Assembly (NCBI GenBank): GCA_033764615.1
Contig: JANRIU010000064.1
Span: 13,423 to 77,422 of the forward strand
Length of the DNA: 64,000 nt
From: Gemmatimonadales bacterium
Lineage (GTDB): Bacteria > Gemmatimonadota > Gemmatimonadetes > Gemmatimonadales > GWC2-71-9
Direction of reading: 5' to 3'
In this document: piece by piece, positions 1 to 64,000 of the stretch
Numbering within the stretch: the first letter of the stretch is position 1
Layout: each line of letters starts with the position of its first letter
The notes under the pieces: model-generated
Told to the model about the DNA's origin: nothing
The model's input: the letters and a program-made list of their open reading frames with translations, nothing else
Database searches by the model: none
Made by a program: the position numbers and the translations under genes

Positions 1-620
1 GCCTGCCCCGCCCCGACCTCGCCGAACTGCACCAGCCCGAACGAGCTGGCGAGGTGGGGCACCGCCGCGATCCGCAGCAGCAGCAGCCGGTACCGGTTCG
101 CGCCGGGCGCCGTGCGGATCGTCGCCATGCCGTTCGGCGACTGCAGCGTGGCGAGCGTCACGTTGCTCGCCGCCGTCGAGAGGATGCGGGCCGAGGCGCC
201 GGGCTGCCCCGCGACCGCCGCCGTGCGGATGGTGATCCACTGGCCGCGCGGGCACCGCTTCGCCGGCAGCACGAAGTTGCCGGTGTAGAAGCCACCGGCC
301 GTCAGCTGGATGGTGGAGCCGCAGGCGGCGTTGTTGATCGCCACCTGCAGGTTGCCGCCCGGCGCCACGCTGACCACGGGCCCCGGCGAGTTGACGTCCG
401 TCAGGTCCAGCCGCCAGCGCGGCAGCTCCGCCGACCACATGAACTCGGCCCGCGGCCCGACGATCAGGCTGGTCGCCGTGTCCGCCGGCGACGGCCCCGC
501 CACCGAGAGCGCCGCCCGAGGCGACACGTCGTCGACGGCGGCCGGCGATCCGGGCTCCGACGGGGCACCGCACGCGGCCATCATGACCAGACCGAGCGGC
601 AACGCTGCACGAGGATGCAT
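1..620 (-). CDS. Putative lipoprotein with right-handed beta-helix (pectin-lyase-like) start; 3' end outside window
   Basis: Hand-translated: ATG at 620 after GGAGG; MHPRAALPLGLVMMAAC (lipobox-like), then VSVAPGGNLQVAINNAACGSTIQLTAGGFYTGNFVLP, typical of the N-terminal cap of beta-helix proteins. Frame open to window edge. Confidence 0.7.
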   Translation of the reverse strand, partial: MHPRAALPLGLVMMAACGAPSEPGSPAAVDDVSPRAALSVAGPSPADTATSLIVGPRAEFMWSAELPRWRLDLTDVNSPGPVVSVAPGGNLQVAINNAACGSTIQLTAGGFYTGNFVLPAKRCPRGQWITIRTAAVAGQPGASARILSTAASNVTLATLQSPNGMATIRTAPGANRYRLLLLRIAAVPHLASSFGLVQFGEVGAGQ

Positions 621-819
621 CGACCTCCACCTTCCTGAGAGGGGCCCGACCGCACGGCCGACGACGACCCCTCCGGGGACCGGCGCTGCGAACGATCGCT
701 TCAAACCTGAGTGGGCGAGTAGGCATACGGGACCAGAACCCAACCTCTCGGTGCATCGTCACCAGTGCCGCTAGCTTCCGCGGTCGTTCGCGTCACACCG
801 CCTCGAGCCCCACGACCCC

Positions 820-2238
820 ATGCCGACCCTGCTCGTCAACGCCCGCGAGACCCCGGTGGACACCGGCCGCCGCCTCGCCACGGCCTTCCTCGGCTACTTC
901 ACGGTCGTGGTCGCTGTCATCACACTCGTCCCTTTCACGATCAGGACGCCGCCAGATTGGCGACTCATCACGGCGTTCGTTGCAGGGGATTTTGCGGCGA
1001 ATATAGCGCTTTTCCTTCCGATTGGCTTCCTCACCGCCTCGATCAGTCGGGCACGAGGCATCGGGTCGCTCCTGAAGGCCGCCGCCCTCGGTTTCCTGCT
1101 CAGCCTCCTCATCGAGTACGTGCAGGAGTTCATGCCCGAACGGATCCCGGCAGCGTGGGACCTCGTGGCCAACACGCTCGGCGCGACGATCGGCGCCGGC
1201 GGCTACGTGCTCGCCTCCCGCGGCGGCCGCGGCCTCGACGCGCCCATGGTCGAGCGGCTCGCCCTCGACCTCCCGCTCGCCGGCCTCGTCTACCTCATGG
1301 TGCCGCTCACCTGGCTGACGGCGCTGGCGCACGAGGGGACCGACTGGGCCCTGGGCCTCACGGCGCCGCTCGGCCTCATGGGCGCCATCGTCATCTCGTC
1401 GGTGCAGCGGGAGGGCCTCCGGCGCCGGGGCGCGGGCCCGGCGCTCCTCGCCACTGCGTGGTTCGCCTCCGCCGTGCTCGCCGGCGCCCCCGACCAGCTG
1501 CTGCCGGGCCTCGCCCTCATCGCGGCCGTCGGCGGCCTCACCGCGCTGCTCGGCAACGCGACGCGCCGCTCGGCCGAGACCGACCGACGGTACGAGCCGA
1601 AGACGCTCGCCACCATCGCGCCGATCGGGCTGCTCTGGCTTGCCGCGCTGGCCGGCGGGCCGCTGCTGGGCGGCGTGGTGTCGTTCGATTTCTCGGTCGC
1701 GCCGGTCTCGGGCGACGGCGGCTGGTCGCGGCAGAACGTGCTCCGCCTCGTGGAGCAGCCGACCGCGTTCGCGGTGCTCGGCTATGCCATCGCGCAGTGG
1801 ATCGGCCGCCGCATCGAGGCATTCGCCACGTCGCTGGCCTACGTGCTGGCGGGTGCGGTGCTCGGCGGGCTCATCTTCGAGATCGCGCGCGGCGTCGCCG
1901 ATGGCTACGGCGCGAGCCTCGTCGGCTTCCTGCTCTCGGTGGGCGGCGCCGCGTTCGGTTGCGCCGTCTACCACCTGCAGCTCGGCCACCTGAAGGCGCT
2001 GCGCGACGAGGCGCGGGAGCAGCAGAAGCAGGCGCGCGAGGCCGCCGAGGCGGCGGAGCTCGCGCGGCGCCGCACGGCCGAGCCGGTGCGGACCGCGCTC
2101 CCGGCCGCGCTCGAGACGACCGAGGCCGAGGTGGTGCTGCTGGAGGACGTCGCGGAGGTGGCGGCGGTGGAGGTCGAGGTCGAGGTGGAGGTCGACCCCG
2201 CCAGGGCGGACGACCGACCGGCGCCGAAGGCGCCGTGA
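820..2238 (+). CDS. VanZ-family polytopic membrane protein
   Basis: DFAANIALFLPIGF...SLLIEYVQEFMPERIPAAWDLVANTLGA VanZ motif; many TM segments; acidic EVEVEV tail. Confidence 0.8.
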   Translation: MPTLLVNARETPVDTGRRLATAFLGYFTVVVAVITLVPFTIRTPPDWRLITAFVAGDFAANIALFLPIGFLTASISRARGIGSLLKAAALGFLLSLLIEYVQEFMPERIPAAWDLVANTLGATIGAGGYVLASRGGRGLDAPMVERLALDLPLAGLVYLMVPLTWLTALAHEGTDWALGLTAPLGLMGAIVISSVQREGLRRRGAGPALLATAWFASAVLAGAPDQLLPGLALIAAVGGLTALLGNATRRSAETDRRYEPKTLATIAPIGLLWLAALAGGPLLGGVVSFDFSVAPVSGDGGWSRQNVLRLVEQPTAFAVLGYAIAQWIGRRIEAFATSLAYVLAGAVLGGLIFEIARGVADGYGASLVGFLLSVGGAAFGCAVYHLQLGHLKALRDEAREQQKQAREAAEAAELARRRTAEPVRTALPAALETTEAEVVLLEDVAEVAAVEVEVEVEVDPARADDRPAPKAP

Positions 2239-2253
2239 GCGCGGCGCGGTGGC

Positions 2254-3483
2254 TCAGCGCGCCGCCTCCCGCAGCCGCCTGAGGGGCTCGAGCGCGAACT
2301 CGGCGAGCGTGCGCCGGCCCGTGATGATCCGCGCCTCGCCCCCCATGCCCGCCACCAGCGGCCGCCCCGCCCCATCCACGACGATCACCGAATCGGCGAG
2401 CGTCACGATCGCCCGGAACGCGAGCGCCTCGCGCTCGGCGCCCGGGACGCCGGCGGGGCCGGCCCACCGCACCACGCCCTCGCGGATCCCGTAGCGCTGG
2501 TACGGGAACGCGTCGAACAGCAGCCGCACCGGCTGCCCCGCGCTCACGCGGGCGACGCCGTCGGCGGGGAGCTGCATCTCGCCCACCAGCCCGCCCTCAC
2601 GGCACGCCACCTCGGCCAGTTCCTCGCCCTCCTGCACCACCGCCCCCGCCGCGCGCACGCGCAGGCGGAGCACCGTGCCGTCGCAGGGCGCGCCCACCAC
2701 GAGCCGGTCGCCGGAGGCGGCCGCGAGGGCGGCGCGGAGCGCGCGGACGCGCCCCTCGGCGCGCGCGGATTCGAGGCGGAGCCGCCGCTCCGCCTCGCGC
2801 GCCTCCGAGGCGCGCGCCGACATGCCGTAGCGCAACCGCTCGAGCCCCGAGCGCGCGTCCGCCAGCTGCCGCTCGGCGGCGGCGAGCTCGTCACCCACGC
2901 GCGCCACGTTGAGCCGGAGCGAGGCGAAGTCGACGCCGCGCGTCGCCCCGCTCTCCACCCCCTGCTCGGCCTTCGCCTCCAGCTCCTGGAGGATCTGCAG
3001 CTGGCGCCGCTTCGAGGCGATCGCCTGCGCGAGCGACTGCTGCAGCCCCTCCAGCCGCGCCACCTCCGCCTCGTCGGCGCGGCGGGCGTCCTCGGTGCGC
3101 GCCCGCAGGTCGGCCAGCGACACCGGGGCCGACGCGCGCTCGGCCTCCAGCGCGCGCAGTTCCGCGATCTCGTCGCCGATCGGCGCGGAGCGGAGCTCGA
3201 CGAGCGGCGCGCCGCGCCGGACCTCCGCCGCCTCGGTGGCCGCGACGCGCGCGACGACGCCCGCGCGCGGCGCGCGCACGGGGTCGGCGCCGCCGGCCGG
3301 CATCAGCCGGAAGCGCCCGCGCACCGACTCGGGCACCCGCACCGTCACCAGCGCGACCGTCGCGAGCACGAAGCCGGCGATGGCGAGCGTGGCGAGGCGG
3401 CGCGCGAGCATCGGCGGCGGGTCGGGATCGAGGAACGGCGGCTCGGCCTCGGCGGCGGTCGGCGGGAGCGGCGGCGCGGTCAC
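2254..3483 (-). CDS. HlyD-family membrane fusion (periplasmic adaptor) protein
   Basis: GTG start overlaps upstream TGA (GTGA 3480-3483); N-terminal TM, lipoyl half-motifs, long coiled coil, FDAFPYQRYG and GMGGEARIITGRRT typical of T1SS/bacteriocin MFPs. Confidence 0.9.
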   Translation of the reverse strand: MTAPPLPPTAAEAEPPFLDPDPPPMLARRLATLAIAGFVLATVALVTVRVPESVRGRFRLMPAGGADPVRAPRAGVVARVAATEAAEVRRGAPLVELRSAPIGDEIAELRALEAERASAPVSLADLRARTEDARRADEAEVARLEGLQQSLAQAIASKRRQLQILQELEAKAEQGVESGATRGVDFASLRLNVARVGDELAAAERQLADARSGLERLRYGMSARASEAREAERRLRLESARAEGRVRALRAALAAASGDRLVVGAPCDGTVLRLRVRAAGAVVQEGEELAEVACREGGLVGEMQLPADGVARVSAGQPVRLLFDAFPYQRYGIREGVVRWAGPAGVPGAEREALAFRAIVTLADSVIVVDGAGRPLVAGMGGEARIITGRRTLAEFALEPLRRLREAAR

Positions 3484-6400
3484 TGGCCCAGCTGCTGCGA
3501 GCAGAGGTAGAAGTAGAGCCCCTGGTTCTCCATCAGCTCCTCGTGCGTCCCGAGCTCGGCGACGCGCCCCTGCTCCAGCACGAGGATCCGGTCGGCGTCG
3601 CGCACCGTGCTCAGGCGGTGCGCGATCACGAACGTGGTGCGCCCGCCGAGCAGCTGGTCGAGGCTCTCCTTCACCGCGCGCTCGGACTCGGTGTCGAGCG
3701 CGCTCGTCGCCTCGTCGAGGATGAGGATCGGCGGCCGGCGGTAGAGCGCCCGCGCGATGGCGATGCGCTGCCGCTGCCCGCCCGAGAGCGCGAGCCCCGA
3801 CTCGCCGATCGGCGTGTCGTAGCCGAGGGGCAGGCGCGCGATGAAGTCGTGCGCGGCGGCGGCGCGCGCGGCCCAGATCACGGCGTCGAGGTCGGGCTCG
3901 TCCTCGCCGAAGGCGATGTTGCGCGCGATCGTGTCGCTGAAGAGGTGGTTCTCCTGCAGCACGAAGCCCACCTGGCGCCGGAGGTCGCGGTAGTCGAGCG
4001 TCGTGAGGTCGCGCCCGTCGAACAGCACCTGCCCCGCCGTCGGCTCGAGCAGGCCGGCGAGGAGCTTCACGAGCGTCGTCTTGCCCGAGCCGCTCCGGCC
4101 GACGATGGCGATCGTGGCGTTGGGCGGCACGTCGAGCGAGATGTCGTCGAGGATCGGCGGCGACTCGGGGCCGCCGTACCGGAAGCCGACGTTGCGCAGC
4201 TGCACGCGCCCCTCCAGCGAGCGGACCGGGAGCAGCCGGGACCGGTCGCGCCCCTGCTCCGGCTCGGGCTCCAGCACGTCGTTGAGCCGGTCGAGGAGCA
4301 CGGCGATCCACTGGAAGCCGTCCCAGAGGCCGACGAGCGTCAGCAGCGGCCCGTTGGCGAGCGCGACGAGCGCGCTGAAGGCGACGAACGCGCCGACGGT
4401 GAGGCGCTGGTCGAGCACCTGCAGGGCACCGACCCAGAGGAAGAGCGCGGTGGCGAGGAAGCCGAGCGCCTGCACCGCGGCGTCGTAGGACATGAGCAGG
4501 AAGCTGGCGCGGAAGCGCCGCCGGGCGATGCGCGTGAACTCGCGCAGCATGAGCTCGCGCAGCGCGCCCTCGGCGCCCATCGCCTTCACCGTCTCGATGC
4601 CGCGGATCGCGTCCACCTGGTGGCTCTGGTAGCGCCCGCTCGCCTCCTCCAGCGAGGCGAACATCGGCCGGAGCCGCGCGCGCGAGAACCAGAGCAGCAG
4701 CCCGTACAGCGGCACCGTGGCGAGGAAGACGAGCGCGAGCGTGCCGCTGTAGAGCGCCATGAGCAGCAGCGCCACGGCGAACTGCACCGCCGCGGAGAGC
4801 CCCACCACCGCGTTCCCGACGACGAACTCGCGCACCTGCTGCATCCCCGCGAGGCGCCGCTGGATGTCGCCCGTGCGGCGGGCGGCGAAGTAGCGGAGCG
4901 GCAGCGCCAGCAGCGTGCGGGTGAGGAAGTCGAGCGCGGCGGTGTCGACCCGCACGGCGACCCACGCGAGCAGGTACCGCTGCACGAGCGCGGTGCCGAT
5001 GGCGGCCGCGAGGACGGCGGCCATGCCGAGCACCAGCGCGACGAGGAGGCCGGTGTCCTTCTCCACCAGCACCTTGTCCACGATGACCTGCGAGAACACC
5101 GGCAGGCACATCTGGAGGGCGCTGACGACGAAGGCGAGGCCGAGGGCGCGGCCGAGGAGGCCCGCGAAGGGCCGGATGAACGGCAGGAGCCAGCGCCCGG
5201 AGCGCGCCCCCTCCGGCGCGCCGGCGAACGCCTCCGTGAGGTCGAACAGCGCGGCGAAGCCGGTCCAGCGGCGCGCGAACTCCTCCAGCGGCACGCGGCG
5301 CGGCCCGAGCGCGGGGTCGGCGATCCAGGCGTGCGTGGCGTCGGTGTGGTGGAGGACGACCCAGTGGTTCCCCTCCCAGTGCACGATCGCGGGGACGGGG
5401 AGCCGCTCGAGCGTGGCGACGTCGGTGCGCACCGCGCGCGCCGCGAGCCCGAGCGCCTCCGCCGCGCGCACCAGCGCGCGGAGCGACGTGCCGTCGACCG
5501 AGGTGTGCGCGAGCTCGCGGATGCGCGCGAGCGACACCTCGCGCCCGAAGTGGCGGCACACCATCGCGAGGCAGGCCGCCCCGCAGTCCATCGCGTCGAT
5601 CTGCCGCACGAACGGCACGCGCCGGATGCGGTGCCGCCGCCGGACGAAGCGCCCGCCGGCGTCGCGGAACGGCGCGTCCGGCGTCGCCGCGTCGACGAGG
5701 CCGGCCGCCGCCATCTCGCGCGAGACCGACTGCGCGCGGCGCTCGGGCGCCTCGAGCGCCTGGGCGTCGGCCGGCAGCAGCTCCTCGGCGAAGTCGAGCG
5801 GCACGCGCGCCGTGGCGCGGTAGTCGTACTGCGCCACGCGCTGCGCGATGGCGGCGGCGAAGGGCGGGCACTCGTCCAGCAGCCGGCGGAACGCCTCGCG
5901 CGTGAGCGCGAGCAGCACCCCGTCGCGGTACGCCTCGACGGTCGCGGCGCGCGGCTGGTCCTTGAAGACCGAGAGCTCGCCGAACCAGTCGCCGCGGCGC
6001 AGGAAGGCGAGGTAGCGGCGCCGGCCGTCCTCCTCCACGAAGGCGCGGAGCTGCCCCTCCTGCACGATGTACATCGCGCCCGGCGGGTCGCCCGCGCGGA
6101 CCACCACCTCGCCCGCGCGGACGCGCACCGGCTCCAGCCCCTCGAGGAGGCGCGCCAGCGCGTCGGGCGGCAGCACGCGGAAGGCGGTGAACTGGAGGAA
6201 GAAGTTGTGCAGCTCGCGGTGGCGCGCCTGCAGCTCGAGCCACTGGCCGAGCTCCGGCCGCGCGGCGACGAGCGCCGCGAACGCGGCGGCGTCGAGCCGC
6301 CATGCCTGCACGTCGCCCGATGCGCGCACCGTCGCCGAGCGGGTGCCGCCGCCGAGGAGCGCGGCCTCGCCGAAGAGGTCGCCGGGGCCGAGGCGGTTGA

Positions 6401-6632
6401 GCGGCACCTCGGCGCCGCCCTCGCCCGCCTTCACGACGCGGGCCCGGCCCTGCGCGATCACGTAGAGCGCGTCGGCCGCGTCGCCCTCGCGCACGAGCAC
6501 CTGGCCGAAGCGGTACGTCACCGGCTCGAAGGCGGCCACGACCGCGTCGCGCCCCTCCTCGGAGAGGAAGCGCAGCAGCGGCAGGTCGCGCAGGGGGGCG
6601 CGGTCGTCCGGGGCGACGGGCGGGGCGCTCAT
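3480..6632 (-). CDS. Peptidase-containing ABC transporter (2x cNMP-binding + C39 peptidase + TMD + NBD)
   Basis: Start MSAPPV overlaps upstream stop; FGEAALLGGGTRSATVRA and FGELSVFKDQPRAATVEA cNMP cassettes; QIDAMDCGAAC...HWVV...IADP C39 triad; GRSGSGKT, LSGGQ, LILDEATS, IAHRL. Confidence 0.95.
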   Translation of the reverse strand: MSAPPVAPDDRAPLRDLPLLRFLSEEGRDAVVAAFEPVTYRFGQVLVREGDAADALYVIAQGRARVVKAGEGGAEVPLNRLGPGDLFGEAALLGGGTRSATVRASGDVQAWRLDAAAFAALVAARPELGQWLELQARHRELHNFFLQFTAFRVLPPDALARLLEGLEPVRVRAGEVVVRAGDPPGAMYIVQEGQLRAFVEEDGRRRYLAFLRRGDWFGELSVFKDQPRAATVEAYRDGVLLALTREAFRRLLDECPPFAAAIAQRVAQYDYRATARVPLDFAEELLPADAQALEAPERRAQSVSREMAAAGLVDAATPDAPFRDAGGRFVRRRHRIRRVPFVRQIDAMDCGAACLAMVCRHFGREVSLARIRELAHTSVDGTSLRALVRAAEALGLAARAVRTDVATLERLPVPAIVHWEGNHWVVLHHTDATHAWIADPALGPRRVPLEEFARRWTGFAALFDLTEAFAGAPEGARSGRWLLPFIRPFAGLLGRALGLAFVVSALQMCLPVFSQVIVDKVLVEKDTGLLVALVLGMAAVLAAAIGTALVQRYLLAWVAVRVDTAALDFLTRTLLALPLRYFAARRTGDIQRRLAGMQQVREFVVGNAVVGLSAAVQFAVALLLMALYSGTLALVFLATVPLYGLLLWFSRARLRPMFASLEEASGRYQSHQVDAIRGIETVKAMGAEGALRELMLREFTRIARRRFRASFLLMSYDAAVQALGFLATALFLWVGALQVLDQRLTVGAFVAFSALVALANGPLLTLVGLWDGFQWIAVLLDRLNDVLEPEPEQGRDRSRLLPVRSLEGRVQLRNVGFRYGGPESPPILDDISLDVPPNATIAIVGRSGSGKTTLVKLLAGLLEPTAGQVLFDGRDLTTLDYRDLRRQVGFVLQENHLFSDTIARNIAFGEDEPDLDAVIWAARAAAAHDFIARLPLGYDTPIGESGLALSGGQRQRIAIARALYRRPPILILDEATSALDTESERAVKESLDQLLGGRTTFVIAHRLSTVRDADRILVLEQGRVAELGTHEELMENQGLYFYLCSQQLGQ

Positions 6633-7672
6633 GCCCAGCGGACGCGCTCGCGCACGCGGCGCGCGGCCGCGTCCTCGACGAGCAGCCGCTCGGCGCGACG
6701 CCGCGTCGCGGGGTCGTCGAGCGAGGGGAGCGTCTTGCTGGCGACGGTCATGATCCAGTGGCCCGCCGGCGTCGCGATGGGGCCGATGAGGTCGCCGGGG
6801 CCGGCGGCGAGGAGCGCGTCGCGCACCGCGGGTGGCGCCTCGTCGATGATGAGGCTCCCCCGCATCGGCGCCACGCCCGCCTGCCCCGCTGCGTCCGCGA
6901 GCGCCATCCCGTCGGCGGTGACGCAGAGGTGCAGCTCGCGCGCCACGTCCTCCGACGCGTGGACGACCCACGTGCCGCTGAGCCACACCCAGTCGAGCCG
7001 GCGCCGCTCCACCACGCGCTCGAGCGCCTCGGGGGTGAGCGCGTCCGCGCGCCACGCCTCCCAGCCGTGGAGCAGCGCCTCGATGCGCGGCCGCCGCGCT
7101 GCCAGCCACGCCTCGGGGACGCCAAGCGCGTCCCACGGCAGCGGGGCGACGAGCAGCGCGTCCGGCGGCGGCACCGTGCCGGGCGGCGCCACGGCCGCGA
7201 AGCGCGCCAGTTCGCCGAGCGTCCAGGCGAGCAGGTCGGAGGCGTGCAGGTCGACCCGGAGCGCCGCGACGACCTCGTCGTCGTCGCTCGCGTCGGTCTC
7301 GGTCGTGGCCGATCGGCCCTGGCGCGCGAGGTCGCGCACCACGCCCTCGCGCCAGTCGGCGGCGGTGAGCCCGCGCGCGTCGAGCCAGGCGCGCATCCGG
7401 TCGGCCGCCTCCAGCCCGCGCTCGTAGCGGAACGCGGCCAGCGCCTCCCGGCACGCCGTGTCGGGCGGCGCCCCGCGTCGGCGCAGCGCCATGAGCCCCG
7501 CCACCACCTGCGCGCGGAGCAGCGGCCACTCGCCGCGGCGCTCGGCCAGCAGGAGCGCGTCGGCGAATGCGTATGCGTCATCATCGGTGCGGAAGGCGGG
7601 CGCCGCGAGCGCGCGATCGTGGATCAGGGGCTCCGCGGGCGCCGCCGGGACCGGGCGGTCGGTGGATGCCAC
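6629..7672 (-). CDS. PpiC/parvulin-related accessory protein of the export operon
   Basis: C-terminal ARELHLCVTADGMALADAA...GDLIGPIATPAGHWI resembles a rotamase domain; translationally coupled to the transporter. GTG 7672 chosen because of the promoter just upstream; ATG 7759 is an alternative. Confidence 0.7.
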   Translation of the reverse strand: MASTDRPVPAAPAEPLIHDRALAAPAFRTDDDAYAFADALLLAERRGEWPLLRAQVVAGLMALRRRGAPPDTACREALAAFRYERGLEAADRMRAWLDARGLTAADWREGVVRDLARQGRSATTETDASDDDEVVAALRVDLHASDLLAWTLGELARFAAVAPPGTVPPPDALLVAPLPWDALGVPEAWLAARRPRIEALLHGWEAWRADALTPEALERVVERRRLDWVWLSGTWVVHASEDVARELHLCVTADGMALADAAGQAGVAPMRGSLIIDEAPPAVRDALLAAGPGDLIGPIATPAGHWIMTVASKTLPSLDDPATRRRAERLLVEDAAARRVRERVRWA

Positions 7673-7678
7673 GCCGGA

Positions 7679-7738
7679 ATGCTCACCGCTCCCGCGGGTC
7701 GTGTCAACGCGCGGGGCGGCATTCACGCGCGATTCACG
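7679..7738 (-). promoter_or_regulatory. Sigma70-type promoter of the export operon with upstream direct repeat
   Basis: Minus-strand TTGACA (7707-7702), 17 nt, GAGCAT (7684-7679), 6 nt, GTG; ATTCACG repeated at 7721-7727 and 7732-7738 (11-bp period). Confidence 0.55.
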
Positions 7739-7897
7739 GGCATGCGTCATCATGCCCATGGTCGACACGCCGCCTCCACGGCGGCATATTGGCGAGGGGG
7801 GCCATCGGGCGAGGGAACGCCCCGCCCCGCCTTCGCCAGCACCAGCGCCAGCCCGACCGGCCGGCGCACGCGGACCCCGGGAACCAAGGAGCCCACC

Positions 7898-8101
7898 ATG
7901 AGCACCACGCATCCGACGCCCGACGATGGCCTGGACGATCTCCCGCCCAAGCCCGACGCGATCAAGCAGGCGGACCAGGTGAAGGGCGGCGCGGCCGACG
8001 CCTTCGCCGCGACGGACATGGAGAGCGAGGACGTCGGCGGCCTGCTGAACACGAACCGCGGCGGCATGATGGACTCGCAGCGCGCGAAGAGCGGGTACTG
8101 A
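7898..8101 (+). CDS. Double-glycine leader precursor peptide (67 aa), candidate substrate of the adjacent transporter
   Basis: AAGGAG RBS; MSTTHPTPDDGLDDLPPKPDAIKQADQVKGG then AADAFAATDMESEDVGGLLNTNRGGMMDSQRAKSGY; divergent from the C39 transporter operon. Confidence 0.8.
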   Translation: MSTTHPTPDDGLDDLPPKPDAIKQADQVKGGAADAFAATDMESEDVGGLLNTNRGGMMDSQRAKSGY

Positions 8102-8145
8102 ACGCGCAGGCGACGGACCGGCTTCGTCGGCGGCCCTGCAGGGAT

Positions 8146-8175
8146 GCGGGCGGACCTCCTCGAGGGTCCGCCCGT
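8146..8175. terminator. GC-rich hairpin between convergent genes
   Basis: GCGGGCGGACCT-cctcga-GGGTCCGCCCGT 12-bp stem (with G-U pairs) between the peptide stop and the ArsC-like stop. Confidence 0.55.
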
Positions 8176-8176
8176 G

Positions 8177-8533
8177 TCATTTCGCGGTCCACGCCCGCCA
8201 GGTCGCCTCGTCCCGGCCGAGCGAGAGCGCCTTGTCATGCCGCACCAGCGGCTGCCTGAGCAGCAGCGGCTCCTCCACCAGCAGCGCCAGCCACCGCTCC
8301 TCGCCATGGCGCGCAGGCCCGAGGCCCAGCTCCGCGAAGCGGCGGCCCTCCCGGTCCACCAGCGCCTCCACGCCGAACTTCTGCACGAAGCGCGTCAGCT
8401 CCCCCTTGGACGCCGCGCGCTCGGCGAGGTCGACGAAATGCACCGGGATCCGCCGCTCGGCAAAGAAGCGGAGGGCGTGGCGGGTGTCGGGGTGCTTCTT
8501 CGTGCCGAAGACCTGGATGGACAAGGCGGGCAT
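8177..8533 (-). CDS. ArsC/Spx/MgsR-family protein (cysteine-free)
   Basis: IQVFGTKKHPDTRHALRFFAER...PLLLRQPLVR family pattern. Confidence 0.8.
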   Translation of the reverse strand: MPALSIQVFGTKKHPDTRHALRFFAERRIPVHFVDLAERAASKGELTRFVQKFGVEALVDREGRRFAELGLGPARHGEERWLALLVEEPLLLRQPLVRHDKALSLGRDEATWRAWTAK

Positions 8534-8581
8534 GAGGGCACGCGGGCCGGAGGCCGGAAGGGGCGGCGATGCGGCGAGCAA

Positions 8582-8665
8582 TGCCCAGGGCGGGGATCGA
8601 ACCCGCAAGTCCTTGCGGACGCGAGATTTTGAGTCTCGTGCGTTTGCCAGTTTCGCCACCTGGGC
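8582..8665 (-). tRNA. tRNA-Leu(CAA)
   Basis: GCCCAGGTGGCGAAACTGGCAAACGCACGAGACTCAAAATCTCG...GGGTTCGATCCCCGCCCTGGGCA; CAA anticodon, long variable arm, TTCGA T-loop; CCA not encoded. Confidence 0.95.
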
Positions 8666-9163
8666 GGGCTCCGGAAAGTAGCGCCCGCCCCCAGCCCCCG
8701 GCCCCCCAAGGCAAAATCCCCCGCCCTCCGCTCGCGCGGTGACCGGGGGATTTCGGAGAGATACTTGCTTCCGGAGCCGGATTTCGGCGCCACCCCTCTC
8801 GGAGCAGCCACCTAGATCGATCGTCGGTGTGGCCTGGCCAGGGTTTCTTGCTCGACGGCGTAGCCGTCTTGCCTGCGGCCTGACCGGTCCACCCTCCCGG
8901 TGCTCCAGCGGCGTCGCGACCGCCGGCCCCTCTCCCGCGGGGCGTTCCCGCTCGAACCGTCGACTTGCGTCGCCGATTCTGAGGACCAACGTATCGCGCG
9001 CCGCTTGAAGCGAACATGAAGCAGCGGTGTCGTCGTTGTCCACGCATCGGGCGATTCCCAACACGCTATCCACAACCTTCTCGTCAGTCCGTCCACATCC
9101 GGCGACATCCGCGCGCCCGCAGCCCTTGGTGGAACGGTGTACCGGCGCTTTCTTTTGCGCCCC

Positions 9164-9715
9164 ATGAACGGACTCCATCTCTGGCACGACATCCCGGCCG
9201 GCCCCAGGCCGCCCGAGGAGCTCACGGCGGTCATCGAGATCCCCGGCGGCGGCAAGATGAAGTACGAGCTCGACAAGGAGCTCGGCGTCTTCCGGCTGGA
9301 CCGGGTGCTCCACTCCGCCGTCCACTATCCCGGCGACTACGGCTTCATCCCGCGCACGCTCGGCGATGACGGCGACCCGCTCGACGTCATCCTGATCATG
9401 GCGAACAGCACGTTCCCCGGGTGCCTGGTGGACGTCCGCCCCATCGGCGTCTTCCACCTGATCGACAAGGGCGCGGGCGACGAGAAGATCCTGGCCGTCG
9501 CGATCAGCGACCCGTACACGCGGGAGATCGTCGACCTCTCGAGCGTGCGCGCGCACAAGCTCAAGGAGATCGAGCACTTCTTCCAGGTCTACAAGGACCT
9601 CGAGGGGCACCGCACGGAGACGCGCGGCTTCGCGAATGCCGCCGAGGCCCGGCGGCTGATCGTGGAGGGGATGGAGCGGTACACCCGCAAGTTCGGCGGC
9701 CGCGCGCACGCCTGA
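9164..9715 (+). CDS. ppa: Inorganic pyrophosphatase, family I
   Basis: KYELDK, YPGDYGFIPRT, DGDPLD, DEKI, HFFQVYKDLE. Confidence 0.95.
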   Translation: MNGLHLWHDIPAGPRPPEELTAVIEIPGGGKMKYELDKELGVFRLDRVLHSAVHYPGDYGFIPRTLGDDGDPLDVILIMANSTFPGCLVDVRPIGVFHLIDKGAGDEKILAVAISDPYTREIVDLSSVRAHKLKEIEHFFQVYKDLEGHRTETRGFANAAEARRLIVEGMERYTRKFGGRAHA

Positions 9716-9745
9716 CCCGCGCGCGGCGCGCGGCCTGCCGCGCGC

Positions 9746-10519
9746 TCAGTCGTCGTCCCGCAGCGCCTTTGGCGGTCCCAGCACGTCCTGCAGCAGCACC
9801 GACCGGCGCAGCGACGCCCCGGTCAATCCCTCGCCCAGCAGGCTCGCGGGCGCGCGCACCGCCGTGCGGTCGGCGGGAGCCGCCGGCGTCGCGAGGACGC
9901 GGTGCGTGCCCGGTGCGGCGACCGGCACCTGCACCTGCCGGTGGAAGCGCTCATGCTCGCCCGTCGTGCGCCCCGCGAGCCGCGCCTCGGCGGCGGCCAG
10001 CCGCCGCCGCTCCGCCGCGAAGCTCTCGTCGTCGAGGTCCACGTCCACCCGCGTCCCGCGGTCGCTGTCGGTGCGCTCGAGCGATGCGCCCTCGAGGGTG
10101 ATCGCCTCGGGCTGGTCGATCGCCTCGTCGTCGAGCGCGGGCGGGAGGCGGCGGGACTGCGAGCCACGCCCGCCCAGCCCGACGGGCGCGGGTCGCGTCG
10201 CGTCATCCGTGCGTGCCTCGGCGCCGGCCTCCCGCTGCGCCGTCTCCAGCCCCCGCAGCAGCTGTTCGAGGAGCGTCCCCTCCTGCTGCGTGGCGGTGGT
10301 CGGCGCGGTCGATCCCGGCGGCGCCCCGGCCGACCACGGCTCGGGCGGCGACGGCGGCAGCTCGGGCACGCGGCGCTCGCCACGCGGCCTCGTGCGCTTC
10401 GCGCGCTCGGCCTGCTTCGCCCGCCCGATCGCCTCGCGGACCGTGTTGAACAGCCCCCAGAGGATCGCGAGGCCGAAGATCCACCCGCCCAGGTCGGCGC
10501 GGGACGGCACGTCGCTCAC
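9746..10519 (-). CDS. Hypothetical membrane-anchored protein, third gene of the nfeD-floA operon
   Basis: GTG overlapping the floA stop; N-terminal TM; C-terminal [18 protein letters not shown] motif typical of genes following floA. Confidence 0.7.
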
Positions 10520-11526
10520 GCGCCCGCGCCGCCCTGCGCCTGCCCGCTGTTGTCGGTCGGCCCGGCGATCGACTGCCGCATCGACGTGTCGGCCTGGAGG
10601 TTCCGGTACTTCGCGAAGTCCATCACGCCCAGGTTGCCGCTGCGGAACGCATCGGCGATCGCGAGCGGCACCTGCGCCTCCGACTCGATCACCTTGGCGC
10701 GCATCTGCTGCGCCTCCGCCTTGAACTCCTGCTCCATCGCCACGGCGAGCGCGCGCCGCTCCTCCGCCTTCGCCTGCGCGATCCGCTTGTCCGCCTCGGC
10801 CTGGTCCGTCTGCAGCTCGGCGCCGATGTTCTTGCCGACGTCCACGTCGGCGATGTCGATCGACAGGATCTCGAACGCGGTGCCCGCGTCGAGCCCCTTC
10901 GCGAGCACCGTCTTGGAGATCATGTCGGGCTGCTCGAGCACCTTCTTGTGGCTCTCCGCCGAGCCGATCGTGCTCACGATCCCCTCGCCGACGCGCGCCA
11001 GGATCGTCTCCTCGCCCGCGCCGCCCACGAGGCGGTTGATGTTCGCGCGCACCGTCACGCGCGCCACCGCGAGCAGCTGGATGCCGTCCTTCGCCATCGC
11101 GGCGACCTTCGGCGTGGTGATCACCTTCGGGTTCACGCTCACCTGCACCGCCTCGAACACGTCGCGGCCGGCGAGGTCGATCGCGGTGGCCTGCTTGAAG
11201 TCGAGCGCGATGCCGGCCTTCTCCGCCGAGATCAGCGCGTTCACCACGCGGCTCACGTTGCCGCCGGAGAGGAAGTGCGACTCGAGCTGGTCGGCGCTCA
11301 GCGCGAGGCCGGCCTTGTGCGCGTTGATCAGCGGGTTCACGATGGCGCCGGGACTGACCTGCCGGAAGCGCATCAGGAAGAGCTGCATGAACGACACGCG
11401 CACGCCGGAGACGAACGCCTGGAACCACAGGCCGATCGGCACGAAGCGGAAGAAGACCGACAGCGCGATGAGGCCGAGGACGACCAGGACGAGCAGGATG
11501 CCGAGCGAGGTCTGGGACTGGTCCAT
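10516..11526 (-). CDS. floA: Flotillin-like protein FloA (YqfA)
   Basis: [56 protein letters not shown]. Confidence 0.95.
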
Positions 11527-11613
11527 GGGTGGGTCGGAAGCTCCGGTGGTCAGGGAAGGCGCGGCGGACGCGCGGATGGCGGAGGGTGCTCCGGACGGGC
11601 GCGCGGCCGGCGG

Positions 11614-12921
11614 TCAGCCGGCGGCGCGCACCACGTGGCGATACCCCTCCGACCGCACCACTTCCACCGCGGCGCCGTTCGAGACGTACTCGCCCTCGGT
11701 GACGACGTCGAGCCGTTCGCCCTCGACGGTGGCGGCGCCGCTCGGGCGCAGGTCGGTGACCGCGGTGCCGCGGCGGCCCACGAGGTCGGCCCGCGGGAGG
11801 GCCGCGACGAAGCCGTCCTCCGCGCGTGCCGTGTCGAGCAGGAGCGCGCGGCGGAAGCGGTCGCTGTTCGGCAGGTGCCGCAGCCACGCGATGAAGACGC
11901 CGAGGGTGAACAGCAGGCTCACGCCAAGGATGCCGACCGCCTGCATCAGCTCGCCCATCGCGGGGGCCGGGCCGGTCATCGCGAGGATCACGGCGCCCGT
12001 GATCGATGCGATGCCGATGAGCCCCGCTATCCCGAAGCCCGGCAGGACGAACAGCTCCAGCACCAGCGCCAGCAGGCCGACGCCGAGGAGGATCAGCTCC
12101 TCCCACCCCGCGAGGCCGAGCACCCAGCTCGAGCCGAAGAAGAGCCCGAGCGACGTGACCGACAGCATGCCGCCGAGGCCGAACGCGCCGGCCTTGATCT
12201 CCATGACGAGGCCGATCATGCCGAGCGAGAGGAGCAGCGGCGAGACCGCGGGATGCGTGAGGAAGCGCACGATCTTCTCGGCCCAGTTGACCGGCACGTC
12301 CACCACCGTCGCGCCCGGCTGGCCGATCGCCGCGAGCAGCGCGGCCTCGTCGGCCGCCTCGCCGCGCGCGACGCCGAGCCGCACCGCCTCGGCCGCCGAG
12401 AGCGTCAGCAGCTTCCCCTTCGGCTTCACGCCCGGCAGCTCGACGTCCTCGTCCACCATCGCCTCGGCGAGCCGCGGGTCGAGCCCCCGCTGCTCGGCGA
12501 GCGCGCGGAACTCGGCCCGCATCGCCGAGACGATCTTCTCCGGGGCGCGCTGCCCTTCGCCGAGCACCGGCGTCGCCGCGCCGATGATGCCGCCCGGCGC
12601 GATGTGCACGTCCCGCGCGGCCAGCGCGATCATGGCGCCCGCCGAGAGCGCGCGCGGATGCACCCAGGCGTGCACCGGCACCGGCGACGCGCGCACCGCG
12701 TCCACGATGCGCTGCGCCGCGTCGACGCGGCCCCCCGGGGTGTCGAGGTCGAGCACGACGGCGGCGGCGCCCTGCGCCTTCGCCTCCGCGAGCCCGCGGA
12801 TGATGTAGGGGGCGAGGCCGTTCTCGATCACGCCCGTCACCGTGAGGCGGTGGACGGGAGACTGGGCCGTGAGGGTGACGGGCAGGAGGAGCAGGACAGC
12901 GAGACAGCGAGCCGGACGCAC
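11614..12921 (-). CDS. nfeD: NfeD-family membrane-bound serine protease
   Basis: Signal peptide, LDTPGG, ALSAGA, TM bundle, C-terminal OB fold TDLRPSG; upstream of floA. Start approximate. Confidence 0.9.
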   Translation of the reverse strand: MRPARCLAVLLLLPVTLTAQSPVHRLTVTGVIENGLAPYIIRGLAEAKAQGAAAVVLDLDTPGGRVDAAQRIVDAVRASPVPVHAWVHPRALSAGAMIALAARDVHIAPGGIIGAATPVLGEGQRAPEKIVSAMRAEFRALAEQRGLDPRLAEAMVDEDVELPGVKPKGKLLTLSAAEAVRLGVARGEAADEAALLAAIGQPGATVVDVPVNWAEKIVRFLTHPAVSPLLLSLGMIGLVMEIKAGAFGLGGMLSVTSLGLFFGSSWVLGLAGWEELILLGVGLLALVLELFVLPGFGIAGLIGIASITGAVILAMTGPAPAMGELMQAVGILGVSLLFTLGVFIAWLRHLPNSDRFRRALLLDTARAEDGFVAALPRADLVGRRGTAVTDLRPSGAATVEGERLDVVTEGEYVSNGAAVEVVRSEGYRHVVRAAG

Positions 12922-12998
12922 GAGATGCCTATCCCGAACGAGATGCCAGCAATGTAGCGCGAAAGGGCCGCGCGAGTGCGCGGCCCCGGACCCGCCCG

Positions 12999-13508
12999 CT
13001 AGTCGCGCCCCCGCCCCACCCGGGCGCCGGGCCGGTCGAGCCCCCGCCGCTCGCGCAGCTCCTGGATGCGCTTCCCCAGCTGCTCGCGCATCTGGAAGAA
13101 CTGCGCGCGCTGCACCGGGTTCAGGAAGTCCATGCGCGACTGCTCGTCCCGGAACGACTGGAGGTATCGCTCCTTGAGGTCGAGCAGCCGCTCCTGCAGC
13201 TGCTGCACCTGCTTCTGGTCGGCGGTGCCGCCGGGCCGGAGCTGCTCGGCGAGCTGCGCCTTCACGAAGCGCTCCTCCGCCTCCATGGTCCGGCGCCGCG
13301 CGCCGAACTCGCCGGTGAGCTGGCGCAGGCGCTGAAGCTGGTCGTCGTTGAGGCCGAGCCGCTCCTTCACCCGCTCGGCGAAGCGCTGCTCGATGAGCTG
13401 CTGCAGCACCGCGGCACGCTCGGGGTCGGCCGGCGGCGCCGCCTCCTGCGCCCGCGCGGGGGCGGCGGCGAGCGCGGCGACGAGCGCGCACAGCGCGAAC
13501 CGCCGCAT
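12999..13508 (-). CDS. Periplasmic Spy/CpxP-like helical protein
   Basis: Signal peptide; LGLNDDQ...LNPVQRAQF helical motifs; follows the sigma/anti-sigma pair. Confidence 0.7.
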   Translation of the reverse strand: MRRFALCALVAALAAAPARAQEAAPPADPERAAVLQQLIEQRFAERVKERLGLNDDQLQRLRQLTGEFGARRRTMEAEERFVKAQLAEQLRPGGTADQKQVQQLQERLLDLKERYLQSFRDEQSRMDFLNPVQRAQFFQMREQLGKRIQELRERRGLDRPGARVGRGRD

Positions 13509-14041
13509 CAGCCGCCCACCTGCTGCAGCACCTGCTGGATCTCGCGCTCATCGAGCTCGCGCGGCACGCGCGTCTCGGCCTCCGGCACGGTGGCCGAGAG
13601 GCCGTCGACCGCCTCGAGCACGAGCGCCAGGTCGGCCGCGGGAAGCCCCTCCAGCTCGGGCAGCGCGCGCGCGGCAACGACGGGCGCAGGCGAGGGCGCG
13701 GGGCCGCCGGCCGGCACCAGCACCAGCAGGAGCGACGCCGCGAGCGCCGCGGCGCTCCCCCAGCCGATCACGAGCCGGCGCGTGCGCTCCGCCCGCCGCT
13801 CGGCCTGCACGCGGGCAAGCACCCGCAGCGCGGTGAAGGCCGGCTCCGCGGCGGGCGGCGCCGCCGCAAGCACCCGCTCGGCCGCATCCAGCACCGGCGC
13901 CTCCTCCCGGAGCCGCGCCAGCACCTCGCCGGCGACGGCGTCCGCGTCCGGCCGCGGCGCGCGCGCCAGCACCGCGCGCGCGGCGTCCAGCACGGCCCGC
14001 TCGTCCTCGGCGGAGATGGGGGGGAGATGGTCGGTGCTCAT
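13508..14041 (-). CDS. Putative single-TM anti-sigma factor
   Basis: ATG overlaps the sigma stop; one TM segment (WGSAAALAASLLLVL). Confidence 0.65.
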   Translation of the reverse strand: MSTDHLPPISAEDERAVLDAARAVLARAPRPDADAVAGEVLARLREEAPVLDAAERVLAAAPPAAEPAFTALRVLARVQAERRAERTRRLVIGWGSAAALAASLLLVLVPAGGPAPSPAPVVAARALPELEGLPAADLALVLEAVDGLSATVPEAETRVPRELDEREIQQVLQQVGG

Positions 14042-14577
14042 GCCACGGACTCCTTGAGCCGCTTCACGGCGTGATGGTAATGGACCCGGGCCGCGCCGGG
14101 CGTCGTGCCGAGGGCGGCGGCGATCTCCTCGTAGCTGCCCCCCTCCTGCACCCGCAGCAGGAAGACTTCGCGCTGCAGCCGCGGCAGCGTCGCGATCGCG
14201 GCGCGCATCCGCGCCTCGGCCTCGTTCGCCTCCACTTCGCCGCCGGGGTCGTCGGTCGTGGCGAAGTCCCGGTCCTCGATCGGCAGCAGCGTCTTCCCCT
14301 TCCGCCGGCGGAGGCTGTCCTTCAGCAGGTTGCCGGCGATCGTGAAGAGCCAGCTGCGGAACGACGCATCGCCCCGCCACCCGTCGATCCGCCGGAACGC
14401 GCGGAAGAACGCCTCCTGCACCAGGTCGTCAAGGTCGGAGCCGTCGGCACCCGACGCGTACAGGAAGCGGCTGAGCGCCTCGGCGTGCCGGCGGACGAGC
14501 TGCGTGGCCGCGGCTTCGTCCCCGCGCCGCCACGCTGCCGCAAGTTCGCTGTCCGCAACGGCTTCGGCGTCAGTCAT
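14038..14577 (-). CDS. ECF RNA polymerase sigma factor
   Basis: DDLVQEAF, FRSWLFTIAGN (region 2); LPRLQREVFLL...SYEEIAAALG (region 4). Confidence 0.93.
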   Translation of the reverse strand: MTDAEAVADSELAAAWRRGDEAAATQLVRRHAEALSRFLYASGADGSDLDDLVQEAFFRAFRRIDGWRGDASFRSWLFTIAGNLLKDSLRRRKGKTLLPIEDRDFATTDDPGGEVEANEAEARMRAAIATLPRLQREVFLLRVQEGGSYEEIAAALGTTPGAARVHYHHAVKRLKESVA

Positions 14578-14628
14578 GACGGTCACAGGGGGGAGACGGG
14601 GGGCGAATGCGGATGTTAACCTTGCGCC

Positions 14629-15312
14629 ATGCCCGCCCCGCCCCGCGTCCTCGCCCACCGAGGCGCCTCCGGCCACGCGCACGAGAACAGCCTCGCCGCC
14701 TTCCGGACCGCCCGGGCGCTCGGCAGCGACGGCGTGGAGCTGGACGTGCACACGACGGCCGACGGGCGCCTCGTCGTGACGCACGACTTCGCGTTCGGCG
14801 GGCTCGGACCGATCAGCGAAAGGACGCTGGCCGAGCTCCGCGCGGTGCCGCTGCCGAACGGGGAGGCGCTCCCCGAGCTCGCCGACGCACTGGCCGCCTG
14901 CGGCGACCTCGAGGTCTGGGTGGAACTCAAGGCGCTCCCGCCGTCCGCGGATGCGGCCCTGCTCGCCGCGCTCGCCGCAGGCCCCGCTCCGGCACGGTAT
15001 GCCGTGCACAGCTTCGATCACCGCATCGTCCGCCGCGTGGCCGCCGCCGCCGGCGGTGCGCTGCCGATCGGCGTGCTGCAGGCGTCGTACCCCCTCGACC
15101 CCGTGCGGGTGGCCCGCGAGACGGGCGCGGGCGCGCTGTGGCAGGAGGCGCACCTGATCGACGCCGAGCTCGTCGACGCGGCGCATGGCGCCGGCATCGA
15201 GGTGATCGCGTGGACGGTGAACGATCCCTCGCGGGCCGCGGCGCTCGCGGCGCTCGGCGTCGACGCGCTCTGCGGCAACTGGCCCGAGCGGCTCGGTGCG
15301 CGGGCGCGTTGA
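14629..15312 (+). CDS. Glycerophosphodiester phosphodiesterase
   Basis: AHRGASG, ENSLAAF, VELDV, WTVND. Confidence 0.92.
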   Translation: MPAPPRVLAHRGASGHAHENSLAAFRTARALGSDGVELDVHTTADGRLVVTHDFAFGGLGPISERTLAELRAVPLPNGEALPELADALAACGDLEVWVELKALPPSADAALLAALAAGPAPARYAVHSFDHRIVRRVAAAAGGALPIGVLQASYPLDPVRVARETGAGALWQEAHLIDAELVDAAHGAGIEVIAWTVNDPSRAAALAALGVDALCGNWPERLGARAR

Positions 15313-15446
15313 GCCCGCGGCGCCGCGACGGGATCGCGAGGCAGGTGCTCCGCGGGCACGACGCGCGCAGCGTCCGCGTCCCCGCTTACCTTGGGAGACG
15401 CGGCGCCGACGCGGCGCCGCCGCCCTCCATCCCGAGGAGAATCGTC

Positions 15447-16919
15447 GTGCTCCACCGCCGTGCGGGCCGCGCGCCCGTGCTCGTCCTGGGGCTGGCCGTC
15501 GCGTCCGCGACGCTGCTCCAGGCGCAGGATCCGAAGCGGGTGCCGCCCGCACAGGGCGCCGCCCCGCCGGCCACGCCCGCGCCCGCCGCGGCGCCGTCCG
15601 GTCCGCAGCCGTTCACCGACACGCTCTCGTTCGACCGGCCGCAGTACCCGTCGACCTACCAGCGCCGCCCGTACCCGGCCGTGCTCATCCGCAACGCGAC
15701 GGTGCTCACCGCCGCGGGCCCCGAGCAGCCCGGGACCGACGTGCTCTTCGCCGACGGCGTCATCCGCGGCATCGGCAAGCGGCTCGCGGCGCCCGACGGC
15801 GCGCGCGTGATCGACGGCACGGGCAAGTACGTGACGCCCGGCATCATCGACACGCACAGCCACCTTGGCGTGTACGCGGCGCCGGGCACGCAGGCCGAGA
15901 GCGACGGCAACGAGGCGACGAGCCCCGTCACCGCCGAGGTGTGGGCCGAGCACTCGATCTGGCCGCAGGACCCCCAGCTGCCGCTGGCGGTGGCGGGCGG
16001 CGTCACGATGGCGCAGATCCTCCCCGGCTCCGCCAACCTGATCGGCGGCCGCAGCGCCACGATCCGGCTGGTGCCGTCGCGCACCGTGCAGGAGATGAAG
16101 GTGCCGGGCGCGCCGTACGGCGTGAAGATGGCGTGCGGCGAGAACCCGAAGCGCGTCTACCAGCAGCGCGGCCCGTCCACCCGCATGGGGAACATGGCCG
16201 GCTATCGCGCCGCCTTCCTCGATGCGGAGCGGTACCGCCTCCAGTGGGACAAGTGGCGCAAGGAGCGGAAGGGCGACCCGCCGACGCGCACGCTCCGCAG
16301 CGAGACGCTCGCCGAGGTGCTGCGCGGGAACATCCTGGTGCACATGCACTGCTACCGCGCCGACGAGATGGCGCAGGCGCTCGACCTCGCACGTGAGTTC
16401 GGCTTCACGATCCGCTCGTTCCACCACGGCGTGGAGGCGTACAAGGTCGCCGACCTGCTCGCGAAGGCGGGCACCTCGGCGTCGGTGTGGGCCGACTGGT
16501 GGGGCTTCAAGATGGAGAGCTTCGACGGGATCCTGGAGAACGCCGCGCTGGTCCACCAGGCGGGCGCGCGCGCCATCATCCACTCCGACAGCCCGGACGG
16601 CATCCAGCACCTGAACATGGAGGCCGCGAAGGCGCTCTACGCGGGCCAGCGCGCCGGCATCGCCGTGACGCGCGAGGACGCGATCCGCTGGATCACGCTC
16701 AACCCGGCCTGGGCGCTCGGCCTCGACCGGGAGACGGGCTCGCTCGAACCCGGCAAGAAGGCCGACGTCGTGCTCTGGTCGGCCGATCCGTTCTCGGTGT
16801 ATGCCAGGGCGGAACAGGTCTTCAACGAGGGGTGGCTCGTGTTCGATCGCTCGGAGCAGCCGATCCGGTTCCGGACGGATTTCCACCTCGGACAGGGCGA
16901 GCCGGGGGTGGGACGGTGA
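15447..16919 (+). CDS. Secreted metal-dependent amidohydrolase
   Basis: GAGGAG RBS + GTG; signal peptide; PGIIDTHSH, KMACGENP, HSD, GSLEPGKKADVVLW. Confidence 0.9.
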   Translation: MLHRRAGRAPVLVLGLAVASATLLQAQDPKRVPPAQGAAPPATPAPAAAPSGPQPFTDTLSFDRPQYPSTYQRRPYPAVLIRNATVLTAAGPEQPGTDVLFADGVIRGIGKRLAAPDGARVIDGTGKYVTPGIIDTHSHLGVYAAPGTQAESDGNEATSPVTAEVWAEHSIWPQDPQLPLAVAGGVTMAQILPGSANLIGGRSATIRLVPSRTVQEMKVPGAPYGVKMACGENPKRVYQQRGPSTRMGNMAGYRAAFLDAERYRLQWDKWRKERKGDPPTRTLRSETLAEVLRGNILVHMHCYRADEMAQALDLAREFGFTIRSFHHGVEAYKVADLLAKAGTSASVWADWWGFKMESFDGILENAALVHQAGARAIIHSDSPDGIQHLNMEAAKALYAGQRAGIAVTREDAIRWITLNPAWALGLDRETGSLEPGKKADVVLWSADPFSVYARAEQVFNEGWLVFDRSEQPIRFRTDFHLGQGEPGVGR

Positions 16920-18280
16920 GGGCGCGGGTGCGGAGCACCCGCGCGGCGGACGGGCGGACGGGCGGTCAGGCGGACCGGGGCATGCGTGCGGCGACCCTTC
17001 TGGCCGCCCTGCTCCTGTGCCAGTCCGCCAGTCCGCCCGTCCGCCTGTCCGCGCAGGGCGTCGCGCTGACCGGCGCCACCGTGCACACGGTGAGTGGCGC
17101 GAAGGTGGAGGGGGCGACGGTGCTGCTGCGCAACGGCCTCGTCGAGGCGGTCGGGGCGGGCGTGTCGGTGCCGTCGGGATACGCGGTGCTCGACGTTGCC
17201 GGCAAGGTGATCACGCCGGGGCTCGTGCACGCGAGCGCGGGCGTCGGCGCCGGCGTCGGCAACGACCAGGGCTCGATGGACGCGGGCGACCAGGACGGCG
17301 AGCACACCGCCATCCAGGGCACCTCCGACGACACGAAGCAGGGCGACGTGAACCCGTCGTTCAGCGTCGCCGACGGGATCGACCCGTACGCGGTGAACAT
17401 CCCGGTGGCGCGGATGGGCGGCATCACGACCGCACTCGTCACGCCGGGCGGCCGCTTCGTGAACGGGCGCGGGGCGTGGGTCTCGCTCTTCGGCACCCGC
17501 CTCGACGACGTGCTCGTGCGCCGCGACGGCGCGCTCATCGTCGACCTCTCCGCGGGCGCGCGGCAGGCCGGCGGCGGCTCGCGCGCCGGCGCGATGCAGC
17601 GCTTCAAGGGGCTGCTGCGCGATGCGCTCGTGTGGGAGAAGCGCCGCCTCGAGTACGAGCAGAACCGCATCCGCCCCCTCGCCGCCCCCGGCGACGAGCT
17701 GGAGGCGCTGCTCCCCGCGCTCAAGGGGAGGCTCCCGGTGTTCGTCACGGCGAAGCGCGCAGCCGACATCGACGGCGTGCTCCGGCTCAAGCGCGAGTTC
17801 CCCGCCCTGCGGCTCATCCTCCGCGAGGGGGACGAGGCGTGGGTGCACGCGAAGGCGATCGCGGCGGCCGGGATCCCGGTCGCCCTCAACGCGCGCGACG
17901 ACATCCCGAGCTTCGACGGCGTGCGGCCGCGGCTCGACAACGCGGCGCTGCTGCACGCGGCGGGGGTGAAGGTGATCATCGCCGGCGGCGACCCCGGCGG
18001 CGAGCGGAACCTGCGCCACAACGCCGGCTTCGCGGTGCGCGCCGGCCTGCCGTGGGAGGCCGCGCTCCGCGCCATCACGCTGGAGCCGGCGCTCGCGTTC
18101 GGCCTCGAGCGGCGCGGTGCGCTCGAGAAGGGCGCGGTGGCCGACCTGGTGGTGTGGAGCGGCGATCCGTTCGAGTTCTCGAGCGCCGCGGAGCGGGTCT
18201 TCGTGCGCGGCGTCGAGGTGCCGATGACGAGCCGCATGACGGAACTGCGCGACCGCTACCGGCGCCTGCCGCCGCCGTAA
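16916..18280 (+). CDS. Secreted amidohydrolase-family protein with degenerate metal site
   Basis: GTGA coupling (alternative ATG 16982); ITPGLVHAS replaces HxH; GALEKGAVADLVVWSGDPF. Confidence 0.85.
   Translation: MRARVRSTRAADGRTGGQADRGMRAATLLAALLLCQSASPPVRLSAQGVALTGATVHTVSGAKVEGATVLLRNGLVEAVGAGVSVPSGYAVLDVAGKVITPGLVHASAGVGAGVGNDQGSMDAGDQDGEHTAIQGTSDDTKQGDVNPSFSVADGIDPYAVNIPVARMGGITTALVTPGGRFVNGRGAWVSLFGTRLDDVLVRRDGALIVDLSAGARQAGGGSRAGAMQRFKGLLRDALVWEKRRLEYEQNRIRPLAAPGDELEALLPALKGRLPVFVTAKRAADIDGVLRLKREFPALRLILREGDEAWVHAKAIAAAGIPVALNARDDIPSFDGVRPRLDNAALLHAAGVKVIIAGGDPGGERNLRHNAGFAVRAGLPWEAALRAITLEPALAFGLERRGALEKGAVADLVVWSGDPFEFSSAAERVFVRGVEVPMTSRMTELRDRYRRLPPP
16945..17052. repeat. GGCGGACG octamer array plus inverted array, inside a gene 5' end
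   Basis: Four units at 16945-16975 and four reverse-complement units at 17023-17052. Confidence 0.8.
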
Positions 18281-18347
18281 CCCCGACCGGCCCCCGGGTG
18301 ACGGCGTCGCGCGTCCCGCGCGGCGCCGTTGCACGTCGGCCCGCCCG

Positions 18348-19478
18348 TCAGAACGCCTCGCCGAACGACACCTTCACCGCCCGCTCCCCGCGCCCGATGC
18401 CGACGTCGACGCGCAGGTTGGCGCCGACCTTGGGCAGGATGGCGAAGCGGATCCCCGCGCCGACGCTCGGTTGCCAGGGCCCCAGCGCCCCGAAGCGCGG
18501 CCCCACCGCCCCGCCCCCGCCGAAGACGACGGCGCCGAGCCGCCAGACGAGCCGCTGGCGCAGCTCCGCCTGCGCCGTGACGAGCACGCGATCGCGGAAG
18601 CGCCCGGGCACGTAGCCGCGCATGCTGCCGAAGCCGTCGACCATCGGCAGCTGGTCGAACGGCACGTCACCGTCCGCCTGGTCGGCGGTGGCGTGGAGGG
18701 CGAGCGTGGTGCTGCGGCGGAGGGGGACGTAGCCGCGCGCGTCGAGGCCGAGCCGCGTGAAGCCGAAGGACGAACCGATCGCCGGCTCCGCCCGCTGCAC
18801 CCGCGCCTGGACGAGCGCGCCGCGCGTGGGGCTGAAGCCGCTCTCGCGCGTGTCGAGCTTGGCGCCGAGGTCGAGCCCGACGATGGAGCCGCCCCGGCTG
18901 CCGCTCAGCGTACCGGGCGCCAGCGCGCCGCCGGCCTCCGTCCGCGCGATCACCTGGTCGACCACGCGCCATCCCGCCTGCAGGTAGAGCGCCGGCGCCA
19001 CCTTGCGCTGCAACAGCGCCGTGAACATGAGCCGCTGCGACGTGTACGTCTCGAGCGCTAGCGGCGAGGTCGCCGGGCCGATGCCGTAGAAGGGCATCGG
19101 GAAGAGCTGGTACTCGAGGCGCGCCGAGAGGCCGGCCTCGTTCCGGAACGACCAGAGGTCGGCCTCGAACGAGAGCTGCACCTGGTCCTTGGTGGTGTAG
19201 ATGAGCTGCGCCTGCTTCACCGAGGGGCGGGTGCCGGTGTCCGTGGTGCGCCGCCCCACCTCGAGCGTGGCGGCGCCGAAGGCGAGGCCGGTGAGCGGCC
19301 CGACGAAGACGACGGGGACCACCTGGAACGTCGTCCCCGTGTCGAGGCGGCTGGCGAGGATGGCGGCGTAGGCGCTGTCGATCGCCGCGCCCTCGTCCTG
19401 CTGGGCGGCCAGCGGCGCGGTCGCACCCGCGGCGAGCGCGAGCCCCGCGACGGCGGTACGCCAGCCCCGCCGGCTCAC
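18348..19478 (-). CDS. Omp85/BamA-TamA-like outer membrane barrel protein
   Basis: Signal peptide; MRGYVPGRFRD motif; C-terminal SFGEAF. Confidence 0.85.
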   Translation of the reverse strand: MSRRGWRTAVAGLALAAGATAPLAAQQDEGAAIDSAYAAILASRLDTGTTFQVVPVVFVGPLTGLAFGAATLEVGRRTTDTGTRPSVKQAQLIYTTKDQVQLSFEADLWSFRNEAGLSARLEYQLFPMPFYGIGPATSPLALETYTSQRLMFTALLQRKVAPALYLQAGWRVVDQVIARTEAGGALAPGTLSGSRGGSIVGLDLGAKLDTRESGFSPTRGALVQARVQRAEPAIGSSFGFTRLGLDARGYVPLRRSTTLALHATADQADGDVPFDQLPMVDGFGSMRGYVPGRFRDRVLVTAQAELRQRLVWRLGAVVFGGGGAVGPRFGALGPWQPSVGAGIRFAILPKVGANLRVDVGIGRGERAVKVSFGEAF

Positions 19479-20083
19479 AGCGCGAAGCCGAGCGTGATCG
19501 GCACGCTGTGCGCCGGCTCCTCGCCGAACAGGCCGCGCGGCACCCAGTGGTAGCGCAGCTCGAGCAGGAGCGTGACGGGCCCGGCCGGGATGCGGAGCGC
19601 GGTCCCCGCCTGGACGCTCGCACGCGTCTCCGGCTCGCTCCGCACCGGCAGCGGGCCCCCCTGCAGGCCGATCGTCGCGACGGTGAACGCGATCGCGGGG
19701 CCGGCGAAGACGGACCACTCCACGCCGCCCCGGCTGCGCCAGGGCGCCACGGTGCCGAGCAGCGCGAGGGACGACTGCTCGATGTCGCCGGTCAGGAGGT
19801 CGCCATCCACGGTGCGGAGGCCGGCGGGCGGGGTGCGGAAGCGCGTCAGCGCGCCCGAGAGGCGCGCGCCCAGCCGCCGGGCGCGGTCGGGGCGCCAGTC
19901 GAGACCGGCGGTGACGGCGAAGCCGCGACGCAGCCCCTCGAGGTCGCCGAGCGGGAGGCTGCTGCCCGCGCCCACGGCGAAGGAGAAGGCCGACGGCTCG
20001 AGCGATGCCACCTGCGCCGCCGCCGGCGACGCCGCGAGCAGGAGCGCCGCCGTCACGCCTCGGCGCGCGGCGCGGGGGCTCAC
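19475..20083 (-). CDS. Small outer-membrane beta-barrel protein
   Basis: GTG coupled to the TerC stop; signal peptide, amphipathic strands, ends ITLGFAL. Confidence 0.7.
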   Translation of the reverse strand: MSPRAARRGVTAALLLAASPAAAQVASLEPSAFSFAVGAGSSLPLGDLEGLRRGFAVTAGLDWRPDRARRLGARLSGALTRFRTPPAGLRTVDGDLLTGDIEQSSLALLGTVAPWRSRGGVEWSVFAGPAIAFTVATIGLQGGPLPVRSEPETRASVQAGTALRIPAGPVTLLLELRYHWVPRGLFGEEPAHSVPITLGFAL

Positions 20084-20811
20084 CCCGCGGAGGGCGGCGC
20101 GCTGACGCGCCGCACGCGCAGGTTCATCATCTCGACGGTGATGGAGAACGCCATCGCGGCGTACGTGTACCCCTTCGGGATGTGCACCCCGAACCCCTCC
20201 GCGAAGAGGTTCGTGCCGATCAGCACGAGGAACGCGAGCGCCAGCACCTTCACCGTCGGGTGCCGCTCGACGAACGCCGCGATCGGGCCGGACGACGCCA
20301 TCATCACGCCGATGGCGATCAGGTTGGCGGCGACCATGATCCAGATGTTGTCCACCATGCCGACCGCGGTGATCACCGAGTCGAGCGAGAAGATCACGTC
20401 GACGAGCATCACCTGGATGACGACCGCGCCGAGCGTGGCGGCGGCCGCGGCGTGCTGCTCGGCCGCGGGGTCGGGCCCCTCGAGCTTGTGGTGCAGCTCG
20501 CGCGTCGCCTTGAAGATGAGGAACAGCCCGCCGCCGGCGAGGATCAGGTCGCGCCCGGAGAACGGGTGGGCGAAGAGCGTGAAGAGCGGCGCGGTGAGCT
20601 TCACGAGCCACGCGATGGAGAAGAGCAGCGCGAGCCGGGAGACGATGGCGAGCGAGAGGCCGAGCTTGCGGCCGCGCTCCCGCTCCTCGGGCCGCAGGCG
20701 CGACGTCAGGATCGAGATGAAGACGATGTTGTCGATCCCGAGGACGATCTCGAGGCCGGAGAGCGTGAGGAGGCCGATCCACGTGTTCGGGTCGGCGAAC
20801 CAGGCGGGCAT
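20080..20811 (-). CDS. TerC-family membrane protein
   Basis: LEIVLGIDN, DVIFSLDSVITAVG, IPKGY. Confidence 0.93.
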   Translation of the reverse strand: MPAWFADPNTWIGLLTLSGLEIVLGIDNIVFISILTSRLRPEERERGRKLGLSLAIVSRLALLFSIAWLVKLTAPLFTLFAHPFSGRDLILAGGGLFLIFKATRELHHKLEGPDPAAEQHAAAAATLGAVVIQVMLVDVIFSLDSVITAVGMVDNIWIMVAANLIAIGVMMASSGPIAAFVERHPTVKVLALAFLVLIGTNLFAEGFGVHIPKGYTYAAMAFSITVEMMNLRVRRVSAPPSAG

Positions 20812-20897
20812 CGGGGCTCCCGGGCGCGGGGTGACCTACGCACGAAGGGCGCCGGCTCGGCCGGCGCCCTCGCTGCACTGCGGACCGCTCGGCACGC

Positions 20898-21167
20898 TCA
20901 GTTCGCGGCCGCGGCCTCCGGATAGACCGACACCTGGCGGCGGCCCTTGGCGCGCCACTCGAACTTCACGACACCGTCGATCGTCGCGAAGATCGTGTCG
21001 TCGGAGCCGATGCCGACGTTGCGGCCCGGGTGCACCTTCGTGCCGCGCTGGCGGATGATGATGTTCCCGGCGATCACCCGCTCGCCGCCGAACTTCTTCA
21101 CGCCGAGGAACTGCGGATTGGAGTCGCGCCCGTTCTTGGAGGAGCCGACGCCCTTCTTGTGAGCCAT
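20898..21167 (-). CDS. rpmA: 50S ribosomal protein L27
   Basis: [22 protein letters not shown]. Confidence 0.98.
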
Positions 21168-21174
21168 GGTTGCC

Positions 21175-21492
21175 TCAGCCCAGGGTCAGGCCGGTGACCT
21201 TCACATCGGTGTACCTCTGCCGATGGCCGGTCTTGCGGCGGTAGTTCTTGCGACGCTTGAACTTGAAGATGTAGAGCTTCTCGCCCTTGGCCATGCCGAT
21301 CACCTCGGCCTCCACGGCGGCGCCCTGCACGAACGGCTGGCCGGCGCGGATCGTCTCGCCGTCCGACGACAGGAGGACCTGGTCGAACGTGAGCTTCTCG
21401 CCCGGCTGCTTGTCCATCAGCGGCAGGCGAAGGGTCTTCCCCGCCTCGGCGCGGAACTGCTTCCCCAGCGCCTGAAAAATCGCGTACGACAC
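21175..21492 (-). CDS. rplU: 50S ribosomal protein L21
   Basis: [21 protein letters not shown]. Confidence 0.97.
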
Positions 21493-21577
21493 GTCAGTCG
21501 TCCCCTAAGTGTGCAGCGTAGCCTTCAAATATGGGGGCATGCTGGCCCGCTGGCAAGAGGAGCCAATGGGCAAGGTG

Positions 21578-21664
21578 GGCGGACGGGCGGAATGCTCCGT
21601 TGGCGAGCGAGCCGCGTGCGTCATGCCGTCTTGCAGAGACCGACCGCCCGACCGCTCGCCCGCC
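21578..21664. repeat. Degenerate octamer inverted-repeat element
   Basis: GGCGGACG-GGCGGA, then CGACCGCC-CGACCGCT-CGCCCGCC, between rplU and the RNase gene. Confidence 0.55.
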
Positions 21665-21665
21665 C

Positions 21666-23273
21666 CTAGGCCACCGCGTACAGCTCCGTCACGTCCCTCC
21701 CGGCCGGTTTCGACACCAGCCGGAACTCGTCCTGGCGCATGACGGGATCGTCCCGGAGCTCGAGCTCGAGGCCCGACTGCTTCTGCAGGGCCTGCAGGAG
21801 CTTCGGCTCCTGTTCGAGGAGGTACAGCGCCACCTCGGGATGCACGCGCACCGTCAGCACCCGGTCCCGCTGCTCCACGGCGGCGCGGCGCACCGAGCGT
21901 TCGAGGCGCCGCGCGATCACCTCGGGGGTGAAGATGCGGCCCGTGCCGCTGCACACGGGGCAGTCGGCGGTCTGGGAGTGCCAGAGCGACGGGCGGACGC
22001 GCTGGCGCGTCATCTCGACCAGGCCGAGGTCGCTCACGGCGAGCGCCTTGGTGCGCGCGCGGTCGCGGCCGAGGTGCGTGCGCAGCTCCTGCAGCACCTT
22101 GTCGCGGTTCGCCTTCGTCTCCATGTCGATGAAGTCGCAGACGATGATGCCGCCGATGTCGCGCAGGCGCAGCTGGCGGGCGATCTCGCGCGCCGCCTCG
22201 AGGTTGGTGCGGAGGATCGTCTTCTCGGGGTCCTTCTTCCCCGTGAAGCGGCCCGTGTTCACGTCCACCGAGACGAGCGCCTCGGTCGGCTGGACGATGA
22301 TGTAGCCGCCGGTCGGCAGGTCGACGCGCGCCTTGAAGAGGTCGCGGATCTCCTGCTCGATGTCGAACTTGTCGAAGAGCGGCGGGTTCCCCTCGTACAG
22401 GTGCACGCGCGCCATGAGCTCGGGGTCGATGCCGGCGAGGTACTGCTCGACCTCGTGGTGCAGCTCCTTCGAGTCGACGTGGAGCGCGTCCACCTTGGCG
22501 CTGAAGAGGTCGCGGATGATGCCGCGCGTGAGGCTCGTCTCGCGCTCCAGCAGCGCGGGGGCGCGCTTCACGAAGGTCTTCTTCTTGTTGATCCGCTTCC
22601 AGCGCTGGAGGAGCGTGTCGATCTCGCGGCGGAAGTGCTCCTCCGTCACGCCCTCGGCGACGGTGCGGACGATCATCCCGCCCGCGCCCTCCGGCAGCAG
22701 CTTCCCCACCATGTCGCGCAGCTTCTGGCGCTGCTCGCGGCTCTCGATCTTGCGGCTCACGCCGACCTTCGACGCGAACGGCATGTACACGAGGAACCGG
22801 CCGGGGAGCGAGATCTGCGCGGTGACGCGGCACCCCTTGGTGCTGATCGGCTCCTTCGTGACCTGGACGGGGATGACCTGCCCCTTCCTGAGGACGTCCT
22901 GCACGTTGGGGAGCGCGCGGCGCGACCGGCCGCCACGGCGGCCGCCACCCTGGGGCTTCCCCTCGCCGCCCGCCTCCGCGCCCTCGTCGGCGTCGCCCTC
23001 GCCCGCCTCCTCCTCGTCGCCGGCGTCGGGTTCGTCGTCGTCCTCGGGCTCGAGCAGGTCGGAGGCGTGGAGGAAGGCGGACTTCTCGAGGCCGATGTCG
23101 ACGAAGGCCGCCTGGATGCCGGGCAGCACGGCATCCACGCGGCCGAGGTAGATGTCGCCGACGGAGCGGCGGTGGTCGGGCCGGTCGACGAGGAGCTCGA
23201 CCAGGCGGTCGTCCTCGAGGATCGCCACGCGCGTCTCGCGTGGCGTCCCGTTGATGAGGATCTCGCGCTTCAC
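21666..23273 (-). CDS. Rne/Rng-family ribonuclease (RNase G-length)
   Basis: S1 domain, VQVTKEP, DVNTG, GGIIVCDFIDM, CPVCSGTG Zn-link. Confidence 0.95.
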   Translation of the reverse strand: MKREILINGTPRETRVAILEDDRLVELLVDRPDHRRSVGDIYLGRVDAVLPGIQAAFVDIGLEKSAFLHASDLLEPEDDDEPDAGDEEEAGEGDADEGAEAGGEGKPQGGGRRGGRSRRALPNVQDVLRKGQVIPVQVTKEPISTKGCRVTAQISLPGRFLVYMPFASKVGVSRKIESREQRQKLRDMVGKLLPEGAGGMIVRTVAEGVTEEHFRREIDTLLQRWKRINKKKTFVKRAPALLERETSLTRGIIRDLFSAKVDALHVDSKELHHEVEQYLAGIDPELMARVHLYEGNPPLFDKFDIEQEIRDLFKARVDLPTGGYIIVQPTEALVSVDVNTGRFTGKKDPEKTILRTNLEAAREIARQLRLRDIGGIIVCDFIDMETKANRDKVLQELRTHLGRDRARTKALAVSDLGLVEMTRQRVRPSLWHSQTADCPVCSGTGRIFTPEVIARRLERSVRRAAVEQRDRVLTVRVHPEVALYLLEQEPKLLQALQKQSGLELELRDDPVMRQDEFRLVSKPAGRDVTELYAVA

Positions 23274-23283
23274 CGTGGGGAGG

Positions 23284-24504
23284 TCAGTCGCTGGCCAGGC
23301 CGCCCAGGATCTGACGCGCGATGAGCATCCGCTGGATCTCGCTGGTGCCTTCCCCGATCTCGCAGACCTTCGCGTCGCGCATCATCTTCTCGACGGGTGC
23401 CTCGCGCGTGTAGCCGAGCCCGCCGAACACCTGGACCGCCTGGGTCGTGGCCCGCATCGCCAGCTCCGAACAGAAGAGCTTGGCCATGGAGGCCTCGAGC
23501 TTGTAAGGGTGGCCATTCGCCTTCAGCCACGCCGCGTGATAGAGGAGGTGCTGGCCCGCCTGGATCTCCATCGCGAGATCCGCGAGCTTGAAGCTGACCC
23601 CCTGGTAGCTGCCGATCGGCCGGCCGAACTGGCGCCGGTCCTTCGCCCGCTGGCGCGCCGCCTCGTACGCGCCCTCGGCGATGCCGAGGGAGACGGCGGC
23701 GATGCCGATGCGCCCGCCGTCGAGCAGGCGCAGGAAGTTCGCGTAGCCGCGGCCCGGCTCGCCGAGGACCTGCTCCTTCGGGACGATGGCGTCCTCGAAG
23801 AGCAGCTCGCCCCAGTTCACCGCGCGCCAGCCCATCTTCTCCCACGTCCGCCCCACGCGGAACCCCTTCGTGCGCGGGATGGACGGGTCGTGCCCGATGC
23901 CGACGCGACGACAGGCGTCGGGATCGATCGTGTCCTTCGCCAGGATGAAGCTGGTGATCCCCTGCCCCCGCGGCCCCGCCTCCGTCCGCGCGGTGGCGAT
24001 GACGAACTCCGCCACGCCGCCGTGGGTGATGAAGATCTTTCGGCCGTTGAGGACGTAGTGGTCGCCCCGGTCGACCGCGGTGGTCTGCGTGCCGCCCGCA
24101 TCCGACCCGGCCTCCTCCTCGGTGAGCCCGAAGGCGGCGAGGATGCGCCCGCTCGCGAGCTTCGCGAACCAGGTCTCCTTCTGCCAGTCGGTGCCGAAGT
24201 GATGGAGGGAGGTGGTGCCGAGGTTGGTCTGGACGGAGATGATGACCGCGTGGCCCGCGCACGCCTTCGCCACCTCGTGCAGGGTGACGTAGTAGTGCAT
24301 CTCGTCGAGCCCTCCGCCGCCCGCCTCCCGGGGCCACATGATGCCGAGCCAGCCGCGCTCGGCCATGCGCTTCACGTTCTCCCAGGGATAGGCCTGCGTC
24401 CGGTCCAGCTCCCCGGCGACGGGGACGATGAACTCGCGGGTGAAGGACGCGACCTCTTCGCGATGCGCCTCATGCGCATCGGTCAGGTACGGGTTGCGCT
24501 GCAT
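23284..24504 (-). CDS. Acyl-CoA dehydrogenase
   Basis: FGLTEEEAGSD, LNGRKIFIT, RQFGRPI, EIGEGTSEIQR; ATG 24504 has TATATT 6 nt upstream. Confidence 0.93.
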   Translation of the reverse strand: MQRNPYLTDAHEAHREEVASFTREFIVPVAGELDRTQAYPWENVKRMAERGWLGIMWPREAGGGGLDEMHYYVTLHEVAKACAGHAVIISVQTNLGTTSLHHFGTDWQKETWFAKLASGRILAAFGLTEEEAGSDAGGTQTTAVDRGDHYVLNGRKIFITHGGVAEFVIATARTEAGPRGQGITSFILAKDTIDPDACRRVGIGHDPSIPRTKGFRVGRTWEKMGWRAVNWGELLFEDAIVPKEQVLGEPGRGYANFLRLLDGGRIGIAAVSLGIAEGAYEAARQRAKDRRQFGRPIGSYQGVSFKLADLAMEIQAGQHLLYHAAWLKANGHPYKLEASMAKLFCSELAMRATTQAVQVFGGLGYTREAPVEKMMRDAKVCEIGEGTSEIQRMLIARQILGGLASD

Positions 24505-25721
24505 GCCCGCAATATAGCCCGCCACCACGCCGAACGTTCCCCTCGGGATGCGTCGCAACCGTCACAGCCACTGCAGGTTGCGAGCTGCTCGCCGAAGTGG
24601 GCCACGAGGGCGCGCCGGCGGCAGCCGGCTCGGGCGTACGTGGCGACGGCGCGCGACCAGTCCCGGGCGTCGGCCGGCGCGGCGAGGGCAAGGCAGCGGC
24701 CGGGCCCCCCGTCGCGGCCGGCGCGCCCGGCCTCCTGGTAGTACGACTCGAGCGTGGGGGGCAGCGCCCAGTGCACCACCAGCCGCACGTCGGGCCGGTC
24801 GATCCCCATGCCGAAGGCGCAGGTCGCCACCACGAGCGGACGCTCGCCCTCGAGGAAGCGCCCGAGCACGCGGGCGCGGAGGTCGGGCGGCAGTCCCGCA
24901 TGGTACGCCTCCGCCGGGAGACCGCGCTGGCGCAGGCTGGTGCGCAGCCCCTCCACGAGGCCGCGCGTCGGCGCGTAGACGAGGCGCGCCCCGGGCGCCT
25001 CCCCGACGAGGGCGTGCACGCGCGCGAGGCGCGCGCCGAGGCCGCCCGCCCGCTCGACACCGAACCACAGGTTCGGCCGGTCGAACGAGCGGCGCACCGT
25101 CGCGAGGCCGCCCGCGCGGCGGGCCGCGTCGGTGGCGCCGAGCGCGAGCGTGGCGACGATGTCGGCCGCGACCCGCGGCGTGGCGGATCCGGTGAGCGCG
25201 AGGCACGGCGGTGCGCCGATCAGCTGCCGCACCGCGCCGAGCTCGCGGTAGCTCGGCCGGAAGTCGTGGCCCCACTCGCTGATGCAGTGCGCCTCGTCCA
25301 CGGCGAGCAGCGCGGGCGGCCCCGCCAGCGCGCGGAGCGCCGCCGCATGCCGTTCGAGCCCCTCCGGGCTCGCGTAGAGGAGCCGCACCATGCCGCGCGC
25401 GAGCTCGCCGCGGATGGCGCGCCGCTCCTCCGGCGTGAGCTGGCTCGTGAGCGCGGCTGCGGCGATGCCGCGCCGCCGCGCGGCGGCCACCTGGTCGGCC
25501 ATGAGCGCGAGCAGCGGCGAGACGACGAGCGTCCATCCGCCGAGCGCGAGCGCGGGCACCTGGAAGCAGGCGGACTTGCCCGCACCCGTCGGGAGGATCG
25601 CGAGCGTGTCGCGCCGCGCAAGCACGTGCGCCACCACCTCGCGCTGCGCAGGACGGAAGGCGGCGTGGCCGAAATGGCGCAGGAGCAGCGCCTCCGCGTC
25701 GGCGAGGTTCGGAGCGGACAT
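24483..25721 (-). CDS. recQ: RecQ-family helicase, short form
   Basis: PTGAGKS, DEAHCISEWGHDFRP, YYQEAGRAGRDG, CRR...CSGCDGC; no winged-helix/HRDC region. Confidence 0.9.
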   Translation of the reverse strand: MSAPNLADAEALLLRHFGHAAFRPAQREVVAHVLARRDTLAILPTGAGKSACFQVPALALGGWTLVVSPLLALMADQVAAARRRGIAAAALTSQLTPEERRAIRGELARGMVRLLYASPEGLERHAAALRALAGPPALLAVDEAHCISEWGHDFRPSYRELGAVRQLIGAPPCLALTGSATPRVAADIVATLALGATDAARRAGGLATVRRSFDRPNLWFGVERAGGLGARLARVHALVGEAPGARLVYAPTRGLVEGLRTSLRQRGLPAEAYHAGLPPDLRARVLGRFLEGERPLVVATCAFGMGIDRPDVRLVVHWALPPTLESYYQEAGRAGRDGGPGRCLALAAPADARDWSRAVATYARAGCRRRALVAHFGEQLATCSGCDGCDASRGERSAWWRAILRACSATRT

Positions 25722-25784
25722 GCGACACGATCGCCACGGGTGACCGGAAACACGTCATCCTTTTCGTGGCACCAGCGTGACGAA

Positions 25785-25814
25785 TTGACACGTTCGTGCG
25801 CCCCGCGCTATCGT
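25785..25814 (+). promoter_or_regulatory. Sigma70-like promoter of the FkbM gene
   Basis: TTGACA-N18-TATCGT upstream of a GGAGG RBS and ATG 25838. Confidence 0.55.
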
Positions 25815-25837
25815 GGCGATGGCCCCGGAGGTGCCCA

Positions 25838-26815
25838 ATGCCGCACGCGCTGTTCGATCGACTTCCGCCACCAGACGAGCTGCACGAGGCGCCTCCCGCG
25901 CCGACGGTCGGCGCCCTCGCGACCGGCTGGGTCGCGATGAGTGCGCCCGCCGCCCGATGGTGCCTGCATCACCTGCCCCCACCACTCGACCGGCTCGCGT
26001 GGCGCGTGCTCCATCGGCTGCACGCGCGGCACGGTGTGCGGCTGGAGGCGACCGCGACGTGGGGTGGTCGGTTCCGCTGCGACCTGCGCGACCTCGTCGA
26101 TTCGCGGATCTACTACGCGGGCGTGTGGGAGCCGAGCGTCACGGCACTACTCACGCAGCTGCTGCGGCCCGGCGATGTCTTCATCGACATCGGCGCGAAC
26201 ATCGGCTACGACAGCGTGCTCGCGGCGCGCCTGGTGGGGCCGTCGGGCCGGGTCGTGGCGATCGAGCCGTCGCCGTCGCTGCTGGGGCGGCTGCGGGAGC
26301 ACCTCGCGCTCAACGACGTGCGGAACGCGCGCGTGCTGGCGGCGGCCGTGACGGCCGTGCCGTGCGACGTGGCGCTCTACCTCGGCCCTCCCACCAACCG
26401 TGCGGCCACCTCGATCATCCCGCGCAGCGGCCACGCGCTCGAGGCGACGGTGCCGGGCCGGCCGCTCGCGGTGCTGGTGCACCCGGCGGAGCTGGCGCGC
26501 GCGCGCGTGATCAAGCTCGACGTGGAGGGGGCGGAGGCGCCGATCCTGCGACAGCTGCTGACGCTGCTGCCGCGCCTCCCGCGCGACGTGGAGATCGTGG
26601 CGGAGGTCACGCCGAGCCGCTTCCCGGAGTTCGGGGAGGACGCCGAGACGATCTTCGCGGCGTTCCGCGCGGCGGGGTTCGGCTGGGCGCTCCTGCACAA
26701 CGTCTACGACGCGAGCACGCTCCGGGCCCCCGAGATCCATCCGCCCGTGCCGGTGTCGACGGTGCCGGACGAGAGCTGCGACCTGGTGCTCGCCCGCCGC
26801 TTCGCGCCGCCCTGA
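25838..26815 (+). CDS. FkbM-family methyltransferase
   Basis: FIDIGANIG, AIEP, IKLDVEGAE. Confidence 0.9.
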   Translation: MPHALFDRLPPPDELHEAPPAPTVGALATGWVAMSAPAARWCLHHLPPPLDRLAWRVLHRLHARHGVRLEATATWGGRFRCDLRDLVDSRIYYAGVWEPSVTALLTQLLRPGDVFIDIGANIGYDSVLAARLVGPSGRVVAIEPSPSLLGRLREHLALNDVRNARVLAAAVTAVPCDVALYLGPPTNRAATSIIPRSGHALEATVPGRPLAVLVHPAELARARVIKLDVEGAEAPILRQLLTLLPRLPRDVEIVAEVTPSRFPEFGEDAETIFAAFRAAGFGWALLHNVYDASTLRAPEIHPPVPVSTVPDESCDLVLARRFAPP

Positions 26816-26827
26816 GGCGCGCCGCCC

Positions 26828-27364
26828 TCAGAAGAAGAGGCGGAGGCCCGCGACGACGGGGGCGAACGTGGTGGTGTGGCCGGTGCCGCGCACCACGTGC
26901 AGGCGAGCGGACGCGAAGGCACCGAGCGCACCGAGCAGCGCGTCGACACCGACGCCGGCGCTCGCGCCCACCTGCCAGCTCGTGGTCGTGTCCACCGGGG
27001 CCGGCGCGCCGCTCAGCGGGCCGAGGCGGTAGAGCCCGGCGCCCAGCAGCAGCACCGGGCGGAGCGCGGCACGCCGGGTCTCGCTGCCGCCGATGACGAG
27101 GCTCAGGCCGCCCCAGACGACGCGGCGCGCCGTGTCACCGGCCGCCGCCGGGAGCGACGTGGTGCCGCCGTCGAGCATCACGTCCAGCGGACTGCGGACG
27201 AGCGGCTGCCGCAGGCCGAGCACGAGGGCCGTGCCGGCGGTGGCGCCGGTGGCGCCGTGCGGGGCGATGCCCGCGCCGAGGAGCACCTGCGGCTCCTCCT
27301 GTGCGCGGAGGGCGGCGGGCGTCGCGAGACAGGCGAGGACCAGCGCGAGGCGGCGGCGCATCAT
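26828..27364 (-). CDS. Exported outer-membrane beta-barrel-like protein
   Basis: Signal peptide; terminal GLRLFF; coupled to the upstream gene. Confidence 0.65.
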   Translation of the reverse strand: MMRRRLALVLACLATPAALRAQEEPQVLLGAGIAPHGATGATAGTALVLGLRQPLVRSPLDVMLDGGTTSLPAAAGDTARRVVWGGLSLVIGGSETRRAALRPVLLLGAGLYRLGPLSGAPAPVDTTTSWQVGASAGVGVDALLGALGAFASARLHVVRGTGHTTTFAPVVAGLRLFF

Positions 27365-28113
27365 CGGTCGAGGAACTGGCGGAGTGCGGCGCGGAAGTCG
27401 GGCGTGGCGCGCGCCGCCGCGTTCACCCGCGCACCGAGGGCGATGCCCTGCTCGAGGTCGAGGCCATCGAGGTCGTGCACGAGGCGCTTGAGGAAGCGCT
27501 GGGCCGAGCGGCTCGTCGCGGCCAGCTCGGCGACCGCCGCGTCGGCCGCGGCATCGAAGCCGTCGGCGGGGAGCACGCGCGTCACGAGGCCGAGCGCGCG
27601 CGCCTCGTCGGCGCCGATGACGCGTCCCGTGGCGGCGAGGTCGTACGCGGCGCGCGGCCCGACGAGCCGCCGCAGCTGCGCCATCACCATCGCCGGCACG
27701 AAGCCGCGCAGCACCTCGGGATAGCCGAACCGCGCGTCGTCGCGGGCGAGCACCAGGTCGCACGCGGCGGCGAGGCCGCACCCCCCGGCGAGCGCCCGCC
27801 CGTGCACGACCGCCACCACCGGAGCGGGACAGCTGCCCAGCGCGAGGAAGAGCCGGCCCAGGCGGAGCGCCTCCGCCTCGTTCTCCTCCGGCGTCCGGTC
27901 GGCCGACGCCAGCAGCTCCTCGAGGTCGGCACCGGCGCAGAAATCCTTCCCCGCGCCGCGCAGCACCACGACGGCGATCGCGTCATCCACCTCGGCCAGG
28001 GCCGCGTGCAGCTCCGCGATGAGCGCCTGCGAGAGCGCGTTGCGCTTCTCGGCCCGGTCGAGCGTGAGCGTGAGCACCGCGCCCTCGCGCTGGCGGCGGA
28101 GCGGCGCCGTCAC
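27361..28113 (-). CDS. Enoyl-CoA hydratase/isomerase family protein
   Basis: RNAL, FCAGADL, ALAGGCGL, FGYPE. Confidence 0.9.
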   Translation of the reverse strand: MTAPLRRQREGAVLTLTLDRAEKRNALSQALIAELHAALAEVDDAIAVVVLRGAGKDFCAGADLEELLASADRTPEENEAEALRLGRLFLALGSCPAPVVAVVHGRALAGGCGLAAACDLVLARDDARFGYPEVLRGFVPAMVMAQLRRLVGPRAAYDLAATGRVIGADEARALGLVTRVLPADGFDAAADAAVAELAATSRSAQRFLKRLVHDLDGLDLEQGIALGARVNAAARATPDFRAALRQFLDR

Positions 28114-30917
28114 GGCTGCCCGCCCGGCACGGGGAGCCGGCGCTCGTGCGTCCAGCTGCGGCCGTCCTGCTCGAAGACGAGCGTCACCAGCGCCTCGCGC
28201 GTCCCCTGCTCCGGCCGACCGCCGTCCCACGCGGGCAGCGCCGCGGTGCGGAAGCCGACCTCGCGGGCGCCACGCGGCGGCAGCGTGAGCGCCACCGTGG
28301 TGTCGACCGTCGCCTCGGTGGCACGCACGAGGGTGAGCGCGGAGTCGGCGTAGCACTTCACGACGACGGTCATCGTCCATGGCCGCGCGTCCGCCGGATC
28401 GTCGAGGCCCGGGAAGAGGCCGATGCTGAGCGGCGCCGGCGCGCGGCCTGGAGGCAGCGACGCCTCCAGCCGGGCGCGATGGTAGTTGAGCGGCTCCTTG
28501 GCCAGCTGGCGCCCGTCCGCCTCGAAGAGCGAGAGGCCGAAGTCGGTGAAGCGCGGCCACTGCTCGCGCGGCATCACCGCGTCGATGGCGATGCGCGTCG
28601 CCCAGGCGGGCGGCGTGAAGCGGATGGTGCGCCGCGCCCCGCCCGAGGGCGCGAGCGCCACCGCGCTCGCGGCGCCGACGGCGAGCGCCGTGACGGCGCC
28701 CCGCGCCTCGGCGGCCGTCGCGTTCGTGGCGATGGCGCGCACCGACGCCTCGCCGCCGGCCGTCGCGAGCGAGGCGTCGAGGCGGACGGGGCTCCGCCGC
28801 ACGGTGACGCGGACGCGCGGCGGTTCACTGCCGGGCATCGCGACGGCGGCGAGCTCCCACGTGCCAGCCACCGCATCCGCGCCGTCGACGCCGAGGGTGG
28901 CGCCGGCCGGCCCGCCCGCCACCTCCACCTCGCCGCCGCCGAGCCGGGGCCGGCCGCCCGGCTCGTAGAGCTGCGCCATCGCCCCCGTCCCTTCTGGCGC
29001 GGCCTCGACGCGCACATCGAAGGCACGTCCCTCCTCGGCCGGCACCGGCACGCGCGCGACGCCGCCCGCGGGGACCAGCCGCTCCAGGCTCACCTCCGCG
29101 GGCGCCGCCGCGACGGGGACGACCACGGTGTGCACGAGCCGGAACGCCGGCCCCGCGAGCGTGTCCTTCGGCCAGCCGGTGACGGTGCCGGTCCACACGC
29201 CGGGGTCGCGCAGCGCGGCGGCGCGCACGCGCACGACGACGGCACCGCGCGCGCCGACGGTGACGCTCCGCGGCGGCACGAGCCACGGCACGTCGCTCCG
29301 CAGCGTGAACGTCTCCGGGGCGGCGTCGTCCCTGGCGAGGTCCCACGCCTGCAGCGTGTCGGCCGGGCCGCGGAAGCCATCGGCGCGGAACGCGGCGCGC
29401 GCGCGGGTGCCGGCCACGATGGCCTCCACCTCGGTCGCGCGGCGCTCGGTGGCGAGCCACCGCCACGCGGCGGCCACGTCCGGCAGGCCTGCGCCGTCGT
29501 CGAGCGCGGTGGCACCGGGCGTCGGACGGGCGGTGACCATGAGCGCACGCCGGATGCGCGCGGCGCGGACGGGACGCCCCTCCTGCACGAGCGCGGAGAC
29601 GAGCACGGCCGCGAGCCCGGCGGCATGCGGCGAGGCCATGCTGGTGCCGTACTCGATCTCGCCGCCGCGGTCCCACGCGGGCACCGTCGAGAACGCGGCC
29701 CCGGGTGCCGCGAGGTCCGGCTTCCCCGTCTCGCCGCCGCGCGAGCTGAAGTACGCCACCGCCTCGGGGCCGTCGTGCCCCTGCGCGCGGAGGAACGGCG
29801 CGGGCCACGTCGCCGCGACCGAGATGGCGCGGCTCGCCGAGCCGGGGAAGCCGACCGTGCTGAGGCCGGGGCCGTCGTTGCCGGCGCTGATGGTGAACAC
29901 GACGTCGGGGTTCGCGGCGAGCACCGAGTCCACGTAGGCGTCGATCCCCGCGCGCCCCTCCTCCTCGTTGCCGACGCCGAAGCTCATGTTCAGCACGAGC
30001 GGCATCCGCCGCTCGCGCGCGAAGGCGACGGCGTACGCGATGGCGCGGCGCATGGCGCCGGTGGTGGTGAGGCCGCCCTGCGCATTGTCGCTGATCTTGA
30101 GGCCGAGGAGCTGCGCACCGGGCGCCACGCCGTCGAAGCCCGCGACGCCGTACATCCGGTGCCCGGCGGCGATGCCGGCGACGTGGGAGCCGTGGCCGCT
30201 CGTGTCGAAGTAGAGGTCGAGCTGCGGCGCCGCGCGCGCGGCAGGCTCGGGCCCGAAATTGGCCGCGAGCGTGATCGGCGCACGCGCGCCGCCGTAGCCG
30301 AACGTCTCGAACGCCTGACGGTAGTCGTGCACGGGCGCCTCGCGTTCGAGCGAGCCGTCGCCGTCGGTGTCGGCGAACAGCACCCAGCCGTCGGTCGCCT
30401 TCGTGACGATGACGGGGAGCGCGTCGGTGTCGTCGCCGTCGCCGTCGAGGTCGCTCGCGGGGAGGGCGCCAAGGGGCCGCTCGGCGAGGGTGCCGCCGAA
30501 CCAGGGCCCCTTCGGCGCGCGCGCGCGCATCGCACCGAAGCCGCGCAGCAGCGTGCCGCCGACCACGACGGCATCGCCCGTCGGTTCGAGCGGCTCGAGC
30601 ACGACGCGCCCCTCGCCCGAGAAATCGCGCAGGTCGAGGAGCTTCCGCTCGCCGGTGCTGGTGAGGCCGAGGCCGGGGATGCCGGCGTCGACGCCCGAGT
30701 CGAGGATGCCGATGAGCACGCCACGTCCGTCGGACGTGGGCCGCTCCGCGCGAAGCACATCGACGCGGGTGCTGGCGAGCGGCATGAGGCCGAGCCGCGC
30801 GGCGACGGCGGGTGGCACGGCGGGCTCGCCGGGCGCCGAGCCCTGCTGCGCCTGCAGCGCGGGCCCGGCGAGCGCGGCGCACAGCGCGAGCGCGGCCGCG
30901 CGGCGCGGCTCACGCAT
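28110..30917 (-). CDS. Secreted S8 subtilase, tripeptidyl-peptidase II-like
   Basis: ILDSGVD, HGSHVAGI, SAGNDGP, GTSMASP; long insert between catalytic Asp and His. Confidence 0.9.
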   Translation of the reverse strand: MREPRRAAALALCAALAGPALQAQQGSAPGEPAVPPAVAARLGLMPLASTRVDVLRAERPTSDGRGVLIGILDSGVDAGIPGLGLTSTGERKLLDLRDFSGEGRVVLEPLEPTGDAVVVGGTLLRGFGAMRARAPKGPWFGGTLAERPLGALPASDLDGDGDDTDALPVIVTKATDGWVLFADTDGDGSLEREAPVHDYRQAFETFGYGGARAPITLAANFGPEPAARAAPQLDLYFDTSGHGSHVAGIAAGHRMYGVAGFDGVAPGAQLLGLKISDNAQGGLTTTGAMRRAIAYAVAFARERRMPLVLNMSFGVGNEEEGRAGIDAYVDSVLAANPDVVFTISAGNDGPGLSTVGFPGSASRAISVAATWPAPFLRAQGHDGPEAVAYFSSRGGETGKPDLAAPGAAFSTVPAWDRGGEIEYGTSMASPHAAGLAAVLVSALVQEGRPVRAARIRRALMVTARPTPGATALDDGAGLPDVAAAWRWLATERRATEVEAIVAGTRARAAFRADGFRGPADTLQAWDLARDDAAPETFTLRSDVPWLVPPRSVTVGARGAVVVRVRAAALRDPGVWTGTVTGWPKDTLAGPAFRLVHTVVVPVAAAPAEVSLERLVPAGGVARVPVPAEEGRAFDVRVEAAPEGTGAMAQLYEPGGRPRLGGGEVEVAGGPAGATLGVDGADAVAGTWELAAVAMPGSEPPRVRVTVRRSPVRLDASLATAGGEASVRAIATNATAAEARGAVTALAVGAASAVALAPSGGARRTIRFTPPAWATRIAIDAVMPREQWPRFTDFGLSLFEADGRQLAKEPLNYHRARLEASLPPGRAPAPLSIGLFPGLDDPADARPWTMTVVVKCYADSALTLVRATEATVDTTVALTLPPRGAREVGFRTAALPAWDGGRPEQGTREALVTLVFEQDGRSWTHERRLPVPGGQP

Positions 30918-32535
30918 GCCCGTCGCCCACGCGGCCGGGGAGGACGAACGGCCCGAGGTGCGGGCCGTCCCAGCTCGCGGTGACGCGGAGCAGGAAGGCG
31001 AGCGTGTCGCGCGTCTCCTCCGGCGTCACGATGGCATCGGCGAAGCCGCGGGCCGCGGCGTACGTCGCGTCGAGCTGCGCCTCGTAGTCGGCGCGCATCC
31101 GGTCGACCGCGGCGGCGAGCTCGGGCGCGGGCGGCTGCTTCGCCGCCTTCGCCTGCTGCAGCGCGGGGCCGTGCACCGCCTGCACGGCGCTCTCCCCCTC
31201 CATCACCGCCATGCGGCCGGTCGGCCACGAGACGATGAAGTCGGGGTCGAAGCCCTGCCCCGCCATCGCGTAGTAGCCGGCACCCGAGGCGTGGTTCACG
31301 GTGAGCACCAGCTTCGGCACCGTCGCCGTCGCCATCGCCTCGACGAAGCGCGCCCCCGCGCGGATGATCCCCGACTCCTCGGCCTCGGTGCCGACCATGA
31401 AGCCGGACACGTCCTGCACGAACAGGAGCGGCAGCCGCTCGCGGTCGGCGGTCTCGATGAAGTAGGCGGCCTTCTCGGCGGACTCCGTGTAGATGATCCC
31501 GCCGAAACGCGGCCGCTCGCCGGGCGCGCCCTTGATGATGCCGCGCTGGTTCGCGATGACGGCGACGGGCCAGCCGCCGATGCGCGCGTGGCCGCAGAGC
31601 AGCTCCTTCGCGACGTCGGGCTGGAACTCGTCGAGCCGCCCGCCGTCGAGCACCGCGTCGAGCACGTGGCGCATGTCGTACGAGAGGCGGTGGTCGGCGG
31701 GGAGCGTGTCGTACAGCGTCTCGGGCGCGCGCGCCGGCGGCGCGGCCTCGGCGACGCGGGTGCCGGCGCCCGCGGGGAGCGGCAGCCGCGCGACGTACTC
31801 CCGGAGGCGCTCGAGGCACTCGGCGTCGGTGGCGGCGCGGTAGTGCGCGACGGCGGAGCGTGCGGTGTGGGTGACGGCGCCGCCGAGCGTCTCGGCGTCG
31901 ACCACCTGTCCGGTCGCCCCCTTCACGAGGTTCGGGCCGCCGAGGCCCATGAAGCTCGTGCCCTCCACCATGAAGATCACGTCGGAGAGCGCGGGCAGGT
32001 ACGCGCCGCCCGCGATGCAGCTGCCCATCACCGCGGCGACCTGCGGCACGCGGAGGTAGCGGCGCATGAGCGAGTTGTAGTAGAAGATGCGTGCGGCACC
32101 GTACTGGCCGGGGAAGACGCCGTCCTGGTACGGGAGGTTCACGCCCGCGGAGTCGACCAGGTAGACGATCGGGATGCGCTGGCGCATCGCGATCTCCTGG
32201 GCGCGGAGGATCTTGGTGATCGTCTCGGGCCACCAGCTGCCGGCCTTCACCGTCGCGTCGTTCGCGACGACCACCACCGGCCTCCCCGCGACGAGGCCGA
32301 TGCCGGTGAGGACGCCGGCCGCGGGCGCCTGGCCGTCGTACCGGTCGTGCGCGATGAGGAGGCCGACCTCGAACCACGGGGAGCCGGGGTCGAGCAGCCG
32401 CTCGACGCGCTCGCGCGGGGGGAGCTGGCCCTTCGCGCGCATCTTCGCGGCGCGCTCGGGCCCGCCGCCGGCCTTCGCGCGGTCGGCGAGCGCCTGGTAC
32501 GCCGCGGTGAGGGCGCGCAGGCGGCTGCCGCTCAC
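30910..32535 (-). CDS. Acyl-CoA carboxylase carboxyltransferase subunit (MCC-beta-like)
   Basis: [36 protein letters not shown]. Confidence 0.92.
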
Positions 32536-32933
32536 GTCGCCTGCCGCGCGGCCGCCCAGCGCTCGATGTACGCCACGAGGTCGCTCGTGGGCGTGCCGGG
32601 GCCGAAGAGGGTGCCCGTCCCCTGCCGCTCGAGCGTCTCCATGTCCTCCTTCGGGATGATGCCGCCGCCGGTGAGCAGGATGTCGGGGCGGCCCGCCTCG
32701 TCCAGCAGCTGGCGCACGCGGGGGAAGAGCGTCATGTGCGCGCCGGAGAGGATCGAGAGGCCCACCACGTCCACGTCCTCCTGGACGGCGGCGGTGGCGA
32801 TCATCTCGGGGGTCTGGTGGAGGCCGGTGTAGATGACCTCCATGCCGGCGTCGCGGAGCGCCGCGGCGACGACCTTGGCGCCGCGGTCGTGGCCGTCGAG
32901 GCCGGGCTTGGCGATGAGGACGCGGATCGGCAT
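32532..32933 (-). CDS. Cobalamin-binding small subunit of acyl-CoA mutase
   Basis: [20 protein letters not shown]. Confidence 0.95.
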
Positions 32934-32960
32934 GCGGCGGTTCCCGTGTGGCGGCCCGGG

Positions 32961-33671
32961 TCAGGCGGCCGGGCCGAGGAGGTGGTCCACCACGGCGGCG
33001 ACGGACGGGAAGGCGCGCACGTCGGTGCGGTGGCGGTGCAGGCCGAGCGGGTCGACGAGCACGACGTCGAGCCCCGCGGCACGCGCGCCGACCACGTCCA
33101 CCTCGTACAGGTCCCCGACGTAGAGCGTGGTCGCGGGGTCGGCGCCGAGGGCGTCGAGCGCGGGGGAGAAGATAGCGGGATCGGGCTTCTCCACCCCGAC
33201 CAGCGCGGAGTCGATGACGACCTCGAACGCGTCCCGCAGGCCGGCGGCGACGAGCGCCGACTCCACGCGGCCGTCCGAGTTGGAGACGACGCCGAGCCGG
33301 CGGCCGGCGGCGGCGAGGCGGTCGAGCGCGGGCCGGGTGGCGGCGGGGACGCCGCCCCACAGGTGCCTCTCGAGGTGGAGCTCGCGGAGCGTGTCGCGCA
33401 CGACGCCGAGCTCGGCCTCGGGGACGCCGGCCAGCGTGAAGAGCGACTCGAGGTAGCGCGTCGCGCGCTCCCGGTCGGTCGCCTTCGCGACCTCGAGGCG
33501 CCGGGCGGCGTCGGCGGCGACCGCCTCGAGCTGGGGTCCGGTGAGCGGGCGCCGCAGCGCGGCGCCGACGCCCGCGGCGAGGCGGGCGTAGTCGAGGAAG
33601 ATGAGCGTGTTGCCCGCGTCGAACAGGACGGTCCGCGCGGAGGGCCGCGCCGGGGCCGGCCCGCCGCTCAC
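32961..33671 (-). CDS. HAD-superfamily hydrolase
   Basis: FDAGNTL, VSNSD, EKPDPAIF, VGDLYEVD. Confidence 0.9.
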   Translation of the reverse strand: MSGGPAPARPSARTVLFDAGNTLIFLDYARLAAGVGAALRRPLTGPQLEAVAADAARRLEVAKATDRERATRYLESLFTLAGVPEAELGVVRDTLRELHLERHLWGGVPAATRPALDRLAAAGRRLGVVSNSDGRVESALVAAGLRDAFEVVIDSALVGVEKPDPAIFSPALDALGADPATTLYVGDLYEVDVVGARAAGLDVVLVDPLGLHRHRTDVRAFPSVAAVVDHLLGPAA

Positions 33672-34891
33672 CGGAAGCGCAGCAGGCCCGCGAGGCCGTC
33701 GACCGCGTCGCGCGCGGCGTCGTCCTGGAGCACGCGCACCTCCACGCGCTGGCGCAACGCCTCCTCGATGGCATCGTCGATGAGGTCGAGCACCGGCTGC
33801 GCCTCCCCCTCGCCGCGCGTCTCGCGCGCGTGCTCCACGAGCCGCCCCGTCTCGCTCGCGCGGAAGCCCTGCAGCCGCGCATCGGGGTCGACGAGGAGCG
33901 TGCGCACCTGCCCGCGCGCCAGCGCCTTCAGGGTCACGCTGACACCGTTCTTGGCCCAGCCCGCGCCCCACGCCTCCTCCAGCTCGCGGGCGAGTGCGCC
34001 CTCCACGCCGCGGTCGGCGACGTCGCGCACCTCCAGCGCCATCGCATGCACGAGGGCGGGCGTGGCGGCCTTCGGCGCGAGCTTCGCGAAGCCGAGCAGC
34101 TTGCCGGCCTGGTACTCGTGGAGGAACGGCTCCACCTGCGGCGCCTCGGGGCCGGGGCCGGCGAGCACGATGCCGTGCACCGGGTGGCGGCGCTCGTGGT
34201 CGAAGAGGAGCCGGGCGATCGCCTCGAAGTGGCGCTTCCCCTCCTCGCGGATCCGGTTGTGGTAGGCGTGCTCGCCCCAGCCGGGGGCGTCCTGGTCGCC
34301 GCGGAAGCGGCCGCCGCGCGTGGCCGCGGCGGCGATCCCCTCCAGCTCGCGGCAGCCGTACGCCGTCACCTCGAACAGGCGCGCCTGCACGCGGTCGAGC
34401 ACCACGGTGAGCAGCCGCCCGAACGACGCCTCCACCGCCGCGAGCTCGCGGACGAGCGCCGTCTCCTCGACGGCGATGCGCGACTTGTAGACGACCGGCA
34501 GCGGCGTCACCTCGAAGAGGTCGAGCGCCTCGCAGGCGAAGACGGCGACGCCCTGCGTGGCCGGCAGGTTGGCCGGCTGGCGCAGGTGCTCGAGGATGCG
34601 CGCGAGGTCGCGCTCGACCTCCGCGTGCACGTGGCGCTCGAGGCCGAGCCGCCCGAGCCCCTCGGCGGTCTCGCGGATGCGGTTCTTGAGCTTGATGGCA
34701 TACTTGCCGCGCGCGCGGTCGCGCGGCTCCAGCTTGAGGTAGCACGAGACCACGCGGTGCCGCCCGATGCGCAGCTTCGTGAGCTGCGCGAGCAGCGCGC
34801 GGACGCGCTCCTCGGGCGCGGCCTCCGCGGCCCGGACCTTCGTGCGGACCCCGCGCTGCTGCTGGGCGACCCTAGAAGAAGACTGGCTCAC
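33668..34891 (-). CDS. Bacterial eRF1/aRF1-like (baeRF) protein
   Basis: VVSCYL, GVAVFA, VVLDRVQARLF, IVLAGP, GQVRTLLV, GLAGLLRF C-terminus; no GGQ. Confidence 0.8.
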   Translation of the reverse strand: MSQSSSRVAQQQRGVRTKVRAAEAAPEERVRALLAQLTKLRIGRHRVVSCYLKLEPRDRARGKYAIKLKNRIRETAEGLGRLGLERHVHAEVERDLARILEHLRQPANLPATQGVAVFACEALDLFEVTPLPVVYKSRIAVEETALVRELAAVEASFGRLLTVVLDRVQARLFEVTAYGCRELEGIAAAATRGGRFRGDQDAPGWGEHAYHNRIREEGKRHFEAIARLLFDHERRHPVHGIVLAGPGPEAPQVEPFLHEYQAGKLLGFAKLAPKAATPALVHAMALEVRDVADRGVEGALARELEEAWGAGWAKNGVSVTLKALARGQVRTLLVDPDARLQGFRASETGRLVEHARETRGEGEAQPVLDLIDDAIEEALRQRVEVRVLQDDAARDAVDGLAGLLRFR

Positions 34892-36578
34892 GGAAGCTCC
34901 CGTAGATCGTCTCGAGTTCGTGCCGGATCTCGTGCAGCGTGCAGTAGGCGCGCGCGCAGTCGAGCATCGGCGGGATGAGGTTGCGCCCCTCCTGCGCGGC
35001 CGCGCGGAGGGCGCCCAGCGTGGCGGCCACGAGCACGCCGTCGCGCTCGGCGCGCAGCGCGGCGAGGCGCGCGCGCTGCTGCCACTCGGCCTGCTCGTCC
35101 ACCTTGAGGATCGGCACCGGCGGCTCGTCGGCCTCGGTGAACGCGTTCAGCCCCACGAGCGTCCGGCGCCCCTGCTCCACCTCGTGCTGGAAGCGGCTCG
35201 CCGACTCGGCGATCTGCCGCTGGAACCAGCCGCGCTCGATCGCGGCGACGACGCCGCCCTGCGCGTCGATCTCGGCGAACAGCCCCTCGGCCTCGCGCTC
35301 GAGGCGGTCGGTGAGCGCCTCGACGAGGTACGAGCCGCCGAGCGGGTCGGCGACGTTGGCGACGCCGGTCTCGTAGGCGAGGATCTGCTGCGTGCGGAGC
35401 GCGATGCGCACCGAGTCCTCGGTGGGGAGCGCGAGCGTCTCGTCGAGCGCGTTCGTGTGCAGCGACTGCGTGCCGCCGAGCACCGCCGCGAGCGCCTGGT
35501 ACGCCACGCGCACGACGTTGTTGTACGGCTGCTGCGCCACGAGCGAGACGCCGGCGGTCTGGCAGTGGAAGCGCATCTTGAGCGAGCGCGGGTCCGCGGC
35601 GCCGTACCGCTCGCGGAGGTGCCGCGCCCAGATGCGCCGCGCGGCGCGGAGCTTGGCGATCTCCTCGAAGAAGTCGTTGTGCACGTCCCAGAAGAACGAG
35701 AGCCGCGGCGCGAAGCCGTCGACCGCGAGCCCCCGCGCCAGCCCCTCCTCCACGTACCGGAAGCCGTTCGCGAGCGTGAACGCCAGCTCCTGCGCCGCCG
35801 TCGCCCCGGCCTCGCGGATGTGGTAGCCGCTGATGGAGATCGGGTTGTACTTCGGCGCGTGCTCGGACGCCCACGCGAACATGTCGCCGATGAGCGAGAG
35901 CGAGGGCGCGGGCGGGTAGAGCCACGCGTGCTGCGCCATGTACTCCTTGAGGATGTCGTTCTGCACCGTCCCCTGGAGCCGGTGCGCCGGCACCCCCTGC
36001 TTCTCGGCCGCCGCCACGTAGAAGCAGAACAGCATCGCCGCGGGGCCGTTGATCGTCATCGAGACCGAGACCCGGTCCATCGGGATGCCGTCGAACAGCG
36101 TCTCCATGTCCCGCAGGCTCGAGATCGCGACGCCGCACTTCCCCACCTCGCCGAGCGAGCGGGGATGGTCGCCGTCGTAGCCCATGAGCGTGGGGAAGTC
36201 GAACGCGACGGAGAGGCCGGTCTGGCCGCGCTCGAGGAGGAACTTGTACCGCCGGTTCGTGTCCTCGGCGGTGCCGAAGCCGGCGAACTGGCGCATCGTC
36301 CAGAGGCGGCCGCGGTACATCGTCTCGTGGATGCCGCGCGTGTACGGGTACTGGCCCGGCAGCGCCGCGGGGTCGACGTGGGGCGCGTCGGCCGGCGTGT
36401 ACGCCAGCTCCAGCTCGCGGCCCGAGATGGTGGTGAAGTCGGTGTCGTCGCGCACGGGCTGCGCGGCGGCCTTCTCGCGCCAGGCGCGGACCTCCTCGCG
36501 CAGCGCCTCGAGTTCGCGCTCCTTGAGCGCCAGCAGCTCGGCGAGCTGCTCGGCCTGGGCCCATCCCGCCATGGTCAT
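34872..36578 (-). CDS. B12-dependent acyl-CoA mutase large subunit (isobutyryl-CoA mutase-like residues)
   Basis: [43 protein letters not shown]. Confidence 0.93.
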
Positions 36579-37606
36579 GCCTTCGCTCCCGTCCGGAGTC
36601 CGTCCACCAGCCCGGCGGCGAGGTCGTACGGGCTGAGGCGCCCGTCGGCGAGCTCGTCGAGGCTCCTGTCGATGAGGCCGTCCACGTCGGCCTCCTCCCG
36701 CGCCCAGCGCCGCAGCGCGCGGTCGACCACCTCGCGCGTGCGCTGCGCGAGCCGCGTGCGGCGGCGGCGCGCGAGTTCCCCGCCCTGCTCGAGCCAGGCG
36801 TGGTGCCGGTCGAGCTCGGCCACGAGCGCGTCGATCCCCTCGCGCTTCGCCGCGGCCACCATCCGCACCGGCGCCTCCCAGCCCCCCTCCTCCGAGGCGC
36901 GGACCACGTCGCGCGGGCGCTGCAGCGCCCCGTGGTGCGCAGGGACGCGCATCCCGACGTTCCCCTTCCGGATGCCGAGCGCCAGCTCGATCTCGCTCTT
37001 CATCCGGTCGGCACCGGGGCGGTCGGCCTTGTTCACGACGTAGACGTCGGCCGCTTCCATGAGTCCCGACTTGAGCGCCTGGATGCCGTCGCCCGACTCG
37101 GGCACGAGCACGAGCGCCGTGGTGTCGGCCGACTGGTGCACGTCCAGCTCGGTCTGCCCGACGCCGACGGTCTCGATGACGACGCGGTCGAACCCCGCCG
37201 CATCGAGCACGTCGCAGACCTCGCGCGTCGCGGTCGCGAGCCCGCCGAGCGAGCCGCGCGTGGCCATGGAGCGGATGTAGACGCCGGGATCGAGCGCGAC
37301 CGACTCCATGCGGATGCGGTCGCCGAGGAGGGCACCCCCGGTGAAGGGGCTGGTGGGGTCGACCGCGACGACGGCGACCCGGAGGCCGGCCGTGCGGTAC
37401 GCCTGCACGAGGCACTCGACGAGCGTCGACTTCCCCGCGCCCGGCGGCCCCGTGATCCCGACGCGACGCGCCCGCCCCAGGTGCGGGTGCAGGCGCGCGA
37501 GGAGCTGCTCGAAATCGGGCCGCGCGTTCTCGACCATCGTGATCGCGCGGGCGACGGCAGCCGTCCGGCCGGCCAGGAGGTCGGCCAGCAGGCGGTCAAG
37601 GCTCAT
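36575..37606 (-). CDS. meaB: Mutase-associated GTPase metallochaperone
   Basis: GPPGAGKST, GGALLGDRIRM, ETVGVGQ, NKAD. Confidence 0.95.
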   Translation of the reverse strand: MSLDRLLADLLAGRTAAVARAITMVENARPDFEQLLARLHPHLGRARRVGITGPPGAGKSTLVECLVQAYRTAGLRVAVVAVDPTSPFTGGALLGDRIRMESVALDPGVYIRSMATRGSLGGLATATREVCDVLDAAGFDRVVIETVGVGQTELDVHQSADTTALVLVPESGDGIQALKSGLMEAADVYVVNKADRPGADRMKSEIELALGIRKGNVGMRVPAHHGALQRPRDVVRASEEGGWEAPVRMVAAAKREGIDALVAELDRHHAWLEQGGELARRRRTRLAQRTREVVDRALRRWAREEADVDGLIDRSLDELADGRLSPYDLAAGLVDGLRTGAKA

Positions 37607-37634
37607 AAGGACGAAAGATAGCGCCGGGACCCGC

Positions 37635-39266
37635 TCAGGTGCCGGGCCAGCGCGTCATCCGGAGCGGGTTCCGGAACAGGTGGCTCGGCAGCAGGAAGAT
37701 GACGGTGAACATGCCCCCGGCGAAGAAGAGCCCCGTCACCAGGATCTCGAACCGTCGGGTGACGCTCCAGACCAGCACGCTGATGAGCCCGATGGTGAAC
37801 GCGACGAGCGAGAGCAGCACGCGCCGCACCTGCTGCTTCAGGAAGCGGTGCAGCTCCGCCTGGTCGCGCGGGTGGAGGCGGACGCGGATCTCGTCGCGCT
37901 CGAGGCGGCGCAGCACGTCGCGCGCCTGCCGCAGCACGTTGAGCGCCTCCTGCCCCAGCTCCGCGAGCCGCCCCGACGCGTCCGACGCCTCGCCCGCCAC
38001 GAGCTTCGCCGTGTACCGCGGGATCCGCGGCTCGAGGATCGGGATGAGGTTGAAGTTCGGGTCGTACCGGTAGCCGAGCCCCTCCACCAGCATGCCGGCG
38101 CGCATGAAGTACACGAGGTCCGACGGCATGAGCAGCGGGAACTCGTAGAAGGTCTGGAAGATCTCCTCCACGATGCGCTGCACCTGGCGCGGCGAGAGGT
38201 CGGGCCTGAGCGAGATCGCCATGAGGCGCGTGGCCGCGTCCCGGATGACGGCGCGGTCGGCGTCGGGGTCGAGGAGGCCGAGCTCGTAGAAGCAGCTCAC
38301 CATGCCGTCCACGTCGCGGCGCTGCGCGGCGAGCATGGTGCGCATGATCCGGTCGCGGAGCCCGGGGTCGACGCGGAGCACCATGCCGAAGTCGAGCAGC
38401 ACGAGCCGGCCCTGGTCGTCCCAGAGCAGGTTGCCGGGGTGCGGGTCGGCGTGGAGGATGCCGTCCTCGAGGATCATCTTGAGGTATGCGTCCACCACGG
38501 TGCCCATCACGTCGGCGAGGCTCGTCTCGCCGCGGGCGATGCGGTCGGCCAGCCGGTCGACGCGCGTCCCCTCGACGAACTCGAGCACGAGCACCCGGCG
38601 CCGCACCAGCGTCGTCACCACGTCGGGCACCACCACGCGCGGCGTGCCCGCGAAGATGCCGCGCACCGTCGCCGCGTGCTTCGCCTCCTCGCGGAAGTCG
38701 AGCTCGTCCCGGATGCGCTTGGCGAACTCGTTCACCACGTTCGAGATCGCCTGCACCTGGTGCCCCGGGAAGAGGAGCGCGAGGACGACGATCATCCGGA
38801 ACGCGATGTCGAGGTCCTCCTGCACCATCCGGGCGACGCCGGGGCGCAGCACCTTCACCACCACCTCGCGCCCCTGGTACGACGCGCGGTGCACCTGCCC
38901 GAGGGAGGCGGCGGCGATCGGCTCCGGGTCCCACCGCTCGAACACCTCGCGCACCGGCGCGCCCAGCTCCTCGCGCACCACCTGCTCCGCCGAGCCCGCC
39001 GGCAGCGGCGGCACGGCGTCGGTGAGCGTGGCGATCTCGCCGAGGTACGGCTCGGGGAGGATGTCGGCGCGCGAGGCGAAGAGCTGCGCGAGCTTGATGT
39101 AGGTCGGGCCGAGGCCGGCGAGGGTGCGCACGAGCCGCTTCGCGCGGGCGCGATGGTCGGCCTCGGTGCGGCGGGCGGGGCCGCCGAGGAGGAGCAGGCG
39201 CCGCCGGTCCCGCGCGAAGGCGAGGATGAACGGCAGCAGCCGCGCGAAGACGAGGAGGAGGCGCAC
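37635..39266 (-). CDS. ABC1/UbiB atypical kinase family protein
   Basis: GPTYIKLAQ, AASLGQVH, HADPHPGN, LDFGM. Confidence 0.92.
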   Translation of the reverse strand: MRLLLVFARLLPFILAFARDRRRLLLLGGPARRTEADHRARAKRLVRTLAGLGPTYIKLAQLFASRADILPEPYLGEIATLTDAVPPLPAGSAEQVVREELGAPVREVFERWDPEPIAAASLGQVHRASYQGREVVVKVLRPGVARMVQEDLDIAFRMIVVLALLFPGHQVQAISNVVNEFAKRIRDELDFREEAKHAATVRGIFAGTPRVVVPDVVTTLVRRRVLVLEFVEGTRVDRLADRIARGETSLADVMGTVVDAYLKMILEDGILHADPHPGNLLWDDQGRLVLLDFGMVLRVDPGLRDRIMRTMLAAQRRDVDGMVSCFYELGLLDPDADRAVIRDAATRLMAISLRPDLSPRQVQRIVEEIFQTFYEFPLLMPSDLVYFMRAGMLVEGLGYRYDPNFNLIPILEPRIPRYTAKLVAGEASDASGRLAELGQEALNVLRQARDVLRRLERDEIRVRLHPRDQAELHRFLKQQVRRVLLSLVAFTIGLISVLVWSVTRRFEILVTGLFFAGGMFTVIFLLPSHLFRNPLRMTRWPGT

Positions 39267-40601
39267 CTAGAGCAGCAGCGCCGACGAGAGGCCGAGCAGC
39301 AGCCCGAAGCCGCAGACGTCGGTGAACGTCGTGACGAAGATCGATGACGCGATGGCGGGGTCGACGTCGAACTTCTCGAGGATGATCGGGATGAAGGCGC
39401 CCGCGAGGCCGGCGACCAGCAGGTTCCCCGTCATCGCCATGAAGACCACGACGCCGAGCTTCCACCCCTGCCCGAGGGCGACGGCGGCGAGCGCGGTGAT
39501 GATGCCGTTCGCGAGGCCGTTGATGACGCCGACGAGCGCCTCCTTCGTCACCACGCGCACCGCCTGCCCCGCGGGGATGAGGCCGAGCGCCAGGCGGCGC
39601 ACCGTCACCGCGAGCGCCTGCGTGCCCGCGTTGCCGCCCATCCCGGCGATGATCGGCATCCACGCCGAGAGCACCACGATCCGGCTCACGACGTCCTGGA
39701 ACGCCAGCACCACGGCGCCCGCGACGAACGCGGTGAGCAGGTTGACGCAGAGCCACGGCAGGCGGCTCCGCACCGCGTCCTCCCAGCGGGCGCCGAGCTC
39801 CTCGTCGCCCGAGGTGCCGCCGAAGCGGAGGATGTCCTCCGTGGCCTCCTCCTCGATGACGTCGGCAACGTCGTCGAAGGTGATGCGGCCCAGCAGCCGG
39901 CCCTGCGGGTCGGTGACGGCGAGCGCGGGCACGTTGTACCGCTGCAGCGTGCGCGCCACCTCCTCCTGGTCCTCCTCGGGCGACACGGTGCCGATCGGCG
40001 GCGTCATGATCTCGCGCACGGGGCGCGCGGGCGCCGCGAGCACGAGGTCCTTCAGGGCGAGCTCGCCGACGAGCCGGCCCTGGTCGTCGGTGACGAAGAC
40101 GGTGTAGAAGTCGCCGACCTCGTCCGCCATGCGGCGCACCGCGTCAATCGCCTCCACGGCCGAGAGCCCGTCGCCGACGGCGACGACCTCGGTGGTCATG
40201 AGGCCGCCGGCGGACTTCTCGTCGTACGAGAGGAGGCGCTCGACGTCGGCGCGGTCCTCGACCTCGCGGAGGATCGCCTCCTGCTGCTCCGGCTCCAGCT
40301 CGCCGATGACGTCGGCCGCGTCGTCGTCGGAGAGCTCCTCGACGATGCCGGCCGCCGTGCTCGGCGGGAGCGCCACCATCATCTCGGTGGTGATCGACGG
40401 GTCGATCTCGACCAGCGCCTCGGCGGAGAGCTCGGGCGGCAGCGCGCGGACGACGCGGAGGCGCTCGCCGTCCGCGAGCGCGGCCAGCACGTCGGCGAGG
40501 TCGGCCGGCTCGACGTGGCGCGCGAGCTCGATGAACGGCCCGAGCTCGCGGTCGCGCGCGAGGTGGACGAGCTTCTCGATGGCGGGCGAGCGGAGCGTCA
40601 C
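39267..40601 (-). CDS. mgtE: Magnesium transporter MgtE
   Basis: N domain, AGGLMT CBS pair, RLPWL, GGNAGTQ, DPAIAS. Confidence 0.95.
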   Translation of the reverse strand: MTLRSPAIEKLVHLARDRELGPFIELARHVEPADLADVLAALADGERLRVVRALPPELSAEALVEIDPSITTEMMVALPPSTAAGIVEELSDDDAADVIGELEPEQQEAILREVEDRADVERLLSYDEKSAGGLMTTEVVAVGDGLSAVEAIDAVRRMADEVGDFYTVFVTDDQGRLVGELALKDLVLAAPARPVREIMTPPIGTVSPEEDQEEVARTLQRYNVPALAVTDPQGRLLGRITFDDVADVIEEEATEDILRFGGTSGDEELGARWEDAVRSRLPWLCVNLLTAFVAGAVVLAFQDVVSRIVVLSAWMPIIAGMGGNAGTQALAVTVRRLALGLIPAGQAVRVVTKEALVGVINGLANGIITALAAVALGQGWKLGVVVFMAMTGNLLVAGLAGAFIPIILEKFDVDPAIASSIFVTTFTDVCGFGLLLGLSSALLL

Positions 40602-41797
40602 GCGCGCACCTCCCCGCCGAGCGGGATCGCGGCGGCCGCCGCGCGGACGAGCAGCCGCTCGACGCGCGTTCCCGAGGCGTGCAGCACGTCGATCTCCAGC
40701 CCCGCGACGGCGAAGCGCTCCCCCGGCTGCGGGATGCGGCCGGCCAGCTCGGCGACGAGCCCGGCCAGCGTCTCGGCGCGCCCCTCCGGCAGCCGCACGC
40801 CGAACCGCTCCTCCACCTCGCCGCGCGCGGTGGAGGCGTCGGCCTCGAGCACGGCGGCGCCCGTCTCGGCGGGCGCGGGCGCGGGCTCGTCGTGCTCGTC
40901 GTGGATCTCGCCGACGAGCTGCTCCAGCAGGTCCTCCAGCGTGCAGAGGCCAAGGGTGCCGCCGAACTCGTCGAGCACGACGGCGAGGTGCCGCCGCTCG
41001 CGCTGCATGTCGAGGAGCAGGTCGCCGGCGCGGCGGCTCGCGGGCGTCATCGCCACGGGCCGGATCGGCAGCGGGTCGCCCGCCTGCCACTTGAACAGGT
41101 CGAAGACGTGCACCATGCCGACGATCTCGTCGAGCGTGCCGCGGTAGACCGGCAGGCGCGAGTAGCCGGACTGCGCGAAGACGAGCGCGATCTCGGTCGG
41201 CGGCATCTCGGCGGGGACGGCGACGACGTCGGTGCGCGGCGTCATCACCGTGCGCACCGGCCGCTCGGCGAACGAGATCACGCCGTCGGCAATGCGCAGG
41301 TCGGCGTCGGCGCGGGGGGCGAGCGCCGCGCCCTCGCGCCAGACGGCGCGGAAGTCGGGCGGCGCGTTGGGCGGGCGCGCGGGCAGCAGGAGGCGGAGCC
41401 CGCGCGAGACGACGTCGAGCACCGGGCCGATGCGCGCCATGACCGCCTCGGCGCGCAGCTCGGTGAGCCAGCGCGGCACGAAGTAGCCGGCGCCGAGCAC
41501 GAGCGGCACCGCGCCGATGGCGAGCACCGCCGCCGACCCCGCCACCCCGCCCGAGGCGACCACCGCCGGCACCGCCGCCGCGAGCAGGATGACGCCGAAC
41601 GACGTGAGCGACGACGCCGCCGAGAGCCGCTCCTCCACCGCCGCGAGCCCCGCAAGCGACATCTCGCCGCGCCGGAGCCGGAGCGCCACGGCGCGCGCGA
41701 TGACGGCGCGGCTCACCGCGAGGAGCGCGGCGCCGGCCGTGGCGCCGAACGCGGTGGCGACGAAGCCGGCGGCGAGGACGAGCCAGTGGACGATCAC
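40598..41797 (-). CDS. CNNM/HlyC-CorC family CBS-domain protein
   Basis: TM N-terminus, MTPR, YSRLPVY, DEFGGT, EDLLEQLVGEI. Confidence 0.88.
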   Translation of the reverse strand: MIVHWLVLAAGFVATAFGATAGAALLAVSRAVIARAVALRLRRGEMSLAGLAAVEERLSAASSLTSFGVILLAAAVPAVVASGGVAGSAAVLAIGAVPLVLGAGYFVPRWLTELRAEAVMARIGPVLDVVSRGLRLLLPARPPNAPPDFRAVWREGAALAPRADADLRIADGVISFAERPVRTVMTPRTDVVAVPAEMPPTEIALVFAQSGYSRLPVYRGTLDEIVGMVHVFDLFKWQAGDPLPIRPVAMTPASRRAGDLLLDMQRERRHLAVVLDEFGGTLGLCTLEDLLEQLVGEIHDEHDEPAPAPAETGAAVLEADASTARGEVEERFGVRLPEGRAETLAGLVAELAGRIPQPGERFAVAGLEIDVLHASGTRVERLLVRAAAAAIPLGGEVRA

Positions 41798-42960
41798 GCC
41801 TCGGCCTCCGCGGCGTCGGGCGCGTCGACCGGTGCGGCGACGCGGCGCGCGAGGACCCGCCGCACGCGGCGCCGCACCACCAGCTCCACCACCAGCTCGA
41901 TCGCGCCGAGCTGCAGCACCTCGCCGGAGCGCGGCACCCGGCCCGCCTCGGCGAGCACGAGCCCGCCGACGGTGCTCACGTCGTCGCGGCCGAAGGCGTG
42001 CCCGAGCGCCTCCTCCAGCTCGGCGAGCGGCACGCCGCCCAGCACGCGCAGCGCGCCGTCCTCGAGCGGGACGATCGGCTGCGCCTCGTCGACGTCGTAC
42101 TCGTCGCGGATCTCCCCGACGACCTGCTCCATGATGTCCTCGAGCGTCACGAGCCCGGCGGTGCCGCCGAACTCGTCGACCACGACGGCGAGGTGGCTGC
42201 GGGCGCGCTGGAAGTCGCGGAGCTGGCGGTCGAGCGTCTTCCCCTCGGGGACGAACGCCGCCGGGCGCACGAGCGCCTGCCACGGCGCGTCGTCCGGGTC
42301 GTCGAGGCGGGCGAGCACGTCCTTGGCGTGCAGCACGCCGACGACGGCGTCGGGGTGGCCGTCGTACACCGGGAGCCGCGCGTGCTGCGAGCCGCGCAGC
42401 GTCTCCAGCATCTGCGCGCGCGGCCACGCGGTGTCGACGGCGACGATGTCGATGCGGGGCGTCATCACCTCGGCGACGGTCGTGTCGGCGAGGGAGAAGA
42501 TGCCGAGGAAGACGTCGCGCTGGGCGGCGGCGGCCTCGGGCGCGGTGCGCTGTCCCTGCGCGTCGGCCCACTGCACCGCGCGGACGAGCGGGCGGAGCGG
42601 CACGAGCGAGCGGAGCGCGAGGCGGCGTGCGGGGAGGGTGATCTCGGGCGCGAGGTCGGCGAGGACGCGCGGCAGCAGGTCGGCGACGACCCACACGAGC
42701 AGCACGGCGACGGCGAGCCGCGCGAGCGCGATCCCCGAGGGCCACACCCACCAGGTGACGGCGATCGAGGCGGCGACGCCCGCGAGCACGAGCAGCGCCA
42801 GGTGCGCCACGTGCAGGCGGCGGTGGATGGCGAGCTCGCCCGCGACCTGGTGCGTGCTCTCCGCCTCCACCTCCGATTCGGCGGCGAGGGCGAGGAGCGC
42901 CGCCCAGATGGTCAGCGCCCCCGTCGCGAGGGGGACGAGCAGCCGCGCGAGCAGCTCCAT
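41794..42960 (-). CDS. CNNM/HlyC-CorC family CBS-domain protein (paralog)
   Basis: MTPR, RLPVY, VDEFGGTAG, EDIMEQVVGEIRDE. Confidence 0.88.
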   Translation of the reverse strand: MELLARLLVPLATGALTIWAALLALAAESEVEAESTHQVAGELAIHRRLHVAHLALLVLAGVAASIAVTWWVWPSGIALARLAVAVLLVWVVADLLPRVLADLAPEITLPARRLALRSLVPLRPLVRAVQWADAQGQRTAPEAAAAQRDVFLGIFSLADTTVAEVMTPRIDIVAVDTAWPRAQMLETLRGSQHARLPVYDGHPDAVVGVLHAKDVLARLDDPDDAPWQALVRPAAFVPEGKTLDRQLRDFQRARSHLAVVVDEFGGTAGLVTLEDIMEQVVGEIRDEYDVDEAQPIVPLEDGALRVLGGVPLAELEEALGHAFGRDDVSTVGGLVLAEAGRVPRSGEVLQLGAIELVVELVVRRRVRRVLARRVAAPVDAPDAAEAEA

Positions 42961-43427
42961 CAGGAGGCGCGCCGCGCCGCGGACGGCACGAGCCGCCGCA
43001 CGTACCGCTCCTGGCGACGCCACATCGGCGCCCGCTCGCGGCCGTCCCCCTCCGGGTGGTCCCAGCCGAGCGCGTGCAGCGTGCCGTGGACGACGAGGCG
43101 CACCAGCTCCTCGCGCGCGGGGACGCCGCGCGCGCGCGCTTCGCGCGCGGCGACCCACGGGCAGACGTACACGTCGCCCGCGGGGCGCGGGCCGCCGAGC
43201 TGGAAGCTGAGCACGTCGGTGGGGCGGTCGTGGCCCTTCCATGCGCGGTTCATCGCGCGCATGCGGTCGCGGCCGACGAAGGTGACGCTCATGTCGGCCG
43301 CCGCGCGCTCGCCGGCGAGGACGGCGCCCACGACGCGGCGCACGGTCGCGGCGGGCAGCCCCCCGCGACCCGCCACCGCGACCGCCGGCGCCGCCCGCTC
43401 AGCCGCTCGCGTCCTCGGCGTAGGCAC
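42960..43427 (-). CDS. ybeY: rRNA maturation endoribonuclease YbeY
   Basis: PTDVLSF, HGTLHALGWDH. Confidence 0.95.
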   Translation of the reverse strand: MPTPRTRAAERAAPAVAVAGRGGLPAATVRRVVGAVLAGERAAADMSVTFVGRDRMRAMNRAWKGHDRPTDVLSFQLGGPRPAGDVYVCPWVAAREARARGVPAREELVRLVVHGTLHALGWDHPEGDGRERAPMWRRQERYVRRLVPSAARRAS

Positions 43428-44349
43428 GGATGATCTCGCGCACGAGCCGGTGGCGCACCACGTCCGTCTCCTGCAGGTAGCAGAAGGCGATCCCGTCGAT
43501 CCCCGGGAGCACGCGCTCGATCTGCACGAGCCCCGAGTCCTCGCGCTTCGGCAGGTCGATCTGCGTCTTGTCGCCCGTGACGACGGTCTTGCTGTTCACG
43601 CCGAGGCGCGTGAGGAACATCTTCATCTGGGCGCCGGTGGCGTTCTGCGCCTCGTCGAGGATGATGAACGCGTCGGCGAGCGTGCGGCCGCGCATGTAGG
43701 CGAGCGGCGCGATCTCGATGATCCGCTGCTCGAGCGCGCGCTGCACCCGGTCGTGCGGCATCATGTCCTCCAGCGCGTCGTACAGCGGCCGGAGGTACGG
43801 GTCGACCTTCGCCTGCAGGTCGCCCGGGAGGAAGCCGAGCGACTCGCCCGCCTCCACGGCGGGGCGCGCGAGGATGATGCGCTTCACGCGCTTGCGCGCC
43901 AGCGCCTCGACCGCCTTCGCCACCGCGAGGTACGTCTTCCCCGTGCCCGCGGGGCCGACGCCGATGACGATGTCGTTCGCCTCGATGAGCTTCAGGTAGT
44001 CGCGCTGGCCCGCGGTCTTCGGCACGATCGCCTTGCGGAGCCCGGGGAGGACGATCTTCCCGTCGGCCGACGGCGGCTCGAGCGGCGCCACGCCGTCGTG
44101 CGCGAGGCGGTGGATGTCCTCGGGCCCGACCGCCTCGCCCATGCGCGCGAGGTCGATCACGCCCTGCACCACCGGCGTCGCGCGCTCGATCGCCTCGAGC
44201 GGGCCGGCGAGCGTCATCGCGTCGCCGCGGAAGGCGATCCGCACGCCGAGCGAGCGCTGCAGCTCGGCGAGGTTGCCGTCGTTCACGCCGGCGAGCAGCA
44301 GCGGGTCGGCGCCCTCGGTGGAGAGGCGGTGGGTGATGTCGTCAGCCAT
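43399..44349 (-). CDS. phoH: PhoH-family ATPase
   Basis: GPAGTGKTY, RPAVEAGE, LAYMRGRT, DEAQN. Confidence 0.95.
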   Translation of the reverse strand: MADDITHRLSTEGADPLLLAGVNDGNLAELQRSLGVRIAFRGDAMTLAGPLEAIERATPVVQGVIDLARMGEAVGPEDIHRLAHDGVAPLEPPSADGKIVLPGLRKAIVPKTAGQRDYLKLIEANDIVIGVGPAGTGKTYLAVAKAVEALARKRVKRIILARPAVEAGESLGFLPGDLQAKVDPYLRPLYDALEDMMPHDRVQRALEQRIIEIAPLAYMRGRTLADAFIILDEAQNATGAQMKMFLTRLGVNSKTVVTGDKTQIDLPKREDSGLVQIERVLPGIDGIAFCYLQETDVVRHRLVREIIRAYAEDASG

Positions 44350-44353
44350 GCCG

Positions 44354-44397
44354 GGCGGACGAGCGGACGGGCGGACGGGCGGACCGGCACGGACGGG
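44354..44397. repeat. GGCGGACG octamer tandem array (single arm)
   Basis: GGCGGACG-AGCGGACG-GGCGGACG-GGCGGACC in the aspS-phoH spacer. Confidence 0.75.
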
Positions 44398-44406
44398 CGC
44401 GCATGG

Positions 44407-46185
44407 TCAGGCCTCAGCGATGGTGGTCAGGTGGAGCGCGGCGAGGTCGGCGGGCTTCACGGCGGTCGGCGCGCCCTCGAGCAGGGCGCGGGCGGCGGTG
44501 GTCTTGGGGAACGCCACCACGTCGCGCAGGCTCGGGGCGCCGGCCAGCAGCATCGCCACGCGGTCGAAGCCGATGGCGAAGCCGCCATGCGGCGGCGCGC
44601 CCGCGGCGAGGCCGTCGAGCAGGAAGCCGAAGCGGCGCTGCTGCTCCTCCGCGCCGATGCCGAGGAGCCGGAAGATGTGCGCCTGCACCGCGGGATCGGT
44701 GATGCGGATGGAGCCGCTGCCGAGCTCGACGCCGTTGTACACGGCGTCGTAGTGCTGCGCGCGGCAGCGCCCGGGGTCGGCGTCGAGGATGCCGACGTCG
44801 TCCGGGTGCGGCGCCGTGAACGGATGGTGCGCCGGCACGTGCGTCCCCGAGTCGGGGTCGAGCTCGAAGAGCGGGAAGTCGACGATCCAGCAGAAGGCGT
44901 GCGCGTGCGTCGCCACCGCGTCGGGGCGGCGGCACAGCAGCGCGCGCACGTTGGCGAGCGCGGGGCTCGTGATCGCGTCCGGCCCGCTGGCGGCCAGCAG
45001 CAGGTCCCCCTCGGCGCCGCCGAGCCGCTCGAGCGCGGCCACGCCGATCGCCTTCACCCCCTGCCCCTCCCAGCCCGCGGCCGTGCGCTTCGCCCAGATG
45101 AGCCCGCCGGCCTTCGCGGCCTTGGCGGCGGCGGTGAACGCGTCGAGCTCCTTGCGGCTCGCGGCGCCGCCGCCGGCGACGACGATGCCGCGCACACGGC
45201 CGCCGGCCGCGATGGCGTCGTGCACGAACGGGGCGGCGTCGGGCTGCACGAGCGGCGTGAGGTCGCGGATCTCGAAGCCGTAGCGGAGGTCGGGCTTGTC
45301 GATGCCGAACCGCTCCATCGCCTCGTGCCACGCCATCCGCGGGAACGGCCGCGGGATCGCGTGCCCCGCCTCGGCCCACAGCTCGACGAGCACCGCCTCG
45401 ATCACGTCCTGCACGTCCTGCTGGCCGACGAAGCTCGCCTCGAGGTCGATCTGCGTGAACTCGGGCTGGCGGTCGGCGCGGAGGTCCTCGTCGCGGAAGC
45501 AGCGCGCCACCTGGAAGTACCGGTCGTAGCCGGCCACCATCAGCAGCTGCTTGTAGATCTGCGGCGACTGCGGCAGCGCGTAGAACTCGCCCGGATGCAC
45601 GCGGCTCGGCACGAGGTAGTCGCGCGCGCCCTCGGGCGTCGGCTTCGTGAGGATCGGCGTCTCGATCTCGAGGAAGCCGAGGTCGGAGAGCGTGCGGCGC
45701 GCGCGCTGGGCGAGGCGGTGGCGCAGGATGAGGTTGTGCTGCAGCTCGGGGCGGCGCAGGTCGAGCAGGCGGTGCTTGAGGCGCAGCTCCTCGGCGGCGA
45801 GCTCCTCCCCCTCCTTCCGCGCGACCGGGATCGCCGGCGTCACGGCGGGGCCGACGACGCGGAACGCGGTGACGCGCACCTCGATGTCGCGCGTGACGAG
45901 CGACGAGTCGCGCGCGCCCTCGGGGCGGAGCTCCACGATCCCCTCGCACAGCGCGACCGACTCGGTGCCCGCGTCCTGCCCGGCGGCGAGCACCTCGGGC
46001 GGCGTCCAGCGCGGGTCGAACGAGAGCTGGACGATGCCGTCGCGGTCGCGCAGGTCGATGAAGACGAGCCCGCCCAGGTCGCGGCGGCGGTGCACCCAGC
46101 CGCCGAGGCGGACGGGCTGGCCGACGAGGTCGCGCGTGAGCGAGCCGCAGCGGTGCGTGCGGAGCGAGGTGGCAGCGTGGTTCAT
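44407..46185 (-). CDS. aspS: Aspartate--tRNA ligase
   Basis: RTHRCG, PEGARDY, LPQSPQ, FRDEDLRADRQPEF, PPHGG. Confidence 0.97.
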   Translation of the reverse strand: MNHAATSLRTHRCGSLTRDLVGQPVRLGGWVHRRRDLGGLVFIDLRDRDGIVQLSFDPRWTPPEVLAAGQDAGTESVALCEGIVELRPEGARDSSLVTRDIEVRVTAFRVVGPAVTPAIPVARKEGEELAAEELRLKHRLLDLRRPELQHNLILRHRLAQRARRTLSDLGFLEIETPILTKPTPEGARDYLVPSRVHPGEFYALPQSPQIYKQLLMVAGYDRYFQVARCFRDEDLRADRQPEFTQIDLEASFVGQQDVQDVIEAVLVELWAEAGHAIPRPFPRMAWHEAMERFGIDKPDLRYGFEIRDLTPLVQPDAAPFVHDAIAAGGRVRGIVVAGGGAASRKELDAFTAAAKAAKAGGLIWAKRTAAGWEGQGVKAIGVAALERLGGAEGDLLLAASGPDAITSPALANVRALLCRRPDAVATHAHAFCWIVDFPLFELDPDSGTHVPAHHPFTAPHPDDVGILDADPGRCRAQHYDAVYNGVELGSGSIRITDPAVQAHIFRLLGIGAEEQQRRFGFLLDGLAAGAPPHGGFAIGFDRVAMLLAGAPSLRDVVAFPKTTAARALLEGAPTAVKPADLAALHLTTIAEA

Positions 46186-46649
46186 GCGGTGAGGAGGTCG
46201 CGTTCGGCGCTCGCCAGCGCGTCCACGAAGCGGTCGGCGTCGGCGGCGTCGAGCAGCCGCTGGCGCACCGGCTCGCGGCGCACGAGGCGCGCGATCTTGC
46301 TGAGGAGGCGGACGTGGTCGCCGGCCGCGGTGTCGGGGCCGACGAGCAGGAACAGGAGGCGGACGGGCTGGCCGTCGATCGCCTGGAACGGGATCGGCTG
46401 GCGGGTCACCCCGGCCACGAGCCCCACCTCGGCGACGGCGGGGCTCCGGCCGTGCGGGATGGCGACGCCGAAGCCGATGCCGGTGGAGAGCTTCTCCTCC
46501 CGGTCCTCCACCGCTCGCTGGATCGCCGCGACGTCCGCGCCGGTGGTGCTGGCGAGGAGCGCGCAGAGCTCCCGGATCGCGTCCCGCTTGGTGGACGCGC
46601 CGAGGGGCAGGCGGACGTGGGAGGGGGGGAGGATGGCGCTGGGGAGCAC
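46182..46649 (-). CDS. PTS IIA (Ntr/fructose-type) domain protein
   Basis: REEKLSTGIGFGVAIPH, HVRLLSKIAR; GTG 46649 has TACCTT 6 nt upstream. Confidence 0.88.
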   Translation of the reverse strand: MLPSAILPPSHVRLPLGASTKRDAIRELCALLASTTGADVAAIQRAVEDREEKLSTGIGFGVAIPHGRSPAVAEVGLVAGVTRQPIPFQAIDGQPVRLLFLLVGPDTAAGDHVRLLSKIARLVRREPVRQRLLDAADADRFVDALASAERDLLTA

Positions 46650-46680
46650 CAGCGAAAGGTAGCGGAGAGGCTCACGGCGG

Positions 46681-46855
46681 GGCGGACGCTGCGCGGGCGG
46701 ACGCTGCGCGGGCGGACGAGCGGACGGGCGGACTGGCGGAAGGTGGATCACGCTCGGCGGGCGCATGGCTCGGCATGGCGACCGCCCAGACGGTCCGCCC
46801 GTCCGCTTGTCCGCCCGTCCGCCCCAGCGTCCGTCCGCCCGTCCGCTCGTCCGCC
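46681..46855. repeat. Large octamer inverted-repeat element between divergent promoters
   Basis: GGCGGACG-based arm at about 46681-46745 (including 2x GGCGGACGCTGCGCG) and CGTCCGCC-based arm at about 46780-46855. Confidence 0.8.
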
Positions 46856-46867
46856 TAGCTTCCTGCC

Positions 46868-47932
46868 ATGCCCCCCACCCTCCTCGACCTCGCCCCGGCC
46901 CAGTCGCTCGACGTGCTCACCGCGTGGGTCGCGGCGGAGGGGCTGCCGAGGTACCGGGTGGAGCAGCTGCACCGGCGGCTGTGGGTGCAGCCGGTCGGCG
47001 CGTGGGACGAGGCAACGGAGCTGCCGCTGGCGCTCAGGGCCCGGCTCGCGGAGCTGTTCCCCCTGCCCCGGCTGGAGGCGGCCGTCGAGCAGCAGTCGCA
47101 GGACGGGACGCGGAAGTGGCTCTGGAAGCTGGCCGACGGCGAGCTGATCGAGTCGGTGCTGATCCCGTCGGGCCCGCGGCGGACGCTCTGCATCTCGAGC
47201 CAGTCGGGGTGCGCGCTCGGCTGCGTCTTCTGCGCGACGGGGCGGATGGGGTTCCGGCGGAACCTGGCGGCGCACGAGATCGCGGGCCAGGTGCGCGAGC
47301 TGGTGCTCCGGGACCCCGAGCTCAAGCCGACCAACATCGTCTTCATGGGGATGGGCGAGCCGCTGCTCAACTGGCCGGCCGTCGATGCCTCGCTCTCCAT
47401 CCTCAACAGCCCCGACGGCCTCGGCATCGGGGCGCGGCACATCACCGTGAGCACGGTGGGGATCCTCCCCGGGCTCGAGCAGTTCGCGAAGCGGCCCGAG
47501 CAGTTCCGGCTCGCCATCTCGCTCCACGCCCCGTCGCCCATCAAGCGCCTCGGCATCATGCCGATCGAGAAGAAGTACGACCTGGCGAGCGTGCTCAAGG
47601 CGGCCGAGGCGTTCGACCGCCGGGTGACGTTCGAATACGTGCTCATCGCGGGGCGGAACGACAGCGATGCCGACGCCGACCTGCTCGCGAAGCACGCCCG
47701 GAAGCTCGGCGCGCTCGTGAACCTCCTGCCGCTCCATCCTGGCGGCGAGGACGGCCTCGTGCCGACGGTGCCCGCCCGGATCGCCGCCTTCTGCGACCGC
47801 CTCCGCCAGCAGGGCGTGGAGGCGAGCGTGCGCCGGAGCCGCGGGCTCGACATCAACGCGGCGTGCGGGCAGCTGAGGACGGCGGTGGAGAAGAAGGCGG
47901 TCAGGCGGACGAGCGGACGGGCGGACGCGTAG
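46868..47932 (+). CDS. rlmN: 23S rRNA m2A2503 methyltransferase (radical SAM)
   Basis: CISSQSGCALGCVFC, MGMGEP, ISLH, INAACGQL. Confidence 0.96.
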   Translation: MPPTLLDLAPAQSLDVLTAWVAAEGLPRYRVEQLHRRLWVQPVGAWDEATELPLALRARLAELFPLPRLEAAVEQQSQDGTRKWLWKLADGELIESVLIPSGPRRTLCISSQSGCALGCVFCATGRMGFRRNLAAHEIAGQVRELVLRDPELKPTNIVFMGMGEPLLNWPAVDASLSILNSPDGLGIGARHITVSTVGILPGLEQFAKRPEQFRLAISLHAPSPIKRLGIMPIEKKYDLASVLKAAEAFDRRVTFEYVLIAGRNDSDADADLLAKHARKLGALVNLLPLHPGGEDGLVPTVPARIAAFCDRLRQQGVEASVRRSRGLDINAACGQLRTAVEKKAVRRTSGRADA

Positions 47933-48058
47933 GCGGACGGGCGGTCGGGCGGTCGGGCGGTCGGGCGGACTCGCGGAAGGAAAGGCCGCCGAACGCGCAC
48001 CACGCCTCCCGCCGGACCGCCCCCGTCCGCTCGTCCGCCAGTCCGCCCATCCGCCCGC
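47896..48058. repeat. Octamer inverted-repeat element overlapping the rlmN 3' end
   Basis: GGCGG(A/T)CG units at 47896-47975 span the stop codon; reverse arm at about 48015-48058. Confidence 0.8.
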
Positions 48059-48147
48059 CGTGAACGGCGCCGCCCGCCGTTCACGGCGTCTTCACGCCCC
48101 CCTCGCATCATCTCCCTGTGCCGTGCGGCGCACGGCATTGACACGAG

Positions 48148-48768
48148 ATGCAGGCCGAACCGCCCAACGCCAGGAGCCTCCCCATGCAGCCGTCGCCCTA
48201 CGCCCTGCGTGCCGTCCCCCGCACCGCCGATCCCGTCACCGGCCCGCTGACCCGGAACCTCACGCGCCTGCTCGACCGCTGGGGGATGGTCGCGGCGATC
48301 TACGACCTCTCGGGACGACTGCGCCTCAAGACCGACCACTGGATGCGCGCGTTCGGCGCGAGTGCCGCGCGGCACGAGTCGGCGGCGGCGCGGCACGCCG
48401 AACGGGTGGGGGCGACGCATGCGGGGGCGGCGTTCGCGGAGGAGGCGTGGCAGTCGGAGTCGGGACGGCACAAGTTCGAGATGACGCTGGTCACGCCCGA
48501 GGCGGCGACCGCGTTCGCGGTGGTGCGCGCGACGCGCATCGCGGCCGCGGCGGCACCGGAGATCATCGAGGGCCTCACGCCGCGCCAGCACGACATCGCG
48601 CGGCGCCTCGCGCTCGGCGCGTCGAACCGCGAGATCGCGCGCGAGCTCGGCATCAGCGAGAACACCGTGCGGCGGCACGTCGAGCAGGTGCTCCACCGCC
48701 TCGGCGTCGTGCGGCGCGGCCAGGTGGCGGCCCGGCTGGCGGGGCAGGCCGAACCCCACGCCGCCTGA
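48148..48768 (+). CDS. LuxR-type HTH regulator with PAS-like N-terminus
   Basis: LTPRQHDIARRLALGASNREIARELGISENTVRRH. Start could be ATG 48184. Confidence 0.85.
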   Translation: MQAEPPNARSLPMQPSPYALRAVPRTADPVTGPLTRNLTRLLDRWGMVAAIYDLSGRLRLKTDHWMRAFGASAARHESAAARHAERVGATHAGAAFAEEAWQSESGRHKFEMTLVTPEAATAFAVVRATRIAAAAAPEIIEGLTPRQHDIARRLALGASNREIARELGISENTVRRHVEQVLHRLGVVRRGQVAARLAGQAEPHAA

Positions 48769-48785
48769 CCGGGAGGGCCGACGTC

Positions 48786-49106
48786 ATGCTCACGAGCCTC
48801 TCCCCCCTGGCGCGCCTGCTCGACCGGCTCGGCGCCATCACCGCGCTCGCCGACCTCCGCGGCGCGCTCGTGTTCCGATCGCGGCAGTGGGGCCGCGCCG
48901 TCTCCGCCGACTGGGCGAGCATCGAGCGCACCGCTGGCTCGGCGGTGCGCGACCTGGTCGACGCGCCGGAGGCGAGCGCGCCGGTGCTCGAGCGCGTGAG
49001 GACGACGGTGTCGGGTCGCTTCCTGGTGCGCGCGCAGTGGGTGGATGCGCAGGATCCGTTCAATGATGCGGTGGTGGTGGACGTGGTGGCGCGGAGGGGG
49101 CGGTAG
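48786..49106 (+). CDS. Small protein resembling the LuxR N-terminal domain, without HTH
   Basis: GGAGG RBS; PLARLLDRLGAITALADLRGALVFRSRQW aligns by eye with NLTRLLDRWGMVAAIYDLSGRLRLKTDHW of the upstream gene. Confidence 0.7.
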   Translation: MLTSLSPLARLLDRLGAITALADLRGALVFRSRQWGRAVSADWASIERTAGSAVRDLVDAPEASAPVLERVRTTVSGRFLVRAQWVDAQDPFNDAVVVDVVARRGR

Positions 49107-49134
49107 GACGGCACCCGGCCGGTTTGGACGGCAC

Positions 49135-49159
49135 GAGGCCCCTGCGTCGCGGGGGCCTC
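49135..49159. terminator. GC hairpin, probable terminator
   Basis: GAGGCCCCTGC...GCGGGGGCCTC stem after the two-gene unit. Confidence 0.5.
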
Positions 49160-49205
49160 ATGCGCTTGCGGGCCGGCGTGCCGCACTTGTTCGTGTCCAG
49201 TATCG

Positions 49206-49228
49206 GACTTAGTCTATCAGCTTAGTCT
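49206..49228 (+). promoter_or_regulatory. Probable toxin-antitoxin promoter/operator
   Basis: AT-rich patch with palindrome GACTTAGTC and repeated CTTAGTCT immediately upstream of the antitoxin. Confidence 0.5.
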
Positions 49229-49243
49229 TTTCCGGAGCGCACC

Positions 49244-49615
49244 ATGTCTCGCGAGTCCACCCTGCACAACCTGCACGCCGCCAAGACGCATCTCTCGCGG
49301 CTCGTGGCCCAGGCGCTCCGTGGCGAGACCGTGATCATCGGCAAGGCAGGGACGCCGCTGGTGCGGCTCGTGCCCGTCGCGCACGCGGAGGGGGCCGACC
49401 GCGAGCCCGGCGGATGGGAAGGGTTGATCACCCTCGGTCCGCACTGGGACGCCCCTGCCCTGAGCACCGACGAGCTGGAGGCGCTCGACGCTCGGTCGAC
49501 GGCACAGCTGGCCGGAGATCCGGCCGCCGAGGCGCGCGCGACGCGACGGCTGGCAGCGGCGGCGAAGCGGGCGGACCGGACGGCCGGCGGCCGCCGGAAG
49601 GCGCGCAACGGATGA
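49244..49615 (+). CDS. vapB: Phd/YefM-family antitoxin
   Basis: NLHAAKTHLSRLV...GETVIIGKAGTPLVRLVP. Confidence 0.9.
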   Translation: MSRESTLHNLHAAKTHLSRLVAQALRGETVIIGKAGTPLVRLVPVAHAEGADREPGGWEGLITLGPHWDAPALSTDELEALDARSTAQLAGDPAAEARATRRLAAAAKRADRTAGGRRKARNG

Positions 49616-49998
49616 AGCTCCTCGTGGACTCGGTTGCGCTGGTCTGGTGGACCACCGACCCGGCCCGCCTCTCGGCGGCCGCGACACGCGCGCTCCGGAA
49701 GGGGCAGAACGACCTCCTCGTGAGCGCGGCGACCGCGTACGAGCTGCTGTACAAGAAGCACCGCGGTCGCCTGCACGTCGCCTCGCCCCTCGGCAGCACC
49801 TTCGAGTCGAGCCTCCGGCGACGCGGCTTCACGCTCCTCGACCTCACGACCGAGCACATGGTGGTGGCGGCGGCGCTCGCCGACCCGCACCCGGATCCGT
49901 TCGACCGCATGCTCGCGGCGCAGGCGATCGTGGAGGGGATGCCGGTGGTGACGAACGACGCGGCGATCGCGCGGCTGGGGGCCGCCGTGGTGTGGTAG
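49612..49998 (+). CDS. vapC: PIN-domain toxin
   Basis: ATGA overlap; MKLLVDS, SAATAYE, HPDPFDRMLAAQA, VTND. Confidence 0.92.
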   Translation: MKLLVDSVALVWWTTDPARLSAAATRALRKGQNDLLVSAATAYELLYKKHRGRLHVASPLGSTFESSLRRRGFTLLDLTTEHMVVAAALADPHPDPFDRMLAAQAIVEGMPVVTNDAAIARLGAAVVW

Positions 49999-50016
49999 TG
50001 CCGATGCGGCTGACTG

Positions 50017-51636
50017 CTACTGCTCCGCGAGCTTCCGCAGCACGTCCGCGAGCGCGGCGCGCGCGGCGCGGAGCGAGCGGCGCGCTTCGAGCAGGTCGGT
50101 GCGCACGAGGCTGAGCCCTTCGGCGACCAGGCGGTCGGCGACGGCGAGGTCCGCGTCGTCGGCCCCGGCGTCGATGGCGTGGGCGCGGGCACTGTCGGCG
50201 TCGCGCTTGAGGCGCACGACCTCGATCTGCAGGGACCGCAGCGAGTCCTGGCGCGCGTGCCCGAGCGCGGCGGAGTCGACGATCGCGCGCGGCGTGGCCG
50301 GTCCGGCGGGCGGCGTCGGGGCGGCGGAGGCGCTGTCGCCCTTCGGGACGACATCGTGCCCGACGGACTCGTCCTGGCCTGCGCGCCCGCCGCGGCCGCG
50401 CACGGTGGCATCCGTGGCACCGCCCGCGCCTTCGGCGACCTTCCCGACGATGCCCGCCGTTGCGGCTGACGAATCGACGGCAGTGCCGGACGAATCGACG
50501 TTCGTTGGCGGCGCCACCTCCTCGCGGACGCCGGTCGAGGAGCGCCACGCCACGACCATCCCGGACAGGGCAAGCACGATCGCCACGCCAGCCGCGAGCG
50601 CGCGCCGGCTCGGCGCCGGCCGCACGCGTGTCGTCGGGACGGAGTCGATGCACAGCGTCCCTGCCTCCGAGGGGGCGGCGACGATGGCGCGCAACTCCCG
50701 CCGCCCGCGCTCCACGAGCTCCGCCGGGAACGCATCGGCCGCGGCCGCGAACGCCGCGGCCGCCTCCCGCACCGTGCGATACCGCTCCGTGGGGGCCTTC
50801 GCGAGCATCCGCGCCACCACCCGCCGCACCGGCGGCTCCACGCCCGCCTCCGCGAGCCGCTCGACCGGCGGCGGCTCGCTCACGTGCAGCATCATCATTG
50901 CCGTCGGGGACGTCGCGTTGAACGGCAGGGCGCCGGTGAGCAGCTCGAACGCGACCACGCCGAGGGCGTACTGATCGCAGGCTCCCGTGAGATCGCGCTC
51001 GCCGGTGGCCTGTTCGGGCGCCATGTACGGCGGCGTGCCGATGATGCCGCCGGTCGTCGTGAGCCCGGGTGCCTGCACCTCCTTGGCCGCGCCGAAGTCG
51101 GAGACGAACAGCTCGCCGCCGCGGTCGAGGAGCACGTTGCTCGGCTTCACGTCGCGGTGCACGAGCCCCTGTGCATGCGCATGGTCGAGCGCCTCGCCGG
51201 CGGCGCGCAGCACCGCCGCCGTGGCCGCGACCGAGAGCCGCCCGCGCGCCTTCAGCACCTGCGCGAGCGTCGGCCCGTCGACGAACTGCATCACCATGAA
51301 GGTGACCGCCTCGGTCTCCTCGACGCCGAACACGCTCACCGTGCCCCGGTGCTGCAGGCCCGCCGCGAGCCGCGCCTCCTGGAGGAAGCGCGCCTCGGCC
51401 CTGGGGTCGAGCAGGCGGAGCGCCGGCAGCAGCGCCTTGAGCGCGACGAGCCGGTCGAGCCGCACGTCGCGCGCCAGGAAGACGGCGCCCATGCCGCCAC
51501 GGCCCAGCTCGCGGATCACCTCGTAGGTGCCGGCGGTGGCGTCGCGCACCTGGGCCTCGAGATGGTCGAGCGCGCCGACGCGCTGGCCCGGCCCTGGCGC
51601 GGGCCCTGGCAGTTCCGCCTGCTCCGGCCCTGTCAT
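50017..51636 (-). CDS. Membrane-anchored Hanks-type Ser/Thr kinase
   Basis: LGRGGMG, VALK, HRDVKPSN, DFG, GTPPYMAPE; one TM then an extracytoplasmic tail. Confidence 0.95.
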   Translation of the reverse strand: MTGPEQAELPGPAPGPGQRVGALDHLEAQVRDATAGTYEVIRELGRGGMGAVFLARDVRLDRLVALKALLPALRLLDPRAEARFLQEARLAAGLQHRGTVSVFGVEETEAVTFMVMQFVDGPTLAQVLKARGRLSVAATAAVLRAAGEALDHAHAQGLVHRDVKPSNVLLDRGGELFVSDFGAAKEVQAPGLTTTGGIIGTPPYMAPEQATGERDLTGACDQYALGVVAFELLTGALPFNATSPTAMMMLHVSEPPPVERLAEAGVEPPVRRVVARMLAKAPTERYRTVREAAAAFAAAADAFPAELVERGRRELRAIVAAPSEAGTLCIDSVPTTRVRPAPSRRALAAGVAIVLALSGMVVAWRSSTGVREEVAPPTNVDSSGTAVDSSAATAGIVGKVAEGAGGATDATVRGRGGRAGQDESVGHDVVPKGDSASAAPTPPAGPATPRAIVDSAALGHARQDSLRSLQIEVVRLKRDADSARAHAIDAGADDADLAVADRLVAEGLSLVRTDLLEARRSLRAARAALADVLRKLAEQ

Positions 51637-52514
51637 CGGCCGGCGCCGCCGCCGCGCATGCGCACCTCCACCGAGGAGACCGCCACCGACCGCTCATCCA
51701 TCGGGATCATGGCGAGCCAGCGTTGCAGGTCCGCCAGCGCGGCGGTCACCACGGGGACACGGCTGGCCTCTCCCCGCCGGAGCTCGCCGAGGAACGGCAC
51801 CTCGCGCTTCGTGGCGACCGCCAGGTACACCTCGATGCGGCGACTCCGGCCCGGCGGGAGCTCGGCGCGGAGCCGCACCGATCGGTCGCGCCAGATGCGG
51901 TCCGGGAACTCGTACCAGAGGTTGGCCGCGGCGCGGTTGCGCGTCTCGTATGCGTTCGGCAGCAGCACCTGCACGGAATCGTCGGCGATGCCGAAGAGCG
52001 TCACGTTGGCGGGCGCCGAGGCACGATACGACGCCACCATCTCGTCGCCCCGTCCGGGCGGCGGGTCGGCGTGGTAGACGTCCCGGTCGAGCTTGAGCTC
52101 CACGCGGAAACCGGGATCGGCGCGGCCGACGTCCGGGAGGACGTCGGCGACGAGGCGGACGTGGAAGTACGACTGGCCGAGGGCCCCACCGCCCTCGCGC
52201 ACGACCCCGGAGTCGAGCACCTCGTAGCGCAGGACGCGGCCGGCTGCGCTCGAGACGACGAACTGGCGGAAGTAGTCGGCCAGCTCCCGTGGCGACTCCT
52301 CCACCGAACGCGACGAGACGCCCGCGACGTGGACCCCGACGACTTCCTCCACCGCGTCGCGCAGCGCGCCATCGCGTGCCAGCTCGAACGCGCCTCGCAG
52401 AGACAGCTCCCCGGTGAGCGGCACGCGGTAGCTCTTCTCCAGCCGGCGCTCCTGCGCGCCGAGCACCGGCGCGGCCACGAGCGCGCAGACGGCCAGCGCC
52501 CACCACCCCCGCAT
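51633..52514 (-). CDS. Exported protein with FlgT_N/LPP20-like and DUF4384-like domains
   Basis: Signal peptide; ARDGALRDAVEEVVGV...GRVLRYEVL; GDEMVASY...VQVLLPN...YLAVATK. Confidence 0.7.
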   Translation of the reverse strand: MRGWWALAVCALVAAPVLGAQERRLEKSYRVPLTGELSLRGAFELARDGALRDAVEEVVGVHVAGVSSRSVEESPRELADYFRQFVVSSAAGRVLRYEVLDSGVVREGGGALGQSYFHVRLVADVLPDVGRADPGFRVELKLDRDVYHADPPPGRGDEMVASYRASAPANVTLFGIADDSVQVLLPNAYETRNRAAANLWYEFPDRIWRDRSVRLRAELPPGRSRRIEVYLAVATKREVPFLGELRRGEASRVPVVTAALADLQRWLAMIPMDERSVAVSSVEVRMRGGGAGR

Positions 52515-53029
52515 CAGAAGCGGAACAGCGAGAACCGCACTCTCGGCGTGTTGAAGGAGAGCGGCACGATCACGCCGAAGTTGTTGGCATAGCTCTGGCT
52601 CGCGAGCAGGTACTCCACACCGAGGGTCACTCCGACCCGAGGGCCGATGCGCACGGCGAGGCCACCTGCCGGACCGTACTGCAGGCCGAGCGACGAGCCG
52701 GTGACGACGCCGCCGATGAACGGCTTCACGGCGGACTGGCCCGGCACGTAGAGCTCGAGGGCGCCCGTCACGGCCGGGCCGGCCTTGGCGCCCAGCGTGC
52801 CTTCGGGCGTGAACGCCCGGCTGTAGTCGGTCCGGAACTCCGCGCTGCCGGCGACGGCGAACCACAAGCCCTGGACCCGCAGCTGCACTCCTCCGCCGCG
52901 CTCGTTCCCGCTGCCGCCGCCGGTGACACCGAAGGCCACGGCGGCCTGCGCGGCCACCCGCCGTGGCATGAGGGCAGACGAGAGGAGCGCGAGCAACATC
53001 AGCGCGCGCGCGATGCCATGACCGGTCAT
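52514..53029 (-). CDS. Small outer-membrane beta-barrel-like protein
   Basis: Signal peptide, amphipathic strands, terminal FSLFRF; coupled to the downstream gene. Confidence 0.65.
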   Translation of the reverse strand: MTGHGIARALMLLALLSSALMPRRVAAQAAVAFGVTGGGSGNERGGGVQLRVQGLWFAVAGSAEFRTDYSRAFTPEGTLGAKAGPAVTGALELYVPGQSAVKPFIGGVVTGSSLGLQYGPAGGLAVRIGPRVGVTLGVEYLLASQSYANNFGVIVPLSFNTPRVRFSLFRF

Positions 53030-53219
53030 CGTGACCGCTCCGAGTTGATGGGACTGCGAGATGGTATCCCGGCGCGGCACCATCGGCGAGATGGCGACTG
53101 TTCCTGTTACACCAGATAGGGCATTTGGCCCCGAGCCGACGCATCGGCATCACCTCATCTTTCGCGACGTATCGGTGGGACATCCGCCGACATCTCAACA
53201 CATCTTGCCGGACAATGCC

Positions 53220-54293
53220 ATGCCTCGCTGCCGACTTCGCGCCCTGCTGGGCGTGATCGCAATCGCGTCGTGCTGTCTGCCGGAGCTCCTTGACGCGCAG
53301 TTCCTTCCGCCCGCGCGCGGAGCGCGTCCCCCCGCACCGCAGTCGGCGCCCGAGGCTGCCGGTGTCGGCACCGAGGGCAGCGGGCCGAGCAGCTCCGCAT
53401 CGGCGCGTGAGCTTGTGTCGCCGCCGCAGGACGCGGGGGCGAGGAAAGATTCCCCCGTTGATCCGTACGACCCCACGAACGTCGAGAACCGCATCCCCGT
53501 GGCGGCGCGCCAGAACCCCCGGGCAGTTGCCGTGATCATCGGCAACGAGCGGTACGCCCAGGGGGACATCCCACCGGTGAAGTACGCGACGCGGGATGCG
53601 CGCGCCGTGCGGAAGTACTTCACGACGGCGTTCGGCGTGCCCGAGGAGAACGTCATCTACCACGAGAATGCGACCAAGGGGACGCTGCAGGCCGTGTTCG
53701 GCACGGCGGACGACGCCGATGGCAGGCTCGCCAGCCTCATCGATCGGCCAGATGAGACCGACGTGTACGTGTACTACGCCGGGCACGGCATGCCCGACGC
53801 CGGGACCGGCAAGGCGTACCTCATGCCCACCGACGCTGACGCGGAGCAGGTCCGGTTGACGGGCTACGAGGTGCAGGGCCTCTACGCCAATCTCGCCAAG
53901 CTGGGTGCGCGCAGCCTCACAGTGGTGGTGGACGCGTGCTTCAGCGGCGTGGCCGATGGAGGAGGCTCGCTGCTGACAGCCGAGCGCGGGGCGCTGCGCG
54001 TGGAGGATCCGATCCTGGCCGCCCAGAATGCCGTGCTCATCACGGCGGGCAAGAGCGACCAGGTGGCGCATGCGTTCGACCGCCAGCAGCACGGGCTCAT
54101 GACCTACTACTTCCTCGCTGGCATCCGGGGCGCGGCCGACCGCGACCAGGACGGGCGCGTGACGGCCCGAGAGCTGGAGGTCTGGCTCAGTCAGGAGGTA
54201 GTGCGCGAGGCGCGCCGGCTGCGCAACCGGCGACAGGAGCCGCAGGTCCGCGCGGCGAATGCGGACCGGGTGGTGGTGGAGGTGGCGCGGTGA
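53220..54293 (+). CDS. Secreted caspase-family (C14) peptidase
   Basis: Signal peptide; AVIIGNERY, YYAGHG and DACFSG catalytic dyad, HGLMTYYFL, QEPQ. Confidence 0.92.
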   Translation: MPRCRLRALLGVIAIASCCLPELLDAQFLPPARGARPPAPQSAPEAAGVGTEGSGPSSSASARELVSPPQDAGARKDSPVDPYDPTNVENRIPVAARQNPRAVAVIIGNERYAQGDIPPVKYATRDARAVRKYFTTAFGVPEENVIYHENATKGTLQAVFGTADDADGRLASLIDRPDETDVYVYYAGHGMPDAGTGKAYLMPTDADAEQVRLTGYEVQGLYANLAKLGARSLTVVVDACFSGVADGGGSLLTAERGALRVEDPILAAQNAVLITAGKSDQVAHAFDRQQHGLMTYYFLAGIRGAADRDQDGRVTARELEVWLSQEVVREARRLRNRRQEPQVRAANADRVVVEVAR

Positions 54294-57200
54294 GGTGGAG
54301 GGTGATGGCGGTAGTCGCAGCGCTCATGTGCGGCGCCGCAGGCTCGGAGGGAGCTGCCCAGATGCTGCGCATCGCTACGGGAGGCGAGCACAGCTGCGCC
54401 ATCAGCAGCGACGGCTTGACGTACTGTGCGGGCTCGAACAGCTTCGGCCAGCTCGGCGACGGGACGACGACCAGCCGCAGCACCCCGGTTGCAGTCGCGG
54501 CACCGGCCGGCGTGACATTCGTGCACGTGGCAACTGGCGCGTCCCACAGCTGCGGCGTGACGGCAGCGGGCGAGGCCTACTGCTGGGGGCGTAACGAATT
54601 CGGCCAGCTCGGCGATGGCACCACGACCGACCGCACATCGCCTGTTGCGGTGGCGACAGGGGTGAGGTTCACGCAGGTTTCCGGCGGCGGTCGCCACAGC
54701 TGCGGAATGACGGCTGCGGGCGCTGCGTACTGCTGGGGCTCAAACGCCTTTCGTGCCCTAGGCGACGGTACCCAGACGCAGCGTCTGACGCCTGCCCCAG
54801 TCGCGGCACCCGCTGCGGTGCCGGCCGGGGTGACTTACGCGCAGGTCGTGACAGGAAGCGACCACTCATGCGGGCGGACGACGGCTGGGGCGGCGTACTG
54901 CTGGGGGTTCAATGCCAATGGCCAGCTCGGCGACGGGACGACATCGATAGCTGCCACTCCAGTTCGAGTTCTGGCACCGGTCGGCGTGACGTTCACGCAG
55001 CTGGCGGCGGGCTCTGCTCACAATTGCGGCCTGACAGCGGCGGGAGGGGCGCTCTGTTGGGGCTTCAACGGTACCAGTCAGCTCGGTGACGGGACGACAA
55101 CACAGCGGCTCACTCCGGTGACGGTCGCTCCGCCTGCTACGGTGCCGGCAGGAGTGATCTTTACTCAGTTGTCGGCGGGTCAGGGCCACTCGTGCGGCGT
55201 GACTGCCGCGGCTACCTACTGTTGGGGTTGGAACCTCTCGGGCCAGCTCGGCGACGGTGGGACGACCGAACGCGGAACGCCTGTGGCAGTCGTGGCGCCG
55301 GTGGGCGTACTGTTTCAGCAGGTGGCCGCAGGCTCGGCTCACTCCTGCGCCGCGACAGCGTCGGGGGTGTCATACTGCTGGGGTCTGAATGGCACCGGCC
55401 AGCTCGGCGACGGGACGACGACGCAACGCAACACGCCGGTGCGCGTGTCGACCCCCAGCCTCATCGTGATCGGGCTGGGAAGCGGGGGGAGTGGCACGAT
55501 CACCTCCTCGCCCACCGGGCTGAACTGCACGATCACCAATGGGATAGCGGCCGCGACGGGCTGCAGTGCAAGCTTCGCCCCCGGGACGTCGGTCACGCTA
55601 TCGAGTAGCGTGGCGGGCGGGAACAGGCTGCAGTGGTGGGCGAATTCGCCGACCGTGACTGCTGGGGCCGGTGGGATAAGTGGAAGTACGGGCCCGGAGT
55701 TGAGCGGCTGCGCAACGACGACCTGCACGGTGACCGTGAACGCCACGAGGACCGTCGGAGTGGGGTTCTACGGCGTTCCCCAGACCAGCCTGAACGAGAC
55801 CTTCGACGACGGGAACGTGACGGCGGGCCCATCGTGGTCGCCGTTCCTGCCGGACGGTGGGACGACGACCCACAGCGTGGTGGCAGGGGCATATCGGAAC
55901 GCCCGGAGCGGGGCGGGCGGGGCCGGTCGGAGCGCGTTACTGGGGCTGGCGACGAGTATCCCCGTGACGGCAGCGACGCAACTGGTGCTGGACGTCCAGC
56001 TGGTGAGTACGTCGCTCAACGGCGGCGGCCTTTTCGGGAGCGAGTATCCTGCGAACGCAGTGGTGACGGTCCGGAATGCCGACAACAGCGAGACCCGCAT
56101 CATCTACGCCTTCACGGCGAGCGGTGGGACGCCGCCGGCGGCGACCGCGAGCCAGGTCTGGGTACTGACGTCGATCCCGGCGGGGACCTGGCAGCAGGGG
56201 CGCACCTACACCCTGCGGGCGGCGGCTCCCAACGCGGTGGAGATCACGCGCATCGAGCTGGGAGGGGTCGGCTGGGACTTCGTGGGTCTCTATGACAACG
56301 TGCGCATTCAGGAGCCGCCTGCAATCCGGCTCAGTCGCTCCGCGATCAGCGCCTCCGCCATCGCCGGCGGCGCCAACCCCGCCGCCGAGACGGTCACCGT
56401 CACCAACGACGGTGGGCTCACGCTCGCGGTCCCGACCATCGGCACGATCACCTACGGTGCCAGCCAGCCCACCGGCTGGCTCGCCTGTGCCGTCTCCGGG
56501 ACCGCGGTGCCGTTCACCGTCTCGTGTCAGGCCACCACCGGCACCCTGGCCGCTGGGACGTACACCGCCACCGTCCCGGTCGCCTCGGCGGGCGCCTCGA
56601 ACACGCCGCGGAATCTGGCCGTGACGTTCACGGTCCTGCCCGTACTGAACGCGTGCGCCCTCAACGCCGATTTCTCGAGTGCGCTTCCGCCCGCCTACGT
56701 GGTGTTTGCGCGTGGCCGGGACAATCAACTCGACCCGGCCAGCGGCATCTTCAATCAGCGGCTGCAGGTGGCGGGCACCGATGACGATGCCATCGTGGGA
56801 GCGGGCGTCTCCGTCCAGACCCCCGGGGCCCAGACGCTGACACTGAGCTACGACGCCTTCACACCTCTTGCCCCAAGCGGTTCCGGACAGAATCTGTTCA
56901 TGCTGGAATCGGCGCGCACGTGGCTGTTCGCCCAAGGTTACAGCTCCCCTCCGGGCTGGAACTGGTACATCAATCGATACGACGGGGCCGGCACGACGCC
57001 TGCCACCGCCGTGACCGCAGCACTCGGCACGGAGACGGCACGCATCGGCCAGGCCACCTTCGACGACCAGACGACGGGGCAGCAGTACCGGGTGACGGTG
57101 ACGCTGACGAACGGGCAGGCACGCTGGCTGGTCCGACGCCCGCCGCCGGGGCTCGAGGTCGTGTCCGAGCGTGTCGATGCGCTCAGCGGCTTCACGCTCG

Positions 57201-59893
57201 GTGGCATCCGGCAGCTGTTCTGGCAGGCCCACCACACGTCGCCGGGCATCAACTGGCTCGACAACATCAGCGGTACCTGTTCGACGGTGGGGGCACCCGC
57301 TTCCGTCGCGATCAGTGCCGGCAACAACCAGTCGGCGGCAACCAGCGCGCCCGTGCCCATCGCACCGAGCGTCATCGTCCGTGACGCCAACAATGAACCG
57401 GTCCCGGATGTCGTCGTCACCTTCGCGGTCACGGGCGGGGGCGGCAGCCTCGGCGCGACGCGCGTGGTCACCGCGGCGAACGGCGTGGCCTCCGCCGGAT
57501 CGTGGACGCTGGGCCCCATCGCCGGCAGCAACACCGTGACCGCCTCGGTGCTCGGTGCGGGCATCGCCGGGTCGCCGGTCGTCTTCACCGCGAGCGCGTC
57601 GGCGCAGCCCACGCTCGCCCTCAGCCGCGGCAGCATTTCCGCGTCCGCTGCCGCCGGCGGCGCCAATCCGGCTCCGCAGACGCTCACGGTCTCGAACGCG
57701 GGCATCGGCACCCTGGCCACGCCGACCATCGGCACGATCACCTTCGGTGCCGGCCAGCCCGTCGGCTGGCTCGCCTGCTCCGTCACCGGAACGGCCGCGC
57801 CGTTCACCGTCTCCTGCCAGGCCACGACCGGCACCCTGCCCGTCGGCACCTACACCGCCACCGTCCCGGTGGCGTCGGCTGGTGCCACGAACACGCCCCA
57901 GAACGTGAACGTCACCTTCGCGGTGACCGCCACGCCCCAGCCGACGATCGCCCTGAGCCGCTCGTCCTTGGCGAGCTCCGCCGTCGTCGGCGGCGCCAAT
58001 CCCGCCGCCGAGACCGTCACCGTCACCAACAGCGGCGGCGGCGTGCTCGCCGTACCGACGATCGGCACGATCGCGTATGGCGCGAGCCAGCCCACCGGCT
58101 GGCTCGCCTGCACGGTCTCCGGGACCGCAGCGCCGTTCACCGTCTCGTGCCAGGCCACCACCGGGAGCCTCGCGGCCGGCTCATACACCGCCACCGTCCC
58201 GATCGCCTCGGCCGGCGCCACGAACACGCCGCAGTCCATCACGGCGACCTTCTCGATCGCCGGCGCTTCCCAGCCGACGCTGGCGCTGAGCCGCACGGGC
58301 ATCACCCCGACCGCGGTCGTCGGCGGTGCCAATCCCGCCGCCGAGACCGTCACGGTCACCAACAGCGGCGCCGGGGTGCTCGCCCTGCCGACGATCGGCA
58401 CGATCTCCTATGGCGCGGGCCAGCCCACGGGCTGGCTCGCCTGCAGTGTCTCCGGGAGCGCGGTGCCGTTCACCGTCTCGTGCCAGGCCACGACGGGAAG
58501 CCTCGCGGTCGGCACGTACACCGCCACGGTCCCTATCGCCTCGGCCGGCGCGACGAACACGCCGCAGAACGTCAGCGTCAGCTTCGCGGTGTCGGCACCG
58601 CCGGCGATCACCCTGGGCCCGGCCAGCGTTGCCCTGGCCGCGGTCGCCGGCGGCGCCAACCCCGCCGCCGAGACCGTCACCGTCACCAACGGCGGCGGCG
58701 GCGCCCTCGCCGTGCCGACCGTCGGCACGATCACCTACGGCGCGAGCCAGCCCACCGACTGGCTCGCCTGCACCGTCTCCGGGACGGCCGCACCGTTCAC
58801 CGTCTCATGCCAGGCCACCACCGGCAGCCTCACGGCCGGCACCTACACCGCGACGGTCCCCATCGCATCGGCGGGCGCAAGCAACTCGCCGCAGTCCATC
58901 GCGGCGACGTTCACGGTCACCGCCTCCCCGCAGCCGACGCTGGCCCTGAGCCGCACGAGCTTCGCGACGACCGCCACCACCGGCGGCGCCAACCCCGCCG
59001 CCGAGACGGTCACGGTGACCAACAGCGGCAGCGGCGCGCTCGCCGTGCCGACCGTCGGCACGATCACCTACGGCACCGGCCAGCCCACCGGCTGGCTCGC
59101 CTGCACGGTCGCCGGGACCGCAGCGCCGTTCACCGTCTCGTGCCAGGCCACCACCGGCAGTCTCGCCGCCGGCACCTACACCGCGACGGTCCCCATCGCA
59201 TCGGCGGGCGCAAGCAACACGCCGCAGTCCATCGCGGCGACGTTCTCCGTGACGGTGCCCGCGGCGGTCCTCCTCGCATCGCCGACGATCGCCGACCTGG
59301 CCGGGCTGGTCGGCCGGGCACCGACGTCGACGACCCGCGTGTCGCTCACCGTCCCGCCAGGCGCCGCCACGGCCGGCGGCCTCGCGTGCGGCACGATCAC
59401 GTACGCCGCGGGCCAGCCCAACGGGTGGCTCGCCTGCAGCCTCGCGACCGCCATCACGCCGGCCCAGCTCACGCTGACGGGCACCCTCGGCTCGCTCGCC
59501 GCCGGCCAGTACCGGGCCACCGTGCGGCTGACCTCGACGACGGCCGGCGTCACGCCGCTCGACCTGCCGGTCCGCTTCTCGGTACAGCCGCCCGCCGACC
59601 TGCTCCGCGGTCTCAGCGATCCGCAGCGGCTGAGCCAGCAGCACCGCCTGCAGCTCGACTCCCTCGGCAACCTCAACGGCCGCTACGACCTGGGCGACCT
59701 CGTCGCCCTGCTCCGCCGCTCCGGCCTCGCCTCCACGGCGAGCCTCGAGGGCGTGGTGACGGCACTGCGCGAGCCCGCGGGCGAGGCCGGCCCACCGCCC
59801 GCGACCGACGGGTCGACCGACCAGCCCGCCGCGCCCGCGCCGCCGGCGCGCCGCGATACCCACAATGCCAAGCGTGAGGAGAGCCCCCAATGA
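54290..59893 (+). CDS. Large secreted surface protein: 7 RCC1 repeats, Ig/BACON-like repeats, C-terminal dockerin-like motif
   Basis: GTGA coupling to the caspase; signal peptide; 7x CWGxNxxGQLGDG; Big_1-like module; six ~110-aa repeats plus one degenerate; LDSLGNLNGRYDLGDLVALLR. Confidence 0.88.
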   Translation: MRWRVMAVVAALMCGAAGSEGAAQMLRIATGGEHSCAISSDGLTYCAGSNSFGQLGDGTTTSRSTPVAVAAPAGVTFVHVATGASHSCGVTAAGEAYCWGRNEFGQLGDGTTTDRTSPVAVATGVRFTQVSGGGRHSCGMTAAGAAYCWGSNAFRALGDGTQTQRLTPAPVAAPAAVPAGVTYAQVVTGSDHSCGRTTAGAAYCWGFNANGQLGDGTTSIAATPVRVLAPVGVTFTQLAAGSAHNCGLTAAGGALCWGFNGTSQLGDGTTTQRLTPVTVAPPATVPAGVIFTQLSAGQGHSCGVTAAATYCWGWNLSGQLGDGGTTERGTPVAVVAPVGVLFQQVAAGSAHSCAATASGVSYCWGLNGTGQLGDGTTTQRNTPVRVSTPSLIVIGLGSGGSGTITSSPTGLNCTITNGIAAATGCSASFAPGTSVTLSSSVAGGNRLQWWANSPTVTAGAGGISGSTGPELSGCATTTCTVTVNATRTVGVGFYGVPQTSLNETFDDGNVTAGPSWSPFLPDGGTTTHSVVAGAYRNARSGAGGAGRSALLGLATSIPVTAATQLVLDVQLVSTSLNGGGLFGSEYPANAVVTVRNADNSETRIIYAFTASGGTPPAATASQVWVLTSIPAGTWQQGRTYTLRAAAPNAVEITRIELGGVGWDFVGLYDNVRIQEPPAIRLSRSAISASAIAGGANPAAETVTVTNDGGLTLAVPTIGTITYGASQPTGWLACAVSGTAVPFTVSCQATTGTLAAGTYTATVPVASAGASNTPRNLAVTFTVLPVLNACALNADFSSALPPAYVVFARGRDNQLDPASGIFNQRLQVAGTDDDAIVGAGVSVQTPGAQTLTLSYDAFTPLAPSGSGQNLFMLESARTWLFAQGYSSPPGWNWYINRYDGAGTTPATAVTAALGTETARIGQATFDDQTTGQQYRVTVTLTNGQARWLVRRPPPGLEVVSERVDALSGFTLGGIRQLFWQAHHTSPGINWLDNISGTCSTVGAPASVAISAGNNQSAATSAPVPIAPSVIVRDANNEPVPDVVVTFAVTGGGGSLGATRVVTAANGVASAGSWTLGPIAGSNTVTASVLGAGIAGSPVVFTASASAQPTLALSRGSISASAAAGGANPAPQTLTVSNAGIGTLATPTIGTITFGAGQPVGWLACSVTGTAAPFTVSCQATTGTLPVGTYTATVPVASAGATNTPQNVNVTFAVTATPQPTIALSRSSLASSAVVGGANPAAETVTVTNSGGGVLAVPTIGTIAYGASQPTGWLACTVSGTAAPFTVSCQATTGSLAAGSYTATVPIASAGATNTPQSITATFSIAGASQPTLALSRTGITPTAVVGGANPAAETVTVTNSGAGVLALPTIGTISYGAGQPTGWLACSVSGSAVPFTVSCQATTGSLAVGTYTATVPIASAGATNTPQNVSVSFAVSAPPAITLGPASVALAAVAGGANPAAETVTVTNGGGGALAVPTVGTITYGASQPTDWLACTVSGTAAPFTVSCQATTGSLTAGTYTATVPIASAGASNSPQSIAATFTVTASPQPTLALSRTSFATTATTGGANPAAETVTVTNSGSGALAVPTVGTITYGTGQPTGWLACTVAGTAAPFTVSCQATTGSLAAGTYTATVPIASAGASNTPQSIAATFSVTVPAAVLLASPTIADLAGLVGRAPTSTTRVSLTVPPGAATAGGLACGTITYAAGQPNGWLACSLATAITPAQLTLTGTLGSLAAGQYRATVRLTSTTAGVTPLDLPVRFSVQPPADLLRGLSDPQRLSQQHRLQLDSLGNLNGRYDLGDLVALLRRSGLASTASLEGVVTALREPAGEAGPPPATDGSTDQPAAPAPPARRDTHNAKREESPQ
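54370..55450 (+). repeat. Seven RCC1/BLIP-II repeats (one beta-propeller)
   Basis: Seven HSC...YCWG...GQLGDGT units counted in the translation. Confidence 0.9.
57605..59585 (+). repeat. Tandem ~330-bp BACON/Ig-like coding repeats
   Basis: GGANPAAETVTVTN...QPTGWLAC...FTVSCQATTG...YTATVP x5 plus a degenerate copy; one further copy at about 56320-56636. Confidence 0.9.
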
Positions 59894-60330
59894 CCCGCCT
59901 GCCGCGCCGCCCGTTGCTGCTCGCCGTGCTGCTGCTCGCGTCGTGCGAGCCGACGGCGACGCTCGACACGGGCCGCATCGCCACCGACCGGTTCACCCTG
60001 TCGCTCGGCACGCCCAACACGGGTGATGGTGGTGTCCGCCTGCGGATCACCTCGTCACTCCCCACCGTCGCCCCCACCGACGTCACGCCGTCCTCCCAGG
60101 ATGCCGTGGCGTTCATCGAGTCCGTGCAGGCCGGCGAGGTGCGCGTCGCGGTCATCGGCCGCCTCACGAGCGGTACGATCGCGACGCTGCGCTTCAGCTC
60201 CCGGATCGATCCGGCGATCGCGTTCACCGCCACGGTGGAGGAGGCCGCCTCCGGCGCCGACTTCGCGCTCCGCTCCTCGCTCAGCGGGTACAGCGCCACG
60301 GTGACCGCGGCCGCGCCGAGCGGGAATTGA
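59890..60330 (+). CDS. Lipoprotein, all-beta (possibly cohesin-like)
   Basis: ATGA coupling; LLLASC lipobox; beta-strand pattern TLSLGTPNTGDGGVRLRI...VRVAVIG...IATLRF. Confidence 0.75.
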   Translation: MTRLPRRPLLLAVLLLASCEPTATLDTGRIATDRFTLSLGTPNTGDGGVRLRITSSLPTVAPTDVTPSSQDAVAFIESVQAGEVRVAVIGRLTSGTIATLRFSSRIDPAIAFTATVEEAASGADFALRSSLSGYSATVTAAAPSGN

Positions 60331-60474
60331 TGACACTGCCGTGTCACCTCGTGGTGGTCGACTCGACCGCGGTTGCGGGCGCGCTCCCGGACGAAGCCGA
60401 GCGCGCCTTGCTTCCGAGGGAGCCGGCGGACGCGATGGCGACACCCTGCTGATCCTGCACGCCCACTCCCGCTA

Positions 60475-61047
60475 ATGCCTCATCGCGAGCCTTCCCGTCC
60501 CCTCGCCATCATCCTCCGCGAGCTTGCCGCGCTCCTTGACTGCGCCCCCCGCCCCGCCATCATCGTGGGACGATCCGGTGAGGTGCTCCATCGGTCGACG
60601 CTATGGGGCGGCACGCCTGTGACGGACTGGTCGCAGCTCGAGGAGCACGCCGTCCGCCTCGCCCACCTCGCGATGAGCGAGCCCGACGGCGCGCCGGTGG
60701 AGCATCGCGCGGTCATCGAGGGCGCGCACGTGCAGTTGCGCGCGTGCGTGGTCGCCACGAGCGCCGCGGGCGGGCCGCTGGCGGTGGTGGAAGTCGAGCC
60801 AGTGCCGGCGGCGGCCTCATCGGGGGCGCACGGGGCGCCCGCGGTGCTGGAAGGACTGTCACGCCGCGAGGTGCAGGTCGCGATGCTGCTCGTTGACGGC
60901 CTGACGAACCGGGAGATCGCGGAGCGCATCGACCTCTCGGTGCACACGGTCCGGCGACACGTGGAGCGGATCCTGTCGAAGCTGCAGGTGCGCACGCGCG
61001 CCGCGGCGGTGGGGCGCATCATCGGGGGGGGCGGGCACGTGGCCTGA
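60475..61047 (+). CDS. LuxR-type HTH regulator with PAS-like N-terminus
   Basis: LSRREVQVAMLLVDGLTNREIAERIDLSVHTVRRH. Confidence 0.85.
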   Translation: MPHREPSRPLAIILRELAALLDCAPRPAIIVGRSGEVLHRSTLWGGTPVTDWSQLEEHAVRLAHLAMSEPDGAPVEHRAVIEGAHVQLRACVVATSAAGGPLAVVEVEPVPAAASSGAHGAPAVLEGLSRREVQVAMLLVDGLTNREIAERIDLSVHTVRRHVERILSKLQVRTRAAAVGRIIGGGGHVA

Positions 61048-61061
61048 TGCGCGAGCCGCCG

Positions 61062-62360
61062 CTACATGGCGGCGGCACCGGGCTCACCCAGTGGCGCGGG
61101 CGGAGGCGCGGCCGGTGTGTCGGCCGCCTTCCCCTCCTCGCTGACGCTCTCCTTCCCCGCACCGTCCTCCTTCTCGGCGGCGGCGTCGTCATCGCTCTCG
61201 GCGATCGCGTCCAGCGAGATGCGCGTCGCGCGCATCGCCATCTTCTCGGTGAGGAACACGCGGAGGTCGAGCTCGCCCGCCGGGCTGCGGCGCAGCACGC
61301 CGAGGCTCACCCGGTCGAGCGACGGCTTCTCGCCGCCACCATCCAGCGGCGCCTGCTGCACCGCGCCGCCGTACGCCTTGGCGACGTCACGCACGCCCCG
61401 GAGGAGACGCGACGCCGGCCCCTTCGGCAGCTGCTCCGGCCCCGCCAGCAGGGCGGGCACGCCGCGCACGACCGTGCCGTCGGCGAGAAGCGCGCTGTCG
61501 GTGGTCACCCAGAGGAGCGCCGTCGGGAGGCGCTTGGCAAAGGCGCGCTTGGGGAGCGCTGACGGGAGCGACTCCACCGACATCGCCGCGACGCCGTCGA
61601 AGCCGAAGGCGAGCCGGCCGAGCAGCACGGCGTTGGCGGTCGAGTCGGCCTCCGCGCTGATCCACCAGGGTTGGCCGGCGACGACGCCCTCCTTGACCCG
61701 GCTCTTCTCGGCGAGGCGGATGAGGCGCGACGCGACGGCGCGCGTCCGGAAGAAGTAGGTGACGGTATCGGCCTCCATCTCGAGTGTCACCTGCCACGTC
61801 CCCGTGAACTCGGCGGGTCGCTCGCGCAGCTCGGCGAAGAGCACGGCGCGCTGTGCGCGCTCGGCATCGAGCCCGAGGGCCGCGGCCGCGGCGATCCGCT
61901 CGCGGCGCTCGGGCGGCGCATCGGCGGGCAGGGCCGCGGCGATCCGGCGCACGCGCTCGCGCTACTTGGCGTCGAGGCCGGCGGCGATGAGGGCGGCATC
62001 ATCGATGCGGCCACTCAGCGCGGCGAAGCTGATGCGCTGCACCTTGGCGGCGGTGGCGTTGTCGACGCCCGCCGCCTTGAGCGCGAGGACGTCCCAGCGG
62101 CCGGCCTGGGCGGCCTTCAGCACCACCATGCAGAGTCGAGGTCGATGACGGCTGTAGGCGCGCGCTGGTCCGGCATGGCGGGACGCAGAGGCGACAGGCG
62201 GGACGATTGCGCGGTGCGGAGTCATGAGGAGTCCGCCCGCCATGACGGGCCCGTCGTCGATGGAGAGCGGGGCTTCTCGCGGTTGAAGGCGCCCGAGAGC
62301 TCCGGATCTGCCGAGTGCCGCCAGCAGGGCGAGGGCGAGAGATGACGTGCGCGGCGCCGT
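61062..62360 (-). pseudogene. Probable degraded gene for an exported protein (in-frame TAG)
   Basis: ORFs 61962..62243 and 61062..61952 share a frame and are separated by TAG 61962-61964 (LDAK*RERVRR); signal-peptide-like SLALALLAALG upstream has no clear start codon. Confidence 0.5.
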
Positions 62361-62373
62361 CTTCGGTGCGAGA

Positions 62374-64000
62374 TCAGGGGAGCTGGAAGCGGCGAATGAG
62401 CGGGTTGTCGTAGCCGTCGCCGAGTAGGCCCCCGCTGCCGTCGCCCCAGCAGTACGCGGCCCCCGCCGCAGTCACACCGCAGCTACGCCAGCCGCCTGAC
62501 GCCACATGCGTGAACGTCACCCCCACCGGGGTCGCTACCGCCACCGGTGTCAGTCGCCGCGTCACCGTCCCATCACCGAGCTGCCCGAGTTCGTTTGCTC
62601 CCCAGCAGTAGGTCTCTGCCGCCGTCGTCCGGCCGCAGGTGAGGAGGCCGCCCGCCGCCAGCTCCGTGAACGTGACCCCCACCGGCGCCGACACGGCGAC
62701 TGGCACGCTGCGGGCGCTCCTCGTGCCGTTGCCGAGCTGGCCTTCGGAGTTGCTGCCCCAGCAATATGCCGGCCCTGCCGCCGTGATGCCGCAGGTGTGT
62801 TGTATGCCTGCCGTCAACTGCGTGATCATCACTCCGGGCGGCGCGGCCACCGCCACCGGGACGATGCGGCCGACAAACGACCCATCGCCAAGCTGGCCGA
62901 AGTCATTGCGGCCCCAGCAGTACGCCGTCCGCGTCACCGTCAGGCCGCAGGAATGCTCTGAGCCCATCGCCACCTGAGTGAACGTCACGCCTGCTGGCGC
63001 CGCCACAGCCACGGGCGTCAGGCGCTGCGTAGTCGTACCGTCGCCAAGCTGGCCGTTGCCGTTGAAACCCCAGCAGTACGCCGCCCCCTCCACCGTCACG
63101 CCGCAAGTGTGAAGCCCGTTGGGCCCAGTCGCCACCTGCGTGAACGCGACGCCTGCTGGCGCCGCCACCGCGACGGGCGTCAGTCGCTGCGTTGTCGTCC
63201 CATCTCCGATCTGTCCGGAAAGATTGCTTCCCCAGCAGTACGCCACCCCCGCTACCGTCAGCCCGCAGCTGTGCGAGCCACCCGTCGTCACCTGCGAGAG
63301 CGTCACCTCCGCGGGCGTCGCCACTGCCACCGGGGTGGTACGACGCACCGACGTCCCGTCTCCGACAAGGCCGCCTTCACCCCAGCAGTACGCCGACCCC
63401 GCAGGTGTGAGGCCGCAGGCAAGGGATGATCCCATCGCTACACGCATGAACGTCACGCCTGCCGGCACTGCCACGGCGACCGGGGTGCTGCGTTCCGTCG
63501 TGGTCCCGTCGCCGAGCCGCCCGAAGAGATTGCTTCCCCAACAGTAAGTCGCCGCGGTCGGCGTCATGCCGCAGGTGTGGGAGAGACCGGTCGCCAGCTG
63601 CGAGAACGTCACCCCGGCTGGCGATACCACCGCCACAGGAGTGGTTCGCTGAAGCGTCGTGCCGTCGCCGAGGACGCCGTCGGGATTCGCGCCCCAGCAG
63701 TACGCCGCCCCCGAACCCGTCACACCGCAGGAATGGGCCTTGCCCGTGACTACCTGAGCGAATGACACCGCCGCCGGCGCCACCACAGCGACAGGCGTCC
63801 GGCGCCTCGTAGCGCTCGTCCCGTCGCCGAGCTGCCCGTTGCCGTTGGCGCCCCAGCAGTAGACCACCCCCGCAGCCGTGACACCGCAGGAATGGTCCTG
63901 CCCTGCGGCCACCTGCGAGAACCTGACCCCACCCGGCGCGGCCACCCCCACGGGTGTCAGCCGCCGCGTCGCCGTCGTCCCATCGCCAAGCTGGCCGTTG
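62374..64000 (-). CDS. RCC1-repeat protein, 5' end outside window
   Basis: Ten YCWG repeats plus part of an 11th; frame open to the window edge (NGQLGDGTTATRRLTPV). Confidence 0.9.
   Translation of the reverse strand, partial: NGQLGDGTTATRRLTPVGVAAPGGVRFSQVAAGQDHSCGVTAAGVVYCWGANGNGQLGDGTSATRRRTPVAVVAPAAVSFAQVVTGKAHSCGVTGSGAAYCWGANPDGVLGDGTTLQRTTPVAVVSPAGVTFSQLATGLSHTCGMTPTAATYCWGSNLFGRLGDGTTTERSTPVAVAVPAGVTFMRVAMGSSLACGLTPAGSAYCWGEGGLVGDGTSVRRTTPVAVATPAEVTLSQVTTGGSHSCGLTVAGVAYCWGSNLSGQIGDGTTTQRLTPVAVAAPAGVAFTQVATGPNGLHTCGVTVEGAAYCWGFNGNGQLGDGTTTQRLTPVAVAAPAGVTFTQVAMGSEHSCGLTVTRTAYCWGRNDFGQLGDGSFVGRIVPVAVAAPPGVMITQLTAGIQHTCGITAAGPAYCWGSNSEGQLGNGTRSARSVPVAVSAPVGVTFTELAAGGLLTCGRTTAAETYCWGANELGQLGDGTVTRRLTPVAVATPVGVTFTHVASGGWRSCGVTAAGAAYCWGDGSGGLLGDGYDNPLIRRFQLP

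What the first reader, a model, noticed from the sequence alone, without database searches (positions are those of the whole stretch)
2254..8101. Compact peptide-export system: dual-cNMP C39 transporter + PpiC-like + HlyD with a divergent, easily missed GG-leader peptide
Seen: a translationally coupled three-gene operon and, divergent from it, a 67-aa ORF with a strong RBS and a leader ending DDLPPKPDAIKQADQVKGG. The C39 domain keeps Cys, His and Asp. Known: C39 transporters cleave after double-Gly leaders, and PpiC-transporter-HlyD triads occur in cyanobacteria, often without a known cargo. Inference: the 36-aa core AADAFAATDMESEDVGGLLNTNRGGMMDSQRAKSGY is the cargo. It is acidic, Cys-free and unlike cationic bacteriocins, and no modifying enzyme or immunity gene is adjacent. 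This suggests a signalling or matrix peptide class, or modification in trans.
Basis: partly seen in the sequence, partly recalled or inferred. Interest (0 to 1): 0.85.

Follow-up and report, generated by a model that had tools for sequence, protein, structure and literature searches.

The report
Exported double-glycine peptide and its transporter
A small gene next to a peptide-cutting export pump in a soil Gemmatimonadota genome very probably encodes the pump's cargo, and its export tag belongs to a widespread tag family that I could not find described.

Summary
On the minus strand, three overlapping genes encode a SurA/PrsA-like "PpiC-like" protein, a transporter with two cNMP domains, a C39 peptidase and an ABC exporter, and a HlyD adaptor. 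Divergent from them, 7898-8101(+) encodes a 67-aa peptide with an AAGGAG ribosome-binding site and coding-type base composition.

Of 53 related loci, mostly Gemmatimonadota and Acidobacteriota MAGs, 37 carry 72 small ORFs with the same leader (…DLP…KAxQVKGG). The window peptide matches a profile of 60 such leaders, ending exactly at G31. It is the best six-frame hit in its genome, which holds only one C39 transporter. The C39 Gln/Cys/His/Asp residues are conserved.

The usual architecture differs from the window. Arrays of very short, cationic cores lie downstream of HlyD, next to a sensor-less sigma-54 activator. The window lacks that activator. Its peptide is divergent, as in L061 and L051. 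Its 36-aa core is longer than all 60 others and acidic, and it has no homologue in any database searched.

Cleavage, export and function are untested. No curated family or paper found covers these peptides. Verdict: a real cargo-transporter pair, a new variant of a known kind.

The parts
2254..3483 (-). HlyD-family membrane-fusion (periplasmic adaptor) protein, 409 aa. Its GTG start overlaps the transporter's stop (GTGA).
   Evidence: Pfam HlyD_3 7.3e-13 and HlyD_D23 6.5e-09. TIGR01843 1.8e-40, below its cut-off. Overlap seen.
3480..6632 (-). Peptidase-containing ABC transporter (PCAT), 1050 aa, with two N-terminal cNMP-binding domains. It is the only C39 transporter found in the genome.
   Evidence: Pfam. 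NCBIfam best hit TIGR03796 at 546.8 bits, below its 853.3 cut-off. Single copy by tblastn. ATGA overlap with the upstream gene.
5871..6560 (-). Two cyclic-nucleotide-binding domains (about residues 25-254 of the transporter).
   Evidence: Pfam cNMP_binding, 2 stretches, E 6.3e-52, best stretch residues 169-254. The lower boundary of the first domain is approximate.
5241..5618 (-). C39 cysteine peptidase domain (residues 339-464), with Gln, Cys, His and Asp conserved.
   Evidence: Pfam 3.7e-38. Alignment to 6mpz_A, 4ry2_A and ComA chains.
3702..5141 (-). ABC transmembrane region (residues 498-763) and ATPase domain (residues 828-977).
   Evidence: Pfam ABC_membrane 2.8e-37 and ABC_tran 1.5e-36.
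6629..7759 (-). SurA/PrsA-like ('PpiC-like') protein with no signal peptide visible. The start is uncertain: homologues begin about 46 codons later, and a GTG near 7669 is an alternative start read from the sequence.
   Evidence: Alignments A1 and A2. AlphaFold2 pLDDT 93.5. Foldseek SurA 9hga_F 2.9e-05, PrsA 6vj4 5.7e-04, Cj1289 3rgc_A 9.8e-04, and parvulin domains at TMt 0.65-0.74.
7762..7790 (+). Sigma-70-like promoter candidate for the peptide gene (TCGACA-17-CATATT).
   Evidence: 1 site found against a mean of 0.0 in 50 shuffles. This is a consensus match only.
7886..7891 (+). Ribosome-binding site AAGGAG, 6 nt before the ATG.
   Evidence: Similar AGGAG-type sites lie before 41 of 60 related peptide ORFs.
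7898..7990 (+). Double-glycine leader, residues 1-31, ending in VKGG.
   Evidence: Leader profile aligned to residues 8-31, conditional E 8.4e-06. The DL and GG columns are invariant in alignment A3.
7991..8101 (+). Predicted mature core (36 aa, net charge -3, no Cys or Pro) plus the stop codon.
   Evidence: No homologue found.
8143..8178 (.). 15-bp GC-rich hairpin between the peptide gene and the convergent ArsC-family gene. It may be a bidirectional terminator.
   Evidence: strand folding: -47.1 kcal/mol for 8099-8185, z -2.63. There is no T-tract, so the terminator scan did not call it.

Best explanation
7898-8101(+) is a real gene for a 67-aa precursor. Residues 1-31 are a double-glycine export leader and residues 32-67 are the cargo.

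Proposed path (cleavage and export are inferred, not shown):
1. The precursor is made in the cytoplasm. A sigma-70-like promoter at 7762-7790 and an AAGGAG ribosome-binding site are candidate signals.
2. It may be held by the cytoplasmic SurA/PrsA-like protein encoded first in the divergent operon.
3. It is recognised by the C39 domain of the only peptidase-ABC transporter in the genome, cut after Gly31 and pumped across the inner membrane.
4. The HlyD adaptor and a TolC-type outer-membrane protein encoded elsewhere carry it out of the cell.
5. The two cNMP domains probably make export depend on a nucleotide second messenger.

The locus is a divergent member of a conserved system found in Gemmatimonadota, Acidobacteriota and some other phyla. 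It has no sigma-54 activator. In that system the same leader type tags arrays of very short peptides.

My best guess for the mature 36-aa acidic, probably disordered peptide is an unmodified extracellular signal or matrix peptide (about 0.4). An antibiotic is less likely (about 0.15) and a peptide modified in trans less likely still (about 0.1).
For: Shown here:
- The ORF has coding-type GC by codon position, an RBS, and was called as a gene in the protein collection.
- A profile of 60 leaders from other genomes aligns to residues 8-31 and ends at the GG (14.7 bits, conditional E 8.4e-06).
- Among 44,399 six-frame ORF segments of the genome, this ORF is the top hit (E 0.52; the next best is 6.8).
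- A regex for the motif hits only this ORF in the genome.
- The genome holds one C39, one cNMP-transporter and one PpiC-like homologue, all adjacent.
- 37 of 53 related loci have at least one such peptide, 72 in all. Twelve of the 16 loci without one are short or cut contigs.
- The discovery filter gives 62 hits per 0.84 Mb in the loci against 3 per 3.28 Mb in the genome.
- The divergent-upstream arrangement recurs: 7 of the 72 peptides, in L025, L048, L051, L061 and L062. L061 has the most similar C39 domain (71%) and an IDDLPP leader (BLASTP E 4e-05).
- The C39 catalytic columns are conserved.
- TolC-type OEP domains are present elsewhere in the genome (17 matches).
- The PpiC-like protein has a SurA/PrsA-like fold.
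- Complex prediction, PpiC-like protein plus peptide: weak support. Score 0.59 against a best control of 0.00. The mark was reached by 58 of 80 solved complexes and 2 of 110 mismatched pairs. At 0.60 or under, however, it was reached by only 7 of those 80 and by both mismatches. The runs agree in at least 17% of contacts, and the partner's pLDDT is at least 39.

From papers:
- The cNMP domain of the PCAT HetC binds ppGpp in vitro and is needed in vivo (PMC10986499, abstract and passages).
- A TIGR04500 protein, MirC, is an obligatory chaperone-like partner in a peptide pathway (PMC13097080, section 9).
Against: - No homologue of the whole peptide or of its core was found. One search returned only itself. 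One search, an exhaustive phmmer search of 1.84 billion representatives, returned itself plus one 278-aa low-score hit. One search found none in metagenome contigs. One search found nothing in the genome or the loci. Selection on the core therefore cannot be shown.
- The leader-profile score is not significant genome-wide on its own (E 0.067 to 0.52).
- No Pfam or NCBIfam leader or bacteriocin family matches.
- The residues at -12 and -15 are Asp and Pro, not the hydrophobic residues of classical GG leaders (the consensus is recalled, not from a call).
- The core is an outlier. It is longer than all 60 compared cores (median 11.5 aa, maximum 34). Its net charge is -3, against a family median of +2.
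- The transporter scores below the curated cut-offs of TIGR03796 and TIGR01193.
- The window lacks the sigma-54 activator and promoter that are typical of the family.
- The chaperone-peptide contact has only weak computational support.
- Cleavage, export and expression are untested.
Confidence: 0.8

Rival explanations
1. The 67-aa ORF is a chance open frame in 70%-GC DNA. The transporter's cargo lies elsewhere or has been lost.
For: Long open frames occur in all six frames here. The same frame is open for 447 codons. There is no homologue of the peptide. The leader-profile E-value is 0.067 to 0.52 genome-wide.
Against: GC3 is 0.96 with GC2 0.48, in the pattern of real genes. An AAGGAG site lies at the right spacing. 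This is the single best leader match in 3.28 Mb and it lies beside the only C39 transporter. The alignment ends exactly at GG. L061 shows the same divergent arrangement.
Confidence: 0.05
2. It is an unmodified antibacterial peptide (class II microcin or bacteriocin type), with its immunity gene unrecognised or elsewhere.
For: GG leader plus PCAT plus HlyD is the classical microcin export set (PMC12219008, listing and abstract only). Core sequences are hypervariable across the family, as expected for weapons. A VanZ-like membrane protein lies next to HlyD.
Against: The core is acidic, Gly/Asn-rich and predicted disordered (Atlas model pLDDT 0.36). It has no amphipathic or hydrophobic stretch. 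No small membrane-protein gene lies beside it. Most family cores are only 5-15 residues long, which is short for pore-formers.
Confidence: 0.15
3. It is a RiPP precursor modified in trans. The PpiC-like protein would act as a MirC-like partner that presents the leader to an enzyme encoded elsewhere.
For: TIGR04500 MirC is required for graspetide maturation and has an RRE-like N-domain (PMC13097080, section 9). In G002 the PpiC-like gene sits beside a LanB-like 1066-aa ORF; the LanB reading is by eye from its N-terminus. A Cys-rich ~380-aa protein accompanies the peptides in 9 of 53 loci.
Against: The window protein scores 19.9 bits against the TIGR04500 cut-off of 180. The own genome has no homologue of the Cys-rich protein. 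None of the 53 loci apart from L063 (the locus of G002, from which the query was taken) matched the LanB-like query. The core has no Cys. Most of the 53 loci show no enzyme gene between the operon and the peptides.
Confidence: 0.1
4. The peptide is cleaved, but the functional product is the leader or an intracellular fragment, as in the regulatory model discussed for HetC. The exported core would be a by-product.
For: The leader is the conserved part and the cores are not. A model of this kind is raised for HetC (PMC10986499, discussion passage).
Against: Nothing here supports it directly. Conservation of the leader is explained fully by its recognition by the C39 domain.
Confidence: 0.05

Closest known systems
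EbfG1-4 / PteB of Synechococcus elongatus PCC 7942 (PMC4997328; abstract and passages read)
   Same: Small GG-motif proteins sit next to a C39 peptidase transporter. The cargo has no homologues or known domains. Its function is not antibiotic (biofilm matrix). The paper says PteB has a domain organisation like HetC.
   Different: EbfG cores are 6-7 kDa and the genes lie in tandem with the transporter gene. The passages read mention no SurA-like gene, HlyD or sigma-54 activator. The leader family is different. No sequence comparison was run here.
HetC of Nostoc PCC 7120 (PMC10986499; abstract and passages read)
   Same: It is a PCAT with an N-terminal cNMP domain and catalytic Cys and His. The nucleotide-binding domain is needed for function. 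A signalling-peptide role is proposed.
   Different: HetC is described with a single cNMP domain, where the window transporter has two. It has no membrane-fusion gene nearby and no GG-leader gene nearby, and its substrate is unknown. In the window the candidate substrate is adjacent.
MirC (TIGR04500), partner protein of rosaritide biosynthesis (PMC13097080; section 9 read)
   Same: It is a cytoplasmic SurA-like, 'PpiC-type' protein encoded with a PCAT and a leader peptide. It is thought to present or chaperone the precursor.
   Different: MirC works with an ATP-grasp ligase, and no such enzyme is present in the window. The window protein is far below the family cut-off (19.9 against 180 bits). 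According to the paper, the MirC C-domain does not resemble the PPIase domain. The window model does match parvulin domains (TMt 0.65-0.74).
PCAT1 / LahT150 / ComA double-glycine peptidase transporters (PDB 4ry2, 6mpz, 8hf4)
   Same: The C39 domain aligns at E 1e-17 to 2e-24 with the catalytic columns kept. The ABC exporter core is the same.
   Different: Those transporters have no cNMP domains. Their substrates carry classical leaders. They come from Gram-positive organisms and have no HlyD.
Class II microcin systems (CvaAB type; PMC12219008, listing and abstract only; the rest recalled)
   Same: The set of GG leader, PCAT, HlyD-type adaptor and a TolC supplied in trans is the same.
   Different: Microcin loci carry an immunity gene, and their cores are antibacterial. 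None of this is evident in the window. That paper does not contain the words Gemmatimonad-, Acidobacter-, 'cyclic nucleotide' or 'sigma-54'.

Membership tests
Double-glycine leader peptide (PCAT substrate) | An N-terminal leader of about 15-30 residues that ends in GG, GA or GS | tested here: met
   The leader is 31 residues and ends in VKGG. The GG columns are invariant in the 31-sequence alignment A3.
Double-glycine leader peptide (PCAT substrate) | Classical hydrophobic positions at -4, -7, -12 and -15 (consensus recalled from the literature) | tested here: inconclusive
   Position -4 is Val and -7 is Ala, but -12 is Asp and -15 is Pro. The family instead conserves DL(P) at -17/-18 and K-A-x-Q at -8 to -5.
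Double-glycine leader peptide (PCAT substrate) | A match to a curated leader or bacteriocin model in Pfam or NCBIfam | tested here: not met
   P0001 matched 0 families at E <= 0.1 and at E <= 10 in Pfam. The related peptides tried (6 in Pfam; 9 in NCBIfam) matched no leader or bacteriocin model at E <= 10.
Double-glycine leader peptide (PCAT substrate) | Encoded beside a C39 transporter that has the catalytic Cys | tested here: met
   The peptide ATG lies 138 nt from the longest reading of the first operon gene. The C39 Gln/Cys/His/Asp residues are kept.
Double-glycine leader peptide (PCAT substrate) | Cleavage after GG and export | not testable with these tools
   This needs biochemistry or peptidomics.
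'DLP...VKGG' leader family found here (not a named family) | Alignment to a profile of 60 leaders from other genomes, ending at GG | tested here: met
   14.7 bits, conditional E 8.4e-06, profile positions 7-30 aligned to residues 8-31. It is the top hit in the genome.
'DLP...VKGG' leader family found here (not a named family) | Short cationic core, downstream of HlyD and a sigma-54 activator, behind a GG-N10-GC promoter | tested here: not met
   The core is 36 aa with net charge -3. The gene is divergent and upstream. No strict promoter match occurs in 1-12000, and the best activator homologue in the genome is only 43% identical and lies elsewhere.
NHLP/bacteriocin export PCAT (TIGR03796, TIGR01193) | A score above the curated cut-off | tested here: not met
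   546.8 against 853.3 bits, and 394.8 against 523.85 bits. All four Pfam domains are above their own cut-offs.
cNMP-domain PCAT (HetC/PteB type) | cNMP domain(s) N-terminal to a C39 peptidase and an ABC exporter | tested here: met
   Two cNMP_binding stretches, then C39, ABC_membrane and ABC_tran. The first domain reads FGE...RSA and the second FGE...RAA. The meaning of that motif is recalled. Ligand binding was not tested.
TIGR04500 'PpiC_rel_mature' | A score above the cut-off of 180 bits | tested here: not met
   19.9 bits, E 3.6e-04.
SurA/PrsA-type chaperone with a parvulin domain | A chaperone helical domain plus a parvulin fold | tested here: met
   Model pLDDT 93.5. SurA 2.9e-05, PrsA 5.7e-04, and parvulin domains 3gpk_B at TMt 0.65 and 6xd8_A at 0.74. 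The isomerase active-site residues were not examined rigorously.
Class II microcin locus | An adjacent immunity gene | tested here: not met
   The neighbours are VanZ-like, ArsC, a tRNA, a pyrophosphatase and FloA. A role for the VanZ-like protein was not tested.

The most novel reading that the evidence does not exclude
The window holds a long-cored offshoot, without an activator, of an undescribed peptide circuit that is common in soil Gemmatimonadota and Acidobacteriota. The circuit consists of a cytoplasmic SurA-like chaperone, a nucleotide-gated peptidase exporter, HlyD, a sensor-less (PspF-like) sigma-54 activator, and arrays of 5-15-residue cationic peptides behind sigma-54 promoters. 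On this reading the circuit works as peptide-based cell-cell signalling in diderm bacteria. Some members of the same family export pieces of the type VI secretion tube protein Hcp.
Probability: 0.25. Interest if true: 0.85.

Novelty: new variant of a known kind. Interest (0 to 1): 0.6.

Why it matters
Peptidase-ABC transporters with cNMP domains are common in diderm bacteria, but their cargo is usually unknown. HetC is the standard example. Here a cargo can be named from sequence, and the leader family gives a handle for finding such cargo in at least five phyla of mostly uncultured soil bacteria.

If the short peptides prove to be signals, this would be a peptide communication system of Gram-positive style in Gemmatimonadota and Acidobacteriota. 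The set of genes is small enough to rebuild in a laboratory host. The pairing with a cytoplasmic SurA-like protein also broadens the recent finding that such proteins act as partners in peptide pathways.

Tried and rejected
- Homologues of the whole peptide. The word-index search returned only itself. Exhaustive phmmer returned itself plus one 278-aa hit at E 9.7e-04 in five stretches, which I regard as spurious. The metagenome contig scan matched 277 pattern stretches, none confirmed.
- Core against the own genome and the loci by tblastn at E <= 50: nothing beyond itself.
- PDB sequence search with P0001: one hit at E 1.4 to an unrelated enzyme.
- ESM Atlas: the nearest clusters are unnamed 56-59-aa proteins of Methylomirabilota, Acidobacteriota and Verrucomicrobiota at 0.88-0.89. 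That is under the 0.9 bar, so it is a lead only.
- Idea that the window core is Hcp-like. It was prompted by BLASTP of P0001 against an L048 peptide (E 3e-07, running 15 residues into the core). P0001 against a full Hcp gave only E 0.096, and that match is in the leader. The own genome has no PF05638 match. I rejected the idea for the window.
- Sigma-54 control of the window peptide: no strict promoter match in 1-12000 and no orthologous activator. Rejected.
- My first, narrower sigma-54 regex found only 3 of 60. I replaced it after reading the upstream sequences. The pattern was therefore tuned on these data.
- Rfam on 1-12000: only the tRNA.
- Sequencing runs: none was listed and no RNA holder was listed.
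The MirC structural figures (S32-S37 of PMC13097080) and any cluster tables of PMC8939145 could bear on how close the window protein is to TIGR04500 proteins.
- Searches for prior description returned nothing on this leader family, on sigma-54-linked GG peptides, or on Hcp-like GG peptides. The library lacks most subscription journals.

Full report
**What is in the window.** The minus strand carries three genes:
- a 376-aa protein at 6629-7759;
- a 1050-aa transporter at 3480-6632;
- a 409-aa HlyD-family adaptor at 2254-3483.

The stop and start codons overlap as ATGA and GTGA. Pfam finds two cNMP-binding stretches, Peptidase_C39, ABC_membrane and ABC_tran in the transporter, and HlyD domains in the adaptor. 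The first protein has only sub-threshold sequence hits: Rotamase_2 at E 0.034, and TIGR04500 at 19.9 bits against a cut-off of 180.

AAGGAG lies 6 nt before the ATG. GC by codon position is 0.67/0.48/0.96, the pattern of the neighbouring real genes. A sigma-70-like promoter candidate lies at 7762-7790. A 15-bp hairpin at 8143-8178 separates the gene from a convergent ArsC-family gene.

The other neighbours are a VanZ-like membrane protein, a tRNA, a pyrophosphatase and FloA. No modifying enzyme is adjacent. Contig titles of the related loci place the relatives mostly in Gemmatimonadota. The window's own genome is a 3.28-Mb assembly in 103 contigs, 97.7% complete.

**Is the small ORF more than chance?** This DNA is open in many frames, so length alone means nothing. 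The peptide has no hit in Pfam or NCBIfam. It has no homologue in the word-index search, in an exhaustive phmmer search of 1.84 billion representatives, or in metagenome contigs.

The evidence comes from comparison of loci instead. The first gene has homologues in 5 of 60 sampled relatives and in 28 of 400 other genomes of the family. In the first two loci examined, tandem small ORFs with the same leader lay next to the operon.

A pattern scan of GTDB species genomes gave 53 loci. tblastn with the window proteins matches the C39 domain in 49 of them, HlyD in 34 and a sigma-54 activator in 30. The order is conserved: SurA-like gene, transporter, HlyD, activator.

A simple filter for leader-like ORFs found 62 hits in these 840,421 bp. 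One of them was judged spurious by eye. The same filter found 3 hits in the whole 3,276,606-bp genome of the window, one of which is the ORF in question. A profile search and a looser regex added peptides in six more loci.

In total, 37 of 53 loci carry 72 peptides. Twelve of the 16 loci without one are short or cut contigs. Four (L038, L043, L053, L058) have long flanks and nothing was found in them. Several loci come from closely related MAGs, so these counts are not independent.

**Does the window peptide belong to that leader family?**
- A profile built from 60 leaders, none from the window, aligns to residues 8-31 and ends at the GG (14.7 bits, conditional E 8.4e-06).
- Among 44,399 six-frame ORF segments of the genome it is the top hit, at E 0.52. 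That is not significant on its own. The next best hit is at 6.8.
- A regex for the motif hits only this ORF in the genome.
- The genome has a single C39 domain, a single cNMP transporter and a single SurA-like homologue, all adjacent.
- In the 31-sequence alignment the DL and GG columns are invariant, and the window leader is 19-38% identical to the others.
- The closest systems by transporter identity share the window's layout. L061, a Gemmatimonadaceae MAG with 71% C39 identity, has two divergent upstream peptides with IDDLPP/IDELPS leaders.
- Seven of the 72 peptides are divergent and upstream. Loci without a visible activator tend to have their peptides upstream rather than downstream.

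**How the window differs from the usual system.**
- In the common form, one to six peptides lie on the same strand downstream of HlyD and the activator (52 of 72).
- The activator has a sigma-54 interaction domain that starts at residue 26, plus an HTH_8 domain, and no sensor domain.
- A strict GG-N10-GC sigma-54 promoter pattern lies within 200 nt upstream of a peptide in 11 of the 31 loci that the first filter flagged. The background is 0.006 per 200 nt. I tuned that pattern after reading the upstream sequences.
- Across the 60 cores, the median length is 11.5 aa (range 5-34) and the median net charge is +2. None has Cys and 42 have Pro.
- The window has no such promoter in 1-12000. Its best activator homologue is 43% identical and lies elsewhere, whereas the loci's activators are 50-100% identical to the query.
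- The window core is 36 aa long with net charge -3 and no Pro. It is a divergent member. Its SurA-like protein also has the lowest profile score among full-length family members.

**The machinery.** The C39 domain aligns to LahT150 and PCAT1 with the Gln, Cys, His and Asp columns kept. The Cys column is the one mutated to Ala in a deposited PCAT1 chain.

The first protein folds with high confidence (pLDDT 93.5). The model matches SurA, PrsA and the SurA-like proteins PEB4 and Cj1289, including a parvulin-fold domain. The aligned homologues begin directly with a conserved strand, and I see no signal peptide. I therefore read it as cytoplasmic.

A 2026 paper shows that the TIGR04500 protein MirC, also SurA-like, is an indispensable partner in a peptide pathway that includes a PCAT (PMC13097080, section 9). 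A complex prediction of the window protein with the peptide gave weak support. The score was 0.59 and the best control 0.00. At this score level only 7 of 80 solved complexes pass, and so do both of the 110 mismatched pairs that passed at all. The runs agree in at least 17% of contacts, and the partner's pLDDT is at least 39.

TolC-type proteins are encoded elsewhere in the genome. For the cNMP domains the nearest studied case is HetC, whose domain binds ppGpp (PMC10986499, abstract and passages).

**Mechanism and rivals.** I conclude, at about 0.8, that the peptide is the transporter's cargo. It would be cut after Gly31 and exported through HlyD and a TolC-type channel. The SurA-like protein may act as a cytoplasmic holder, and the cNMP domains as a gate. 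The anatomy and the family membership are shown. Cleavage, export, gating and holding are inferred.

For the function of the core I favour an unmodified signal or matrix peptide. The alternatives are an antibacterial peptide, a peptide modified in trans, a chance ORF, and a leader-centred regulatory role. All are listed with their tests.

**Comparison with what is known, and novelty.** The kind is well known: a GG-leader cargo with a PCAT and HlyD. What I could not find described is the following:
- this leader family;
- its constant pairing with a cytoplasmic SurA-like protein and a two-cNMP PCAT;
- its usual sigma-54 wiring;
- the extreme shortness of most cores.

Neither curated model library covers the peptides. 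Seven full-text searches found nothing on them. I therefore rate the window locus a new variant of a known kind, with interest 0.6.

**A side observation.** In one Acidobacteriota MAG (L048), at least five peptides of this leader family have cores that match successive segments of the type VI secretion tube protein Hcp, each starting right after the GG. No full-length Hcp was found in that assembly. The window peptide does not share this property.

Noticed in passing
L048 9027-9805(-), 16747-17156(-), 17744-17911(+): An Acidobacteriota MAG has at least 5 GG-leader peptides whose cores match consecutive segments of the T6SS tube protein Hcp. Four gave BLAST matches to Hcp residues 2-22, 8-27, 49-70 and 87-107, at E 7.7e-07 to 3.9e-04. 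These were the top 4 of the 64 peptides compared. The fifth matched only the Pfam Hcp model, at positions 61-85 (E 0.27). PDB hits for two of the cores are all Hcp-type chains. PF05638 found no full-length Hcp in that assembly. A core in L025 matches Hcp 103-127 (E 4.7e-04).
   Followed up: partly
L032 10216-11229 and equivalents in 30 of 53 loci: A sigma-54 activator with no sensor domain (the AAA+ domain starts at residue 26, followed by HTH_8) follows HlyD. GG-N10-GC promoters precede the first peptide of an array in 11 of 31 loci. The window lacks both.
   Followed up: partly
L048 17932-19104(-), L013 7951-9087(+), and 7 other loci: A Cys-rich protein of about 380 aa with no Pfam family lies next to the peptide arrays in 9 of 53 loci. 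It has no homologue in the window's genome. It could be a modifying enzyme or a receptor.
   Followed up: partly
L013 9669-14024 (= L063): In genome G002 the PpiC-like gene sits beside a 1066-aa ORF whose N-terminus looks like a lanthipeptide dehydratase (by eye; no family search was run). Two GG peptides lie convergent to it and there is no transporter next to it.
   Followed up: no
L047 about 9750-9960(+): An Acidimicrobiia locus has a peptide directly upstream of the PpiC-like gene. Its leader ends in QVTGG and its core is Cys- and His-rich, unlike the Cys-free cores elsewhere.
   Followed up: no
L017, L020, L032, L057, L066 and others: A sub-family of peptides shares both a leader (…FLKDLAPRxDVKGG) and a conserved core start (GKLLFGQ or similar). 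It is the only case here where the core is conserved across genera.
   Followed up: no
window 820-2238(+): A 472-aa membrane protein with a VanZ-like domain lies convergent to HlyD. Its C-terminal region is rich in Ala, Glu and Val. No link to the export system was tested.
   Followed up: no
window 6629-7759(-), first ~46 codons: Homologues lack the N-terminal ~46 residues of the longest reading. GC3 there is 0.83, against 0.95 for the rest. The true start may be a downstream GTG near 7669, which would widen the divergent intergenic region to about 230 bp.
   Followed up: partly
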